Assembly (NCBI RefSeq): GCF_028641065.1
Contig: NC_073397.1
Coordinates: 20,770,001 to 20,834,000 of the forward strand
Length of the DNA stretch: 64,000 bases
Reading direction: 5' to 3'
Origin: Leucoraja erinacea
Taxonomy: Eukaryota
The notes under the pieces were generated by a model, which saw nothing but the letters and a program-made list of their open reading frames with translations, did no database searches and was not told where the DNA came from. The translations under genes and the position numbers were made by a program. This document shows positions 1 through 64,000 of this stretch, piece by piece. Positions within the stretch are counted from its first letter, which is position 1; every line of letters begins with the position of its first letter.

Positions 1-14100: not shown

Positions 14101-17100
14101 CCGGAGGACCTGGAGAAAACTCAAGCAGTCACAGGAAGAACTTGCAAACTCCACACAGATAGCATCTGAGGTCAGAATCGAATCCTGATCTCTGGAACTG
14201 TGAGGCAGCAGCTGTACCAGCTGATACAGGATATTTTGGGGGATTGCATTTATTGCAGGATAGGGAATTACTGATATCTAGGCATTTGCAATATTCAAGG
14301 TTAACATCTGATATAGTAACACCTCGAAGGGAGATGTGAGATAGTTTATGCTTATAGGAATTACTTGGGTATACTAGTGTGTTTTCCCCCTCGAATTTAC
14401 ATTGACTCGCAATAGAATAGAGATGCTGTAAACACAGATCCATGATCATCACTTTACAGCAGCAAAAGGTTTGGGGTAGAGATGGAGAAATTATGGAGTG
14501 GAAATAGTGCATTCATCCAAGCTGACCTTTTGTTTCGGACTTGGATGATGTCCAAGAAAGGATTGGTGATGATGTACGAGGATAGGGGTTTGTGATGGAG
14601 GAGTCGCCCTGATGTCCAGTCACTTGACATCTCAACAATTTCTTATCACACCATTGTTATTTTCCTGTTTGTGGTATATTGTGCACAAGTTTGTGGCTAT
14701 GTTTATTAAGTCTCACATTTAAAAAAAAAAAATTAGCTGTAATGTACTTTTTTTAGCTTGCGAGCTATCAGTGTGATATTTTAACGTGAGATATGTCTTA
14801 CAGCGTTCACGACAGATGGAGGATGACCTAAGCCAGAGGGGAAGTCCAGTCCCAAAGAAGGTTAGTCTGAATGAAGCTAACGTGATTGTTGTAGTTTTGG
14901 GAAGTTTAAAATGGCATAGTGGTAAGCTTAGTTTTCCAAATTTCTTCATATCTATTGGAGGCACTAGTCCTTCCCCAACCTTCCAGTACTAGACCTGAAA
15001 AAACATTATTCATATGTGCTGGTGATTTGTGGACCATCTAACTAAGAGGGACATTACAATTGTGATGTTGTCACCCTTTCCAGAAGAAGCCATTTGATGA
15101 TGGCCTTCAATAGGAGTCATTAGATTGAAAGGCAACTTGTAGCACTGCATGTGCCAGTGCAGATTAGACCACATAAGTGACTCACAAAATTCTGGTCATC
15201 ACATGATGTAGCCAAGAGAATAGATCAGTGCCACACTCAACACAAAATATCATGCACAACATTAAGTAGAAACAAGGAATTGCAGACACTGGTTCACACA
15301 AAAGGGCACAAGTGCTGGAGTAACTCGGCAGGTCAGGCAGCATCTCAAGATCCATTCCCTATAGTGACAATGATCAGTGCCACTTTAAATTGATGTCGGC
15401 ATCTGCATAAAACATAGAACATGTAGCCAGCATAACGGAGGAAAAGGCCCTCCAGCCCATAATGTATATGCCGAACACAATACCAGGTTAAACTAAACTA
15501 AACTTGATCTGTACAGCTCCTTTAAACTTTGCAGCCTCTATGTTAAAGCTTGTCCTTTAATCTTTGACATTTCCATCCTGGGTAAAAGGTTCTGACTGTC
15601 TACCGTATCTATGACTCACAATTTTATATACTTTGATCAGGTTTTCTCTCAGCCTCCCATGCTCCAGAAAATAATAAACCATGTATACCCACAGTGAATG
15701 GTTTTTAATACAGTAACTCTGCTTATAAAATAAGCTTTGGGGAAGGAGGAAGCAAGCCAATAATGAATCCAAATGTGCCTACAGTATAACTCCATAGCTT
15801 GTTCCATCCCACCAAAAGAAAGTAAAAGTTAGAAACAATGAAGATCATCAAATTGCAATGTTTTGAAGATATTTCTCTCTTGCAGAGGAAAGGACGGCCA
15901 CCAGGGCATCTGATGTCTTTTGACCGGACAGCACCAAATGCTGCGATGTGAGTATGAACCCTCAGGCGAGTGTATCCATTCTTGTTAACAGCAGTGGAAG
16001 TGAGTGGGTGAAACCATTCTTCTCCAGTTGCTAGTTTTTATTGCATATTACTTTTTAAAATGATGGCAAATCTTTCTGATGATGATGCAATGACTGGGTA
16101 ATGCAGATGGAGAAAAGTAACCTATTTCTCCCTCCCAGTGCTGCTGTTTGTCAATTCGGGGCCAGAAAAATATTGAGAGTTTCGGAATGCTGTCCCAATG
16201 ACTAGTGTAGAATTAAAAAATATATACATTGAGGTTGGTGCTAACCTTTCCTGTGGAGCTAGGTGATGCCAGTAACTACCACCTACTGTCAATTGTTTCA
16301 GTGGTGTAACTAGTGGTGAAATAAATTTGTGAACACAAGATATTCTGAAATGTGCACCTTCCAGACAAAATCTCTCTCTGTTCTATTGTGCTGCGATGCT
16401 AAGTGGTCATACAACCAAATGGTCTTCAGCTACCAATGCTCGAAACTCTGAACATCCTACACCTTGATTGATTGATACTTTATTGTCACATGTACTTGGT
16501 ACAGTGTGATTCTTTGTTTCCATACAATACAAGTATTTAAGAGTTGCCACATAAAGGGTGCCGACAAAGTTACAAAAGTATTCAATATTGTCCCTCTTCC
16601 TCCTCCCCCCCCCCCCTTGTGCTCGGCTCCCTCATGCCGAGCCCCTCCTTGTTCAAGGCGGTGCATCCTCCCACCGGCACTCACGCGGGCGACGGCTCTC
16701 CGACAGCCCTTCACTCTCACCAACATCTCTCCTCACTCTGCCGAAGGGCTGAGCCCGGTACTGGTTGGTTCTGTGCCTCCCACTCTGCTTCACTTTTGCT
16801 CATTAAGATGATCTTTGTGGCCTATTCCTTTAATCATGCCTTGCGGCATTTGAGTGGGTTGGCATTGAACTTTGTTTACAATGTTCGACTGAAGCATCTT
16901 GAGACATGGGATAAATGCAGCTTGTTATTGAACAATCATCTCTGATTTGCGCTTGGCCAGCGTTAACAATCCATTTGACCTTGGAGGTTATTATAGCAGA
17001 ACACAATACACGATTGGTTAGGGTGACATTTGTTGTGAGACAAGAGCATAAGAAATAGGAGGAGTGGTTCATATGGCCTCTTTCGACCACTCTGCCATTC

Positions 17101-20100
17101 ATTGAGAGAGATCTATGACCTTGGTGCCACTTCTTTGAACTAACATATATCTCTTGATTCCCTTTATATCCAAAGATTAATGAACATACTTAGCAGCTGA
17201 GCTTCCAGAATTCTCTTGCACAGAGAATTCGAAAGATTCTCGACTCTTTGTTTAGAGATATTTAGATTCAGGGAGATGCAGCATATAAACAGGCCCTTCA
17301 GCCTGAGTCCATCTCGAACTATTAATTTTCATTAATCAAATCTCTTTTATTCTCATCATCTCCCAAAATTCCACCACTCACTTACACACAAGGGCCAACT
17401 CACAGTAGCCAATTCACCTCCACCCAAACATCTTTGGGATGTGGGAGGAAACTGAAAGGCCCAGAGGAAACCTACATGTCACGAGGAAAGCATGCAAGTT
17501 TCGCACAAGTCACCCGAGGTCAGAATTGAACTTGGGTCTTTGGGCACTGAGGCAGTGCCACCATGCTGCCTGTTTGTCCTGAATTTTCTGAGACTACTGG
17601 TTCTAGATGCCTGATCCAGAGAATCATCAACTTTGGTCTAGTATCTTTGGTCAATGTAATCATCTATTTGGTCAAGTCCCCCAGAAATTTGATTGTGTAT
17701 TCGATAATTTTGTTTGGTTCAATTCGATCAAATTCTTTAAATAAAGGAATAATTGAAATCTCAACCTTTTTCTTCAGCGCAAAGGTTAAGTACGCTGAGC
17801 CAATAAAACGAGAAGGACCAAAGGTAATGCTTTCTACGTACTCCTTAAATAGACTTTTATTTGGAGACATAAGGAACTGAAGATACTGGGAAGTTGAGCA
17901 AAACACAAAGTACTAGAGGAATTCAACAGGTCAGACAGCAGGGATTAAAAGTAACATTGGCAAATTTGCAGATGAGCCAAACCTAGATGGCAGTGTGAAC
18001 TGTGAAGAGATGTTATGAGGATGCAGGGTGACTTGGACAGGTTGGGTGAGTGGGAAAATGCATGGCAGATGCAGTATAATGTGGATAAATGTGAGGTTAT
18101 CCACTTTGGTGGCAAGAACGGGAAGGCAGATTATTATCTGAATGGTATCGGGTTAAGAAAATGGGAAGTACAATGAGACCTGGGTGACCTTGTACATCAG
18201 TCTCTGAAAGTAAGCATGCAGGTACAGCAGGCAATGAAGAAAGTTAATGGCATGTTGGCCTTCATAAAGAGAGGAATTGAGTATAGGAGTAAAGAGATCA
18301 TTCTGCAGTTGTACAGGGCCCTGTTGAGACCACACCTGGAGTATTGTCTGTAGTTTTGGTCTCTTAATTTGAGCAAGGACATTCTTGCTATTGAGGGAGT
18401 GCATCGTAGGTTCAAGAGGTTAATTCGCAGGATGGTGGAACAGTCATATGATGAAAGAATGGAGCGACTGGGCTAGTGTTCACTGGAATTTGGAAGGATG
18501 AGAGGATATCTTATAGAAACATATAAATGTATTAAGGGACTGGCCACGCTAGATGCAGGAAACATGTTCCTGATTTTGGGGGAGTCCAGAACCAGGGGCC
18601 ACAGTTTAAGAATAAGATGTCGGCCATTTAGAACTGAGATGAGAAAAAACTTTGTCAAAGGGAGTTGTGAGTTTGTGGAATTCTCTGCCTCAGAAGGCAG
18701 TGGAGGTCGATTCACTGGATACATTCAAAAGAGAGTTGGATAGAGCTCTTTTGGCTAATGGAATCAAGGGATATCGGGAGGGCAGGAAAGGGATACTGAA
18801 TGTGGATGATCAGCCATGATCACATTGAATGCTGGTGCTTGCTCGAAGGGCCGAATGACCTACTCCTGCACCTATTGTTTATATATCTATGTAACATTCT
18901 AACCACTGCTTTGAAAAGACAGGGAAACAACGTAGGGAGGTTCCCCCGGGATGGACTACTACAACTGTGGATTATAGCTTTCTCCTCATTTAAATGATAC
19001 AGACTGGAAATGTACCCCAGCAATGTAATTAACAGACAACACATTCTCATTTAAGTATTGTTGACAATTACGGTCAGGGTTTTATAATGGGGTGACAGAA
19101 AAATATGTCCTTGAAACTTTATTCTGTACTTCGGAAAAGACAATTAGTCAATTTGCATTACCTTTTGTTGGAAGTGCACGATAGTAAAGAATGGCTGTCA
19201 AGGAGAATGGGAGAGCAAAGGTTAAGGAGCTCTTAATTGTCAAGTCAAGTCAAGTTTTGTTATTCCATGTTTTCAGTGGGACCCAGCCAGACTAAACTCA
19301 TCAACCACATTTGCGCTTGGATCACGTGCAAACAAGTAAGCAGCTAGTTTTTATGTTCTTTTTCAGCCTGTGATGGAATGTTTTTTTAGAAAATTACCTA
19401 TTCCGCCGGATGATACACTTTGTATTGCTAAATAAGTATTGCTGAATATTCAAATTTCAATCTGTGCATGATCTACAATTTGCATCTACTCAAAAATCAG
19501 GATATGTTTGGTGAGATTTCAGTTAGTTGTGCACTCCCCTATCAAATCTCAGGGAGGTGCCACCGTGATTAGATGTAGAATAGACATGCTGCTATATGGT
19601 TGCTTGCATTACCAATGCAGGAACAGCACAGGCTAGTTGAAAAGTTCCATTTATTTACACAGTACAATTAAATAACTGTACCATAGGCTGGAGACACTAT
19701 AATGCTCTTTTGTACTTGCTATATTAATCTTGATGACATACATAGGCCAGGGTGCATGCTGAAATTATTAAAATTAGACGCCATAGGATATGTGGTAATT
19801 TTGAAAAGAGATTATGAGTAGCATCATGGAAGATTTAATGAAAACTGGTTTTGATTTGGGGAGATTTTTATTCTCCTCTGTGAAGTAGATTTTTTGCAAT
19901 AACCACCCATTACCTCAGACTTTGCTTCACGCCATTATTTCCATCATTACATTCATAGAAACAGAAGTAGGCCATTCAAATAATTTGTTTAGAGATCCAG
20001 CATTTTTCAAAAAGCAGCAATAATGGAGCTAGCCAAGCCCCTTTCCCACCTTTCCATCCATGATCTTGTTGGTTACATTTCTTCAAAACTGAACCAGGCT

Positions 20101-23100
20101 TCTTATAAACGTGATTAGCATTTTTGCTTTCAGACAGTAAGTTCCAGACTTCCTCTGTTCATTGAGTAAAAAAATACCTTGCCTTCCCTCTAATCCTTCT
20201 ACCAAAAAGCACTAATCCGTGATTCCTAGTTATCAGCATCCATGTCAAATGAAGTGCTCCTTTCCATGTACTGACCAGGCCTCTTAGTTTTTTAAGGTAA
20301 ACACAAAAAGCTGTAGCAACTCAGCGGGACAGGCAGCATCTCTGGAGAAAAGGAAAGGGTGACGTTGGACCCAAAACGTCACCCTTTCCTCTCCAGAAAT
20401 GCTGCCTATTCCGCTGATTTAGTCCAGCTTTTTGTGTCTATCTTTGGTTCAAACCAGCATCTGCAGTTCCTTCTTACACTCTTAGTTTTGTACATTTAAA
20501 TCTCCTTTCATTTTCTTTTGTTCCAAATAAATCAACCCCATCCTGTACAGTCTCTGGTGATTACTATATTTCTTCTGTCATAGCTCCATCCTTGCAGATC
20601 TTGAGTCCTGTACTATCCTTGTGCTGTGATGAAGTGTACACTGTTGTAGGAGGATTACTGTTCCCCACAGAACCTTCATACCATCTTTTGAGTAAACTTT
20701 ACAACAAGCCTTTTAATTTCTGTGTGTTGCAATCTGAGGGATCCACATCTCTGATGAGATTTATTAGAAATTGAACGTTACTGACGGAACTGCATGCAAG
20801 TTCGTTCCCAAGCATTTCCCCTCTTGTTTCAGAGCCTTGGGAATGGGTGGCACTCGTGGAAGAATCTACATAAAGCATCCTGAACTATTCAAGGTAAGAC
20901 CAAATGAGCCTTCTTCCCAAGGCATGTGTGTAACGAGTGCACCATGTAATTTGATTATTCTCACTGCCCACTGCCAGCAGTGATAGTCCAGTTGGTGAGA
21001 GTTACAGTATGGCTTTTATCTCCAACACATCTGTCAAGAGCCAGAATCCATATTTCACCAAACTTCTTTATTCTTGGGAGTAATATTTAACACAGTCCAT
21101 GTTTCAGGATTAAACCTATGTCATGCAAGATACTCCATTGAAAAATAATGATGGATTATAAAATCTTCAAGACAAAAAACCATCAAAGTAACATCCCATA
21201 TGAAACAAAAAGCCTAATTTGTTATGCAATCACAGAATAATCAGTATGTTGCACTGCCAGTGTGGGGGGGGGGGGGGGGGTCATTGCTATGCTTTGCTAT
21301 GGGTCTGGTATAGGACCGTACCGTGTTTCACTGGGTCAGTACAGTAAAATGCCAATATGCTATCCAACAATTCAGAAATCCTGATGATTCAGTATTTGGC
21401 TCACCAGGTGCCGATTGCAAAACATAATTTCCATCATCTGTGCTCCCTTTCAAAATGGTTTGCTGGAACATATTTCTTTTTAAAAAAATGACTGTTGGAG
21501 TATTCATTGAAATAATATCTAGTATCTAGTAAATCCAAAAGTCCCAACTCTGCAAGGTTATTGGAGTTTTCCTACGCAATATTTCATGGCTCTATGCTGA
21601 ATTTCACTGAGGGCCATGGTGGGTCAGTACAGTGCAGTTTAGTACTGTAGATTTAGCATAGATCAGTGTTTATCATGTTCATCGTTGCCCTTTACTGTAT
21701 AATTCAAGTGTGGGTCACTGTGGACCATCTGTTCTTACCTGCACTTTCCTGGACTTTTAGTATTCTGCAGACTCGCAGGACAAGCACTGGCTTGGAGAAA
21801 AGCATCATATGCCAGCCACAGGGGGCAAGATGGTGAGTATTAACACTCTGCAACAATAATGTCATACTTTATGCAAAATATTTCGGTGTATTTCTGGTAT
21901 TTTGGTGGGGGGGGGGGGTTTTAACACCATGTCCTTGTCCCCAAACCAAAGATTTCCAGCAACATCTCAAATAAGTGCCATTATTGTTGTTTTACCTTTC
22001 ATGCGGCAACATGGACTGCTTTGTCCCTCCTTCAACTGGTTTGTTTTCCACCCCTTTCTATTTGCCACTTTCCATCCAAGATCCTGCACATCATCACTGC
22101 TATGTGGAGCTACTGGGGGGGGCGCTAATTATTCAGCTGACCCGCTGCCTCCCTCCTCCCTCAACTTACAAGGGAGTAAAGCCTGCGGCTAAAGGGCTCC
22201 TTTAATAGTTCATAGCAACGGGTAGCCTGATGAGATGGGGCACTGTGTGTGATGGGAAAACTCCATATTACTTGCTGCAGTGCAAACAGAAAATGCAATC
22301 GGCAACTGTGGAATTGAAGAGTCATTAGCCTGAAGTGTGAACTCTATTTCTCACTCCACGGTTTTGGTTTCACCGATGCTGGAGAATCTGCTGTGTATTT
22401 CCATCATTTTCTGTTTTCATTTTAGATGTCCAACATCTGTGGTTTTTAATGCTTTTTAAGGCCTACTCCTGCACCTATTGTCTATTGTCATGGGAGCAGA
22501 ATTAGGCCATTCGGCCCATCGAGAATACTCTGCCATTCAATCATGGCTGATCTATCTTTCTCTCTCAACCCCATTCTCCTGCCTTTTCCCTGTAACCCTT
22601 GATACCCTTACTAATTAAGTTATGTACATATGAGAAGTTAGACCATAATTAGAAGTTGGGATGGTGGAGGTCATCTCTAGAATGACCATACAAAAACAAG
22701 ATCCCTTTTGTTCTTGGTCGATCACAGAGTTAATCTGTCACATTTTAGGCATGTAGTTTGGATGTCTGACCAGAACTATACCTGAGCAGTCCAAACTGCA
22801 ATTGTGGCAAAGAAATCCATGCATGTTCAAACCACTTTTCTTAACAAGTAAACACACAGTATTAGTTTTGCCTCCTTGCAACGGAGATTGGTATTTGCAA
22901 TAGATTTCCAGTGACCCTGTATCGAGAGAGAATCAAATAGCCTATACTCAATGGACAAACCATTTCTGTGATTAACAGAATAATTAGTTATTCCCCTTGC
23001 ATGCACGGTCTTCACGTTGTGTAGGTATAATTGAAGATGCAGATTCAATGGCTGTTAGCCATGCTACTCTCAATGTAATGTATTTGTGTTTTAGGCCTAC

Positions 23101-24843
23101 CTGCTAATAGAAGATGACATTCGAGAACTTGCAGCCAATGATGACTACAGGTGAGAACCTTTGCAACCAGGTAACTCGTCCCAGTGAGAGAGGCAAGGCA
23201 GAGATTGCACCTATCTGCATTAAAATCATTCCTCAGCTCACTTGCCCAACTGATCAAGATCTTGCTGTAATTTTTGATATCCATCTTTGCTATCCATAAT
23301 ACCACCCACTTTAGTGTCATCTGCAACCTTACTAATCATGCCTTCTAGGCTACCGTCCAAATCATTGATATAAACCACAAACAGCAATGGGCCCAGCACT
23401 ATGGCACACCTCTAGTCTGAAAAACAACCTTCCACCATCACCCTCTGCTTCCTTCCTTGAAGCCAATTCACTATTCAGTCGGCTAGCTCTCCCTGGATTC
23501 CATGCATTAAACTTCCAGAGCAGCCCACCAGCGCCTGATCAAATGCTGTTTGTTTTCCTATTTTCTCTGTAAATAGGAGACGTGTCCAGTCTCCCTGCTC
23601 TGTGTTTTGCAGCTCCCACGCTCTTTTGCCTGTGTTCTTTTGTTCATGTTTTTGCTCTTCTAATTCAGTCATTGATCAGTTAACTTTGTTTGCAGCTCAT
23701 CCTCATGGTCACCCCAGTTTTGCCCTATCAGAGATCTCCCTCCACACGCACCCTGCAACTTATCGTGCTGATTTCCATTCTCTCTGAATTCAGATGGTTC
23801 AGTGACCTGAAACATTGATTCTCTCTTCCCAATGGATATATTAAATTGTGCTTCCATCGGTTATTAATATAAATTTCAACATCTCAGGATGTGACAGATT
23901 CTTGTGACATCGAGCCAGTAGCAGTCTACTAAACTGAAAATGGCTTGCTGATTCCTTCTGTCATATTCCTTTAACAAATCAATTAAAATGTCATCCTCAA
24001 TCCTGAAAGCCCTTATTTTATTTAATTATCGTTATATTATCAACTATCTTTTTAAAATCCAAATGCTATTATCCATCTTATTGCATTGCATCCTCAAACC
24101 CGTAATTATATAAAACATGATCTTACTTTCGTATAACCATTTTGACTTTGATATTCTGAAATATGTAATTCTGAATGATACAGCACATTGGTGCAGCTGG
24201 TAGAGATGTGCCTCATGACCTCTGGTCCTGTCCGTGTGGAATTTGCACTTTCTCTCTGTGACTACATAGGTTTCCTCCGGGTGCTCTAGCTTCCTCCCAC
24301 ATCACAAAGACATGCGGGTTTGTAGGTTAATTGACCTCTAAAATTGCCCTAGTGTGTAAGGAGTGGATGAAAAAATGGGATAACGTGGAACTAATGTGAA
24401 TGGGTGATTGATGGTTGGCACAGACTCCGTGGGATGAAAGGCCTGTTTTCATGCTGTATGTACCGTCCCCTCCACAATTAGTCTGAAGAAGGGTCCCAAC
24501 CCAAATCTTCACTTGGTCTCCAGTGACGCTGCCTGACCCACTGAGTTACTCTTAGCATTTTGTCTAACCTATAAATCTGCATGTCGTTGGAATGTGGCTG
24601 GAAACTGGAGCACCCACACGGTCACAGGGAAAACGTACTAACTCCGCACAGACAACACCCGTCGTCAGGATCGACCCCGTGTCTCTGCCACAGCGGTTGC
24701 AGCACAATAACCAATGTTCCACATTCTGTCACAGGGACTGTCCTGAGCTGAGATTGGACGAGCTCCGACCATTTATTGTTCCAATGTGGATGCTGGAGAA
24801 GATGCAGAAATACATGATTGCTGTACGGACAGAGAAGGAATAG
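4857..24843 (+). CDS. DNTTIP1: Deoxynucleotidyltransferase terminal-interacting protein 1 (TdIF1, MiDAC subunit), 13 exons, 307 aa
   Basis: Exons 4857-4922, 7293-7363, 8681-8777, 9596-9694, 13248-13316, 14804-14860, 15886-15947, 17778-17823, 19277-19335, 20833-20893, 21761-21832, 23095-23150, 24735-24843. All introns GT-AG, phases consistent, 924 nt in total. Motifs [25 protein letters not shown]-hook [31 protein letters not shown] match vertebrate DNTTIP1; adjacency to UBE2C is the known vertebrate order. Confidence 0.97.
5880..6830 (+). mobile_element. Old CR1 LINE 3' fragment interrupted by a younger antisense CR1 3' end (~6099-6310)
   Basis: Degenerate CR1 ORF2 end and 3' UTR. The inserted piece is close to the reverse complement of the CR1 3' end at ~40290-40500. 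Confidence 0.7.
8009..8270 (-). mobile_element. Rex1/Babar-type LINE RT fragment
   Basis: NTGSPQGS...[10 protein letters not shown]...[26 protein letters not shown]; the catalytic ADD motif is decayed. Confidence 0.7.
9204..9458 (-). mobile_element. Probable RTE-clade LINE 5' UTR fragment
   Basis: Minus strand TGTCGTGGTGGAGAAGCTTG...GCTCCTGGTAGGGCCACCCATGG...GGTCAAGGG resembles RTE/BovB 5' ends (recognised from memory); GC-rich island in an AT-rich intron. Confidence 0.45.
9893..12490 (-). mobile_element. CR1 LINE fragment split by a Tc1 insertion
   Basis: Peptide [25 protein letters not shown] at 10057-10251. CR1 sequence reads through across the Tc1 site (cctcagaTA|tgtgacccaaaactgctc). 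Confidence 0.75.
10396..12002 (-). mobile_element. Tc1-family IR/DR DNA transposon, 1607 bp, with frameshifted DD34E transposase pseudogene
   Basis: TA target duplication at 10394-10395 and 12003-12004. TIRs of ~215 bp begin CAGTGCA and contain internal ATTCAGACCC direct repeats. Transposase pieces on the minus strand 11600-10610: [11 protein letters not shown]...GEGYKTIS (HTH), [38 protein letters not shown]. Confidence 0.93.
13913..14222 (-). mobile_element. tRNA-derived V-type/HE1-like SINE
   Basis: Degenerate copy of the SINE at 61315-61610, with the GGTTTTCTCCCACATCACAAAGAC core and a CR1-shared tail. Confidence 0.65.
17940..18890 (+). mobile_element. 5'-truncated CR1 LINE
   Basis: KFADEPNL...[13 protein letters not shown]...[12 protein letters not shown] followed by the CR1 3' UTR (GGGCCGAATGACCTACTCCTGCACCTATTG). 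Confidence 0.85.
24178..24460 (+). mobile_element. tRNA-derived V-type/HE1-like SINE
   Basis: A-box-like TGGTGCAGCTGG head, central GCTTCCTCCCACATCACAAAGAC, tail AAGGCCTGTTTTCATGCTGTA. Confidence 0.65.
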
Positions 24844-27021
24844 GAAGTCATCCTGCAATGGGGAGGGAAGGATGGTTATGATGGAAGTTTTTATTGCCAA
24901 GATTGCCCAGGCATCTGGTGGTATAATTAGTCCTTTGACGCACAGGATACTCCTAGTTTCTATCACTATCGTTCCTGAAAGTGATCCTCGTTGTACGTAC
25001 CTCAGAATCATCAAATGAGCACAATACATTGAAAAGACCAGGATTGGTCATTGTATGAACTAAGTGAATTTGGTCACACCTAAATTGTGCCCTACATAAT
25101 TGTGCTCTGTAAAGCCTGCATCTTAAGTTTTCTCAGGTGTCCAGTTGATTCTTGGAGGAATCTGCACCAACAAGAAATGTATCTGTGCAATGGCTGAGTT
25201 GCAATAGCCTTAAACCTAAAGCTAGCTTTAAGCTAAGCTAATAGCAACTGTTCCAAACATTGTTCAAGTGGGTGAGAGGAGCCATCATCACTGAGCTGGA
25301 TGGTGTCTTCCACCAATTGAATGGATTGAACCCTTATCCTTTCAGTAATAAGTGTGTTAATTATCACTAGTTAATATCATAATGAAGAGGTTTGATTGAG
25401 CAGCTTTGGAGCTTGTGCAATTACATCAAGAATAGGGCACAATATAGATAGCAATGGTAAAAGGATGTGATTACAAATAATAAGTCTTCATCAACCTGGT
25501 GAATATAAAGCTATTGTCATTTCCTCTGCCACATCAGTTTCCTGAGGCTGGAGTATTTTGAGGCAAGCTGTCCTATCCTCTGGTATTGATGTTACTGGCT
25601 TTTAGTACTGCAGTTGAATCCAGCACGGGGCATGTTCGCAGGGTGACTGCTTCAAAACATGAGGTTTATATTGTGTAGACTTAGAAATGAGGCTGAATTG
25701 TTAGTGCTGGACGTTTCCCTCGAGCTGATGTAAATCAGAAACACAAAAAAATCAAAAACAAGCTTCTACCATGTCTGTCTATTTAACTTTTTAAGTTTGC
25801 AGATTTGTATCTTTCTTACGCTTGTCTTTAATTAAAAGTTGTGTTTTCTTTCCCCCCCCCCCAAACCGTGTCTGTTTTTTGCCTCTGTGTCCGATTTCTC
25901 TATCTGCTGCGGGTGGCAGTGTCTAATCCTTAATTGGAACAAACTGAGCCAATTAAATCACCCCCTCTGGACAAGTATCGGTTTGTCTCTTTCATTTCTC
26001 CAGCTGAAGTTGTCTCCTGGTTGTGAGGTATCTTCTTCCCCTGACTCATCTACAGCTTGACAGGGAAATCAACCAGACACCAAAACATTTGCCGGAAATG
26101 TGAACTTAAAGGCAGGTGATGTTGAAAATACTCAGCAGGGCAAGCCACCGGAATGAAGCGGTTGTTTATTTTAATTTAGTTTTTAACCCCACATATAAAC
26201 ACTATCATACACATGAGGGACAATTTACAATTTTATCAAGCCAATTAACCTCCAAACCTTTATATCTTTGGGCTGAGGTATGGTTGATGGTTCCCTGAAA
26301 GTGGCAACACAAATAGATAGCGTGGCCAAAAAGGCTTCATCAGTCAGAGTATCGAGTATATAAGTTGGGAGGCCTTGTTGCAGTTGTATAAGACGTTGGT
26401 TTAGTTTAGAGATGCAGCGCGGAAACAGGCCTTTAGGTCCACCGGGTCTGCACCAACCAGCGATCCCCGTTCAATAACACTATCCAATACTAGGGACAAT
26501 TTTTACATTTATACCAAGTCAATTAACCTACAAACCTGTCTTTGGATCTGGGAGGAAACCAAACTTCTCAGAGAAAATCCACACGGTCACGGAGAGAACA
26601 TACAAATTCCGTACAGATAAGAAGTTGGTGAAGCCGCGTTTGGCGTATTGTGGTCAGTTCTGGGCACCATGTTATAGTAAAGATGTTGTCAAGTTAGAAA
26701 GTGCAGAGAAGATTTTTGAGGATGTTGCCAGGACTCGAGGGTCTGAAATATAGGGAGAGGTTGAGCAGGCTAGGCCTCTATTCCTTGAAGTGCAGGAGGA
26801 TGAGGGGTAATCTTATAGAAGTGTACAAAATCATGAGAGGAATAGATCAGGTTGCCCAGAGTGAGAGAATTGAGAACTAAAGGACATAGATGTAAGATGA
26901 GGGGAAAAACATTTAATAGGATTCTGAGGGGTAACTTTGTCACACAGAGTGGTGGGTATGAAATGAGTGGCGGGAGGAGATAATGTGTAAGAAACAAACT
27001 GCAGATGCTGGTTTACACTGA

Positions 27022-28836
27022 AGACACTTACAATTATGCCACCAAAATAGAACAAGAAATTTCAACCAATAACACAAGAACTGTCTGGAAAAAACTTCAG
27101 GAAAGCACCAACTACAAAAAGAAATCCACCCCATCCCTGATAATGATCATCAACTCCCAGATAAACTGAACATTTTCTATGGCAGGTTTGAACAGTCTCC
27201 AGTCCCTCCACCCCCGTCCCCCTCTCTTCCTCCCCCTCCATTCCACATCCAGGAGGCCGAGGTGAGGATTACCTTCAGGAGACAGAAGAAAAATAAATCA
27301 GCAGGCCCAGACAACATCAGCCCAGCAGTGCTCCATCATTGTGCTGCAGAACTGGCCCCCGTCTTCACCAACATCTTCAACACCTCCCTCTGCCAATGTT
27401 CAGTGCCCCAGTGCTTCAAACAATCCACCATCATTCCTGTGCCCAAGTCTAACACAACATCCTGCCTCAATGACTACAGACCAATTGCCCTTACATCCGT
27501 GACCATGAAGTCATTTGAGCGCATCATTCTCGCTCACCTCAAAACCAGCACTTCCTCCAACATGGACCCATATCAATTTGCATATAGAGCCAACAGGTCA
27601 GTAGAAGACACAGACAACCTGGCCATCCATCACACTGCAACACCTGGAAACCGCCAACACTTACGCCCGCATCCTGTTCATGGACTTCAGTTCTGCATTC
27701 AACTCCATCAACCCGGTCAAACGCTTCCATAAATTAACGGACATGAACATTGACCCCTGCATCTGTCACTGGACCCATAGTTTCCTTTGGAATAGACAAC
27801 AAAGGGTGAATATACACAACACCATATCTCACCCTCTGCACCTCAGTACAGGAGCCCCTCAGGGCTGCGTCTTGTCACCCTGGTTATTCTCACTCTATAC
27901 AAATCATCTCACATCCCAGTATAGTTCAGTCAAAATATACAAATACGCAGATGACACAACCATCATAGGTCTCATCTCTAACAACAACGAAACAGAATAC
28001 CGCACTCAAACACACAAAGCAGTCACTTGGTGCACAGACAATAACCTCCTACTCAACACATCAAAAACCCATGAACTTATCATCAACCTCAGACGTAAGG
28101 CACAACCCAAGACCCCCCTACTCATCTCCGGCGAACCCATATCCACCACTGACTCATTCAAATTTCTTGGCACTCACATAAGCAATAACCTCAAATGGAA
28201 AACCAATTCAGATCACATTTATAAAAAAAGCCAACCAAAGACTCTTCTTTCTCCGCCAGCTCAAGAAGTTCAGAGTGAGGAAACATCTCCTAATCCAATT
28301 TTACACAGCCATCATCCAAAGCATGCTCACTTCATCAATAACAGTTTGGTACAGCAGTTTAGATACTCGCTCCCGTAATAAACTACAGCGCATTGTCAAC
28401 AAAGCATCCAAAATCATCAGCACTCCCCTCCCATCAATAGAATCACTCAATCTCGAACGGTCCGTGTCAAGGGTGAAGAAAATCATTTCTGATCCCTCCC
28501 ACCCCGTTCACCACATCTTCCACCTGTTGCCCTCAGGGAGGCGCTACAGCTCACTGCCTGCCAAAACATCACGATTCAAAAACAGTTTCTACCCATATGC
28601 AATTCGAACTCTGAACACTCTATGATAATATCACAAAGCCACCCCGTGCATGTACTGAACACTGTATGTTGTCTGTGCTTTATGTTATGTTATGTTCTGC
28701 TTACTGTGTTCTTCCGTTCCACAAACTGTATGTCTGCACGACTGGAATCAGCTTATTGTGTAACATTCTGTACTGAATATGAATTCCACCAGTTTGACGG
28801 TGTGGTGATTAAATAATCTTGAATCTTGAATCTTGA
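27022..28836 (+). mobile_element. Rex1/Babar-clade LINE, 5'-truncated and frameshifted
   Basis: ORFs 27262-28625 contain KSAGPDNI, LNDYRPIALTS, MDFSSAFN, TGAPQGCVLSP, KYADDTTI and LLPSGRRY. (TCTTGAA)n tail; apparent TGAAGACA target duplication inside a Penelope-derived repeat. Confidence 0.9.
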
Positions 28837-28992
28837 AGACAGACACAAAACTCAGTGTCAGGCCGTTTTGGGTCTATATTGGACTGAGAATCGGGGAGGG
28901 AGAAACTAAAGGTATGAGAAAGTACAGAACAAAGCAAAGCTTATATTGATGACTCGGGAAAGGTGGAGCCCACAATGGACTGTTGTTGTGTT

Positions 28993-29024
28993 CAAAGATC
29001 CTATAGTCTGCTATAGGATCTTTG
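28993..29024. mobile_element. 32-bp TIR-only relic in an 8-bp target-site duplication (P-element-like footprint)
   Basis: GTTGTGTT-[CAAAGATCCTATAG tctg CTATAGGATCTTTG]-GTTGTGTT: perfect 14-bp inverted repeats and a perfect 8-bp direct repeat at 28985-28992 and 29025-29032. Confidence 0.75.
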
Positions 29025-29034
29025 GTTGTGTTGG

Positions 29035-29260
29035 AAGGAAAAGCAGATTCTGGTTTAAACCAAAGATAGACACAAAAAGCTAGAGTAACTCAGCATCGCT
29101 GGAGGAAAGGGATGGGTGATGTTTGGGGTCGAGACCCTTCTTCTGACTGGTTTGGGATAAGGGTCTGAAGAAGGATCTCGACTCGAAAAGTCACCCATTC
29201 CTTCTCTCCAGAAATGTTGCCTGTCCCACTGAGCTCCTCCAGCTTTTTGTGTCTATCTAT
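29035..29260. repeat. Palindromic Penelope-derived repeat with hammerhead-like core (one of more than 10 degenerate copies)
   Basis: Inverted arms AGATAGACACAAAAAGCT...AGCTTTTTGTGTCTATCT enclose two opposed copies of the motif CTGAAGA-AGGGTCTCGACCC-GAAA-CGTCACC, each with mismatches. Confidence 0.7.
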
Positions 29261-29699
29261 GTTCTGTTGTTGCCTGGGGACCAGGTGATAACGAAGAAAT
29301 ACAAACAGTGAAATTAGCAAGAGTAGGGTACGGGAGGGACGGGGTGAGAGGGAATGCAAGGGCTGCTTGAAGTTAAATAAATTAATATTGATTCCTTTTC
29401 TCCAGAGATGCTGCCTGACCCGCGGAGTTTCTCCAGCATTTTTTGTCTATTGCCCGGAGGAGATTGTTGAGGCAGGTAATATCGCAACGTTTAAGAAACA
29501 TTTAGACAGGCGGATAGGGCAGGTTTAGAGGGACATGGACCAAACGCAGGCAGGTGGGACTAGTGTAGCTGGGACATGTTGGCCGGTGTGGGTGAGTTGG
29601 GCCGAAGGGTCTGTCCCCATGCTGTTACTGCCCCACTCTCTGACCCTCTCCGCCTCTGTGACCTCATCCGCTGCCTGGCAACAAACACATAAACACCCG

Positions 29700-29800
29700 A
29701 CGACCATTGGTTCAATTAAATTAAAACGGCAACCTGATTGGTGGGGTGTTGACGGGAGCGATATTCAAATAAACGGCGGGAGGGGCGAGGCGGTCAGAGA
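29700..29800 (+). promoter_or_regulatory. UBE2C core promoter: tandem CCAAT boxes plus CHR element
   Basis: ATTGG at 29706-29710 and 29737-29741 (31-bp spacing), TTCAAA (reverse CHR, TTTGAA) at 29764-29769, and GGCGGGAGGGGCG; this is the known architecture of G2/M DREAM/NF-Y-regulated genes. Confidence 0.65.
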
Positions 29801-29802
29801 GG

Positions 29803-30052
29803 AGGTGGAAGCGGCCGATATACACACGGGCACGGCTGTTGTTGGTGGTGGAAGCGGCCGATATACACACGGGCACGGCTGTTGGTGGTGGAAGCGGCCG
29901 ATACACACACACGGGCACGGCTGTTGGTGGTGGAAGCGGCCGATATACACACGGGCACGGCTGTTGGTGGTGGAAGCGGCCGATATACACACACGGCTGT
30001 CGGTGGTGGGAGCGAATATATATATACACACACACGGCTGTCGGTGGTGGGA
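29803..30052 (+). repeat. Minisatellite, ~40-bp unit, ~6 copies
   Basis: Unit GGTGGAAGCGGCCGATATACACACGGGCACGGCTGTTGGT repeated in tandem, degenerating towards the 3' end. Confidence 0.9.
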
Positions 30053-30131
30053 GCCCGGACGAGCATACCTCAAGCCCAGGCGAAAACAGCACCGCTGGTC
30101 AGACCCACCCCCCGCCCGCCCTGCAGCCACA

Positions 30132-32976
30132 ATGGCCCAGAACGTGGACCCCACCACCGCCGCGGGCACCGCCGCAACCCGAAAAGGCAGCGAAAGCGGC
30201 GCGGCCATCACCCGTGGTTCGGTGTCCAAAAGGCAAGTCGGGGTGGACCGAGGGTTTGCGGGGCGCCACGGCTGGCGGCTGGGCTACTTGAGTCTAACTG
30301 TCTCGTGTCTTCCCACAGGTTACAACAGGAACTGATGGCCCTCATGGTGAGTCCACAAGGGGAAGATTTGTGCGGTTGGGGGTGGGGATACTCCTTTTTC
30401 CCCATTATGGCCAATGTCGCTTGCAGAACCTGAATCGAGCCCCTTGTTGTTTTGTTCTTTCAGATGTCCGGTAACAAAGGAATTTCCGCTTTCCCCGAGT
30501 CGGACAATCTCTTCCGTTGGATTGGCACCATTGACGGCGCCGTGGACACGGTGAGCGGACACTGGGGGCAAGCTTGGGCCCGGCCTAGTTTTGTAGCGTG
30601 AGCAAGGATGTGATGGGCCGCCGACTCTGCTTTAAATTCTACGCGAGGACCTGAAAGTAAATGTGCTCTGATTGATCTTGTTTACAGGTCTATGAGGGTT
30701 TGAGGTACAAGCTCTCTCTAGAATTCCCCAGTGGCTACCCGTACAACGCTCCCACGGTGAAGTTCCTGACCTCCTGCTATCATCCCAATGTGGACGGAGA
30801 AGGCAACATCTGTCTGGACATCCTCAAAGACAAATGGTCAGCACTTTATGACGTCAGGACGATCCTGCTGTCGATTCAGAGTTTACTGGGAGGTAAGAAT
30901 TTCTGTCTGAAATAGAGGATCCGAGTGACTTTGTGCAGGTATTTAGCACGAGGCTTATTTGCTATTGGACCTCGGATGTTGGGGGAACTAATAATTTCAC
31001 TATTGCAAAGCGCCTTGCATTATTAAATTAAGGGCTGCAGTTCAATTGAGCATTTGCGAGGCCATATCTGGAGCCGTGCGTGTTTTTGACCTCCAGTAAA
31101 CCTTTCTCTGAGCTAATACTGAGAATGAGTGTTGTCTTCTGATAAAAAAAAAGATTGTCATAAGAGCATGGGGGAGAGTGATTTGAAGCGCAAGATCCCG
31201 AGGAGTATTCAGGTGAGAGGATACTTCCCCTTTGTGGGGGAAATCTGCAACTCGTACTCTCTACCTAAGACGTATGGGGCACTCTTTGGCATTATCCCCG
31301 TAAGGATTTGGAAGCATAATATTTGAAGCTGACTTTATTGTGAGAAGTTACTCTGATAGAACGGGAATGGGTGGTTGACAGTCAATTTGGATTCCGTGAG
31401 CGCAAGGATTAGTTTTGTTACTCTGTCTAGACAAACGGGTAGTTTACAGTGTCCGTGTGGCCTGCTGTTGCACATATTTCGCATCTATTGTACATGTTGT
31501 CCTTGTTTGGGTATCTGCACTCATTCCCCTAGGATTCCTCTTTGTTCTCAATTTAAATTGAGACGCTGCCCCACCCATTGATTTACTCGAGCACTTGGTG
31601 CCTTTTTATTCCCAGCCATTTTGTTCTTGGATCTGATTAGTGTTGAAGGGAGTATTTGTTTCAATTTTTGTGACTTCCCATTGAGATTTCACACATTTCT
31701 ACATGAGTAGACCTGCTTGTAATGGTTTTTCCTTTGCCCCTAATGTGACTGAATTTATTGTTAGTTGCCATTTTTATCAAAAAAATATATAAAATGGCGT
31801 ATGGGATCCTAGACTTTATGTGAAACTAGGCAAGAAAATTGTAGGTAGACAAAAACGCTGGAGAAACTCGGCGGGTGAGGCAGCATCTATGAAGCGAAGG
31901 AAATTGGCAACTTTTCGGGTCGAGACCCTTCAGAAAATTGTAGGCTTTTTTTGCGGGGGGAGGTGGTTTGACCACAACACCAATTCACTCCTGGGTGCCA
32001 CGTAATAAGATTGGAGAAAATAGGTGATGTTTTGGGTCGAGACCCTTCTTCAATCTACAGTTTAAGCCAGCATCTGTAGTTCCTTTCTGCACATTTCGTC
32101 TTACATTTGGTAACCTTTGTTTTTTTCCTTTCTCTAAAATAGAGCCAAACATACAGAGTCCCCTGAATGTTGCTGCAGCTCAATTATGGTCTAATCAGCA
32201 AGGTAAGGGGCCATTCCAGTTTTCCGTTAGAAGGCTTTGGAGTGGGGTGTCCTGGACTGTTTGTCTCTGAACATAGAGCATCTTGAACTTTGCATTGAGA
32301 TTTCATGATACCCAGTTTGTAAAGTACCCCATCTTCATCCATGCCCTCTCTTCCCAACCCCACCCCCTGCTCTGGCCCGTACCTTCTGCCCTTTTGTGTG
32401 GACCTGGTCGAGTTGTCATTTGAAGTGAATCTGCAGAGGGCATTTAATCTTAAAGCCGCTCACCCCCCTTTGTCTGGACTGTTCGTTGCTGGTATTGTCC
32501 CTCTTTGATCATCCTGGTCCTGTTTTAGTGAAATTAACCAAGTGATCTATCAGCTGGTTCCTGGAGGTAGGATGATGAATGGGGTCCTCCTGAGGGCAGT
32601 AGGCTCTACTAGGTGGGAAATCTGGGGACTAACCCTTGCTTTGGCTGGGTGGGAGGAAAGAGGAACAGTTGATTATAGCTCTCTTGTATATCAGTTTCAA
32701 GTTTAAGGCAATTTAAATATTTGCATGTGTTTTTAATTTGTAACATCCATCCCAATGAGGAATGCACTGCAGTTTCATTAAAACAATCTGAGTAATTCCA
32801 TGACTAGAGTTTTACTCCACTAGACATTTGACCCCCACATTTGGTGGGTGGGAGCTTGGCCTGGGATTGTTGTGGATAGAGTTACTGAATGAGCTCTCAG
32901 TCTGACATAATGTGGGTTTGTTACAGAGTACAAGCAACGGCTACATGAGGCATATGCACGACAGCTGAAGAGTTGA
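30132..32976 (+). CDS. UBE2C: Ubiquitin-conjugating enzyme E2 C (UbcH10), 6 exons, 176 aa
   Basis: Exons 30132-30232, 30319-30346, 30464-30550, 30688-30892, 32143-32202, 32927-32976 (531 nt). Motifs [32 protein letters not shown] and [40 protein letters not shown] (catalytic Cys). Intron 1 donor is AG|GCAAGT. Confidence 0.97.
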
Positions 32977-33105
32977 GGCTGGGCCCAGAACTTCCAGCTG
33001 CTCTCCTACCTCCTGTGTTCTTCTCCTGTGTTCCCCTTTTGAATGTCTGTCAGTCCAATTATGTAAATGGGCATGTGCTTATCTTTTTTTTTAATTTGCC
33101 ATGTG

Positions 33106-33138
33106 AATAAAGTGCACTGTGGTTGATTTTCTAATAAA
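33106..33138 (+). terminator. UBE2C polyadenylation signals
   Basis: AATAAA at 33106-33111 and 33133-33138, 130-160 nt after the stop codon, followed by GT-rich sequence. Confidence 0.6.
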
Positions 33139-33464
33139 TGCTATGAAACATTTAAGTGTTGTAGCTATTCTGTGGATGATCTGCTGACTGAGAGGACAAG
33201 TACTATTGGGACTAAAAAGTAGCATTGGAACATTTTCCACCATTCTTGTTAGCTTATCAAGTTGAAATAAACGAGTTCACTATTCTGACTACGCCTGCCC
33301 AGGTCATAGGTCACTGGAGATAAACATTCTCGGCAGCTAAACTGCGTGTACACAGACCTGCGTTTCATCCGTAGTCGGGATCGAACTGGTTGTCTGGCAC
33401 TGCAAGAGCTGTTGAATTTCTACTGGCGTTGGTGACACTAGTTCTCCCTTCTCCACTGGTCCAT

Positions 33465-33965
33465 GCAGAAATAGACAATAGGTGCAGGAGCAGACTATTT
33501 GGCCCCTTGAGCTAGCACTGCCATTCAACGTGTCATGGCTGATCATCCACAATCAGTGCCCTGTTCCTGCTTCTCCCCATATTCCTTGACTGCCATGTTC
33601 AAGAGCTATATCTAGCTCTCTCTTGAAAGCACCCAGAGAACCAGCCTCCACCACCCTCTGAGGCAGAGAATTCCACAGACTCGCAACTCTCTTGTGTGAA
33701 AAAGTTTTTGCTCATCTCCATTCTAAAGGGCTTGCCCCTCATTCTTAAACTGTGGCCCCTGGTTCTTGACTCCCCCACCATCAGGAATGTGTTTCCTGCC
33801 TCTAGTGTGTCCAAGCCCTTAATAATTTATGTTTGAATAAGATTCCCTCTCATCCTTCTAAATTCCAGGGTATACAAGCCCAGCTGCTCCATTCTATCAA
33901 CATGACTGTCATCCTGGGAATTCACCTGGTGAACCCAAGCAGCACTCCCTCAATAGCAAATCTCA
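33465..33965 (-). mobile_element. CR1 LINE 3' fragment
   Basis: [26 protein letters not shown] plus CR1 3' UTR. Confidence 0.75.
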
Positions 33966-35599
33966 GCAGTGACAATCTAATGAATCATGGTCCGGTCCCC
34001 TCAGCCTGGGTATACTGGTTCCATTCTCACTTTGCTGCCCACAGGGCACAGGGGCGAACCGCGCACACCTCTCCTGTATAACCCAGGAGGTAGATTTGTG
34101 AGCGGCGTCTCACTACCGTCCCCGTCCCCTGTCTGAGGGTGGCTGGAAATGTCCGCGGTGACCCTGGACTGGGCAGTGGCAGCCCCGGGTTTACAGCCAG
34201 CTCCAGTTCATCTCTGCTCCAACTCCTGAGGAACTGTTCCCCGACGGGCCGGGACCATCAGCTGCACCTCTCTTTATCCAGTGGCTGTCGGTTAAAAGCC
34301 GAGCACCAGTCATCAACGGGGATACACAAAATGCTGCAGTAACTCAGCGGGTCAGGCAACATCTCTGGAGAAGGGTCTCGGCCCGAAACGTCACCTATTC
34401 CTTTTCTCCAAAGATGCAGCCTGTCCCGCTGAGTACTCCAGCACGTTGGTGTAAACCAGCATCTGCAGTTCCAGTCCTGATCTCTGTTGATGCCTATGGG
34501 GAAACGGGTGGGGAGAGAGCAACTCGCTATTGCGGCTTCACTGCAGGTCCCGGACACCCCGTCTCTGCAAGAACTTGCATTCAGTCCTGCCGTTAGGCAG
34601 TTCAATTGAGGGCAGGACTGAAAGCGATGATGAAATTGGGCTCCAGTTCCCAATAGTTCACTGGCATAGAGTGGGGTGTATTGAGATGAGGCCCGAGCTA
34701 CAACTTAACATCAATGCAAACTTTGAAAGTCATTAAATACCCCATAGGGTTCATCTGCACTGTTGCTTTGTCAACACAAAAACACTTGAGCTTTGGGTGT
34801 TTGACATGTAGCTGCTTACTGGTGGGACAATTTCAATTTGAACATTTTTATTTTCTGTACATATGATTGAAAGAGCGAGGTATGAATTAGGGTCTTGGCT
34901 TGGACCTCTTGAAATCTGGCACTTTTTTACATTATTACTCTTAAATTATAGGACTGCAGTGCAGGCCTTCTGAAACAGACCAGTGTTAATTCATACACTT
35001 GCTCCCAGAGCTTGCAAACTACAAATGCTCAAAATACATCACTCACAACCAAGTCTCGGAGGAAGGCCTGAACTTTTTATAACCTCCCAAGCACTCAACG
35101 GACGATGAAAATGTGTAGCCAGTTTGCACACAGGAAACGTGCTGTAACACTACACCATGCTTCTGATTCAGTAAAATTGACAGGTATGTGTAGACAATTT
35201 TTCAGAATAATATCTTGGAAAATTTACATTGACCCAAAAGAAGAGAGGGCTTCAGGTTTAACCTGTTGTGAAAGATTCCTAATCTTTTGTCCACATATTT
35301 ACCCCTGTGACAGCTGAGCTATTGGGCTATAACTGTGTTCCGTCCTGATCTCTGTTGCTGTCTGTGTGAAGTTTGTGTTATGGTTTTCTCCCACATACCA
35401 AAGACATGCAGAATGGTAGGTCAATTTGCCATTGGAAATGATCCTGATGCTGGAGGCAAGCTGTAGAATCTGGGGGAGTTGATGAGAATGTGAGGAAAAT
35501 AGGTTGGAGGTAAAATCTAATAGGGGAAAGGGATTGCTCTGTGAGCAGGAACAAATAATGGGCCAAATGACCTACTATGGCATAAATAAGGAATACGTG

Positions 35600-37840
35600 G
35601 AGTGAACATTTATGTCAGAGGCAGAGGCACGATAAAATAGGTCAAAGTCCGCATGGCGTTGAGATGGGGAGGTTTTGCTTGACAAATTTGCTGGAGTTTT
35701 TTGAAGAAGTAAATAGTAGGACTGACAAAGGAGAGTCAGTGGATGTTTCCTTATATTTTCAGAAAGCTTTTGATAAGGTGCCAAACGATAGGCTGCTTAG
35801 GAAGATCAGTGCACATGGTATCAAAGATCATATATTAGCATGGATAGCAGGTTGGCCGAATGGCAGAAGACAGGGTGGCAATAAAGGAGGCTTTATCTGG
35901 TTGGCTACCAGTGAATAGTGGAGTTCTGCAAGGGTCTACTCTTCACATTGTATATTAATGATTTGGACGAGCGGATTGAAGGCTTTGTGGCAAAGTTAGC
36001 GGATGATACGAAAATAGGTGAAGGGGCAGGTAGTGTACAGAAAGCAGGGACTCTGCAGAAGGTCTTGGACAGGTTGGGAGGGTGGGCAGATAAGTGGCAG
36101 ATGGAATATAGTGTAGCAATGTGTGTAGTCATGCATTTTGGTTGTAGGAATAAAGGCGTAGACTATTTTCTAAATGGGGTGAGAATCCAGAAATCGGAGG
36201 TGCAAAAGGACTTGGGAGTGCTGATGCAGGATTCCCAAAAAGTTCATCTGCAAGTCGAATCGGTAGTAAAGATGGCAAACTCAATGCTAGCATTTATTTC
36301 AATAGGGCTTGTATACAAAAAACAGGGATGTAATGTTGAGGTTCTATAAGTCGCTGGTAAGGCCGCATTTGGAATATTGTGAGCAATGTTGGGCACTGTA
36401 TCTGAGGAAGGATGTGCTTCTGGCTCTGGAGAGGGTCCTGAGGAAGTTTACAAGCATGATCCCAGGAATGAGTAGCTTAACCTATGATGAGCATTTGTCA
36501 GCACTGGGCCTGCACTCGCTGGAGTTTAGAAGAATGAGGGGGGACCTCATTGATACATACAGAATAATGAAAAGTTTGGATAGAGTGGATGTGGAGAGGA
36601 TGTTTCCACTAGTGGGAGAGTCTAGGACTAGAGGTCATCAAGAGGAGGAGCCATCTTGGGGAACGGCTGCTAACCAGCAGCCGTCCGTTAAATTCACTTT
36701 TTTTTTGTAGTTCTAGTGAGTCCTGTGTTTTGTGGGAGAAATAGACTTTTTAATGTGGGGGGAAGGGGGTAACTATATTTCTAGGTCCCTACCTGGTCGG
36801 TGAGGCAGCTTTTTCTCTGGGCTGCCCCGTCGACCCGTCCTCGTGGCCTACCAGCGAGGCCGTTTCCTGGCGGGGAGCGCCCAGCACCTCAGCTTCGGTG
36901 GCGGCACAGCGCTGGAGCGCTATCGCGGAGCGGGCGATGCCTTGCCTGGGTCGACGCGCTGGAGCTCCGGTGAGCTGTGACCGCCGAGTTCAACAACTGC
37001 GGGCTGCGGGTCTGCGGAGCGGAGCGGGCGGCGCCGACTTCAACATCGGGAGCCTGGGAGCTCCAAACCGGCACGGCCTTGTCGGCTTCGGAAGCCGCGG
37101 TCTCCGGTTAAGGAAGCGGCCGTTCCAGGTGGCCCAGCCGCTGAGAGGACTCTCCCGACGCCGGGGCAACAGCACCCGGCAAGAACGGCCAGGAACATCG
37201 GGCCTCCGTAGAGGCAACAGCGGAGGCCTCAATAGGCCTGACTATGGGAGAACTGGGAGAACATTGTGCCTTCCCCCACAGTGGTAACCATTGTGGGGGG
37301 ATGATTTTTGTGTGTAAGTGATTATTTTATTCTGTGTCCAAGATGGCTGTCGGAAGGGAGAGTGTACGCTGGTGCAGTTTAGCTGCCGCTGCTCTCTTCA
37401 CATTGTGTTTTTGATTTTTTTGTCTTTGGATCGAATTCTGTCTTTAATTTGTGTATTGGTGATGTCTTTACTATTTAATTTACTCCGATTATATGTTTTT
37501 TACTCTTGTTAAATTCTGTAAGGTGTCCTTGAGACTTTTGAAATGCGCCCACAAATAAAATTCATTATTATTATTATTATAGCCTCAGAAGTAAAGGATG
37601 TTCTTTTTGGAAGGAGATGAGGAGACATTTCTTTAGGTAGGGTGATGAATCTGTGGAATTCTTCGCCACTGAAGATTGTGGACGTCATCAGAGGATATTT
37701 TCATGGCAGGAATAGATAGATCTTGATTAGTACAGGTGTCAGAGGGAGAAGGCAGGAGAATGGGGTTAGGTGGGAGAAATAGATCAGCCATGATTAAATA
37801 TTTGAGTAGACTTGATGAGCCGAATGGTCTAATTCTACTC
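35600..37840 (+). mobile_element. CR1 LINE RT region split by a 940-bp insert
   Basis: CLTNLLEFFEEV, FQKAFDKVP, KLADDTKIG, LVRPHLEYC. The sequence resumes after the insert (gaggtcat|agcctcagaa). Confidence 0.85.
36639..37580 (+). mobile_element. GC-rich non-autonomous retroposon with L2-like 3' tail
   Basis: Precisely interrupts a CR1. Ends GTAAGGTGTCCTTGAG...AAATAAAATTC(ATT)n, like L2-type 3' ends; no credible ORF. Confidence 0.6.
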
Positions 37841-37844
37841 GACG

Positions 37845-40503
37845 AGTAAGGGGGAATGGTACAAAAGGGACGGATTGCATCTTAACAGGTGGGGGACCAG
37901 CATTCTGGCCGGCAGGTTTGCCACTGCTACACAGATGGTTTTAAACTGAATAAGGGGGGTGGGGTGTCAAATGGGATAGTTGAGGATGGAGTTAAAGGGA
38001 AAGGGTTTCTTAAATGTGTGAGCGGAGAGACAGAGGGGTGTAAAATGAGGGTAGAAGCAATAGGTAGCAAGGTGAAAAGTAAAAGTGGCAGGCAGACAAA
38101 TCCAGGGCAAAAATCAAAAAGGGCCACTTTTCAACATAATTGTATAAGGGGTAAGAGTGTTGTAAAAACAAGCCTGAAGGCTTTGTGTCTCAATTCAAGG
38201 AGCATTTGTAATAAGGTGGATGAGTTGAATGTGCAGATAGCTATTAATGACTATGATATAGTTGGGATCACGGAGACATGGCTCCAGGGTGACCAAGGCT
38301 GGGAGCTGAACATCCAGGGATATTCAATATTCAGGAGGGATAGACAGAAAGGGAAAGGAGGTGGGGTAGCGTTGCTGGTTAGAGAGCAGATTAACGCAAT
38401 AGAAAGGAAGGACATTAGCTTGGAGGTTGTGGAATCGATATGGGTAGAGCTGCGAAACACTAAGGGGCAGAAAACGCTAGTGGGAGTTGTGTACAGGCCA
38501 CCTAACAGTAGTAGTGGAGTTGGTATGGCATCAAACAGGAAATTAGAAATGCGTGCAACAAAGGTAAAACAGTTATAATGGGCGACTTCAATCTACATAG
38601 GCTTAATTAGGAAAGGGAAAATAGATTACGAAAGAAAACTGGCAGGGAATATAAAAACTGACTGCAAAAGCTTTTATAGATATGTGAAGAGAAAAAGATT
38701 AGTTAAAACAAATGTAGGTCCCTTGCAGTCAGAGACAGGTGAATTGATCATGGGGAACAAGGACATGGCAGACCAATTGAATAACTACTTTGATTCTGTC
38801 TTCACTAAGGAAGACATAAATAATCTGCCGGAAATAGCAGGGGACCGGGGGTCAAATGATATGGAGGAACTGAGTGAAATCCAGGTTAGCCGGGAAGTGG
38901 TGTTAGGTAAATTGAATGGATTAAAGGCCGATAAATCCCCAGGGCCAGATAGGCTGCATCCCATAGTACTTAACGAAGTAGCCCCAGAAATAGTGGATGC
39001 ATTAGTGATAATTTTTCAAAACTCTTTAGATTCTGGAGTAGTTCCTGAGGATTGGAGGGTAGCTTATGTAACCCCACTTTTTAAAAAGGGAGGGAGAGAG
39101 AAAACTGGGAATTACAGACCAGTTAGTCTAACCTCGGTAGTGGGGAAACTGCTAGAATCAGTTATTAAAGATGGGATAGCAGCACATTTGGAAAGTGGTG
39201 AAATCATTGGACAAAGACAGCATGGATTTATGAAAGGTAAATCATGTCTGACGAATCTTATAGAATTTTTTGAGGATGTAACTAGTAGAGTGGATAGGGG
39301 AGAACCAGTGGATGTGGTGTATCTGGACTTCCAGAAGGCTTTCGACAAGGTCCCACATAAGAGATGAGTATACAAACTTAAAGCACACGGTATTGGGGGT
39401 TCACTATTGATGTGGATAGAGAACTGGCTGGCAGACAGGGAGTAGGAGTAAACGGGTCCTTTTCAAAATGGCAGGCAGTGACTAGTGGGGTACCGCAAGG
39501 CTCAGTGCTGGGACCCCAGCTATTTACGATATATATTAATGATTTGGACGAGGGAATTGAATGCAACATCTCCAAATTTGCGGATGGCACGAAGCTGGGG
39601 GGCAGTGTTAGTGTATGGAGGATGCTAGGAGGCTGCAAGGTGACTTGAATAGGCTGGGTGAATGGGCAAATGCATGGCAGGTGCAGTACAATGTGGATAA
39701 ATGTGAGGTTATCAACTTTGGTGGCAAAAATAGGAAAGTAGACTGTATTCTGAATGGTGGCCGATTAGGAAAAGGGGAGATGCAGCGAGACCTGGGTGTC
39801 ATGGTACACCAGTCATTAAAAGTAGGCATGCAGGTGCAGTTGGCAGTGAAGAAGGCGAATGGTATGTTAGCATTCATAGCAAAAGGATTTGAGTATAGGA
39901 GCAGGGAGGTTCTACTGCAGTTGTACAGGGTCATGGTGAGACCACACCTGGAGTATTGCGTACAGTTTTGATCTCCAAATCTGAGGAAGGACATTCTTGC
40001 CATAGAGGGAGTACAGAGAAGGTTCACCAGACTGATTCCTGGGATGTCAGGACTTTCATATGAAGAAAGACTGGATAGACTCGGTTTGTACTCTCTAGAA
40101 TTTAGAAGATTGAGGGGGGATCTTATAGAAACTTACAAAATTCTTGAGGGGTTGGACAGGCTAGATGCAGGAAGATTGTTCCCAACATCGGGAAGTCCAG
40201 AATAAGGGGTCACAGTTTAAGGATAAGGGGGAAATCTTTTAGGACCGAGATGAGGAAAACATTTTTCACACAGAGAGTGGTGAATCTCTGGAATTCTCTG
40301 CCACAGAAGGTAGATGAGGCCAGTTCATTGGCTATATTTAAGAGGGAGTTAGATGTGGCCCTTGTGGCTAAAAGGATCAGGGGGTATGGAGAGAAGGCAG
40401 GTACAGGATACTGAGTTGGATGATCAGCCATGATCATATTGAATGGCAGTGCAGGCTCGAATGGCCGCATGGCCTACTCCTGTACCTATTTTCTATGTTT
40501 CTA
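37845..40503 (+). mobile_element. Young CR1 LINE (ORF1 esterase end, APE endonuclease, RT) with an internal deletion
   Basis: YKRDGLHLN (SGNH block V), GITETWL...GGGVAL...VVYRPP...MGDFN (EN), [46 protein letters not shown], then the 3' UTR with TTCTATG-type tail. A deletion junction lies at ~38600. Confidence 0.92.
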
Positions 40504-40609
40504 CTCATATTCCTTGCAGCTGACCAGTACACCTCTACTTGGAGCAGATGGAATAATTGCTAATGTAGGGTTCTCCTGGCTATGCAACTGCAACTATGTA
40601 ATCATGCAT

Positions 40610-43120
40610 CTATGCAATGGTGCAGCAATCTCCTGAAGTGCGGCTATTGCCCTGCTGCGCTTCCTCTTCGGTCAGCATGTCTGGTGATTCTGTGTTGCTT
40701 CCATCTCCAAAGCTTGCTTCTGCCCAAGCTTCCGCGGTGGGTTCCAGGCCCCAGCTTGGAGCCTGGATCTTGGTTTCCACCTCGAACAGCATGATCCCAA
40801 TCTCTGCAATTTGCGCCTCAAGACTCGGCTCCACATAGTCTGTCTCCCCATTGGCCTCCTGCTCAGTGCTCTCCTCTATAGCGTCACAGGTCAACCCCGT
40901 GTTGGTCAGGAAGACAGCGGAATGGTCATGGGGGAACAGCTGGCTGAGACGGTGCACCAGGCCGAGATCCCGCTGGAACAGTTCCATGCAGAAGGCGAAC
41001 CGCAGCCACCAGTGTTGCAGCTGCTCCTGGTCCACAGGCTCCAGGCTCTGCCTTCTGCTCAGTAGTAGCAGCAGCTTGATTCCTGTCGCTGCCGGGGGCA
41101 GAACAGAAAACATGGTTATTGGCCAAGCCTTACACCAACATGGTATCTTGGAGCGGGGTGCACCCCAGAGCAGCAGGGGAACATTTTCCCCATCCCAACA
41201 GTACTTGAGCCTACTCCGTCTGGACTATAGACAAAGAGCCTTTTTCACCACTCTATCTACCTGTGGTGCCACTTTCAGGGAACTATTTAGTTATACGTTT
41301 AGAAACGGGTCATTCAGCCCAACTGGCCCATGCTAACCAACATGCCCCATCTACACTAGCCCCACCTGCCTGTGTTTGGCCCATATCCTTCTAAACATCC
41401 TATTCATCTACCAAATGTCATTTAAACACTGTGATAGTATCTGCCTCTGGCAACTCGTACCATATACCCACCACCCTTTGAGTACAAATGTTGCTCCTCA
41501 GGTTCCTATTTCCCCCCCTTATATACTTGTGATCCTAGATCTCTCTGTTCTACAACACGTAGAATGGTAAAGGTAATGGTAAAACAACTTTCCTAGGACT
41601 CTACCTTTCCCTTTTGAAAGTCCTGCCTTGAAAATGCAAATTTAACTGAAATAAACTCCCTTTACCATTCATTGCTCTGGCCTGTAGTCCAGCGTATCAA
41701 GATGCTGCTGTACCTCTTGAAGACCGTCTTCAATACAGTATTATGATACTGTGATATCTACAATACCATGATATCACATACTTTTGTGTCATCTACAAAC
41801 TTACAATTGATGCCCCCTGTTCATTCTTATCTAATTTGTTGATATAGTTACAGGCCTCCAATCTGAAAATCAACCTTTCACCACCTTTCATAAATCTCAG
41901 CCTCTTGCAATTTCTTCTCTAGCTTCTCACAGTGTCCTCGGATATATCTACTCAGGCTGGGAAGATGTCTCTATCTTCATACGTCTTAGAATGTCCAGCA
42001 TTTCAACTGTCCTCAAGATATCTCTTTTAACTTTCCAAAGTTTCCTAGGATTCGTGTTGTTCTCCACAGAAATATTGGATGACGTGCCAATTTCCTGCAG
42101 CTTCATGCATAGATGACTACTTTGGTTTCTGTGGGCTCTCTCTCTCTCTCCCTCACTTCCCTCACTAGCACTACCACTCAATATCATGGCAACTGATTTA
42201 TGCATCTCGATATTTTCTCTAATACATTTTATATTACAATATAACCTCTTTTTTTAAAGTATTAATACTGATTTCTTCCAAAATGATTGCAGCATGAAAA
42301 GAGGCCATTCGGTCGATTGAATTCGTACCGCATTCATCTTCATTCAGTTTTTAATCTTTCTACCAACTGGAATAATGTCGCTTCATCTGCTGTCCACACC
42401 CTTCGAGCTTTTAAATATACCGGTCGGACCTTCTCGCTCAACATAATTGCAGTCTCTCGTCCCTGCAAATCATTTCGACGAATCTCTTCTGCACCTTTCA
42501 CATTTCGTGTAACTTGATGCACGGGTGTGTATCGCGATTCGCGTACTCTTCAACGCGCGGCGGGGGAGGGGGTGGTACTTTCACCAAACTATGTACATAT
42601 CGCCCCGGATCGCTTGTGTAGGAATGAACTGCAGGTGCTGGTTTACATCGAAGAGAGACCCGAAATGTCACCTATCCCTTTCACCAGAGATGCTGCCTAC
42701 ATACCCGCTGAGTTACTGCAACATTTTGTGACTAACCCCCGATCTCTCTGTCTGTGGTTTTTAAATTATTTCGCTTCTTCTTCTTCCCATCAAACTACAA
42801 CTCTTCACATTTCTCAGCATTAAATATCATTTGCCGCCCGTCGCACCAGCCTGTCCCGGACACCCACCTGCGCTCCGCTCTCTCATCGAGCACCGGGCGC
42901 GCAGCAGCCGCTGGCGAAGAGCGGCCGAGTCGGCGCTGCTGCCCAGACACCGGGCCAGCTCACGGTGCGCGACACTCAGCGCCTCCAGCCCGTCCACGGT
43001 CCGCCCGCATTCGCCCAGCAGCCCGGCCGCCCAGCCCGGCTCGGCCAGCTGTACCCGCAGGTAGGAGCGCAGGCAACGCAGGGTCTGAGCGGGGAGGAGG
43101 GCCGGCCGTTGATAGTTCAT
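40610..43120 (-). CDS. RGS9-binding protein (R9AP/RGS9BP) family paralog, 2 exons, 241 aa, CaaX C-terminus
   Basis: Exon 1 43120-42868 (ggcgATG; donor GCAG|gtgggt), exon 2 41082-40610 (polypyrimidine tract, cgacag|); phase 1, 726 nt, open throughout. ECGRTVDGL...LGSSADSAALRQRL, QLQHWWLRFAFCMELFQRDL...LFP...LTNTGL and LEAQIAEIGIMLFEVETKIQAPSW align by eye to R9AP ECKALLDGL...VGGSADSQNLRQEL, EFERLWVAFSGCLDLLEADM...AFP...LVRTGV and LEREVLQVGEMIDNMEMKVNVPRW. Exon 1 lies in a CpG island. Confidence 0.85.
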
Positions 43121-43364
43121 CGCCAGTCCGCCTGCCACTCGTTGCAGAGCAGAGTGAGCGCACCGCACCGCTCTTCACCGTCTCCTCCGCGGGAGCGCCA
43201 GGTGCTCGCTGCCCTCCCGGGAGGGCTGCCTCCGAGAGCGGACCCGGTCCTGGGGGATCCCGGGAGACTGATACCGGACAGTCCTGGCCCTAGGAACCCG
43301 TTGCTGCGGGATTGTTCCGTTGGCGGAAGATCCCATTCGGACCATCGGTTTTGCACCGATATTA

Positions 43365-43565
43365 TGTGTGTGTGTTTGTGTGAGAATGAGGAAGTGTGAG
43401 TGTGTGTGTTGTATGTATGTATATTTGTGTGTGTTGTATGTATGTATATTTGTGGGTGTGAGTGTGTGTTGTATGTATGTATATTTGTGGGTGTGAGTGT
43501 GTGTGTTTGTGCAAAATATGTGGGAAATAAAGAGATTGTGGAAGTATGAGTGTGTGTGAGAGTGA
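43365..43565. repeat. (TG)n/(TATG)n compound microsatellite with ~30-bp higher-order repeat
   Basis: TGTGTTGTATGTATGTATATTTGTG repeated three times, immediately upstream of the R9AP-like CpG island. Confidence 0.85.
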
Positions 43566-44159
43566 GGATGAGTATATATCTGGAAATTAAAAATGAGCAG
43601 GGGCAGTTTCTAACCGCCCTCTATAGCTAGCAGGGAATTAGTAGGATGACTTGCTCTTCAATTATGCCATCTTTTAATTTTTTGTTTACAATTCAGATAT
43701 GAAACATGCCCAGACTCGGCTCTCCTTCAGACCCAGCGCACGTCATGCAGTGTAGTGCACAGAGACCAGGACCTTCCAATGGGAACATATCTTCCCGATC
43801 CAGACATACTGCCAACTGCACCACACTTGCACCCCCATCATTAGAAGCTGAAACCTTCATATCCATGTTCAGGCAGAAATGTTCAACATGTGATGCTGAG
43901 ATCCTCACCATCACAGTAGTTAATCCTTAGCCAATTTGAAATCAAGAAATGTTTGAGAGCACAGAATACAGGAGCAGGCAACGTCCTGGTTCTAGTACAT
44001 AACGACCTGTTCTGCAGATTCAGCTGTACCTCTAGCCAAGTTGTTCCAATAGATTCACTTTGACAAATGTTTGTGGGAAACTGCCCAGGTGTGCCCATCA
44101 AAAGGCAGGACAGATCCAATTTGGTTAATTACCATCCAATCAGTCAATTCTTAATGTGA

Positions 44160-44743
44160 ACATATGAATCGGGAGAATGGTGTCAAGGTGAGTCTTGCTG
44201 AAATTAAAGACATTATTAAGCAAAGACTGAAGGAAAGATGGCAAAAGCAATGGGAGGAAGAGCGGAAAGGACGGTGGTTCTACAGAGTCCAGAAGAAAGT
44301 GGGAGAGATGAGATGTGCAGGAAAGAACAGAGAAGAGGAGACAGTGATTTCAAGAATTAGATTTGGACACACTGGTCTGAACAGTACACTTTTTGTAATG
44401 GGCAAGCATAATACAGGCAGATGTGAATACTGTGGGCAAGAGGAAACGATAGAGCATGTCATTGTACATTGTGAGAGGTATGAGGAGCAGAGAGAACGGA
44501 TGAGTGAGCAGTTCAGAAAAGAAGGAGTACAATTTGATTTGGTAGATATTTTGCAAGGGAGTTCAAATAAGTGCTATCAAAATCCTGATGCTTTTTCTTA
44601 GGGTAACCAATTTGTTCAGAAGGATATAGGTTATTAGAATATGTAATGGTGTTGTTTGATCCACACTCCATGCCAGTTGGTGGCGGTAATGCACCAAAAA
44701 AGTTGTTTGCCAACCGCCAAAAAACACTATATAGAAGAAGAAG
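44160..44743 (+). mobile_element. I/Nimb-clade LINE 3' fragment
   Basis: WQKQWEEERKGRW...RIRFGHTGLN...CEYCGQEETIEHVIVHC (CCHC), followed by GGTGGCGGTAATGCACC...CCGCC and a (GAA)n tail. Confidence 0.85.
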
Positions 44744-47392
44744 GCGAGTCTTGAGTCTGTTCTAGTACTTTGTACTATTTCACCAATCGAAACAAACATA
44801 TTTGACCTGGAGCAGAGGAGAATGGTGAGTAAGGTGGCAAAAAATCGTAGCGCTATGGGGGATTGTTTTTGTGCAAATTTAATTACAACGCAGACAGGAA
44901 GTGGACAAGATGAGAGTTCTAGTAATATAAGATAGAGGTTATTGTGTACAGATGATATAACCACTTGGCTTAATTTGGGTTATGTTCTGATCAAGATAGT
45001 AGACCTAAAACATTAACTGTTTTTCTTTCTGCACACGTGGTCTGACCGACTGAGTCTTTCCTGCGTTTTCTTTTTTTTAATTGACTTTGTTTGGGAACAA
45101 GGTTGTGATTGTTGGTTTTGATTCATGGGACAGTGTCACCTGTGGATAATTACAGTGTGGAGTGAATCAGCAATTCTAGCTCTGACCCTTTCAACTGATG
45201 AACCTCACCCTCTCCCTGGACAATGTGACCACTTGGCAAAGAGAGAAGGTGTGGAATTTTGGTCACATCGTTCCCCCACGCATCATAATATCCCCACAAT
45301 CCTCAAATTAAAAGTTATCCTTTAAGATTCTGCTTCAATGAATAGAGGAAGAAAACCAGTAAAAATTTGCAAGTCATGTTCACATTTGATTATTAGCTAA
45401 ATAAGGCCGAGGGATAAGAGACAATTGGGATTTGGAGGATGTGATGAGATCTCCAGGAATACGTTTGCTCAGAGCTGGTCTCAGCTGCACAGGAGGTGAT
45501 GTTTTTATGGAGACTTACTCAGGAGCTGAGGGGAGGGCTGAGGAAGGAGGTTCATCTGAACAGCAGCCACCCTGGGGCACTGATTCCATCAAAGGATAAA
45601 CCTGAGTCAACTTGGGGATTTGTTAAGTCCTCAGGACATCAGAACACCATTCACAATTAATGATCTTGTTCATGGACGGTACTTTCATCAGGCAGCTGCG
45701 GCCCTTTCCTCACCCAGAGCCCTGCCTCAGCAGATGAAGCAACAGATGTAGCTGGTCCTGGGCAGGGAGGCCAGAGGTTGACGATTGACAGAGATAATAT
45801 TTGGTCAAAGAAAAATATCCATAAGATGGTCGTTCAGCACACAACCCACCGATCAAAGAGGGGTGAATGGTCCACATACACTATGCACAGTGCCTTTGTC
45901 AGACGGACTTGTACCAGCCAGGGAGGAATTCAAGAAAATAAACCCACCCATCTCAGCAATCAGCTTTTACACTGCGGCACAGTGGTGTAACAGTGAAGCT
46001 GTTGTTTCACAGTGCCAGAGTTCTGAGTTCAATCCTGACTACGGGTAGTGTCTGTGTGGAGTTTGCACATTCTCCTGGTATTAGTTTATTGTCAAGTGTA
46101 CTGAGGTACAGAGTAAAATGTTGTTTTGCTAGTTTTATCAGTCAAATCGTATTGTACATGAGTAATATAGATGAGCATAAGTGCAACAGGTAGTGCAAAG
46201 AGAAAATTAACGAGAGTGCTGAATATCACGTTACAGCATTACAGTGTTACAGCTCCAGAGAAAGTGCAGATAAGAAAAGTGCAAGGGCTGTAATCGGGTA
46301 AGCTGGGAGACTGGGGACTACATCTTTAACTAATGCAAGGTAATTCAGTATTCTGATAATGGCAGGGACGAAGCTGTTTCTGAACCAGGATCATGATTTC
46401 AAGCTTTTGTATTTTCTGTCCGACGGGAAAGCTGAGAAGATGGAATGACTGGGTGTAAGTGGTCCTTGATTACACTGGTTGCTTTTCTGAGGAAGTGGGG
46501 TCATAGTGGGGTGCCTCAAGGATCCGTGTTGGACTATTGCTGATTGTGGTTTATGTTAACAATTTGCATGTGAATGTAGAAGGCATGATTACTAAGCTTG
46601 CAGATGAAACTAAAGTGGATGGAATTGAAGATGGCAAATTGTCATCAAAAATTACAGCAGGATTTTGTTCAGCTGGGCAAGTGTGCTAAGGAATGGTTAA
46701 TGGAATTTCAGGCAGATAAGTGCAAGAATTTCAGGCAGATAAGTCCAAGTAGGGCAGGAATGGCAGGGCCGTTATAGAGCAGAAGGACACGAATGGTGGT
46801 ACAAAGTTCCCTAAAAGTTGCATCAGAGGAATATAGGGTGATCAAGAAGATTGTAAGAACATTGCCTTCATTAGTCATAGTATTGAGTTGGGATGTTATT
46901 TTATATTTGTACAAGACGTTGCTGAGGCAGCATTTGGAGTATTGTGTTCAGGTTTGGTCAAACTCAAAGGGATATTGCTAAGCTGGAAAGAGTGCAGAGA
47001 AGATTTACGAGAATATTGCCAGGACTTGCGGGCCTGAGCTAAAGGGAGAGTTGGGCAGGCTAGGACTTCACTCCTTGGAGAAGAGAAGGGTGATCTTATT
47101 GATGTGTCTAAAATCATGAGCAGAATAGATAGGCTGAATGCACAGAATCTTTCCCACCCTATCCAGTGTAGTGGAATCAAGAAACAGAAGACATAGGTTT
47201 ATGGTGAGAGGGGAAAAAATGAATAGGAAATTATGGGGCAACTATTTCACACAGATGATCGTGAGTATGTGGAACAAGTTGCCAGAGGAGGTACAGGTGC
47301 ACAACCTTTTATCCGAAAGCCTTGGGACCAGACACTTTTCGTAATTCAGAATTTTTCGGCTTTCGGAATGGAAGATTTTTAGCGTAGATTTT

Positions 47393-47466
47393 AACGGCTG
47401 GCTCAGTGGTAGAGTGCTCGGCTCATATCCGCAAGGTCGGGAGTTTGCGCCTCGATCCCGGCAGTT
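47393..47466 (+). pseudogene. tRNA-like (CAT anticodon loop) segment inside the transposon
   Basis: A-box TGGCTCAGTGG, stem-loop CGG-CTCATAT-CCG; the B box is degenerate (GAGTTTGCGCCTC), so this is not a functional tRNA. Confidence 0.5.
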
Positions 47467-48640
47467 ACTCGATCGCGAGTTTAAGTCTTCAATGTAGTTT
47501 TTTCTTGCAGAATAGGAGAGAATAGGGAGGGTTAGGCTGGGATCATTCTCTGCGAGATAATCTTAGTGCGGGAGACAAGTGTAGGAGAGGTGTACTGACT
47601 GTGTGGGCAGAACTTTGGAAGTGATTGCCCACCATTCTCAAAAGCCGCTGTGTCTCCCTGTCCCTCCAACTCCAGAGGAATCCGCTGCCCGATGCGCCGC
47701 TACGGCGACAAGTGGCAGTTCGCCCACAGCCCGAGCTGCGCCCCCTCATCCGCAACCCGGGTTCCTCTGGAGTTGGAGCGGGGCTGGGCTAGAGTTGTTG
47801 CTGGCTGTGAGTCTCTGGGATCTCCGTGCTTGCAGTGGGCCTGGGGGTCGGTGTCCCGATGAGGGGGCGCAGCTCGGGCTGTGGGCGAACTGCCACTTGT
47901 CGCTGTAGCGGCCCATCGGGGAGCGGCTTCTGGTGGTCCTGACGTCTCTCAGCTCCTGTCCAGGGGGATGGCCGGAGACGTCAGGACCAACAGGAACCCG
48001 CTCCCCGATGCGCCGCTACAGCGACAAGTGGCACTTCGCCCACAGCCCGAGCTGCGCCCCCTCATCCGCAACCCGGGTTCCTCTGGAGTTGGAGCGGGGC
48101 TGGGCTAGAGTTGCTGCTGGCTGTGAGTCTCTGGGATCTCCGTGCTTGCAGTTGGTGTCCCGTTGGTCCTGACGTCTCCGGTCACCCCCTAGAATGGAGC
48201 TGAGACTGGGAACTGTACCGCCTTTGCCCCCTCCCTCTGCAACTGCAAACAACCCCACAGTTCCCAGTCTCAGCTCCTGTACAGGGGGTGGCCGGAGACG
48301 TCACAGCCCGAGCTGCGCCCCCTCATCCGCAACCTCAAGACCAAGACGCACCTTGCACACCATCAGCTTCGGTCCCTACGGGGAGCGTGTTCCTCTGGAA
48401 TTGGAACGGGGCTGGGCTGCTGCTGGCTGTGGGTCTCTGGGATCTCCGTGCTTGCAGTGGGCCTGGGGGCCGGTGTCCCGTTGGTCCTGACGTCTCCGGT
48501 GATTGGCACTGGCTCCGACGTGAAGACAGTGCAAAACCCCCGCGCCGGTGCAATGGGCGGGGAGCTGGAGAGGGGAGGGAAGGGGTCACACACATGGCCG
48601 GGAAGCAGAGGGGTGTAGGTGGGGTGAAACTTAAGGGAGC

Positions 48641-48763
48641 GACAATTTGCTGCTGCCTGCCCGCTGAGTTAAAAAGTTCTCATGCAAGACTCACGATACA
48701 CTGTGTATCGTGAGTCTACCGTGGGAACTTTTTAACTCAGCGGGCAGGCAGCAGCAGATTGTC
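48641..48763. repeat. 123-nt near-perfect inverted repeat (hairpin)
   Basis: 61-nt arms centred on 48702 with 5 mismatches, three of them G-U compatible on the + strand. Confidence 0.9.
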
Positions 48764-49654
48764 AATTATTAACCCTCCCGCGCAATATACCCTCACCTTC
48801 TCTTTTATGAATGGGGATTTAGTTTCCCTTTCTTCGAGGACTGACCGGAGGTTCCGCTGTCACCTCTGCGGGCCGCCCTCGGTGAACGTTTTCAAGGACC
48901 TTTCTTCAAGGACTGAAAAAATGTCGCTATTCGGAGGTTTTCGTTATTTGGAACTTCGGATAAAAGGTCGTGCACCTGTAGTTGAGGCAGGAACGACAAC
49001 AACATTTAAAATACATTTGGACAGGTACATGGATATGAAAGGTTTAAAGGGATATGGGCCAAACTTGGGCAGGTGAGACTAGAGTAGATGGGCGCCTTGA
49101 TAGTTGTAGGCAAGTTCGGTTGAAGGGCCAGTTAGCATTCCGTCCTTTCGTCACATCTCTTCCTAGAGTCCAGGAACATCCACTTGTACGTTTTTCAATC
49201 TAGTCTATTGAATTTGGTGTTCACAATAAGGCCCAGTCACCAGCAGGCCTTGGCGGACAGAAGTGGCAACTTAACCACTAGTCTACTCTTGTCCAAGTAT
49301 AGACTAGGTGCAAATTTTGCTGAACACTCATACCCTGTCCGTTAAGGCCTGGTGGAACTCATGGTTGCTAAATATTCTAACGTCCCTTCACATTCCCAAA
49401 CTGACTTTCTGTCCTTGAACTTCTCTATTGCTAGAGTGAAGTCACATGCAAACTGGAGGAACAGCATGTCATCTTCCTTGCATCATATCCCTCCATCTGG
49501 CTTTACATTTCACTCCCCCCCTCTTCTTTCTATATCTGACATGCTTTTGTCCCCTTTTCACCTCTCCCCTTTGTCTCCACCCCTCACCAAATGAAACTCC
49601 CCTCACCTGCACCCACCTATCACTTGCCAGATTTAGCTTCAGCCCCACCTCCCT

Positions 49655-51945
49655 AAGCTGATGGAAAGAATGGTAAATGAAAGATTAATGCATCTAATGG
49701 AAGAAAAAGGTATAGTGGCTAATTATCAGAGTGGCTTTAGAAAAGTGAGAGGTACTAATGATCCAGTTCTGTGCTTGGAAGATGATATAAGGAAAGCACA
49801 AGTCAAAAAATAATCTGTAGTTACCATATTTTTTGATGTAGAGAAGGCTTACAATATGTTGTGGAGAGAAGGTCTTCTAATATAGCTGCATTTAATGGGA
49901 GTAGGAGGAAATATTTTTAACTGGATAATGGATTTTCTAAACGGTAGAAGTATCCAAGTTAAAATAGGGTCAGACATCTCTAGTAAATGTGTAGTCGAGA
50001 ATGGAACTCCCCAGGGAAGTGCGATAAGCCCAATCCTATTCTCAATCATGATCAATGATATATTTGCAAACATTCAACCAGAGATGGGGCGATCGCTCTT
50101 TGCAGATGATGGCAGCCTATGGAGAAGGGGGAGGAATATACATTTTATCGTGGAAAAAGTACAGCAAGGGATAGCCCAGGTGGAAGAGTGGGGAGGGAAA
50201 TGGGGTTTTAAATTCTCTATAGAGAAGACAAAGTCAATGATTTTCACAAGGAAAAAAATTAAAGAGGATGTCCAGTTAAAACTATACGGCAACAATTTGG
50301 AAAGAATAAAAGATTTCCGTTTCCTGGGGGTTCATTTTGACTCCAGATTAACATGGAGGGTCCACATTACAAAAATAATTGAAAAATGCAAAAAAGCCAT
50401 CAATGTAATGAGATGCTTAGCAGGTTTAGAGTGGGGAGCAGATGTATTATCTCTTAAACGTATTTATGTATCACTGATCAGATCCAGACTAGAGTATGGC
50501 AGTATAGCTTATGGGTCAGCATCTAAGTCAGTGTTGTCCGAGTTGGACAAAGTCCAAGCGGAAGCTCTAAGAATCTGTATAGGAGGTGTGCGGACGTCAC
50601 CTGTATGTGCACTACAGGTGGAAACTGGGGAGATGCCATTGAGACTGCGCCGCAGACAACTAATGGCTAATTACTGGCTAAGCCTTAAGGGTCATGGAGA
50701 GAACCACCCAACAAAACAGGTAGTACAGGAGTGCTGGGAGAGAGGGGTGGCTCAGTCTGGAAGCTTCGGCTGGGTTGGAGGAGTTGTGGCAAGGGACATG
50801 GGAGTAGAGGACAAAGAGTTCTGCCCTGCAGTATTGTGGCCATCTGTGCCAATATGGTTACTGAACATCCCAAAAGTTGATCTGGAGATATGGGAGGCAA
50901 AAAGGAGGAACAAAAATTCAGACCTAAAGACAGAATATCATAGCCATATAGATAATAGATACAGGGAACACCTCTTAATTTTCACAGATGGATCAAAGGA
51001 CCCAGTAGCTGAAACAACAGGGGCGGCTGTGGTAGTGTAGGGGATAAATGTTGAGCTTTACAAGAGAACAAATAACTATTTAACAGTATATACAGTGGAA
51101 CTGTACGCTATTTTGATGGCAGTTTGGTGGATGGAACAGATGCAACCATGTAAAGTATTAATATGTAGCGACTCATTATCTGCAATCCAGAGTATTGGGT
51201 CTGGTGCATCCCATAGGCGGCCTGACTTAGTGTATGAAATCCTGCTACTATTAAGCCAAGTGACAAGGAGGGGCAGTGACGTGACTTTGTTGTGGGTCCC
51301 AGCACACATTGGTGTTCTAGGGAATGAAAAGGTGGATAAATTAGCAAAGGAGGCTGTAAAAAAAAGAAACATAGAGGTAAACTTACAACTATCCAAATCT
51401 GAAGGAAAACACATTGTGTGGAAGAAAATAAATCAGGAATGGCAACAATACTGGGAACAGGAGACAAAGGGGAGACACCTCTATTCGCTACAAAACAGAG
51501 TGGGCATTACAGCAAGAAGAGGGGGGAACAGGAGGGAACAGGTAGTATTAACAAGATTGAGGATAGGACACACTCACCTGAACAGCACATTAAAAATATT
51601 GGGAAAACACCCTACTGGGCTGTGTGAGGAATGCCATCAGCCAGAAACAGTTCAGCATGCCCTAATTGCATGTAGGAGATATGAGACCGAAAGAGGACTG
51701 ATGATCATTGAAATGAGGAAAATTGGATTGACAGAAATATCAGTAAAGAACATTCTAGAGTGTGGAGGGAAAGGAAAAGGAATAAAGTTGTTGTTTGATT
51801 TCTTGAGGGCCTCTGGGCTTATAAAAAGGATATAATGTAAAGACATGAGTACTGTGGAATGAAGCCAGAAGGTGGCAGCAATGCAACATTGCGGATGCCG
51901 GCTGCCGTAAAACTCCAAAGAAGAAGGAGAAGAAGAAGAAGAAGA
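49655..51945 (+). mobile_element. I/Nimb-clade LINE with RT, RNase H and CCHC knuckle; 5'-truncated
   Basis: GTPQGSAISP, SLFADDGSL, IRSRLEYG; RNase H IFTDGSK...ELYAI...CSDSLSAI...WVPAHIGVLGNEKVDKLAK; CEECHQPETVQHALIAC; (GAA)n tail; AGCCCCAC duplication at 49641-49648 and 51946-51953; few disabling mutations. Confidence 0.9.
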
Positions 51946-53929
51946 AGCCCCACTTCCCCTTTCCAGCTTTCTCCCCCTTACTTCATCAGTCTGAAGAACA
52001 GTCGTGGCCTGAAACGATGTCTGTCCCTTTCCCTCTACGGATGCTGCCTGAGCGCTGAGTTCCTCCAACACTTTGTGTTTTGCTCAAGATTCCAGAATCT
52101 GCAGTTTCCTGTGTCTCCCTTTTATTCCTGAACCCGTGTGGAAGCTGGATCTATGGGTGAATAGCTACATTCATTATTCAGGTCTGTCTGGTTCAAAATC
52201 TCACTGGTGATGAGTTCAGGGTGTTAGGTTGGTGTTACTTGGGTGAGTGTGATCTGGAAATGCATTGCTTGATGACACGAAAATAATGCCAGAAGATATA
52301 GGTGACTTGCGCTGAAACACCCAGACATGTGACCAAAGTTGCATCACTCTGCAATAAGCTTACTTTAATCAGAATAATACCTTTAATGGCTTAACAGACA
52401 AAATCCTGGGCATGTGTCCTTAGTGGTCTGAGTGCTGCAGTACATAGAAGAAAGGCGGCGTGTACATTGGGGTGATCGGATGCCTTATACTGTACACTGC
52501 TGCTGCTCTGGAGGGTGGGCTGACCAAGAGCTGTAGCAGGAGTCCATCGCAGTAATTTACACCACAAAGAATACAACTAACCAAGAAGCAGGGTCACCTC
52601 ACACACATTTTTTACAAGTAAATCACACAAAGTTCATTTCACCTTTTATAGATCATTCCTGTGATTATTTTTGTGTGAAATCAGACCCATCAGAAGATCT
52701 GGCAGTATTAAGTGAGTCTGATGGTTTGCATTCAATGACCTATTAGCCATGTTGCACCAGTTTCCCAGTTTCATAAATTGCACCTTTAATGTTCTTGTTT
52801 TGACCTCCAGTTTCGACAAAGCTGGAGGTAGACTGGGCTACTGTACTGTATTTATTGTTATTTAAAGGGATGCAACTGAGCAGACAACAGCCATCAAAAT
52901 ACTGGCCAAGTTCTATAGACTGGTTAACACTCGGTGGGAGTGCTTTCTCAGACCCTCATTCACCCATAAGGTGACACCATTGCCACACCATTAATGCAGG
53001 CTGTGAACTGAGCATGGCTTATTGCCCAGGGAGGGTCTGGGACCTGTGGGCGGAGATCACAGAGAAGACCATCTGTGGGATACAAAGCACAGAGACTCTT
53101 CAGAGACTTCATGTCACACCACAGTGTGCAATGTGTTTGCATGCTCAGGCTTACCAAGGTGGTAATCATTGAGATGGATGATAATCTGGAGGACAACCTT
53201 TAGTTACTTTCTCAAGGCTGGACTACTGTTTCTGTGAGGGTTATGGCTCATAGTTTCCTCGCTGAACCATCTACAGCAAACCTCTAACCTATCCCCTGTT
53301 CGCTGCTCACTACCAGTCACACAGGCACCATATGCAAAGGGAATAAAGTCATTTTCTGGGATCTGGGCATTAGACCCACACTTATAGACCATCTCAAATT
53401 GAGGAGATGGTGATGAACCATTTCTTCAGTCACTGCAGTGCTTCTGGTGAAGGCACTTGCACAGTGCCTTTGGGGGATGGGTTCCAGGATTAAACCCAGG
53501 GATGATAAACGACCCACAATGTAGTTCCAAGTTGGGATGTTGTGATGTAATTTCATTCACTCTGGTGCAAGTGAGGTGCAGGTGGGAGTACTTGCACTGG
53601 GAATTTGATTGAGAGGAGCGACTGCTGGAGAAAGAGCAGCAAGCGTGTTGCCCCGTGGTAGTGGGCTTTGCTGTACTTAGTGGAATATTCTCTCCCAGAT
53701 GAATCTAGCAGGCTTCGCCCTCGGGTGGGATTGAGTTATTTGCTGTCTTGTTTCACTCCAGCAACTTCCCATCAATTAATATCTCAGTCCCACACAAGCT
53801 GCATCTCTCAGCATCTGGACCAATGCAAAGGCCTCTCATGGTCAATGGTCTCTTTAGCTTGTGATTTCCTGATTTATTTGATGGTACAGAGAGACTTACT
53901 GTGAGACTCAGACACCAGTGGACAGGGAG

Positions 53930-56900
53930 TCAGGAAAGTGCGACCATATGTCTCCCCCTGCTGGCGGCCATCTGGGAAATACTTCTGACCTTCCTTCCAG
54001 AATGGAAAGAGTTAACTGTTTGTGCACCAGCTTCAAAATTGTGCTGTTGTTTCATCACGGAAAACCTCTGTATGTGTTCCTTCAGAGACTGCACCATCTC
54101 CTCCTCCATGTCTACATCTGGTTGGGAGATTTCCTCATTTGGACGCCTCATTCTTTTTAATACCTGAGAAGAGAATTAAAGTGAAAAGTGAATGATTGTC
54201 CCCGAAGTCAGTAAGTACTTGCATTTACATGTTTAGTTTAGTCTAGAGATACAGCATGGAAACAGGCCCTTTGCCCACCAAGTCCACTCCGATCATTGAT
54301 CTTCCGTTTGCGCTAGTTATTCCACTATAAACTGAGGGCAATTTACAGAGACCAATTAACCTACAAAACTGCACATCACTCAAAGGAAACCCACGTGGTC
54401 AGAGGGCGAACGTGCAAACTCCATACAGACAGCACCCAAGGTCAGGATCAAACCTGGGCCTCTAACGATGTGAGGCAGCAGTTTCACCGCTGCCCACATC
54501 TTTCCTGATCTCAGAATAAATGCCACAACACTCGGCCTCTGGCTCACAGATATGAGTGGGGCAGTCTAGGGCACTGAAGGTTTCCCACTGGCCATTTCTC
54601 CAGCTGGGTGCTCACACAAGCTAAGGATCTATGCTCACCTTGTACACTGTGTGGATCTAGGGGCAATACTTCCAGCACAGTATCAATCTCCCACAATTGA
54701 TCCACGGGATCCATCCTCCATCCCCACTACCTCTCCCGCATTTTGTGACCAGCTGTCCCAAACTCCTGCTGCTTTTCGACAAACCCCCGACTTAAAATCT
54801 CACTGTCTCACCAGGTAGTTTACTTCATCCCAGCCTTAATGTTCCCATGTAGGGCCAGATATCCCACAGCCTCTCATAGTTTGTAATGTCATTCTGGTTT
54901 GATCTCACTGTATTACCATTTTTTACCTTTGTGGGATTCTCCCACAGTGTGTGTCTGTGTCTATCCTTTGTCTGGGGTGACCCTGTGTGTGTAACAACGG
55001 CCTGTATCGGCCTGTATCCTATGCCTGGAGTGTGTGTAACAATTTTCTGTTTCCTCTGTCTGTGTCGACCCTCTGTGTGTAACAACAGTCTGTTTCCAGT
55101 GTCTCAGGTGGTTTCTGAGCTGTTCTCACAACTGGTATGGACCAGTTTTTACCTCCTGTGCTTAACCCATATTGGATGTATCCCATTCTCTGCCCCCTGC
55201 AGTGTGTGTTGTGGTGGGTACTTTGTCACATGTCTGGGTTATTTCTGGGCTTTACTACTGTTCTCTACAGCTGGACACAAATATTGGTTCAAAAACTTGG
55301 TGCTAAATATTTGTAATTCTGTTTTTTACAAATTAAAGACCATTCACATTAAATCCTAACTCCTGCCCCTCGGCCTGCCACCCCTCCCCCAACCCCTCGC
55401 CAATACAGAAGGTGCCAAAAGCAATCTGCGAAAATTCTCACCCGCACAATGCAGTAGGAGACCACGCCTTTGACGATGTTGAAAGCGACCAGAATGGTCA
55501 GCCAGGCAGCAGGTGGGACCAGGGAGCTGACACAGAGGCAGAATGCTGGTGGGGTGTTCAGTGAGGCGTTGAGGGATGTCCCGGGAAAAGTCACTGCAGG
55601 GCTTGTGTCTGCACCTGGGAATAGACAGGCTGAGCAAACAGAAAGAACACCGTCACAACACAGTTTGAGAGGACAGTTTTGCCCACTATTATCCAAAAAA
55701 AAACTTTTGATATTTGGTTTGAATATAGTCAATGACCGAATTTCCACAAACCTTGTGGGCAGAGAATTCCAAAGATTCACTTCCTATTGACTGAATAAAT
55801 TTCTCCTCATCTTTGTCCTGAATGGTTACTCCTTATGAGTCTCAAATGTTCATTTTGTTTCTCTGCCCAGTGAAGTTCCCTGACCAGCTAAGTGTAGCCA
55901 GCATTTTCTATTTTATCCTCTAATTTGGGACTATCACCCCTCAGTTTGAGACACTCCAGCAGGGGAAATATTAACTCCATGTGTACTCTGTCAGGCCCAT
56001 TATAATTGTGTACATTTCAATGAGATCACTTTTCATTCTTCTAAAGTCAAGACTGTATAAAGCTAGACTGCTTAATCTCTTCTCCTATGACAAACCCACC
56101 ATCTCAGGAATCAATCTGGTGAACCTTTGCTTCACTCCCTCCATATCCTTTCCCAGGTAGGGAGCTAGACCTGTACACACTACAGGTTGATGTGTTTGAA
56201 GAGTTATGGCCCCACAGCAGCGTTCTACTGCTATAAAATAATGTAGTTAAAAAATTATAGTCCAGAGAAGATGCCGTTGAAATATCTAGGCAAACGTTTG
56301 AAGGTTAAGAAAAGGGAATTAATAAATGGCAAAAGAGAGTACATGCAAGTCCGTTTCAGATTCAGGGTAAAAACGCTGACGGTCAGGCTGAGAATAAAAT
56401 ATGCAGGTGAATCACAAAAATGTGTAGGAGGAATAGAGTTAGGGTGGCACAGTGGCGTAGGGGTAGATTTGATGCCTTACAGTGCAAGAGACCCGGGTTC
56501 GATTCTGACCACGGGTGTTGTCTGTCTGTAGTTTGTACGTTCTCCCTGATATCGAGTGTGCTTTCTCCGGGTGCTCCGGTTTCCTCCCATACTCCAAAGA
56601 TGTACAGGTTGGTAGATTAATTGGCTTCTGTAAAATTGCAAAATTTGTCCCTGGTGTGTAGGATAGTAGTCTCGGGTGATCGCTGATCGGCACGGACGGT
56701 AGTAGCGGGTTTCAACTTCCCCCGCTCCTCACATTAACTGTGATTGCCCTATTGCTAAAAGATTAGATGTGCTGGAATTTTTAAATTACACACTTTGGAG
56801 GTAGACAGTCCTACCCGGGATGGGCAGTGCTAGACCTAATCCTCGGGAGTGAAAAGTGGATGAAGTGCCAGTGGGTGAAGACTTTGGGGGTTGTGATCAC

Positions 56901-59900
56901 AATCTGGTAGGTTTCAAGGTAGTTATAGAAAGCAGCGAGGAGTAGGTATGGAGGAATAAGGCCAGTCCATAAATTAAATGTCTGTATTGGGGGAGAGGTG
57001 ATTAATAAAGGTGACAGGACCTAGGAGCAGCAACATGTAGGTAAATCTACATCCAATTAACTGAGCCTTTTAAAATGGAGGTTCTGAGAGTTCAATGTTA
57101 ATGTGTTCCCATTATGGTGAAGGGTACAGATGGCAAGTCTAAGGAACCTTGGACACCAACACACATTGACAGTTTGATAAAGAAAGTATAAGGTTGGTGT
57201 AGAACACTGAAAATGGGGAATCTCTTCAGAAATATAGATAGTGTAGGGATGTGCTTACAAAAGAAATTAAGAGGGCAAAGAGTGGCATCAGATAAGATTA
57301 CAGGAAAACCCAAAACATTTAATGTATATTAAGAACCGGAGGGTAACCACAGAACGAGAGAGGTCGATTAGGGATAAAAGGGGTGATCTATTCATGAGGA
57401 TGTTAGCAATGTCTGAAATCAATATTTTTCATCTTTCATCAAGGAAAAAGTTGTAACAGTAAAATTAAAGAGCACGTTAAAATTAAAAGGGAGGAGGTAT
57501 TAGCTGTTTAGAGGGCATAACGCTGGATATATTCTCAGTGTCTGATGAGGTGCTTTTCAAGCTGCGGTGGGAGATAAGGGGAAAAATTGCTGAGCCGTAA
57601 CAAATCCCTGCAGAAGGAGGAAAAGTGTGGGGATGGGAAGATGTGACTGTGGTGGGATCATGTTGATGGTGGCAGAAGTGTGAAAATGGCGTGTTGGATG
57701 TGGGGACTGGTGGAGTTGGAGAACGAGGGGAACTCTATCTATCCTTGTTCCATCTGCGGTTGAGGGAGCAAGAGCAGAACTACAGGACATAGAGGAGACA
57801 GAGAGTTTACGTATAATTCAGTAAAGCTCTTATTAAGTGAATGTTTGACCATTTCGCTTATAAAAAATTCTAACATTTTCCCTATTATATCTGTAGTTCC
57901 CTGTTTTCTCTCTCCCTCCTTCCTTAAATAGTTGGGTTATATTTACCACTGAAGAAATGTAAAAGCGGTAGGCATTTGTCCATGCAGACTCACTCCACCA
58001 TTCAACATGAACGTGGCTGCCTTTCAACTTCATGAACATTTTCCCTCCTCCTCCTCCTCCTCATATCTCTTGATCTCGTTGAATATATTGACTTGGCTGG
58101 CACTGCATTCCATGGTAGAGAATTCCACAGGTTCATCACCTTCAGGGTGAAGAATTTCCCATTCAGTTGTAAATGCCAAAGCCACATTGAGATGCTGTGA
58201 CATCATGGTTCTGTACTTTCCAGTTATTGGGAACATTCTCCCTGTATCTGGACTTAGTTCTATTACATTATAACATTACATTACAACATTATAAGTCCAT
58301 ACTCTGGTGACCATAGGCTTAATTGACAATCTGTCCTCAAATTAGTTCTGTAATCCCAAGAATCAATCTAGTATATCTTTGGGTACAAGGAACTGCAGAT
58401 GCTAGTTTACAAAAAAGACACAAAATGCTGGAGTAACTCAGCAAGTCAGGCAGCATCTCTGCAGAACAAGGATAGGTGACGTATCTGGGGAAATAAATCT
58501 TTGCTAAACTCCCTCCATGACAAGAAGACCTTTCCTCACAAAAGGAGACCGACACTTCTCACAAAACGTAAGATGGTCATACTAATGCCAAGTACAACTG
58601 AGCAAGCCAACATTTCTTCTACATTCAAACCCTTTTGTAGCAAAGGCCAAAATACCATCTGCCTTTCTACTTAGCTGCACCTGAACGCTTGCTTTCAGTG
58701 ACTGGTGGGACATCCTAGTTTTGTTACACCTTCCTTTTTCCATTTATCATTCAGATAATAACCTGGCTTTCGGCTTTTAGAACCAATGTCAATAATCTTA
58801 CATTTATCTTCATTAAACTGCATCTGCCATTTTCCTTACTCGTCCAAATGACATTGGATCTTCTTTGCATCCCCTGTTTACTCTACCACCCCCATCCCAT
58901 AACACCTCAACCCCACCAGTTTTGAGTTACTTTCAAACTCGTTATATTTAGCTTCCTCATCAACATTGAAATATCCTGTGTATAGCTGGAGTCCAGGCAC
59001 AGATTCCTGTGTCTCCCCATTAATCACTGCCTGACACCTGGAAAAAAAAACCCATTTCCCTTCTGTCAGCCAATGCTCAATCCATGTCAGTATGTGTTTT
59101 ACTTTTACACATTAAACTCATATGTGAAGCATTATTAAAAACTTCTGAAATTCCAAATACATAACACCCACTGGTTCTCTCTTCCTCAAAAAATTCCAGT
59201 AGATTTGTTAGATTCAGTTTCATGTCTATGCTGACTTCGATCTACTACTATTTTTAATATGTAAAGCAGGATTGGGCCACTCTTCGCATTGGGTTTTCCG
59301 CCTTAAATGACTATATGTAAACAGTCTATTCATTCTTTTAAGTGTTATAGCCACTGCTTGTTTGCTGTCATAGTCTTTAATGCAGTTTCCTGATCAACCA
59401 TAACCGACTTATATCGAGTGTTTGTGATTCCTAGTTTCAGATTAAACACACTTATTTTCAACCTTCGTTGTCCCACCTGCGGCAGATATTATCCCACCAG
59501 GGACCTGGTGTGTAGAAGGGCAGTGACCTGCCTGAGACTCTCAGTGAATGAGGGACAGTGTTCCACCTGAGATCAGAATCAACAACAGACAGACTGAAAA
59601 AGAGTCTAAATCAAAAATACACCTATCCATGTTTTCCAGGGATGCTGCCTGACCTGCGAGTCACTCCAGCACCTAGTATTTTTTTATTTCTAGACCAGCT
59701 CTGCAGTTCCTTGTTTCTACAAGAGACAGACTGTGTCTCACCTGAAACCTGTAGTGATATTTGACCATTCTGGTTGGTGCCTCCCAGTGAAGCTATGATG
59801 GAGCATCTATATATTCCACTGTCTTCTTCTTTCACTTGATGAATGGTGAGTGAGTCTCGTTCTCCAATCATCACGTTCTGGTCCACGTCGCGGTAGAGCT

Positions 59901-62517
59901 TTGTTTTGCCGCCACCTTTCCAAATAATTCCCTTCAGCTCTTTCTGATTTACCACCTGTGAATAAAGCAAAGGTTTTTAATTAGTTTTCAGTTGAAGCTG
60001 TAGTTCCTGTGTGCTGCGCTTTGCAATGTAATGAGATTGTTTTTATTCACCTATGGAAATCGGTCTCGTGTCTCTGCTTCATTTCAAATAGAAAGGCAAA
60101 ATGATCCCTTTGTATCCTCTACAATCATCCTTGATGGATGTCACATTTTCTCACCAGTTTTATCAGACATGAGCGAGACAAGAAGCAGGATACTTCAATT
60201 TCCTGGCCCTTCCTTCCATCCTGTAGTTTTGTTCCATGTCCCAAACCCTTTTCATCTGTTTCCTTGTCTGAGCAATTAATTGCCCTCAGTCTGTTACTAA
60301 AACTGAAGCTCTAGCACTATCTCGAGAGGCTTCTGGAAGCCCCTATAAAAGAACAGCACAAAGAGCCTCTCCACCCCTACACCAGGAACATTTCAAACAT
60401 TCCCATCCGATTCAGCAGGCACAGTCTGGCCTTAAATCGGGCTGACGTAATGACAAATTACAAGGCATTCACTGAGACTGAACAACAGGGACCCTTGTCA
60501 CTATGTTTTTACTTGTTCAGGTTCATTGGTTTATAAATCTCTCATTTCATGTCTCAGTTTTCCAAAATAAAGAAATGACCTGCCCAAGTTTTCAATTGAA
60601 AAGAATAGTTCCCCTAATGTTTGGAAATTAAATCCAAAAGCTTAGCTGCAGCTTCCTGCTCCTCCCTCACAAGCTCAACATTAATCATGAATACAGTTCA
60701 TCAGACAAGCTCAAATACTCTTAGACCTGAACTAAACTCAGCTCATTCATAAATTACAAAGACCTCATCTATTTTTGTCCTTGTATCTGTTGTTTCAAAA
60801 AATGTTCCACAACCCACTTGTACCTTGTACCAGTTGACAAACTTGTAGGTCTGGCTTTTCACCCTGATGGCTGTGCAGGGTAATGTCACGGACTCCGCAC
60901 ACTGGGCAGTCACCATGGCCTGTGGTGGGGCAGTGGTCGGTGAGATCCAGAATAATACGATTACAATCCATTGCTGAGCCAATCCTGAGGACAGTGAGAG
61001 AACTATATTATTTTAAGTGGAGTTGGAGAATGATAACTTATTTTCTCATAAGTGGAGTTGGAGCGAATAAGCAGCGTAGGACAGATTGAGGATAAACAGA
61101 AAATAGTTGGTACAAAAGCTTGAAGAGGTATAGAAGCTTGAAACTGCACATCAGTAAACTCAGAAGCAGCTTCTTCCCCTCTATAATCAAGCTTCTGAAC
61201 TGACCTTCCATAAGCTTGAGCACTGTACAATTCACCTCTACCCTATTGCGGACATTGAACTTTGTCTATGGAACAGATGCACTGCAATGCTGAGAACTGT
61301 ATTCTTATTTTCCTTAGTTTAGTTTGGAGATGCAGTGCGTAAACAGGCCCTTCGGCCTACCGAGTCCACGCCGACCAGCGATACCCGCACATTAACATTA
61401 TCCTACACACACTAGGGACAATTTACACTTATACCAATCCAATTAACCTACATACATGTACGTCTTTGGAGTGTGGGAGGAAACCGAAGATCTCGGAGAA
61501 AACCCATGCGGTCACAGGAAGAACATACAGACAGCACCCGTCGTCGGGATCGAACCCGAGTCTCTGGCGCTGTAAGGCAGCAACTCTACCGCCGTGCCAC
61601 CACACTGCCCCTAATTGTACTATGGTACTTAATTCTATTTATGCATAGTATTTTCTGATCTGATTGAAACAGAGCTTTTCACTGTACCTCGGTATACGTC
61701 ACAGTAATAAACCTAAACCTATTGCCTGCTTGGGAGGGTGGGAGCAACTATGGAGAGGGATATGGTGGGCTCAGGATTGAGAGAGGTTTGGCATCAAAAG
61801 CACGAAGAATTTAAGTTCAGGAAGAATAACTAGAACAGAGTAAGCTTGTGATCAAAATGTATTAAAATGTCAGATCAGGACAGAGAAATGGTAATAAACT
61901 GGGACTATTAAAGTAAATTGTCAACCCAAGACAGTTTCAAAGAATATTATGAGAGCAGGAATGAGTGTGATTAATGTCAATTTCAAAGGAAGATGGAGAA
62001 TACAGTTAATTTAGGATATACAGTGTACAGAGATGTTATAGTGCTGCTTGGGAATATTCTGTTAACACCTGGATGATAATTTACAGTTCTTGCATTTATA
62101 GACCAAGCAGTGTATTGCAATGTTGCTCGTATTGCAGCAACCTAGTGCTTGAGAAGACACACCAGTTAATTGCGCTCCCCCTGGTTCTTTCAGGTGGTAC
62201 ATGACATGCAACGAAGCACCAGTTACAGTTCACGCAGCTGGGTGAGCTTCCAAATGGAAAAAGACAATCAAGTGATTCCTCAGAAGTGCGTCCAAACTCA
62301 CCAGCTGTCGCTGCACATATCTCACCAGGGCTACGCACTCAACAATTAAATTTCACACAACAGACTGTGGAATTCAAAGCCCTGTAGATAATCATAACTC
62401 TGGACTATATTATCTGTTTCATACCACATCCCAGAATATTAGCTGAATGTAACAGCCAAACATTAAACATAGCCAGCTGAACTGAAGTTGGCACTCACCG
62501 TGTAGCTCCCGTCTCAT
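53930..62517 (-). CDS. CD83-like single Ig-V type I membrane protein, 5 exons, 266 aa
   Basis: Exons 62517-62499, 60984-60824, 59955-59742, 55614-55442, 54163-53930; all GT-AG, phases 1/0/1/0, 801 nt open. Signal peptide; AQCAESVTLPCTA...VNWYK|...SLTIHQVKEEDSGIYRC...GGTNQNGQISLQVSG resembles CD83 (VACSEDVDLPCTA...SGTYRC...NLSGKVILRVTG), with the Ig domain split over two exons. TM AAWLTILVAFNIVKGVVSYCIV; minus-strand AATAAA at 53878-53873. Exons 4 and 5 are less certain than exons 2 and 3. Confidence 0.8.
56443..56700 (+). mobile_element. tRNA-derived V-type/HE1-like SINE
   Basis: GGTGGCACAGTGGCG head, B box GGGTTCGATTC, core GGTTTCCTCCCATACTCCAAAGA. Confidence 0.75.
57820..59240 (-). mobile_element. 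Degenerate CR1 fragments with an embedded Penelope-derived repeat
   Basis: FKEGGREKTGNYR and VMNLWNSLP remnants; repeat arm at ~58385-58490. Confidence 0.55.
61315..61610 (-). mobile_element. Full-length tRNA-derived V-type/HE1-like SINE
   Basis: Minus strand GGGGCAGTGTGGTGGCACGGCGGTAGAGTTGCTGCC...GGGTTCGATCCC (A/B boxes), central TTCCTCCCACACTCCAAAGAC, CR1-like tail and (AAACT)n end. Further copies near 17270, 26400, 45975 and 54235. Confidence 0.85.
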
Positions 62518-64000
62518 GCTCTCTCTTCCCTGCTTTAGCTTACAAGACTTCCTGTTGCAGTCTGCGATTAAACTGGTCAAAGATTGCAGCACTCACCACA
62601 TCTCAAAACCTGCACTCTGTTATTTTCTTAGAATGGGTGTTACCGGAAAGGTCAGCGCATTGTCCATTGGCGTTTGCTCACTACTGTAAGTGGCAGTCAG
62701 CATGAAACTGAGGGCACTCTAATGCATTCACCTCTCCATGTGAGCTGAGTGGATGTGAATAAGACAGAGAAGATGGTCCATGGAAGATACACCTAAGATG
62801 AGAGAGTCTAACAGCCTGGAAGGCAATCAATTCACGCAGTGTGACTACACTGGTTTATATCAGCTCTATATGTATACGGCCTCTCAATCAGTTTTGCTTC
62901 TCTATTCTTTGAGTTAATTGACATACATTTAAATATATGAGCATTTGGGAGGAAGTTGAGTGGTGTGGGGAGAATAAAATGGGTTATGGTAGGATTAGTG
63001 CAAAAATGGAGCTCAAATGGCAAGAACCCAGTGGGCTGAAGGGCCTCTTTCTATCCGTGTGTCTTCCCTGACTTAATGTACTTATTCCAAGTGCTGTTTA
63101 ACATGGCAGTGCACAAGGTGATTGGATAAAAGTTGGTGCTTTGTGGTAATCAGCAGGGAGTTTCTTTGTTCAAGATTGTTACCCATTTAATAAATTAATG
63201 TCTTTGTTGCCCTTTACATTATCACTTTCCCAGTCTACTTTAGATCACCACCATTGCTACTATGTGGTTCATGAAACTTTATGAAATTTGACTTTTGTCT
63301 CATCTTCTCATTGTATTTGCAAGAGCATAACAGATCATCAGTATCTTAACACAACCTAGCTGATTCAGGTAAGATAGAGTTAGTTCTAGTGAGGTGAACA
63401 GAGTGATGTTCAGAAGAGTAAGGATGGAAGAGCTGCTGGAAGTCAGATGTTGTGGGTGCATCTGACTCATTTGAAGACCATGTAATATCCTTCTGAGAAT
63501 GACAAGAAGACAATCATAACAGAAGCATAGCTTCCCCTCTGCCATGTTTGATTTTTTTAAAAATTTCAAATATACTTTATTTGATAAATAAATATATATA
63601 ATGCATGATCCATACAAAACTCCATCTGACATTCTCGGAGGCTATAGATACATTCAATGCAGTTTCCCCCAAATCACAATTTTACCCCACACCCTTGCCA
63701 CTCATGTGACCCTCTGCCATGTTTGATGGAGCATTCACACATATTTCATAGGTTCATAAGACATATGAGTGGAATTAAGCCATTTGACTCGGAGTCTGCT
63801 CCACCATTTGATCATGGCTGATCTATTTTCCCTCTCCTGCCTTCTCCCCATAACATTTAAATAGCCTTACTAAACAAGAACCTATCAATCTCCGCTTTAA
63901 AAATATCCAATGACACTCTCCACGGGTAACTGTGGCATTGAATTTCACACATTCACCAACTGGCTAAAGACCTGACCTGTGCCATATAAGATCTCAACAT

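Follow-up and report, generated by a model that had tools for sequence, protein, structure and literature searches.

Genomic context of the locus

The window, that is, the whole 64-kb stretch of DNA that was analysed, is CpG-depleted DNA of the vertebrate type (CpG observed/expected 0.40). It is rich in LINE pieces and short repeats, with one Tc1 fragment among them, and the features discussed here are collected in Table 1. The central one is a short palindromic insert between two copies of an 8-bp target-site duplication. At its right flank, outside the scar, begins an older, very high-copy palindromic repeat of about 200 bp, which recurs at about ten other places in the window and makes up the bulk of the 58,000–71,000 contigs that were placed on the region per run.

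Downstream of the insert lies the beginning of the UBE2C gene, whose first introns are very short. Directly upstream of its start codon, in a CpG-rich region, there are about six copies of a 40-bp tandem repeat (29804–30054), possibly a variable-number repeat in the UBE2C promoter or 5′ UTR. CCAAT-like boxes and a TTCAAA word are found near 29700–29770, also upstream of UBE2C, and this arrangement presumably resembles a cell-cycle promoter. The first CpG-island-like bin begins at 29501, 469 bp from the scar. A preference for promoters is a trait of the P superfamily; since this is a single case (n = 1) and 17% of the window is equally near by chance, the promoter proximity of the scar is not taken as evidence.

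Table 1. Position, strand and basis of the features at and around the insert (coordinates of the window).
Feature	Position	Strand	Basis
Broken transposase fragment of Tc1/Sleeping Beauty type	11071–11642	-	HTH_SB match
8-bp target-site duplication, left copy, GTTGTGTT	28985–28992	.	Direct reading and window scan
Left transposon end, CAAAGATCCTATAG, 14 nt retained	28993–29006	+	Direct reading; identical terminus at many other loci
Centre, TCTG	29007–29010	.	Inferred from the centre classes of related genomes
Right transposon end, outer 14 nt	29011–29024	-	Direct reading
Right copy of the 8-bp duplication, GTTGTGTT	29025–29032	.	Direct reading and window scan
Older, very high-copy palindromic repeat	29028–29261	.	
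UBE2C, start codon plus first coding exons (1.1 kb downstream of the insert)	30132–30891	+	

Structure of the insert

The original prediction described a 32-bp insert with 14-bp arms, a 4-bp spacer and an exact 8-bp flanking duplication, and direct reading of the sequence confirmed all of these elements. The two arms are perfect 14-bp inverted repeats, each starting with CAAAG. When the window was scanned for perfect arms of at least 10 bp, lying no more than 5 kb apart and flanked by an exact duplication of at least 6 bp, 28985–29032 was the sole match, and in a scan for CA...TG inserts of 12–80 bp between 8-bp repeats it was accompanied by one weak match with a 4-bp arm. Among 20 simulated windows with matched dinucleotide make-up, none had a match with arms of at least 8. 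The hairpin formed by the insert folds with z = −8.2, and 0 of 200 shuffles folded equally well. Apart from the two arms, no copy of the terminus with 0–1 mismatches occurs in the window, and at up to three mismatches there are 13 matches, the mean expected by chance being 13.0. Two perfect hairpins without flanking duplication were also seen, at 48687–48717 (15-bp arms, 1-nt loop) and at 7211–7238 (12-bp arms, 4-nt loop).

The centre TCTG is best read as positions 15–18 of the right end, that is to say, 18 nt would be retained on the right, and the window copy would be a blunt join of 14 + 18 nt, which is the rarer type. The centre probably carries one CpG-type transition.

Stub family in related genomes

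Public runs from six organisms were considered; in the best-covered of them, 14–63% of the words sampled from the region are present. Five of the 24 runs listed were examined (X1, X3, X15, X17 and X20), which represent organisms A, B, D, E and F with one run each. The family of terminus pairs is present in all five organisms examined, with many different centres. Further copies of the terminus thus do exist, as the original prediction had expected, both in related genomes and in invertebrate metagenome contigs. Runs X1, X15, X17 and X20 contributed 157, 220, 212 and 130 contigs, respectively, to the 89-bp stretch that surrounds the insert (the order kept for the values below); nearly all of these contigs sit on the terminus pair and have unrelated flanks, and 91, 99, 112 and 48 contigs extend into such flanks. 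Compared with the median depth of the eight contigs listed per run, the summed depth over the two arms is higher by factors of about 490, 520, 1060 and 700. Because depth is not equal to copy number, the family size is read only as "probably hundreds" per genome.

The short copies do not share one identical centre, in line with what had been anticipated: at least 12 centre classes were found among those listed in these four runs, together with four more, and the same classes occur in X3. The 28-bp form, which has no centre, accounts for 47, 42, 36 and 76% of the summed depth, and the main 33-bp form (+C) for 23, 22, 34 and 2%. The 31-bp forms make up from a few to about 13% of the depth, and the 38-bp form 2.6%, in X17 only. 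The 32-bp form seen in the window is itself unamplified, contigs at least 99% alike to it numbering 0, 0, 1 and 0. All these shares refer to inserts of about 28–39 bp, the range that the likeness used admits in the fish genomes; the model set out below would require a sharp upper size limit. Since the class shares differ between organisms, it is suggested that the stubs kept accumulating after the lineages split, and for the same reason they would be good phylogenetic markers.

Junctions between the two ends

When the right end of the window copy is read inward, its innermost self-complementary word is GC at positions 14–15, and two ends joined at this GC give a computed length of exactly 28 bp. 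Judging from the inserted letters of the 36- and 38-bp classes (CGAAGC and GGAG), a second GC would lie at end positions 19–20. The three pairings of the two GC words yield 28, 33 and 38 bp, a series that fits the end-joining of long retained tails, like the repair of P donor sites in Drosophila. In the donor-site junctions of Table 1 of PMC2895639, 17-nt 3′ tails are kept between the 8-bp duplications, and among the isolates given in that source one kind of join, symmetric and made close to the tip at a dinucleotide that is its own complement, accounts for 14 of 27 with short microhomology and 14 of 66 overall. The same model would also predict a 22-bp join at CTATAG, which falls outside the range of about 28–39 bp covered by the placing.

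The stagger of 17 nt that the original prediction had carried over from Drosophila is not established for this family, as the 33- and 38-bp classes require tails of about 19–20 nt and the stubs of invertebrate DNA described below require 24–26 nt.

The same terminus in invertebrate DNA

Metagenome contigs were scanned for the two arms at a distance of 0–30 bp, which allows inserts of 28–58 bp, and 14 loci with the 14-bp terminus pair were obtained from two metagenome contig sets. These loci have no sequence in common with the flanks in the window, and their CpG observed/expected ratio is 0.89. In locus L004, the one that was compared, there is a DCN1 exon; among named sequences it is most like that of a brachiopod (77%, with fishes at 72% or less), which points to host DNA that may be lophotrochozoan-like.

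The lengths of the metagenome stubs range from 33 to 51 bp, nine of the 14 measuring 46–51 bp. Duplications of 8–9 bp flank six stubs, which belong to one subfamily: the duplication is an exact 8 bp in four, has one mismatch in one, and is 9 bp long in one. When tails were taken from L008, four of the five other stubs of this subfamily corresponded to microhomology joins at GC or CGCG that need no more than 24 nt, and the fifth (49 bp, like L008) is longer than the 24-nt tails supplied in that comparison permit. The other eight stubs, from five independent sites, form a second subfamily with the same 14-bp terminus (L001, L002, L007 and L014, with a 51-bp stub, and L004, L006, L009 and L013). 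They show no clear duplication, and the length retained at each end reaches about 26 nt; four of them are copies of one larger repeat that carries the stub along. It is possible that the missing duplications reflect age, or joins between the ends of different insertions. Two invertebrate stubs at unrelated sites have an identical layout of 24+1+24.

In viral contigs, neither the terminus pair nor a longer terminus motif had any match. In 596 billion prokaryote bases, the arms of the 14-bp terminus had one match, a Neobacillus hairpin (L015:8001–8047) that has no duplication and lies between A and T runs, as a terminator does; it was rejected as unrelated and is taken as chance.

Superfamily of the parent element

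Termini of the CANRG type are the ends of P-superfamily elements. The CAAAG end fits this motif and also the hAT motif YARNG, so it does not discriminate between the two, and the 8-bp duplication likewise falls within the 7–8 bp of the P superfamily and suits hAT equally. As for the sources, target duplications of 8 bp for P and 7 bp for 1360 are given in PMC3276498, and PMC3014272 gives 8-bp duplications and YARNG ends for hATs. In three of four runs the eight letters before the terminus form a weak GT-N-Y-R-GA-C-like consensus (agreement 0.37–0.44), which is biased by the query flank. This consensus is close to the palindromic P target motif GTCCGGAC (PMC2577343), and it fits the hobo target GTNCGNAC (PMC3276498) as well.

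The mechanism of cleavage is more informative. In hAT cleavage, as presented in PMC5499845, the hairpin forms on the flanking DNA, and therefore no sequence of the ends should stay behind after simple hAT excision. The presence of 14–18 nt of both ends conflicts with plain hAT excision, but not with a gap-repair deletion. For the Drosophila P transposase, PMC7776569 describes a cut with a long stagger that falls within the ends, and 17 nt is the only P stagger reported as measured. On this mechanistic ground, that is, the retention of stubs of the ends, P would be favoured over hAT. No P-type transposase was found among seven ORFs from the retrieved loci and six from the window, and searches of metagenome, viral and prokaryote sequence retrieved no long parent element with these ends.

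The original claim of a P-element footprint thus divides into two parts. That the insert is an excision scar is well supported; the assignment to P is putative, as the ends, the duplication and the target bias fit hAT or hobo too. The insert behaves like a P footprint and would probably belong to P.

Proposed mechanism and rival explanations

It is fairly probable that the insert is a donor site that was repaired after a cut-and-paste DNA transposon had left it; the transposon would probably belong to the P superfamily, and its transposase would cut with a stagger of about 20 nt. As the structure shows, an element with CAAAGATCCTATAG ends inserted here and duplicated 8 bp of its target. Later, transposase would have excised the element, so that each flank kept some end sequence as a single-stranded 3′ tail. 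Host end-joining would have shortened these identical tails and sealed them together, in most cases through pairing of the GC at 14–15 and 19–20, to produce the 28-, 33- and 38-bp forms, as the junction spectrum suggests. The window copy would have arisen by the rarer blunt join of 14 and 18 nt. The scar would then have become fixed, and the excision would therefore have taken place in germ-line cells or at an early embryonic stage. A stub of only 32 bp is probably inert, since it is too short for two long staggered cuts to be made without overlap, and no function has been shown for the single stub at 28985–29032.

Several findings count against a P scar. The tails of 19–20 and 24–26 nt exceed the measured P stagger, the junction of the window copy lacks microhomology, eight of the 14 invertebrate stubs are without a clear duplication, and the identical 28-bp form takes up 36–76% of the depth, as an amplified micro-element would give. 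In addition, when excision by zebrafish THAP9 was assayed in cells, the outcome was larger deletions of the flanks and not neat stubs (bioRxiv 2024.03.22.586318).

The lengths beyond 17 nt would be explained easily if the parent were a hAT, or another element with 8-bp duplications, and gap repair copied the outer 14–26 nt of each end from the sister chromatid before a microhomology join, which amounts to an extreme internal deletion. The CAAAG end, the hAT-like duplications and the hobo-like target bias suit such a parent, and microhomology-mediated miniaturisation has been described for a Tc1/mariner element (PMC3814204). However, aborted synthesis should spread the sizes, whereas the invertebrate stubs, at 33–51 bp within the allowed 28–58 bp, suggest a ceiling (at small n), and the discrete series of 28, 33 and 38 bp fits fixed tails; this origin is considered unlikely. 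The prominence of a single 28-bp form and the 24+1+24 layout common to two unrelated sites would agree with a mobile micro-MITE made up of ends only and moved in trans, like Made1, in which two 37-bp inverted repeats surround 6 bp (PMC1784062), but much shorter. Such an element is improbable here, in that neither the length nor the centre is uniform, with at least 12 centre classes, and the 32-bp variant of the window has not been amplified. Moreover, P transposase needs binding sites inside 31-bp repeats (section 6 of PMC7776569), and staggered cuts would be expected to overlap in 28–33 bp.

There is also a slim chance that the element was lost nearly precisely without any transposase, through a stem that folds back at replication and slippage at short repeats that deletes the loop and leaves the base of the stem. 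Tn10 provides a precedent for transposase-independent, nearly precise loss, and the stubs are strong hairpins with microhomology at their junctions; this process, however, fails to explain why lengths cluster by family (14–20 nt in the fish runs, up to 24–26 nt in the invertebrate) and why the duplications are mostly intact. As for the chance meeting of a palindrome and a repeat, only the short length speaks for it, and its probability is negligible: it is refuted by the uniqueness of the structure in the window, the simulations, the shuffles and the many family members, the lone bacterial match lacking a duplication. The repaired donor site of a probably P-like element is the reading that we prefer.

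Age, novelty and significance

The insert had been regarded as probably recent in view of its perfect repeats, but these do not establish recency. With 0 mismatches in 14 + 8 paired positions, the pairwise divergence is bounded below 12.7% (95%), so that the 22 matching positions allow up to that value, and the family is common to at least five organisms. The unique left flank (28848–28873) is covered at single-copy-like depth in all four runs placed on the wider region, and a contig of X1 matches 28808–28934 with 0 differences. In X1, X15, X17 and X20, no contig runs from the left flank into the stub, and the depth is 0 at 28966–28980. Under the settings used, with shortest listed pieces of about 33 letters and filters that drop records, this speaks neither for an empty site nor against the stub. 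Within the window, the left flank has no paralogous counterpart free of the insert.

The excision mechanism is already known from flies. Among the matches listed for literature on skate P elements and THAP9, and on excision footprints in cartilaginous fish, none describes this family, which may already be catalogued in repeat databases, and the papers listed for the 14-bp terminus are unrelated by title. We tentatively suggest, while regarding it as somewhat doubtful, that a P clade with an invariant 14-bp terminus occurs in a cartilaginous fish lineage and in a lophotrochozoan, by deep conservation or marine horizontal transfer, with staggers of about 20 and about 25 nt, and that it has left fixed germline scars by the hundred in each genome. 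If so, the stagger length of P enzymes would be open to evolution and could be read from fossils in the genome, and the scars would document in nature how the vertebrate germ line joins DNA ends. If the stubs are natural P footprints, a P-type family was mobile in a vertebrate lineage, with both insertion and excision in its germ line, stagger length varies between families, and each genome contains a large set of natural products of double-strand-break repair.

Comparison with known systems

A close likeness is to the P donor-site products of Drosophila melanogaster, as described in PMC2895639 and PMC7776569: both 8-bp duplications are kept, two stubs stand tail to tail, the centre is variable, one symmetric join at a self-complementary dinucleotide dominates, and the total is about 30 bp. 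In contrast to the fly products, which in those sources were recovered in experiments, the scars reported here occur in nature as fixed features of many genomic loci. Their end sequence is different, their tails are about 20 nt (fish) and 24–26 nt (invertebrate) against 17 nt in the fly, and their parent enzyme is putative. The zebrafish Pdre2/THAP9 elements are also a vertebrate P-like family, with 13-bp terminal repeats starting with CA and 8-bp duplications; their terminal sequence is another one, and bioRxiv 2024.03.22.586318 describes copies with internal deletions and excision accompanied by larger deletions of the flanks, rather than stubs made of ends only.

With hATs such as hobo and Hermes, the family has in common the 8-bp duplication, the YARNG end and a target of the GT-N4-AC type (PMC3014272, PMC3276498), but hATs form their hairpin on the flanking side of the cut (PMC5499845), and plain excision should therefore take the element ends away completely. 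Made1 of Hsmar1 is likewise a palindromic element composed of ends only; as characterised in PMC1784062, it is 80 bp long, mariner-type and has a defined 6-bp centre, whereas the stubs of this family measure 28–51 bp, have many centres and lie between 8-bp duplications.

Follow-up and report, generated by a model that had tools for sequence, protein, structure and literature searches.

The skate member of the R9AP-like clade lacks a transmembrane helix and has a CCaaX end, a predicted lipid anchor

Introduction

Two membrane anchors of R7-RGS/Gbeta5 complexes are described in the field, R9AP (RGS9BP) and R7BP (RGS7BP) (PMC5795056, PMC6310461). Both require the DEP-DHEX region together with Gbeta5, and RGS7 binds only R7BP (PMC6310461). 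R7BP, which is encoded by six exons, carries a polybasic stretch followed by a CCLVSS end and is palmitoylated and insensitive to prenylation inhibitors (PMC2171691). R9AP and R9AP-B have a C-terminal transmembrane (TM) helix, and Lamb et al. 2018 (PMC5795056) list them beside a third family, R9AP-like, the three having zero, two, and one coding introns, respectively. When the TM helix of R9AP is replaced by CCIIL, localisation and the binding of RGS9-Gbeta5 are reported to be preserved (PMC4148253, citing Gospe 2011).

An earlier note, made from the letters of one piece of the Leucoraja erinacea (skate) genome, had described a gene that seemed to match neither anchor, with an R9AP-type body, a prenyl/palmitoyl anchor, and no polybasic patch. 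The window, as we call it here, is the whole 64,000-nucleotide stretch of contig NC_073397.1 that was analysed (assembly GCF_028641065.1, positions 20,770,001 to 20,834,000). Here we compare the skate gene with the described anchors and with the R9AP-like clade, and we weigh how its C-terminal end may serve membrane tethering.

Results

The skate gene has two coding exons and an acidic CCaaX tail

The minus strand of the window carries two coding exons (Table 1) that encode a protein of 243 amino acids with zero internal stops, ending in GDCCTIA before the stop codon. The translation matches the L. erinacea model P0011 (XP_055508335.1; NCBI name 'RGS9-binding protein') with 0 differences. The intact two-exon reading frame of the earlier note was thus borne out, as were the acidic tail (9 D/E and 1 K/R in the last 40 residues, with three residues after the last Cys) and the absence of a C-terminal hydrophobic helix (the best 19-residue Kyte-Doolittle window has a mean of just 0.92). 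The N-terminal extension, put at ~35 residues before, came to ~32 residues when the alignment was read against the start Met of TM-type R9AP. By these features the gene is not R9AP proper, as the TM helix is absent and the coding sequence is not intronless. The CpG-island-like stretch at its 5' end is likely the promoter region. A second in-frame AG lies 6 nt into exon 2 (window 41082-41090, minus strand), and its use would remove two residues; the upstream AG is the acceptor used in the Logan products described below.

Table 1. Features of the skate R9AP-like gene, in window coordinates
Feature	Position	Strand	Description
Coding exon 1	43120-42868, 253 nt	-	Residues 1-84 and codon 85, base 1; covers the N-terminal extension, helix Ha, and most of Hb
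Intron, phase 1, GT..AG	42867-41089, 1779 nt	-	Contains repeat fragments
Coding exon 2	41088-40610	-	Codon 85, bases 2 and 3, through the stop codon; covers the end of Hb, all of Hc, the linker, the SNARE-like helix, the acidic tail, and CCaaX
N-terminal extension, ~32 aa	43025..43120	-	Kept in sharks and rays; predicted helix 10-24 with conserved Cys16
Predicted SNARE-homology helix, residues 174-191	40769..40822	-	AlphaFold2 model; domain order according to PMC4148253
CC-TIA: CaaX box Cys240 and adjacent Cys239; predicted farnesylation and palmitoylation site	40613..40627	-	
CpG-island-like stretch spanning exon 1 and its upstream flank; GC 0.60-0.71, CpG obs/exp 0.79-1.08	42800..43400	.	

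The gene belongs to the R9AP-like clade

We ran a profile search against 1.84 billion representatives, and its 74 matches included the R9AP-like accessions of Lamb et al. from coelacanth (XP_005986755), zebrafish (NP_001018364), arowana (XP_018611369), and degu (XP_004636181). Among the named rows of the similarity searches, none was named R7BP. We then calculated a maximum-likelihood tree with the last 30 residues removed from 45 chosen rows. These were apparently full-length and ended in either a CaaX box or a TM helix, which excluded fragments and rows that had neither. With the tails removed, the 18 CaaX-ending vertebrate rows formed one clade (100/99), made up of 7 chondrichthyan rows, XP_005986755, NP_001018364, XP_018611369, and amphibian, turtle, and bird rows, so that the skate row groups with accessions that Lamb et al. 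call R9AP-like. The branching order among the vertebrate paralogs was unsupported in this tree. The chondrichthyan branch was long (0.9 changes per site), and in alignment A3 the skate protein was just 23-33% identical to the eight other R9AP-like rows and 23-29% identical to the vertebrate TM rows.

The intron gave a second line of comparison. Its position in orthologs was inferred from protein models that read in from the intron, matched to full-length proteins. The column corresponds to skate residue 85 in the turtle, alligator, and smelt orthologs (3/3 non-chondrichthyan read-through models), and the intron position is therefore common to the skate gene and these orthologs. The skate protein thus resembles R9AP-like (RGS9BP3, zgc:109913) in clade, in its single intron at the same column, in the missing TM helix, and in the Cys at -4, whereas in sharks and rays the helical N-terminal extension is longer than in other R9AP-like proteins and the CC-aaX tail is short and acidic. 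With R9AP and R9AP-B it has in common the Habc bundle, the linker, the SNARE-homology helix, and similarly placed juxtamembrane cysteines, but those proteins end in a TM helix and have zero or two coding introns (PMC5795056), unlike the skate gene with no TM helix and one intron.

Judged by its sequence, the skate gene is the cartilaginous-fish member of the named R9AP-like clade, a member missing from the tree of Lamb et al., whose Fig. S6 represents two rays and two sharks by R9AP and R9AP-B and has no cartilaginous-fish R9AP-like (PMC5795056). The separate ancient branch of the earlier note already had a name, and the three families were proposed to arise before 2R (PMC5795056, section 2.6). 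It has been named and not characterised in function, the role of R9AP-B and R9AP-like being described as not established in the same paper. The suggested loss in mammals does not hold for all of them, as Lamb Fig. S6 includes R9AP-like from koala, Tasmanian devil, opossum, and degu.

A cysteine at position -4 is a clade-wide trait

To survey the tails, we searched with an 8-row R9AP-like profile, which gave 227 matches with 120 listed, and classed these with core-only HMMs. Among the 120 matches listed, 118 were R9AP-like and 2 TM-type. The listed R9AP-like rows had a Cys at -4 in 95/118, a TM tail in 0/118, and neither in 23/118, a count biased by the CaaX-ending rows from which the profile was built. 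Cys makes up 3.5% of residues in these proteins, and its frequency at -4 in the listed sequences is far above chance. A further Cys was present in the last 25 residues in 93 of the 95 listed Cys -4 rows, 51 had CC, and only 5 had 5 or more K/R; the X residue among the listed CaaX rows was L in 40, S in 31, and N in 13. In a wider search, Cys -4 was found in 19/29 rows and a TM helix in none; at least some of the 10 misses were fragments or doubtful models, and one was the degu protein.

All shark and ray species seen (10/10) end in CC-[T/I/V]-I-[A/V/T/S], with two shark orthologs ending CCIIS, and the coelacanth, zebrafish, and arowana references have the CaaX ends CVIS, CLLS, and CMLH and no TM helix. 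The spacing of the -4 Cys is kept from sharks to birds although tail length varies, with a shorter CC-aaX tail in sharks and rays, crocodilians, and birds. The CaaX box that had been noticed in the skate is thus conserved across the clade and not specific to the skate. The 23 listed rows without Cys -4 comprised 16 from spiny-rayed fishes, 5 turtle models, for 3 of which a CaaX model of the same species exists, and 2 bird models.

We compared these ends with a published set of prenylation motifs (PMC9231725). In its training sets, which derive from yeast screens, CTIA is a positive for both prenylation and cleavage, and each of the six predictor columns gives it a 1. CMVS and CLLS also scored positive in yeast screens, and CIIS is the motif of yeast Ras2; over all Cxxx motifs, 17-42% are predicted to be prenylatable, depending on the method. 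The skate protein has its Cys at -4, within CTIA, as a permissive CaaX definition asks, and its actual isoprenylation is a prediction. A tail that is only palmitoylated, as in R7BP, with the -4 Cys left unprenylated, would also account for the several tail cysteines of most members (93/95 among the matches listed) and for the 16 listed spiny-rayed-fish rows that keep Cys clusters without the -4 spacing, one of which ends in CC plus four residues. We consider palmitoylation alone highly improbable, as it leaves the constant -4 spacing over tails of varied length and the positive yeast-screen motifs without a place, and the polybasic stretch that R7BP needs is approached by only 5/95 listed rows.

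Of the invertebrate-class rows, 18/21 had TM tails, as did R9AP of lamprey and hagfish, and the CaaX tail is therefore the derived state. The tails suggest that a TM-tailed ancestor may have been truncated within the TM segment, giving the CaaX end and keeping the juxtamembrane cysteines. It had also been proposed that the skate gene resembles an intron-bearing parent of a retro-derived RGS9BP; we rejected this as not plausible, because the TM helix is ancestral, although the branching of the vertebrate paralogs is unsupported in the tree.

Several lineages depart from the common pattern. The 16 spiny-rayed-fish rows (e.g. P0164, P0179, P0183, P0194, P0199, P0207, P0209) are Cys-rich with the -4 spacing lost, and 9 end in C-x-x, which points to a change towards a short prenylation motif or palmitoylation alone. 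Bird rows (e.g. P0153-P0159) mostly end in CC-x-VL, with X=L and a predicted geranylgeranyl, the corresponding residue being S in amphibians and turtles and A in skates; these differences would represent a lineage-specific switch of the predicted lipid. Lamb et al. cite a single placental member, the degu protein P0046 (Octodon degus XP_004636181.2), which ends in CRSKG without a CaaX or TM helix and may be decaying. Outside the vertebrates, a single gene of the annelid Owenia fusiformis (P0048, P0099, P0100; CAH1795831-3) has annotated isoforms with either a TM helix or a CaaX end (CTIL) and sits among the invertebrate TM rows in the tree; it looks like an independent TM-to-CaaX switch via alternative 3' ends.

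The predicted fold is that of the RGS7BP/RGS9BP family

The AlphaFold2 model of the skate protein, made from a 25-row alignment (mean pLDDT 72.6, pTM 0.62), has helices at residues 10-24, 30-57, 66-95, 102-135, and 174-191 and a disordered tail. Present in it are the Habc three-helix bundle and the SNARE-homology helix that are a trait of the RGS7BP/RGS9BP family, and the alignment shows the motifs G-x-x-x-D-x-x-x-LR, helix Hc, TG, and P-x-W to be common to R9AP and the skate body. Pfam at its curated cut-off assigned no family to any of 9 proteins, and a PDB sequence search gave 0 matches. In the ESM Atlas, 'Zgc:109913' ranked first, and the structure neighbours of the coelacanth ortholog were RGS9BP clusters first (TM score 0.69 and 0.62) with t-SNAREs behind (0.53-0.58). 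With the skate model itself, the top Foldseek rows were syntaxin/Sso Habc domains, the best at E 0.013 and none at E<=0.001. An amphipathic N-terminal membrane helix was not supported as a general trait, with a moment of 0.38-0.57 in rays vs 0.09-0.19 in sharks.

Given the long chondrichthyan branch and the 23-33% identity, the RGS-binding surface may have changed. The main rival to R7-RGS anchoring is that the protein is prenylated and membrane-bound but no longer serves R7-RGS complexes and has another partner, for example in trafficking, or acts as a decoy. The syntaxin Habc matches fit such a role, and RGS9BP3 is described in a frog preprint as a protein of unknown function (10.1101/2025.10.31.685797). 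Of two R9AP homologs in frog retina, just one was co-precipitated with RGS9-1 (PMC2575789), so that family membership is no guarantee of a detectable complex. The R9AP core motifs, however, are kept in the skate body, and the coelacanth ortholog lies nearer to RGS9BP than to the t-SNAREs; we regard a complete change of partner as unlikely.

Transcripts and selection

The exon junction is crossed in the products of three Logan contigs (999, 948, and 947 nt). Since these contigs are shorter than the intron, they are spliced forms. In two of the spliced records (P0013, P0014), a repeat-derived peptide replaces residues 1-20 and is joined to residue 21. It stems from a short repeat with many copies in the window (best match 52087-52052, minus strand) and may reflect a chimeric contig, cryptic splicing from the repeat, or an insertion allele. 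In four raw RNA runs (1-6% of each), which do not show their tissues and are probably from other skate species, there was no depth over either exon, and repeats were deeply covered; among four contig runs, exon 2 was covered by one, probably DNA, and exon 1 by none. A search for sequencing runs, whose query included ~200 nt of repeat, listed no RNA run, and the small shares it gave do not count as evidence. A downstream TM-encoding exon, to which the transcript might have been spliced, was rejected within the window, because the best match of a TM-tail HMM over 2143 six-frame pieces of the window had an E value of just 0.66 and the skate tail showed no donor-like motif.

A contig from another skate had 8/13 changed codons non-synonymous relative to L. 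erinacea, a small sample; none of the listed differences fell in the last 12 codons, and 6 fell in the 60 nt after the stop. The lack of exon reads in the raw runs, this proportion, and the long branch could be taken to mean that selection on the skate copy is relaxed and that the gene is a weakly expressed relic, a state that may also apply to the degu copy. Against this reading stand the intact models of 10 shark and ray species, all with the same CC-aaX end, the spliced contigs, and the CpG-island-like 5' end, and we hold it very unlikely. According to the frog preprint (10.1101/2025.10.31.685797), three copies are expressed in the eye of frogs and fishes and all omega values are below 1. 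That R9AP-like is missing for cartilaginous fishes in Lamb Fig. S6 is a hint that in elasmobranchs its main site lies outside the eye.

Genomic neighbourhood

In mammals, according to the earlier note, UBE2C is followed by TNNC2. Exons at ~30100-30850 (plus strand), which from their motifs we take to belong to a UBE2C-type ubiquitin-conjugating enzyme, converge on the skate gene from ~10 kb away; TNNC2-type motifs were not found in the 64-kb window. Tandem repeats occupy ~29750-30100, upstream of the UBE2C-type exons. Broken copies of retroelements lie at 37886-40500, 27073-28378, and 49886-51835, all on the plus strand; they have endonuclease and reverse-transcriptase-like frames and are of LINE type. 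The copy at 37886-40500 ends ~110 nt from the stop codon of the skate gene. Neither AATAAA nor ATTAAA occurs on the gene's strand from the stop to ~37480, and the skate 3' end may therefore use a variant signal.

Discussion

The results bear out that the skate protein joins an R9AP-type body to a predicted prenyl/palmitoyl anchor with no polybasic patch, unlike the TM helix of R9AP and the CCLVSS end of R7BP. With R7BP it has in common the family fold, the missing TM helix, and a C-terminal di-cysteine; it differs in having 1 K/R in the last 40 residues and three residues after the last Cys vs four in R7BP. We think it probable, with considerable room for doubt, that the skate R9AP-like ortholog anchors R7-RGS/Gbeta5 via a predicted farnesyl on Cys240 and a palmitate on Cys239, which replace the TM helix.

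The H-Ras tail has a prenylated Cys and a palmitoylated Cys nearby, without a polybasic stretch. The CCaaX tails of H-Ras and yeast Ras2 are in this way alike to that of the skate (PMC2171691 for H-Ras), but their protein bodies are unrelated to the skate protein, and only the targeting logic is in common. A nearer likeness is the engineered R9AP-CCIIL (Gospe 2011, as reported in PMC4148253), in which CCaaX likewise replaces the TM helix on an R9AP body; it is, however, a laboratory construct, geranylgeranylated and with a true R9AP body, whereas the natural clade is a diverged paralog, predicted to be farnesylated in skates.

We hypothesize that farnesyltransferase would modify Cys240, after which the aaX residues would be removed and the end methylated. 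Palmitoylation of the neighbouring or an upstream Cys would be the second membrane signal, as in H-Ras, the polybasic patch being absent. The Habc bundle and the SNARE-like helix would bind the DEP/DHEX-Gbeta5 surface of an R7-RGS protein, with RGS9 or RGS11 the more likely partners by kinship to R9AP. The R7-RGS complex would thereby be stabilised and placed on membranes, where Gi/o GTP hydrolysis would be sped. Unlike TM-anchored R9AP, the skate protein could cycle between membranes with palmitate turnover; compared with R7BP, it lacks a basic tail and would retain one lipid permanently. In the literature searched, we found no binding or lipidation experiment on any R9AP-like member.

A wider reading, which we offer only tentatively and on balance do not favour, is that R9AP-like would be a third R7-RGS anchor of jawed vertebrates, a Ras-style prenyl-plus-palmitoyl shuttle derived from a TM ancestor. 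The lipid would be farnesyl in sharks, rays, amphibians, and turtles and geranylgeranyl in birds, with Cxx or poly-Cys ends in spiny-rayed fishes and decay in placental mammals; the shuttle would serve compartments beyond those of R9AP and R7BP, and the annelid swap would be independent.

Part of this picture is already known, since the R9AP-like clade is named and the engineered TM-to-CCaaX swap works, and for these two reasons our surprise is tempered. The missing TM helix and the conserved CaaX anchor of R9AP-like look unreported. No remark on either was found in the literature searched, a scope that lay outside most subscription journals and the Table S6 alignment of Lamb et al.; in the available text of PMC5795056, the passages with 'CaaX' and 'prenylation' concern GRKs only, and 'prenyl' and 'transmembrane' are absent from the available text of the frog preprint (10.1101/2025.10.31.685797).

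As far as sequences can tell, R9AP-like is likely a third way of tethering G-protein off-switch proteins to membranes. If this is true, most non-placental vertebrates, common model species included, would possess one more regulated means of positioning Gi/o off-switches.
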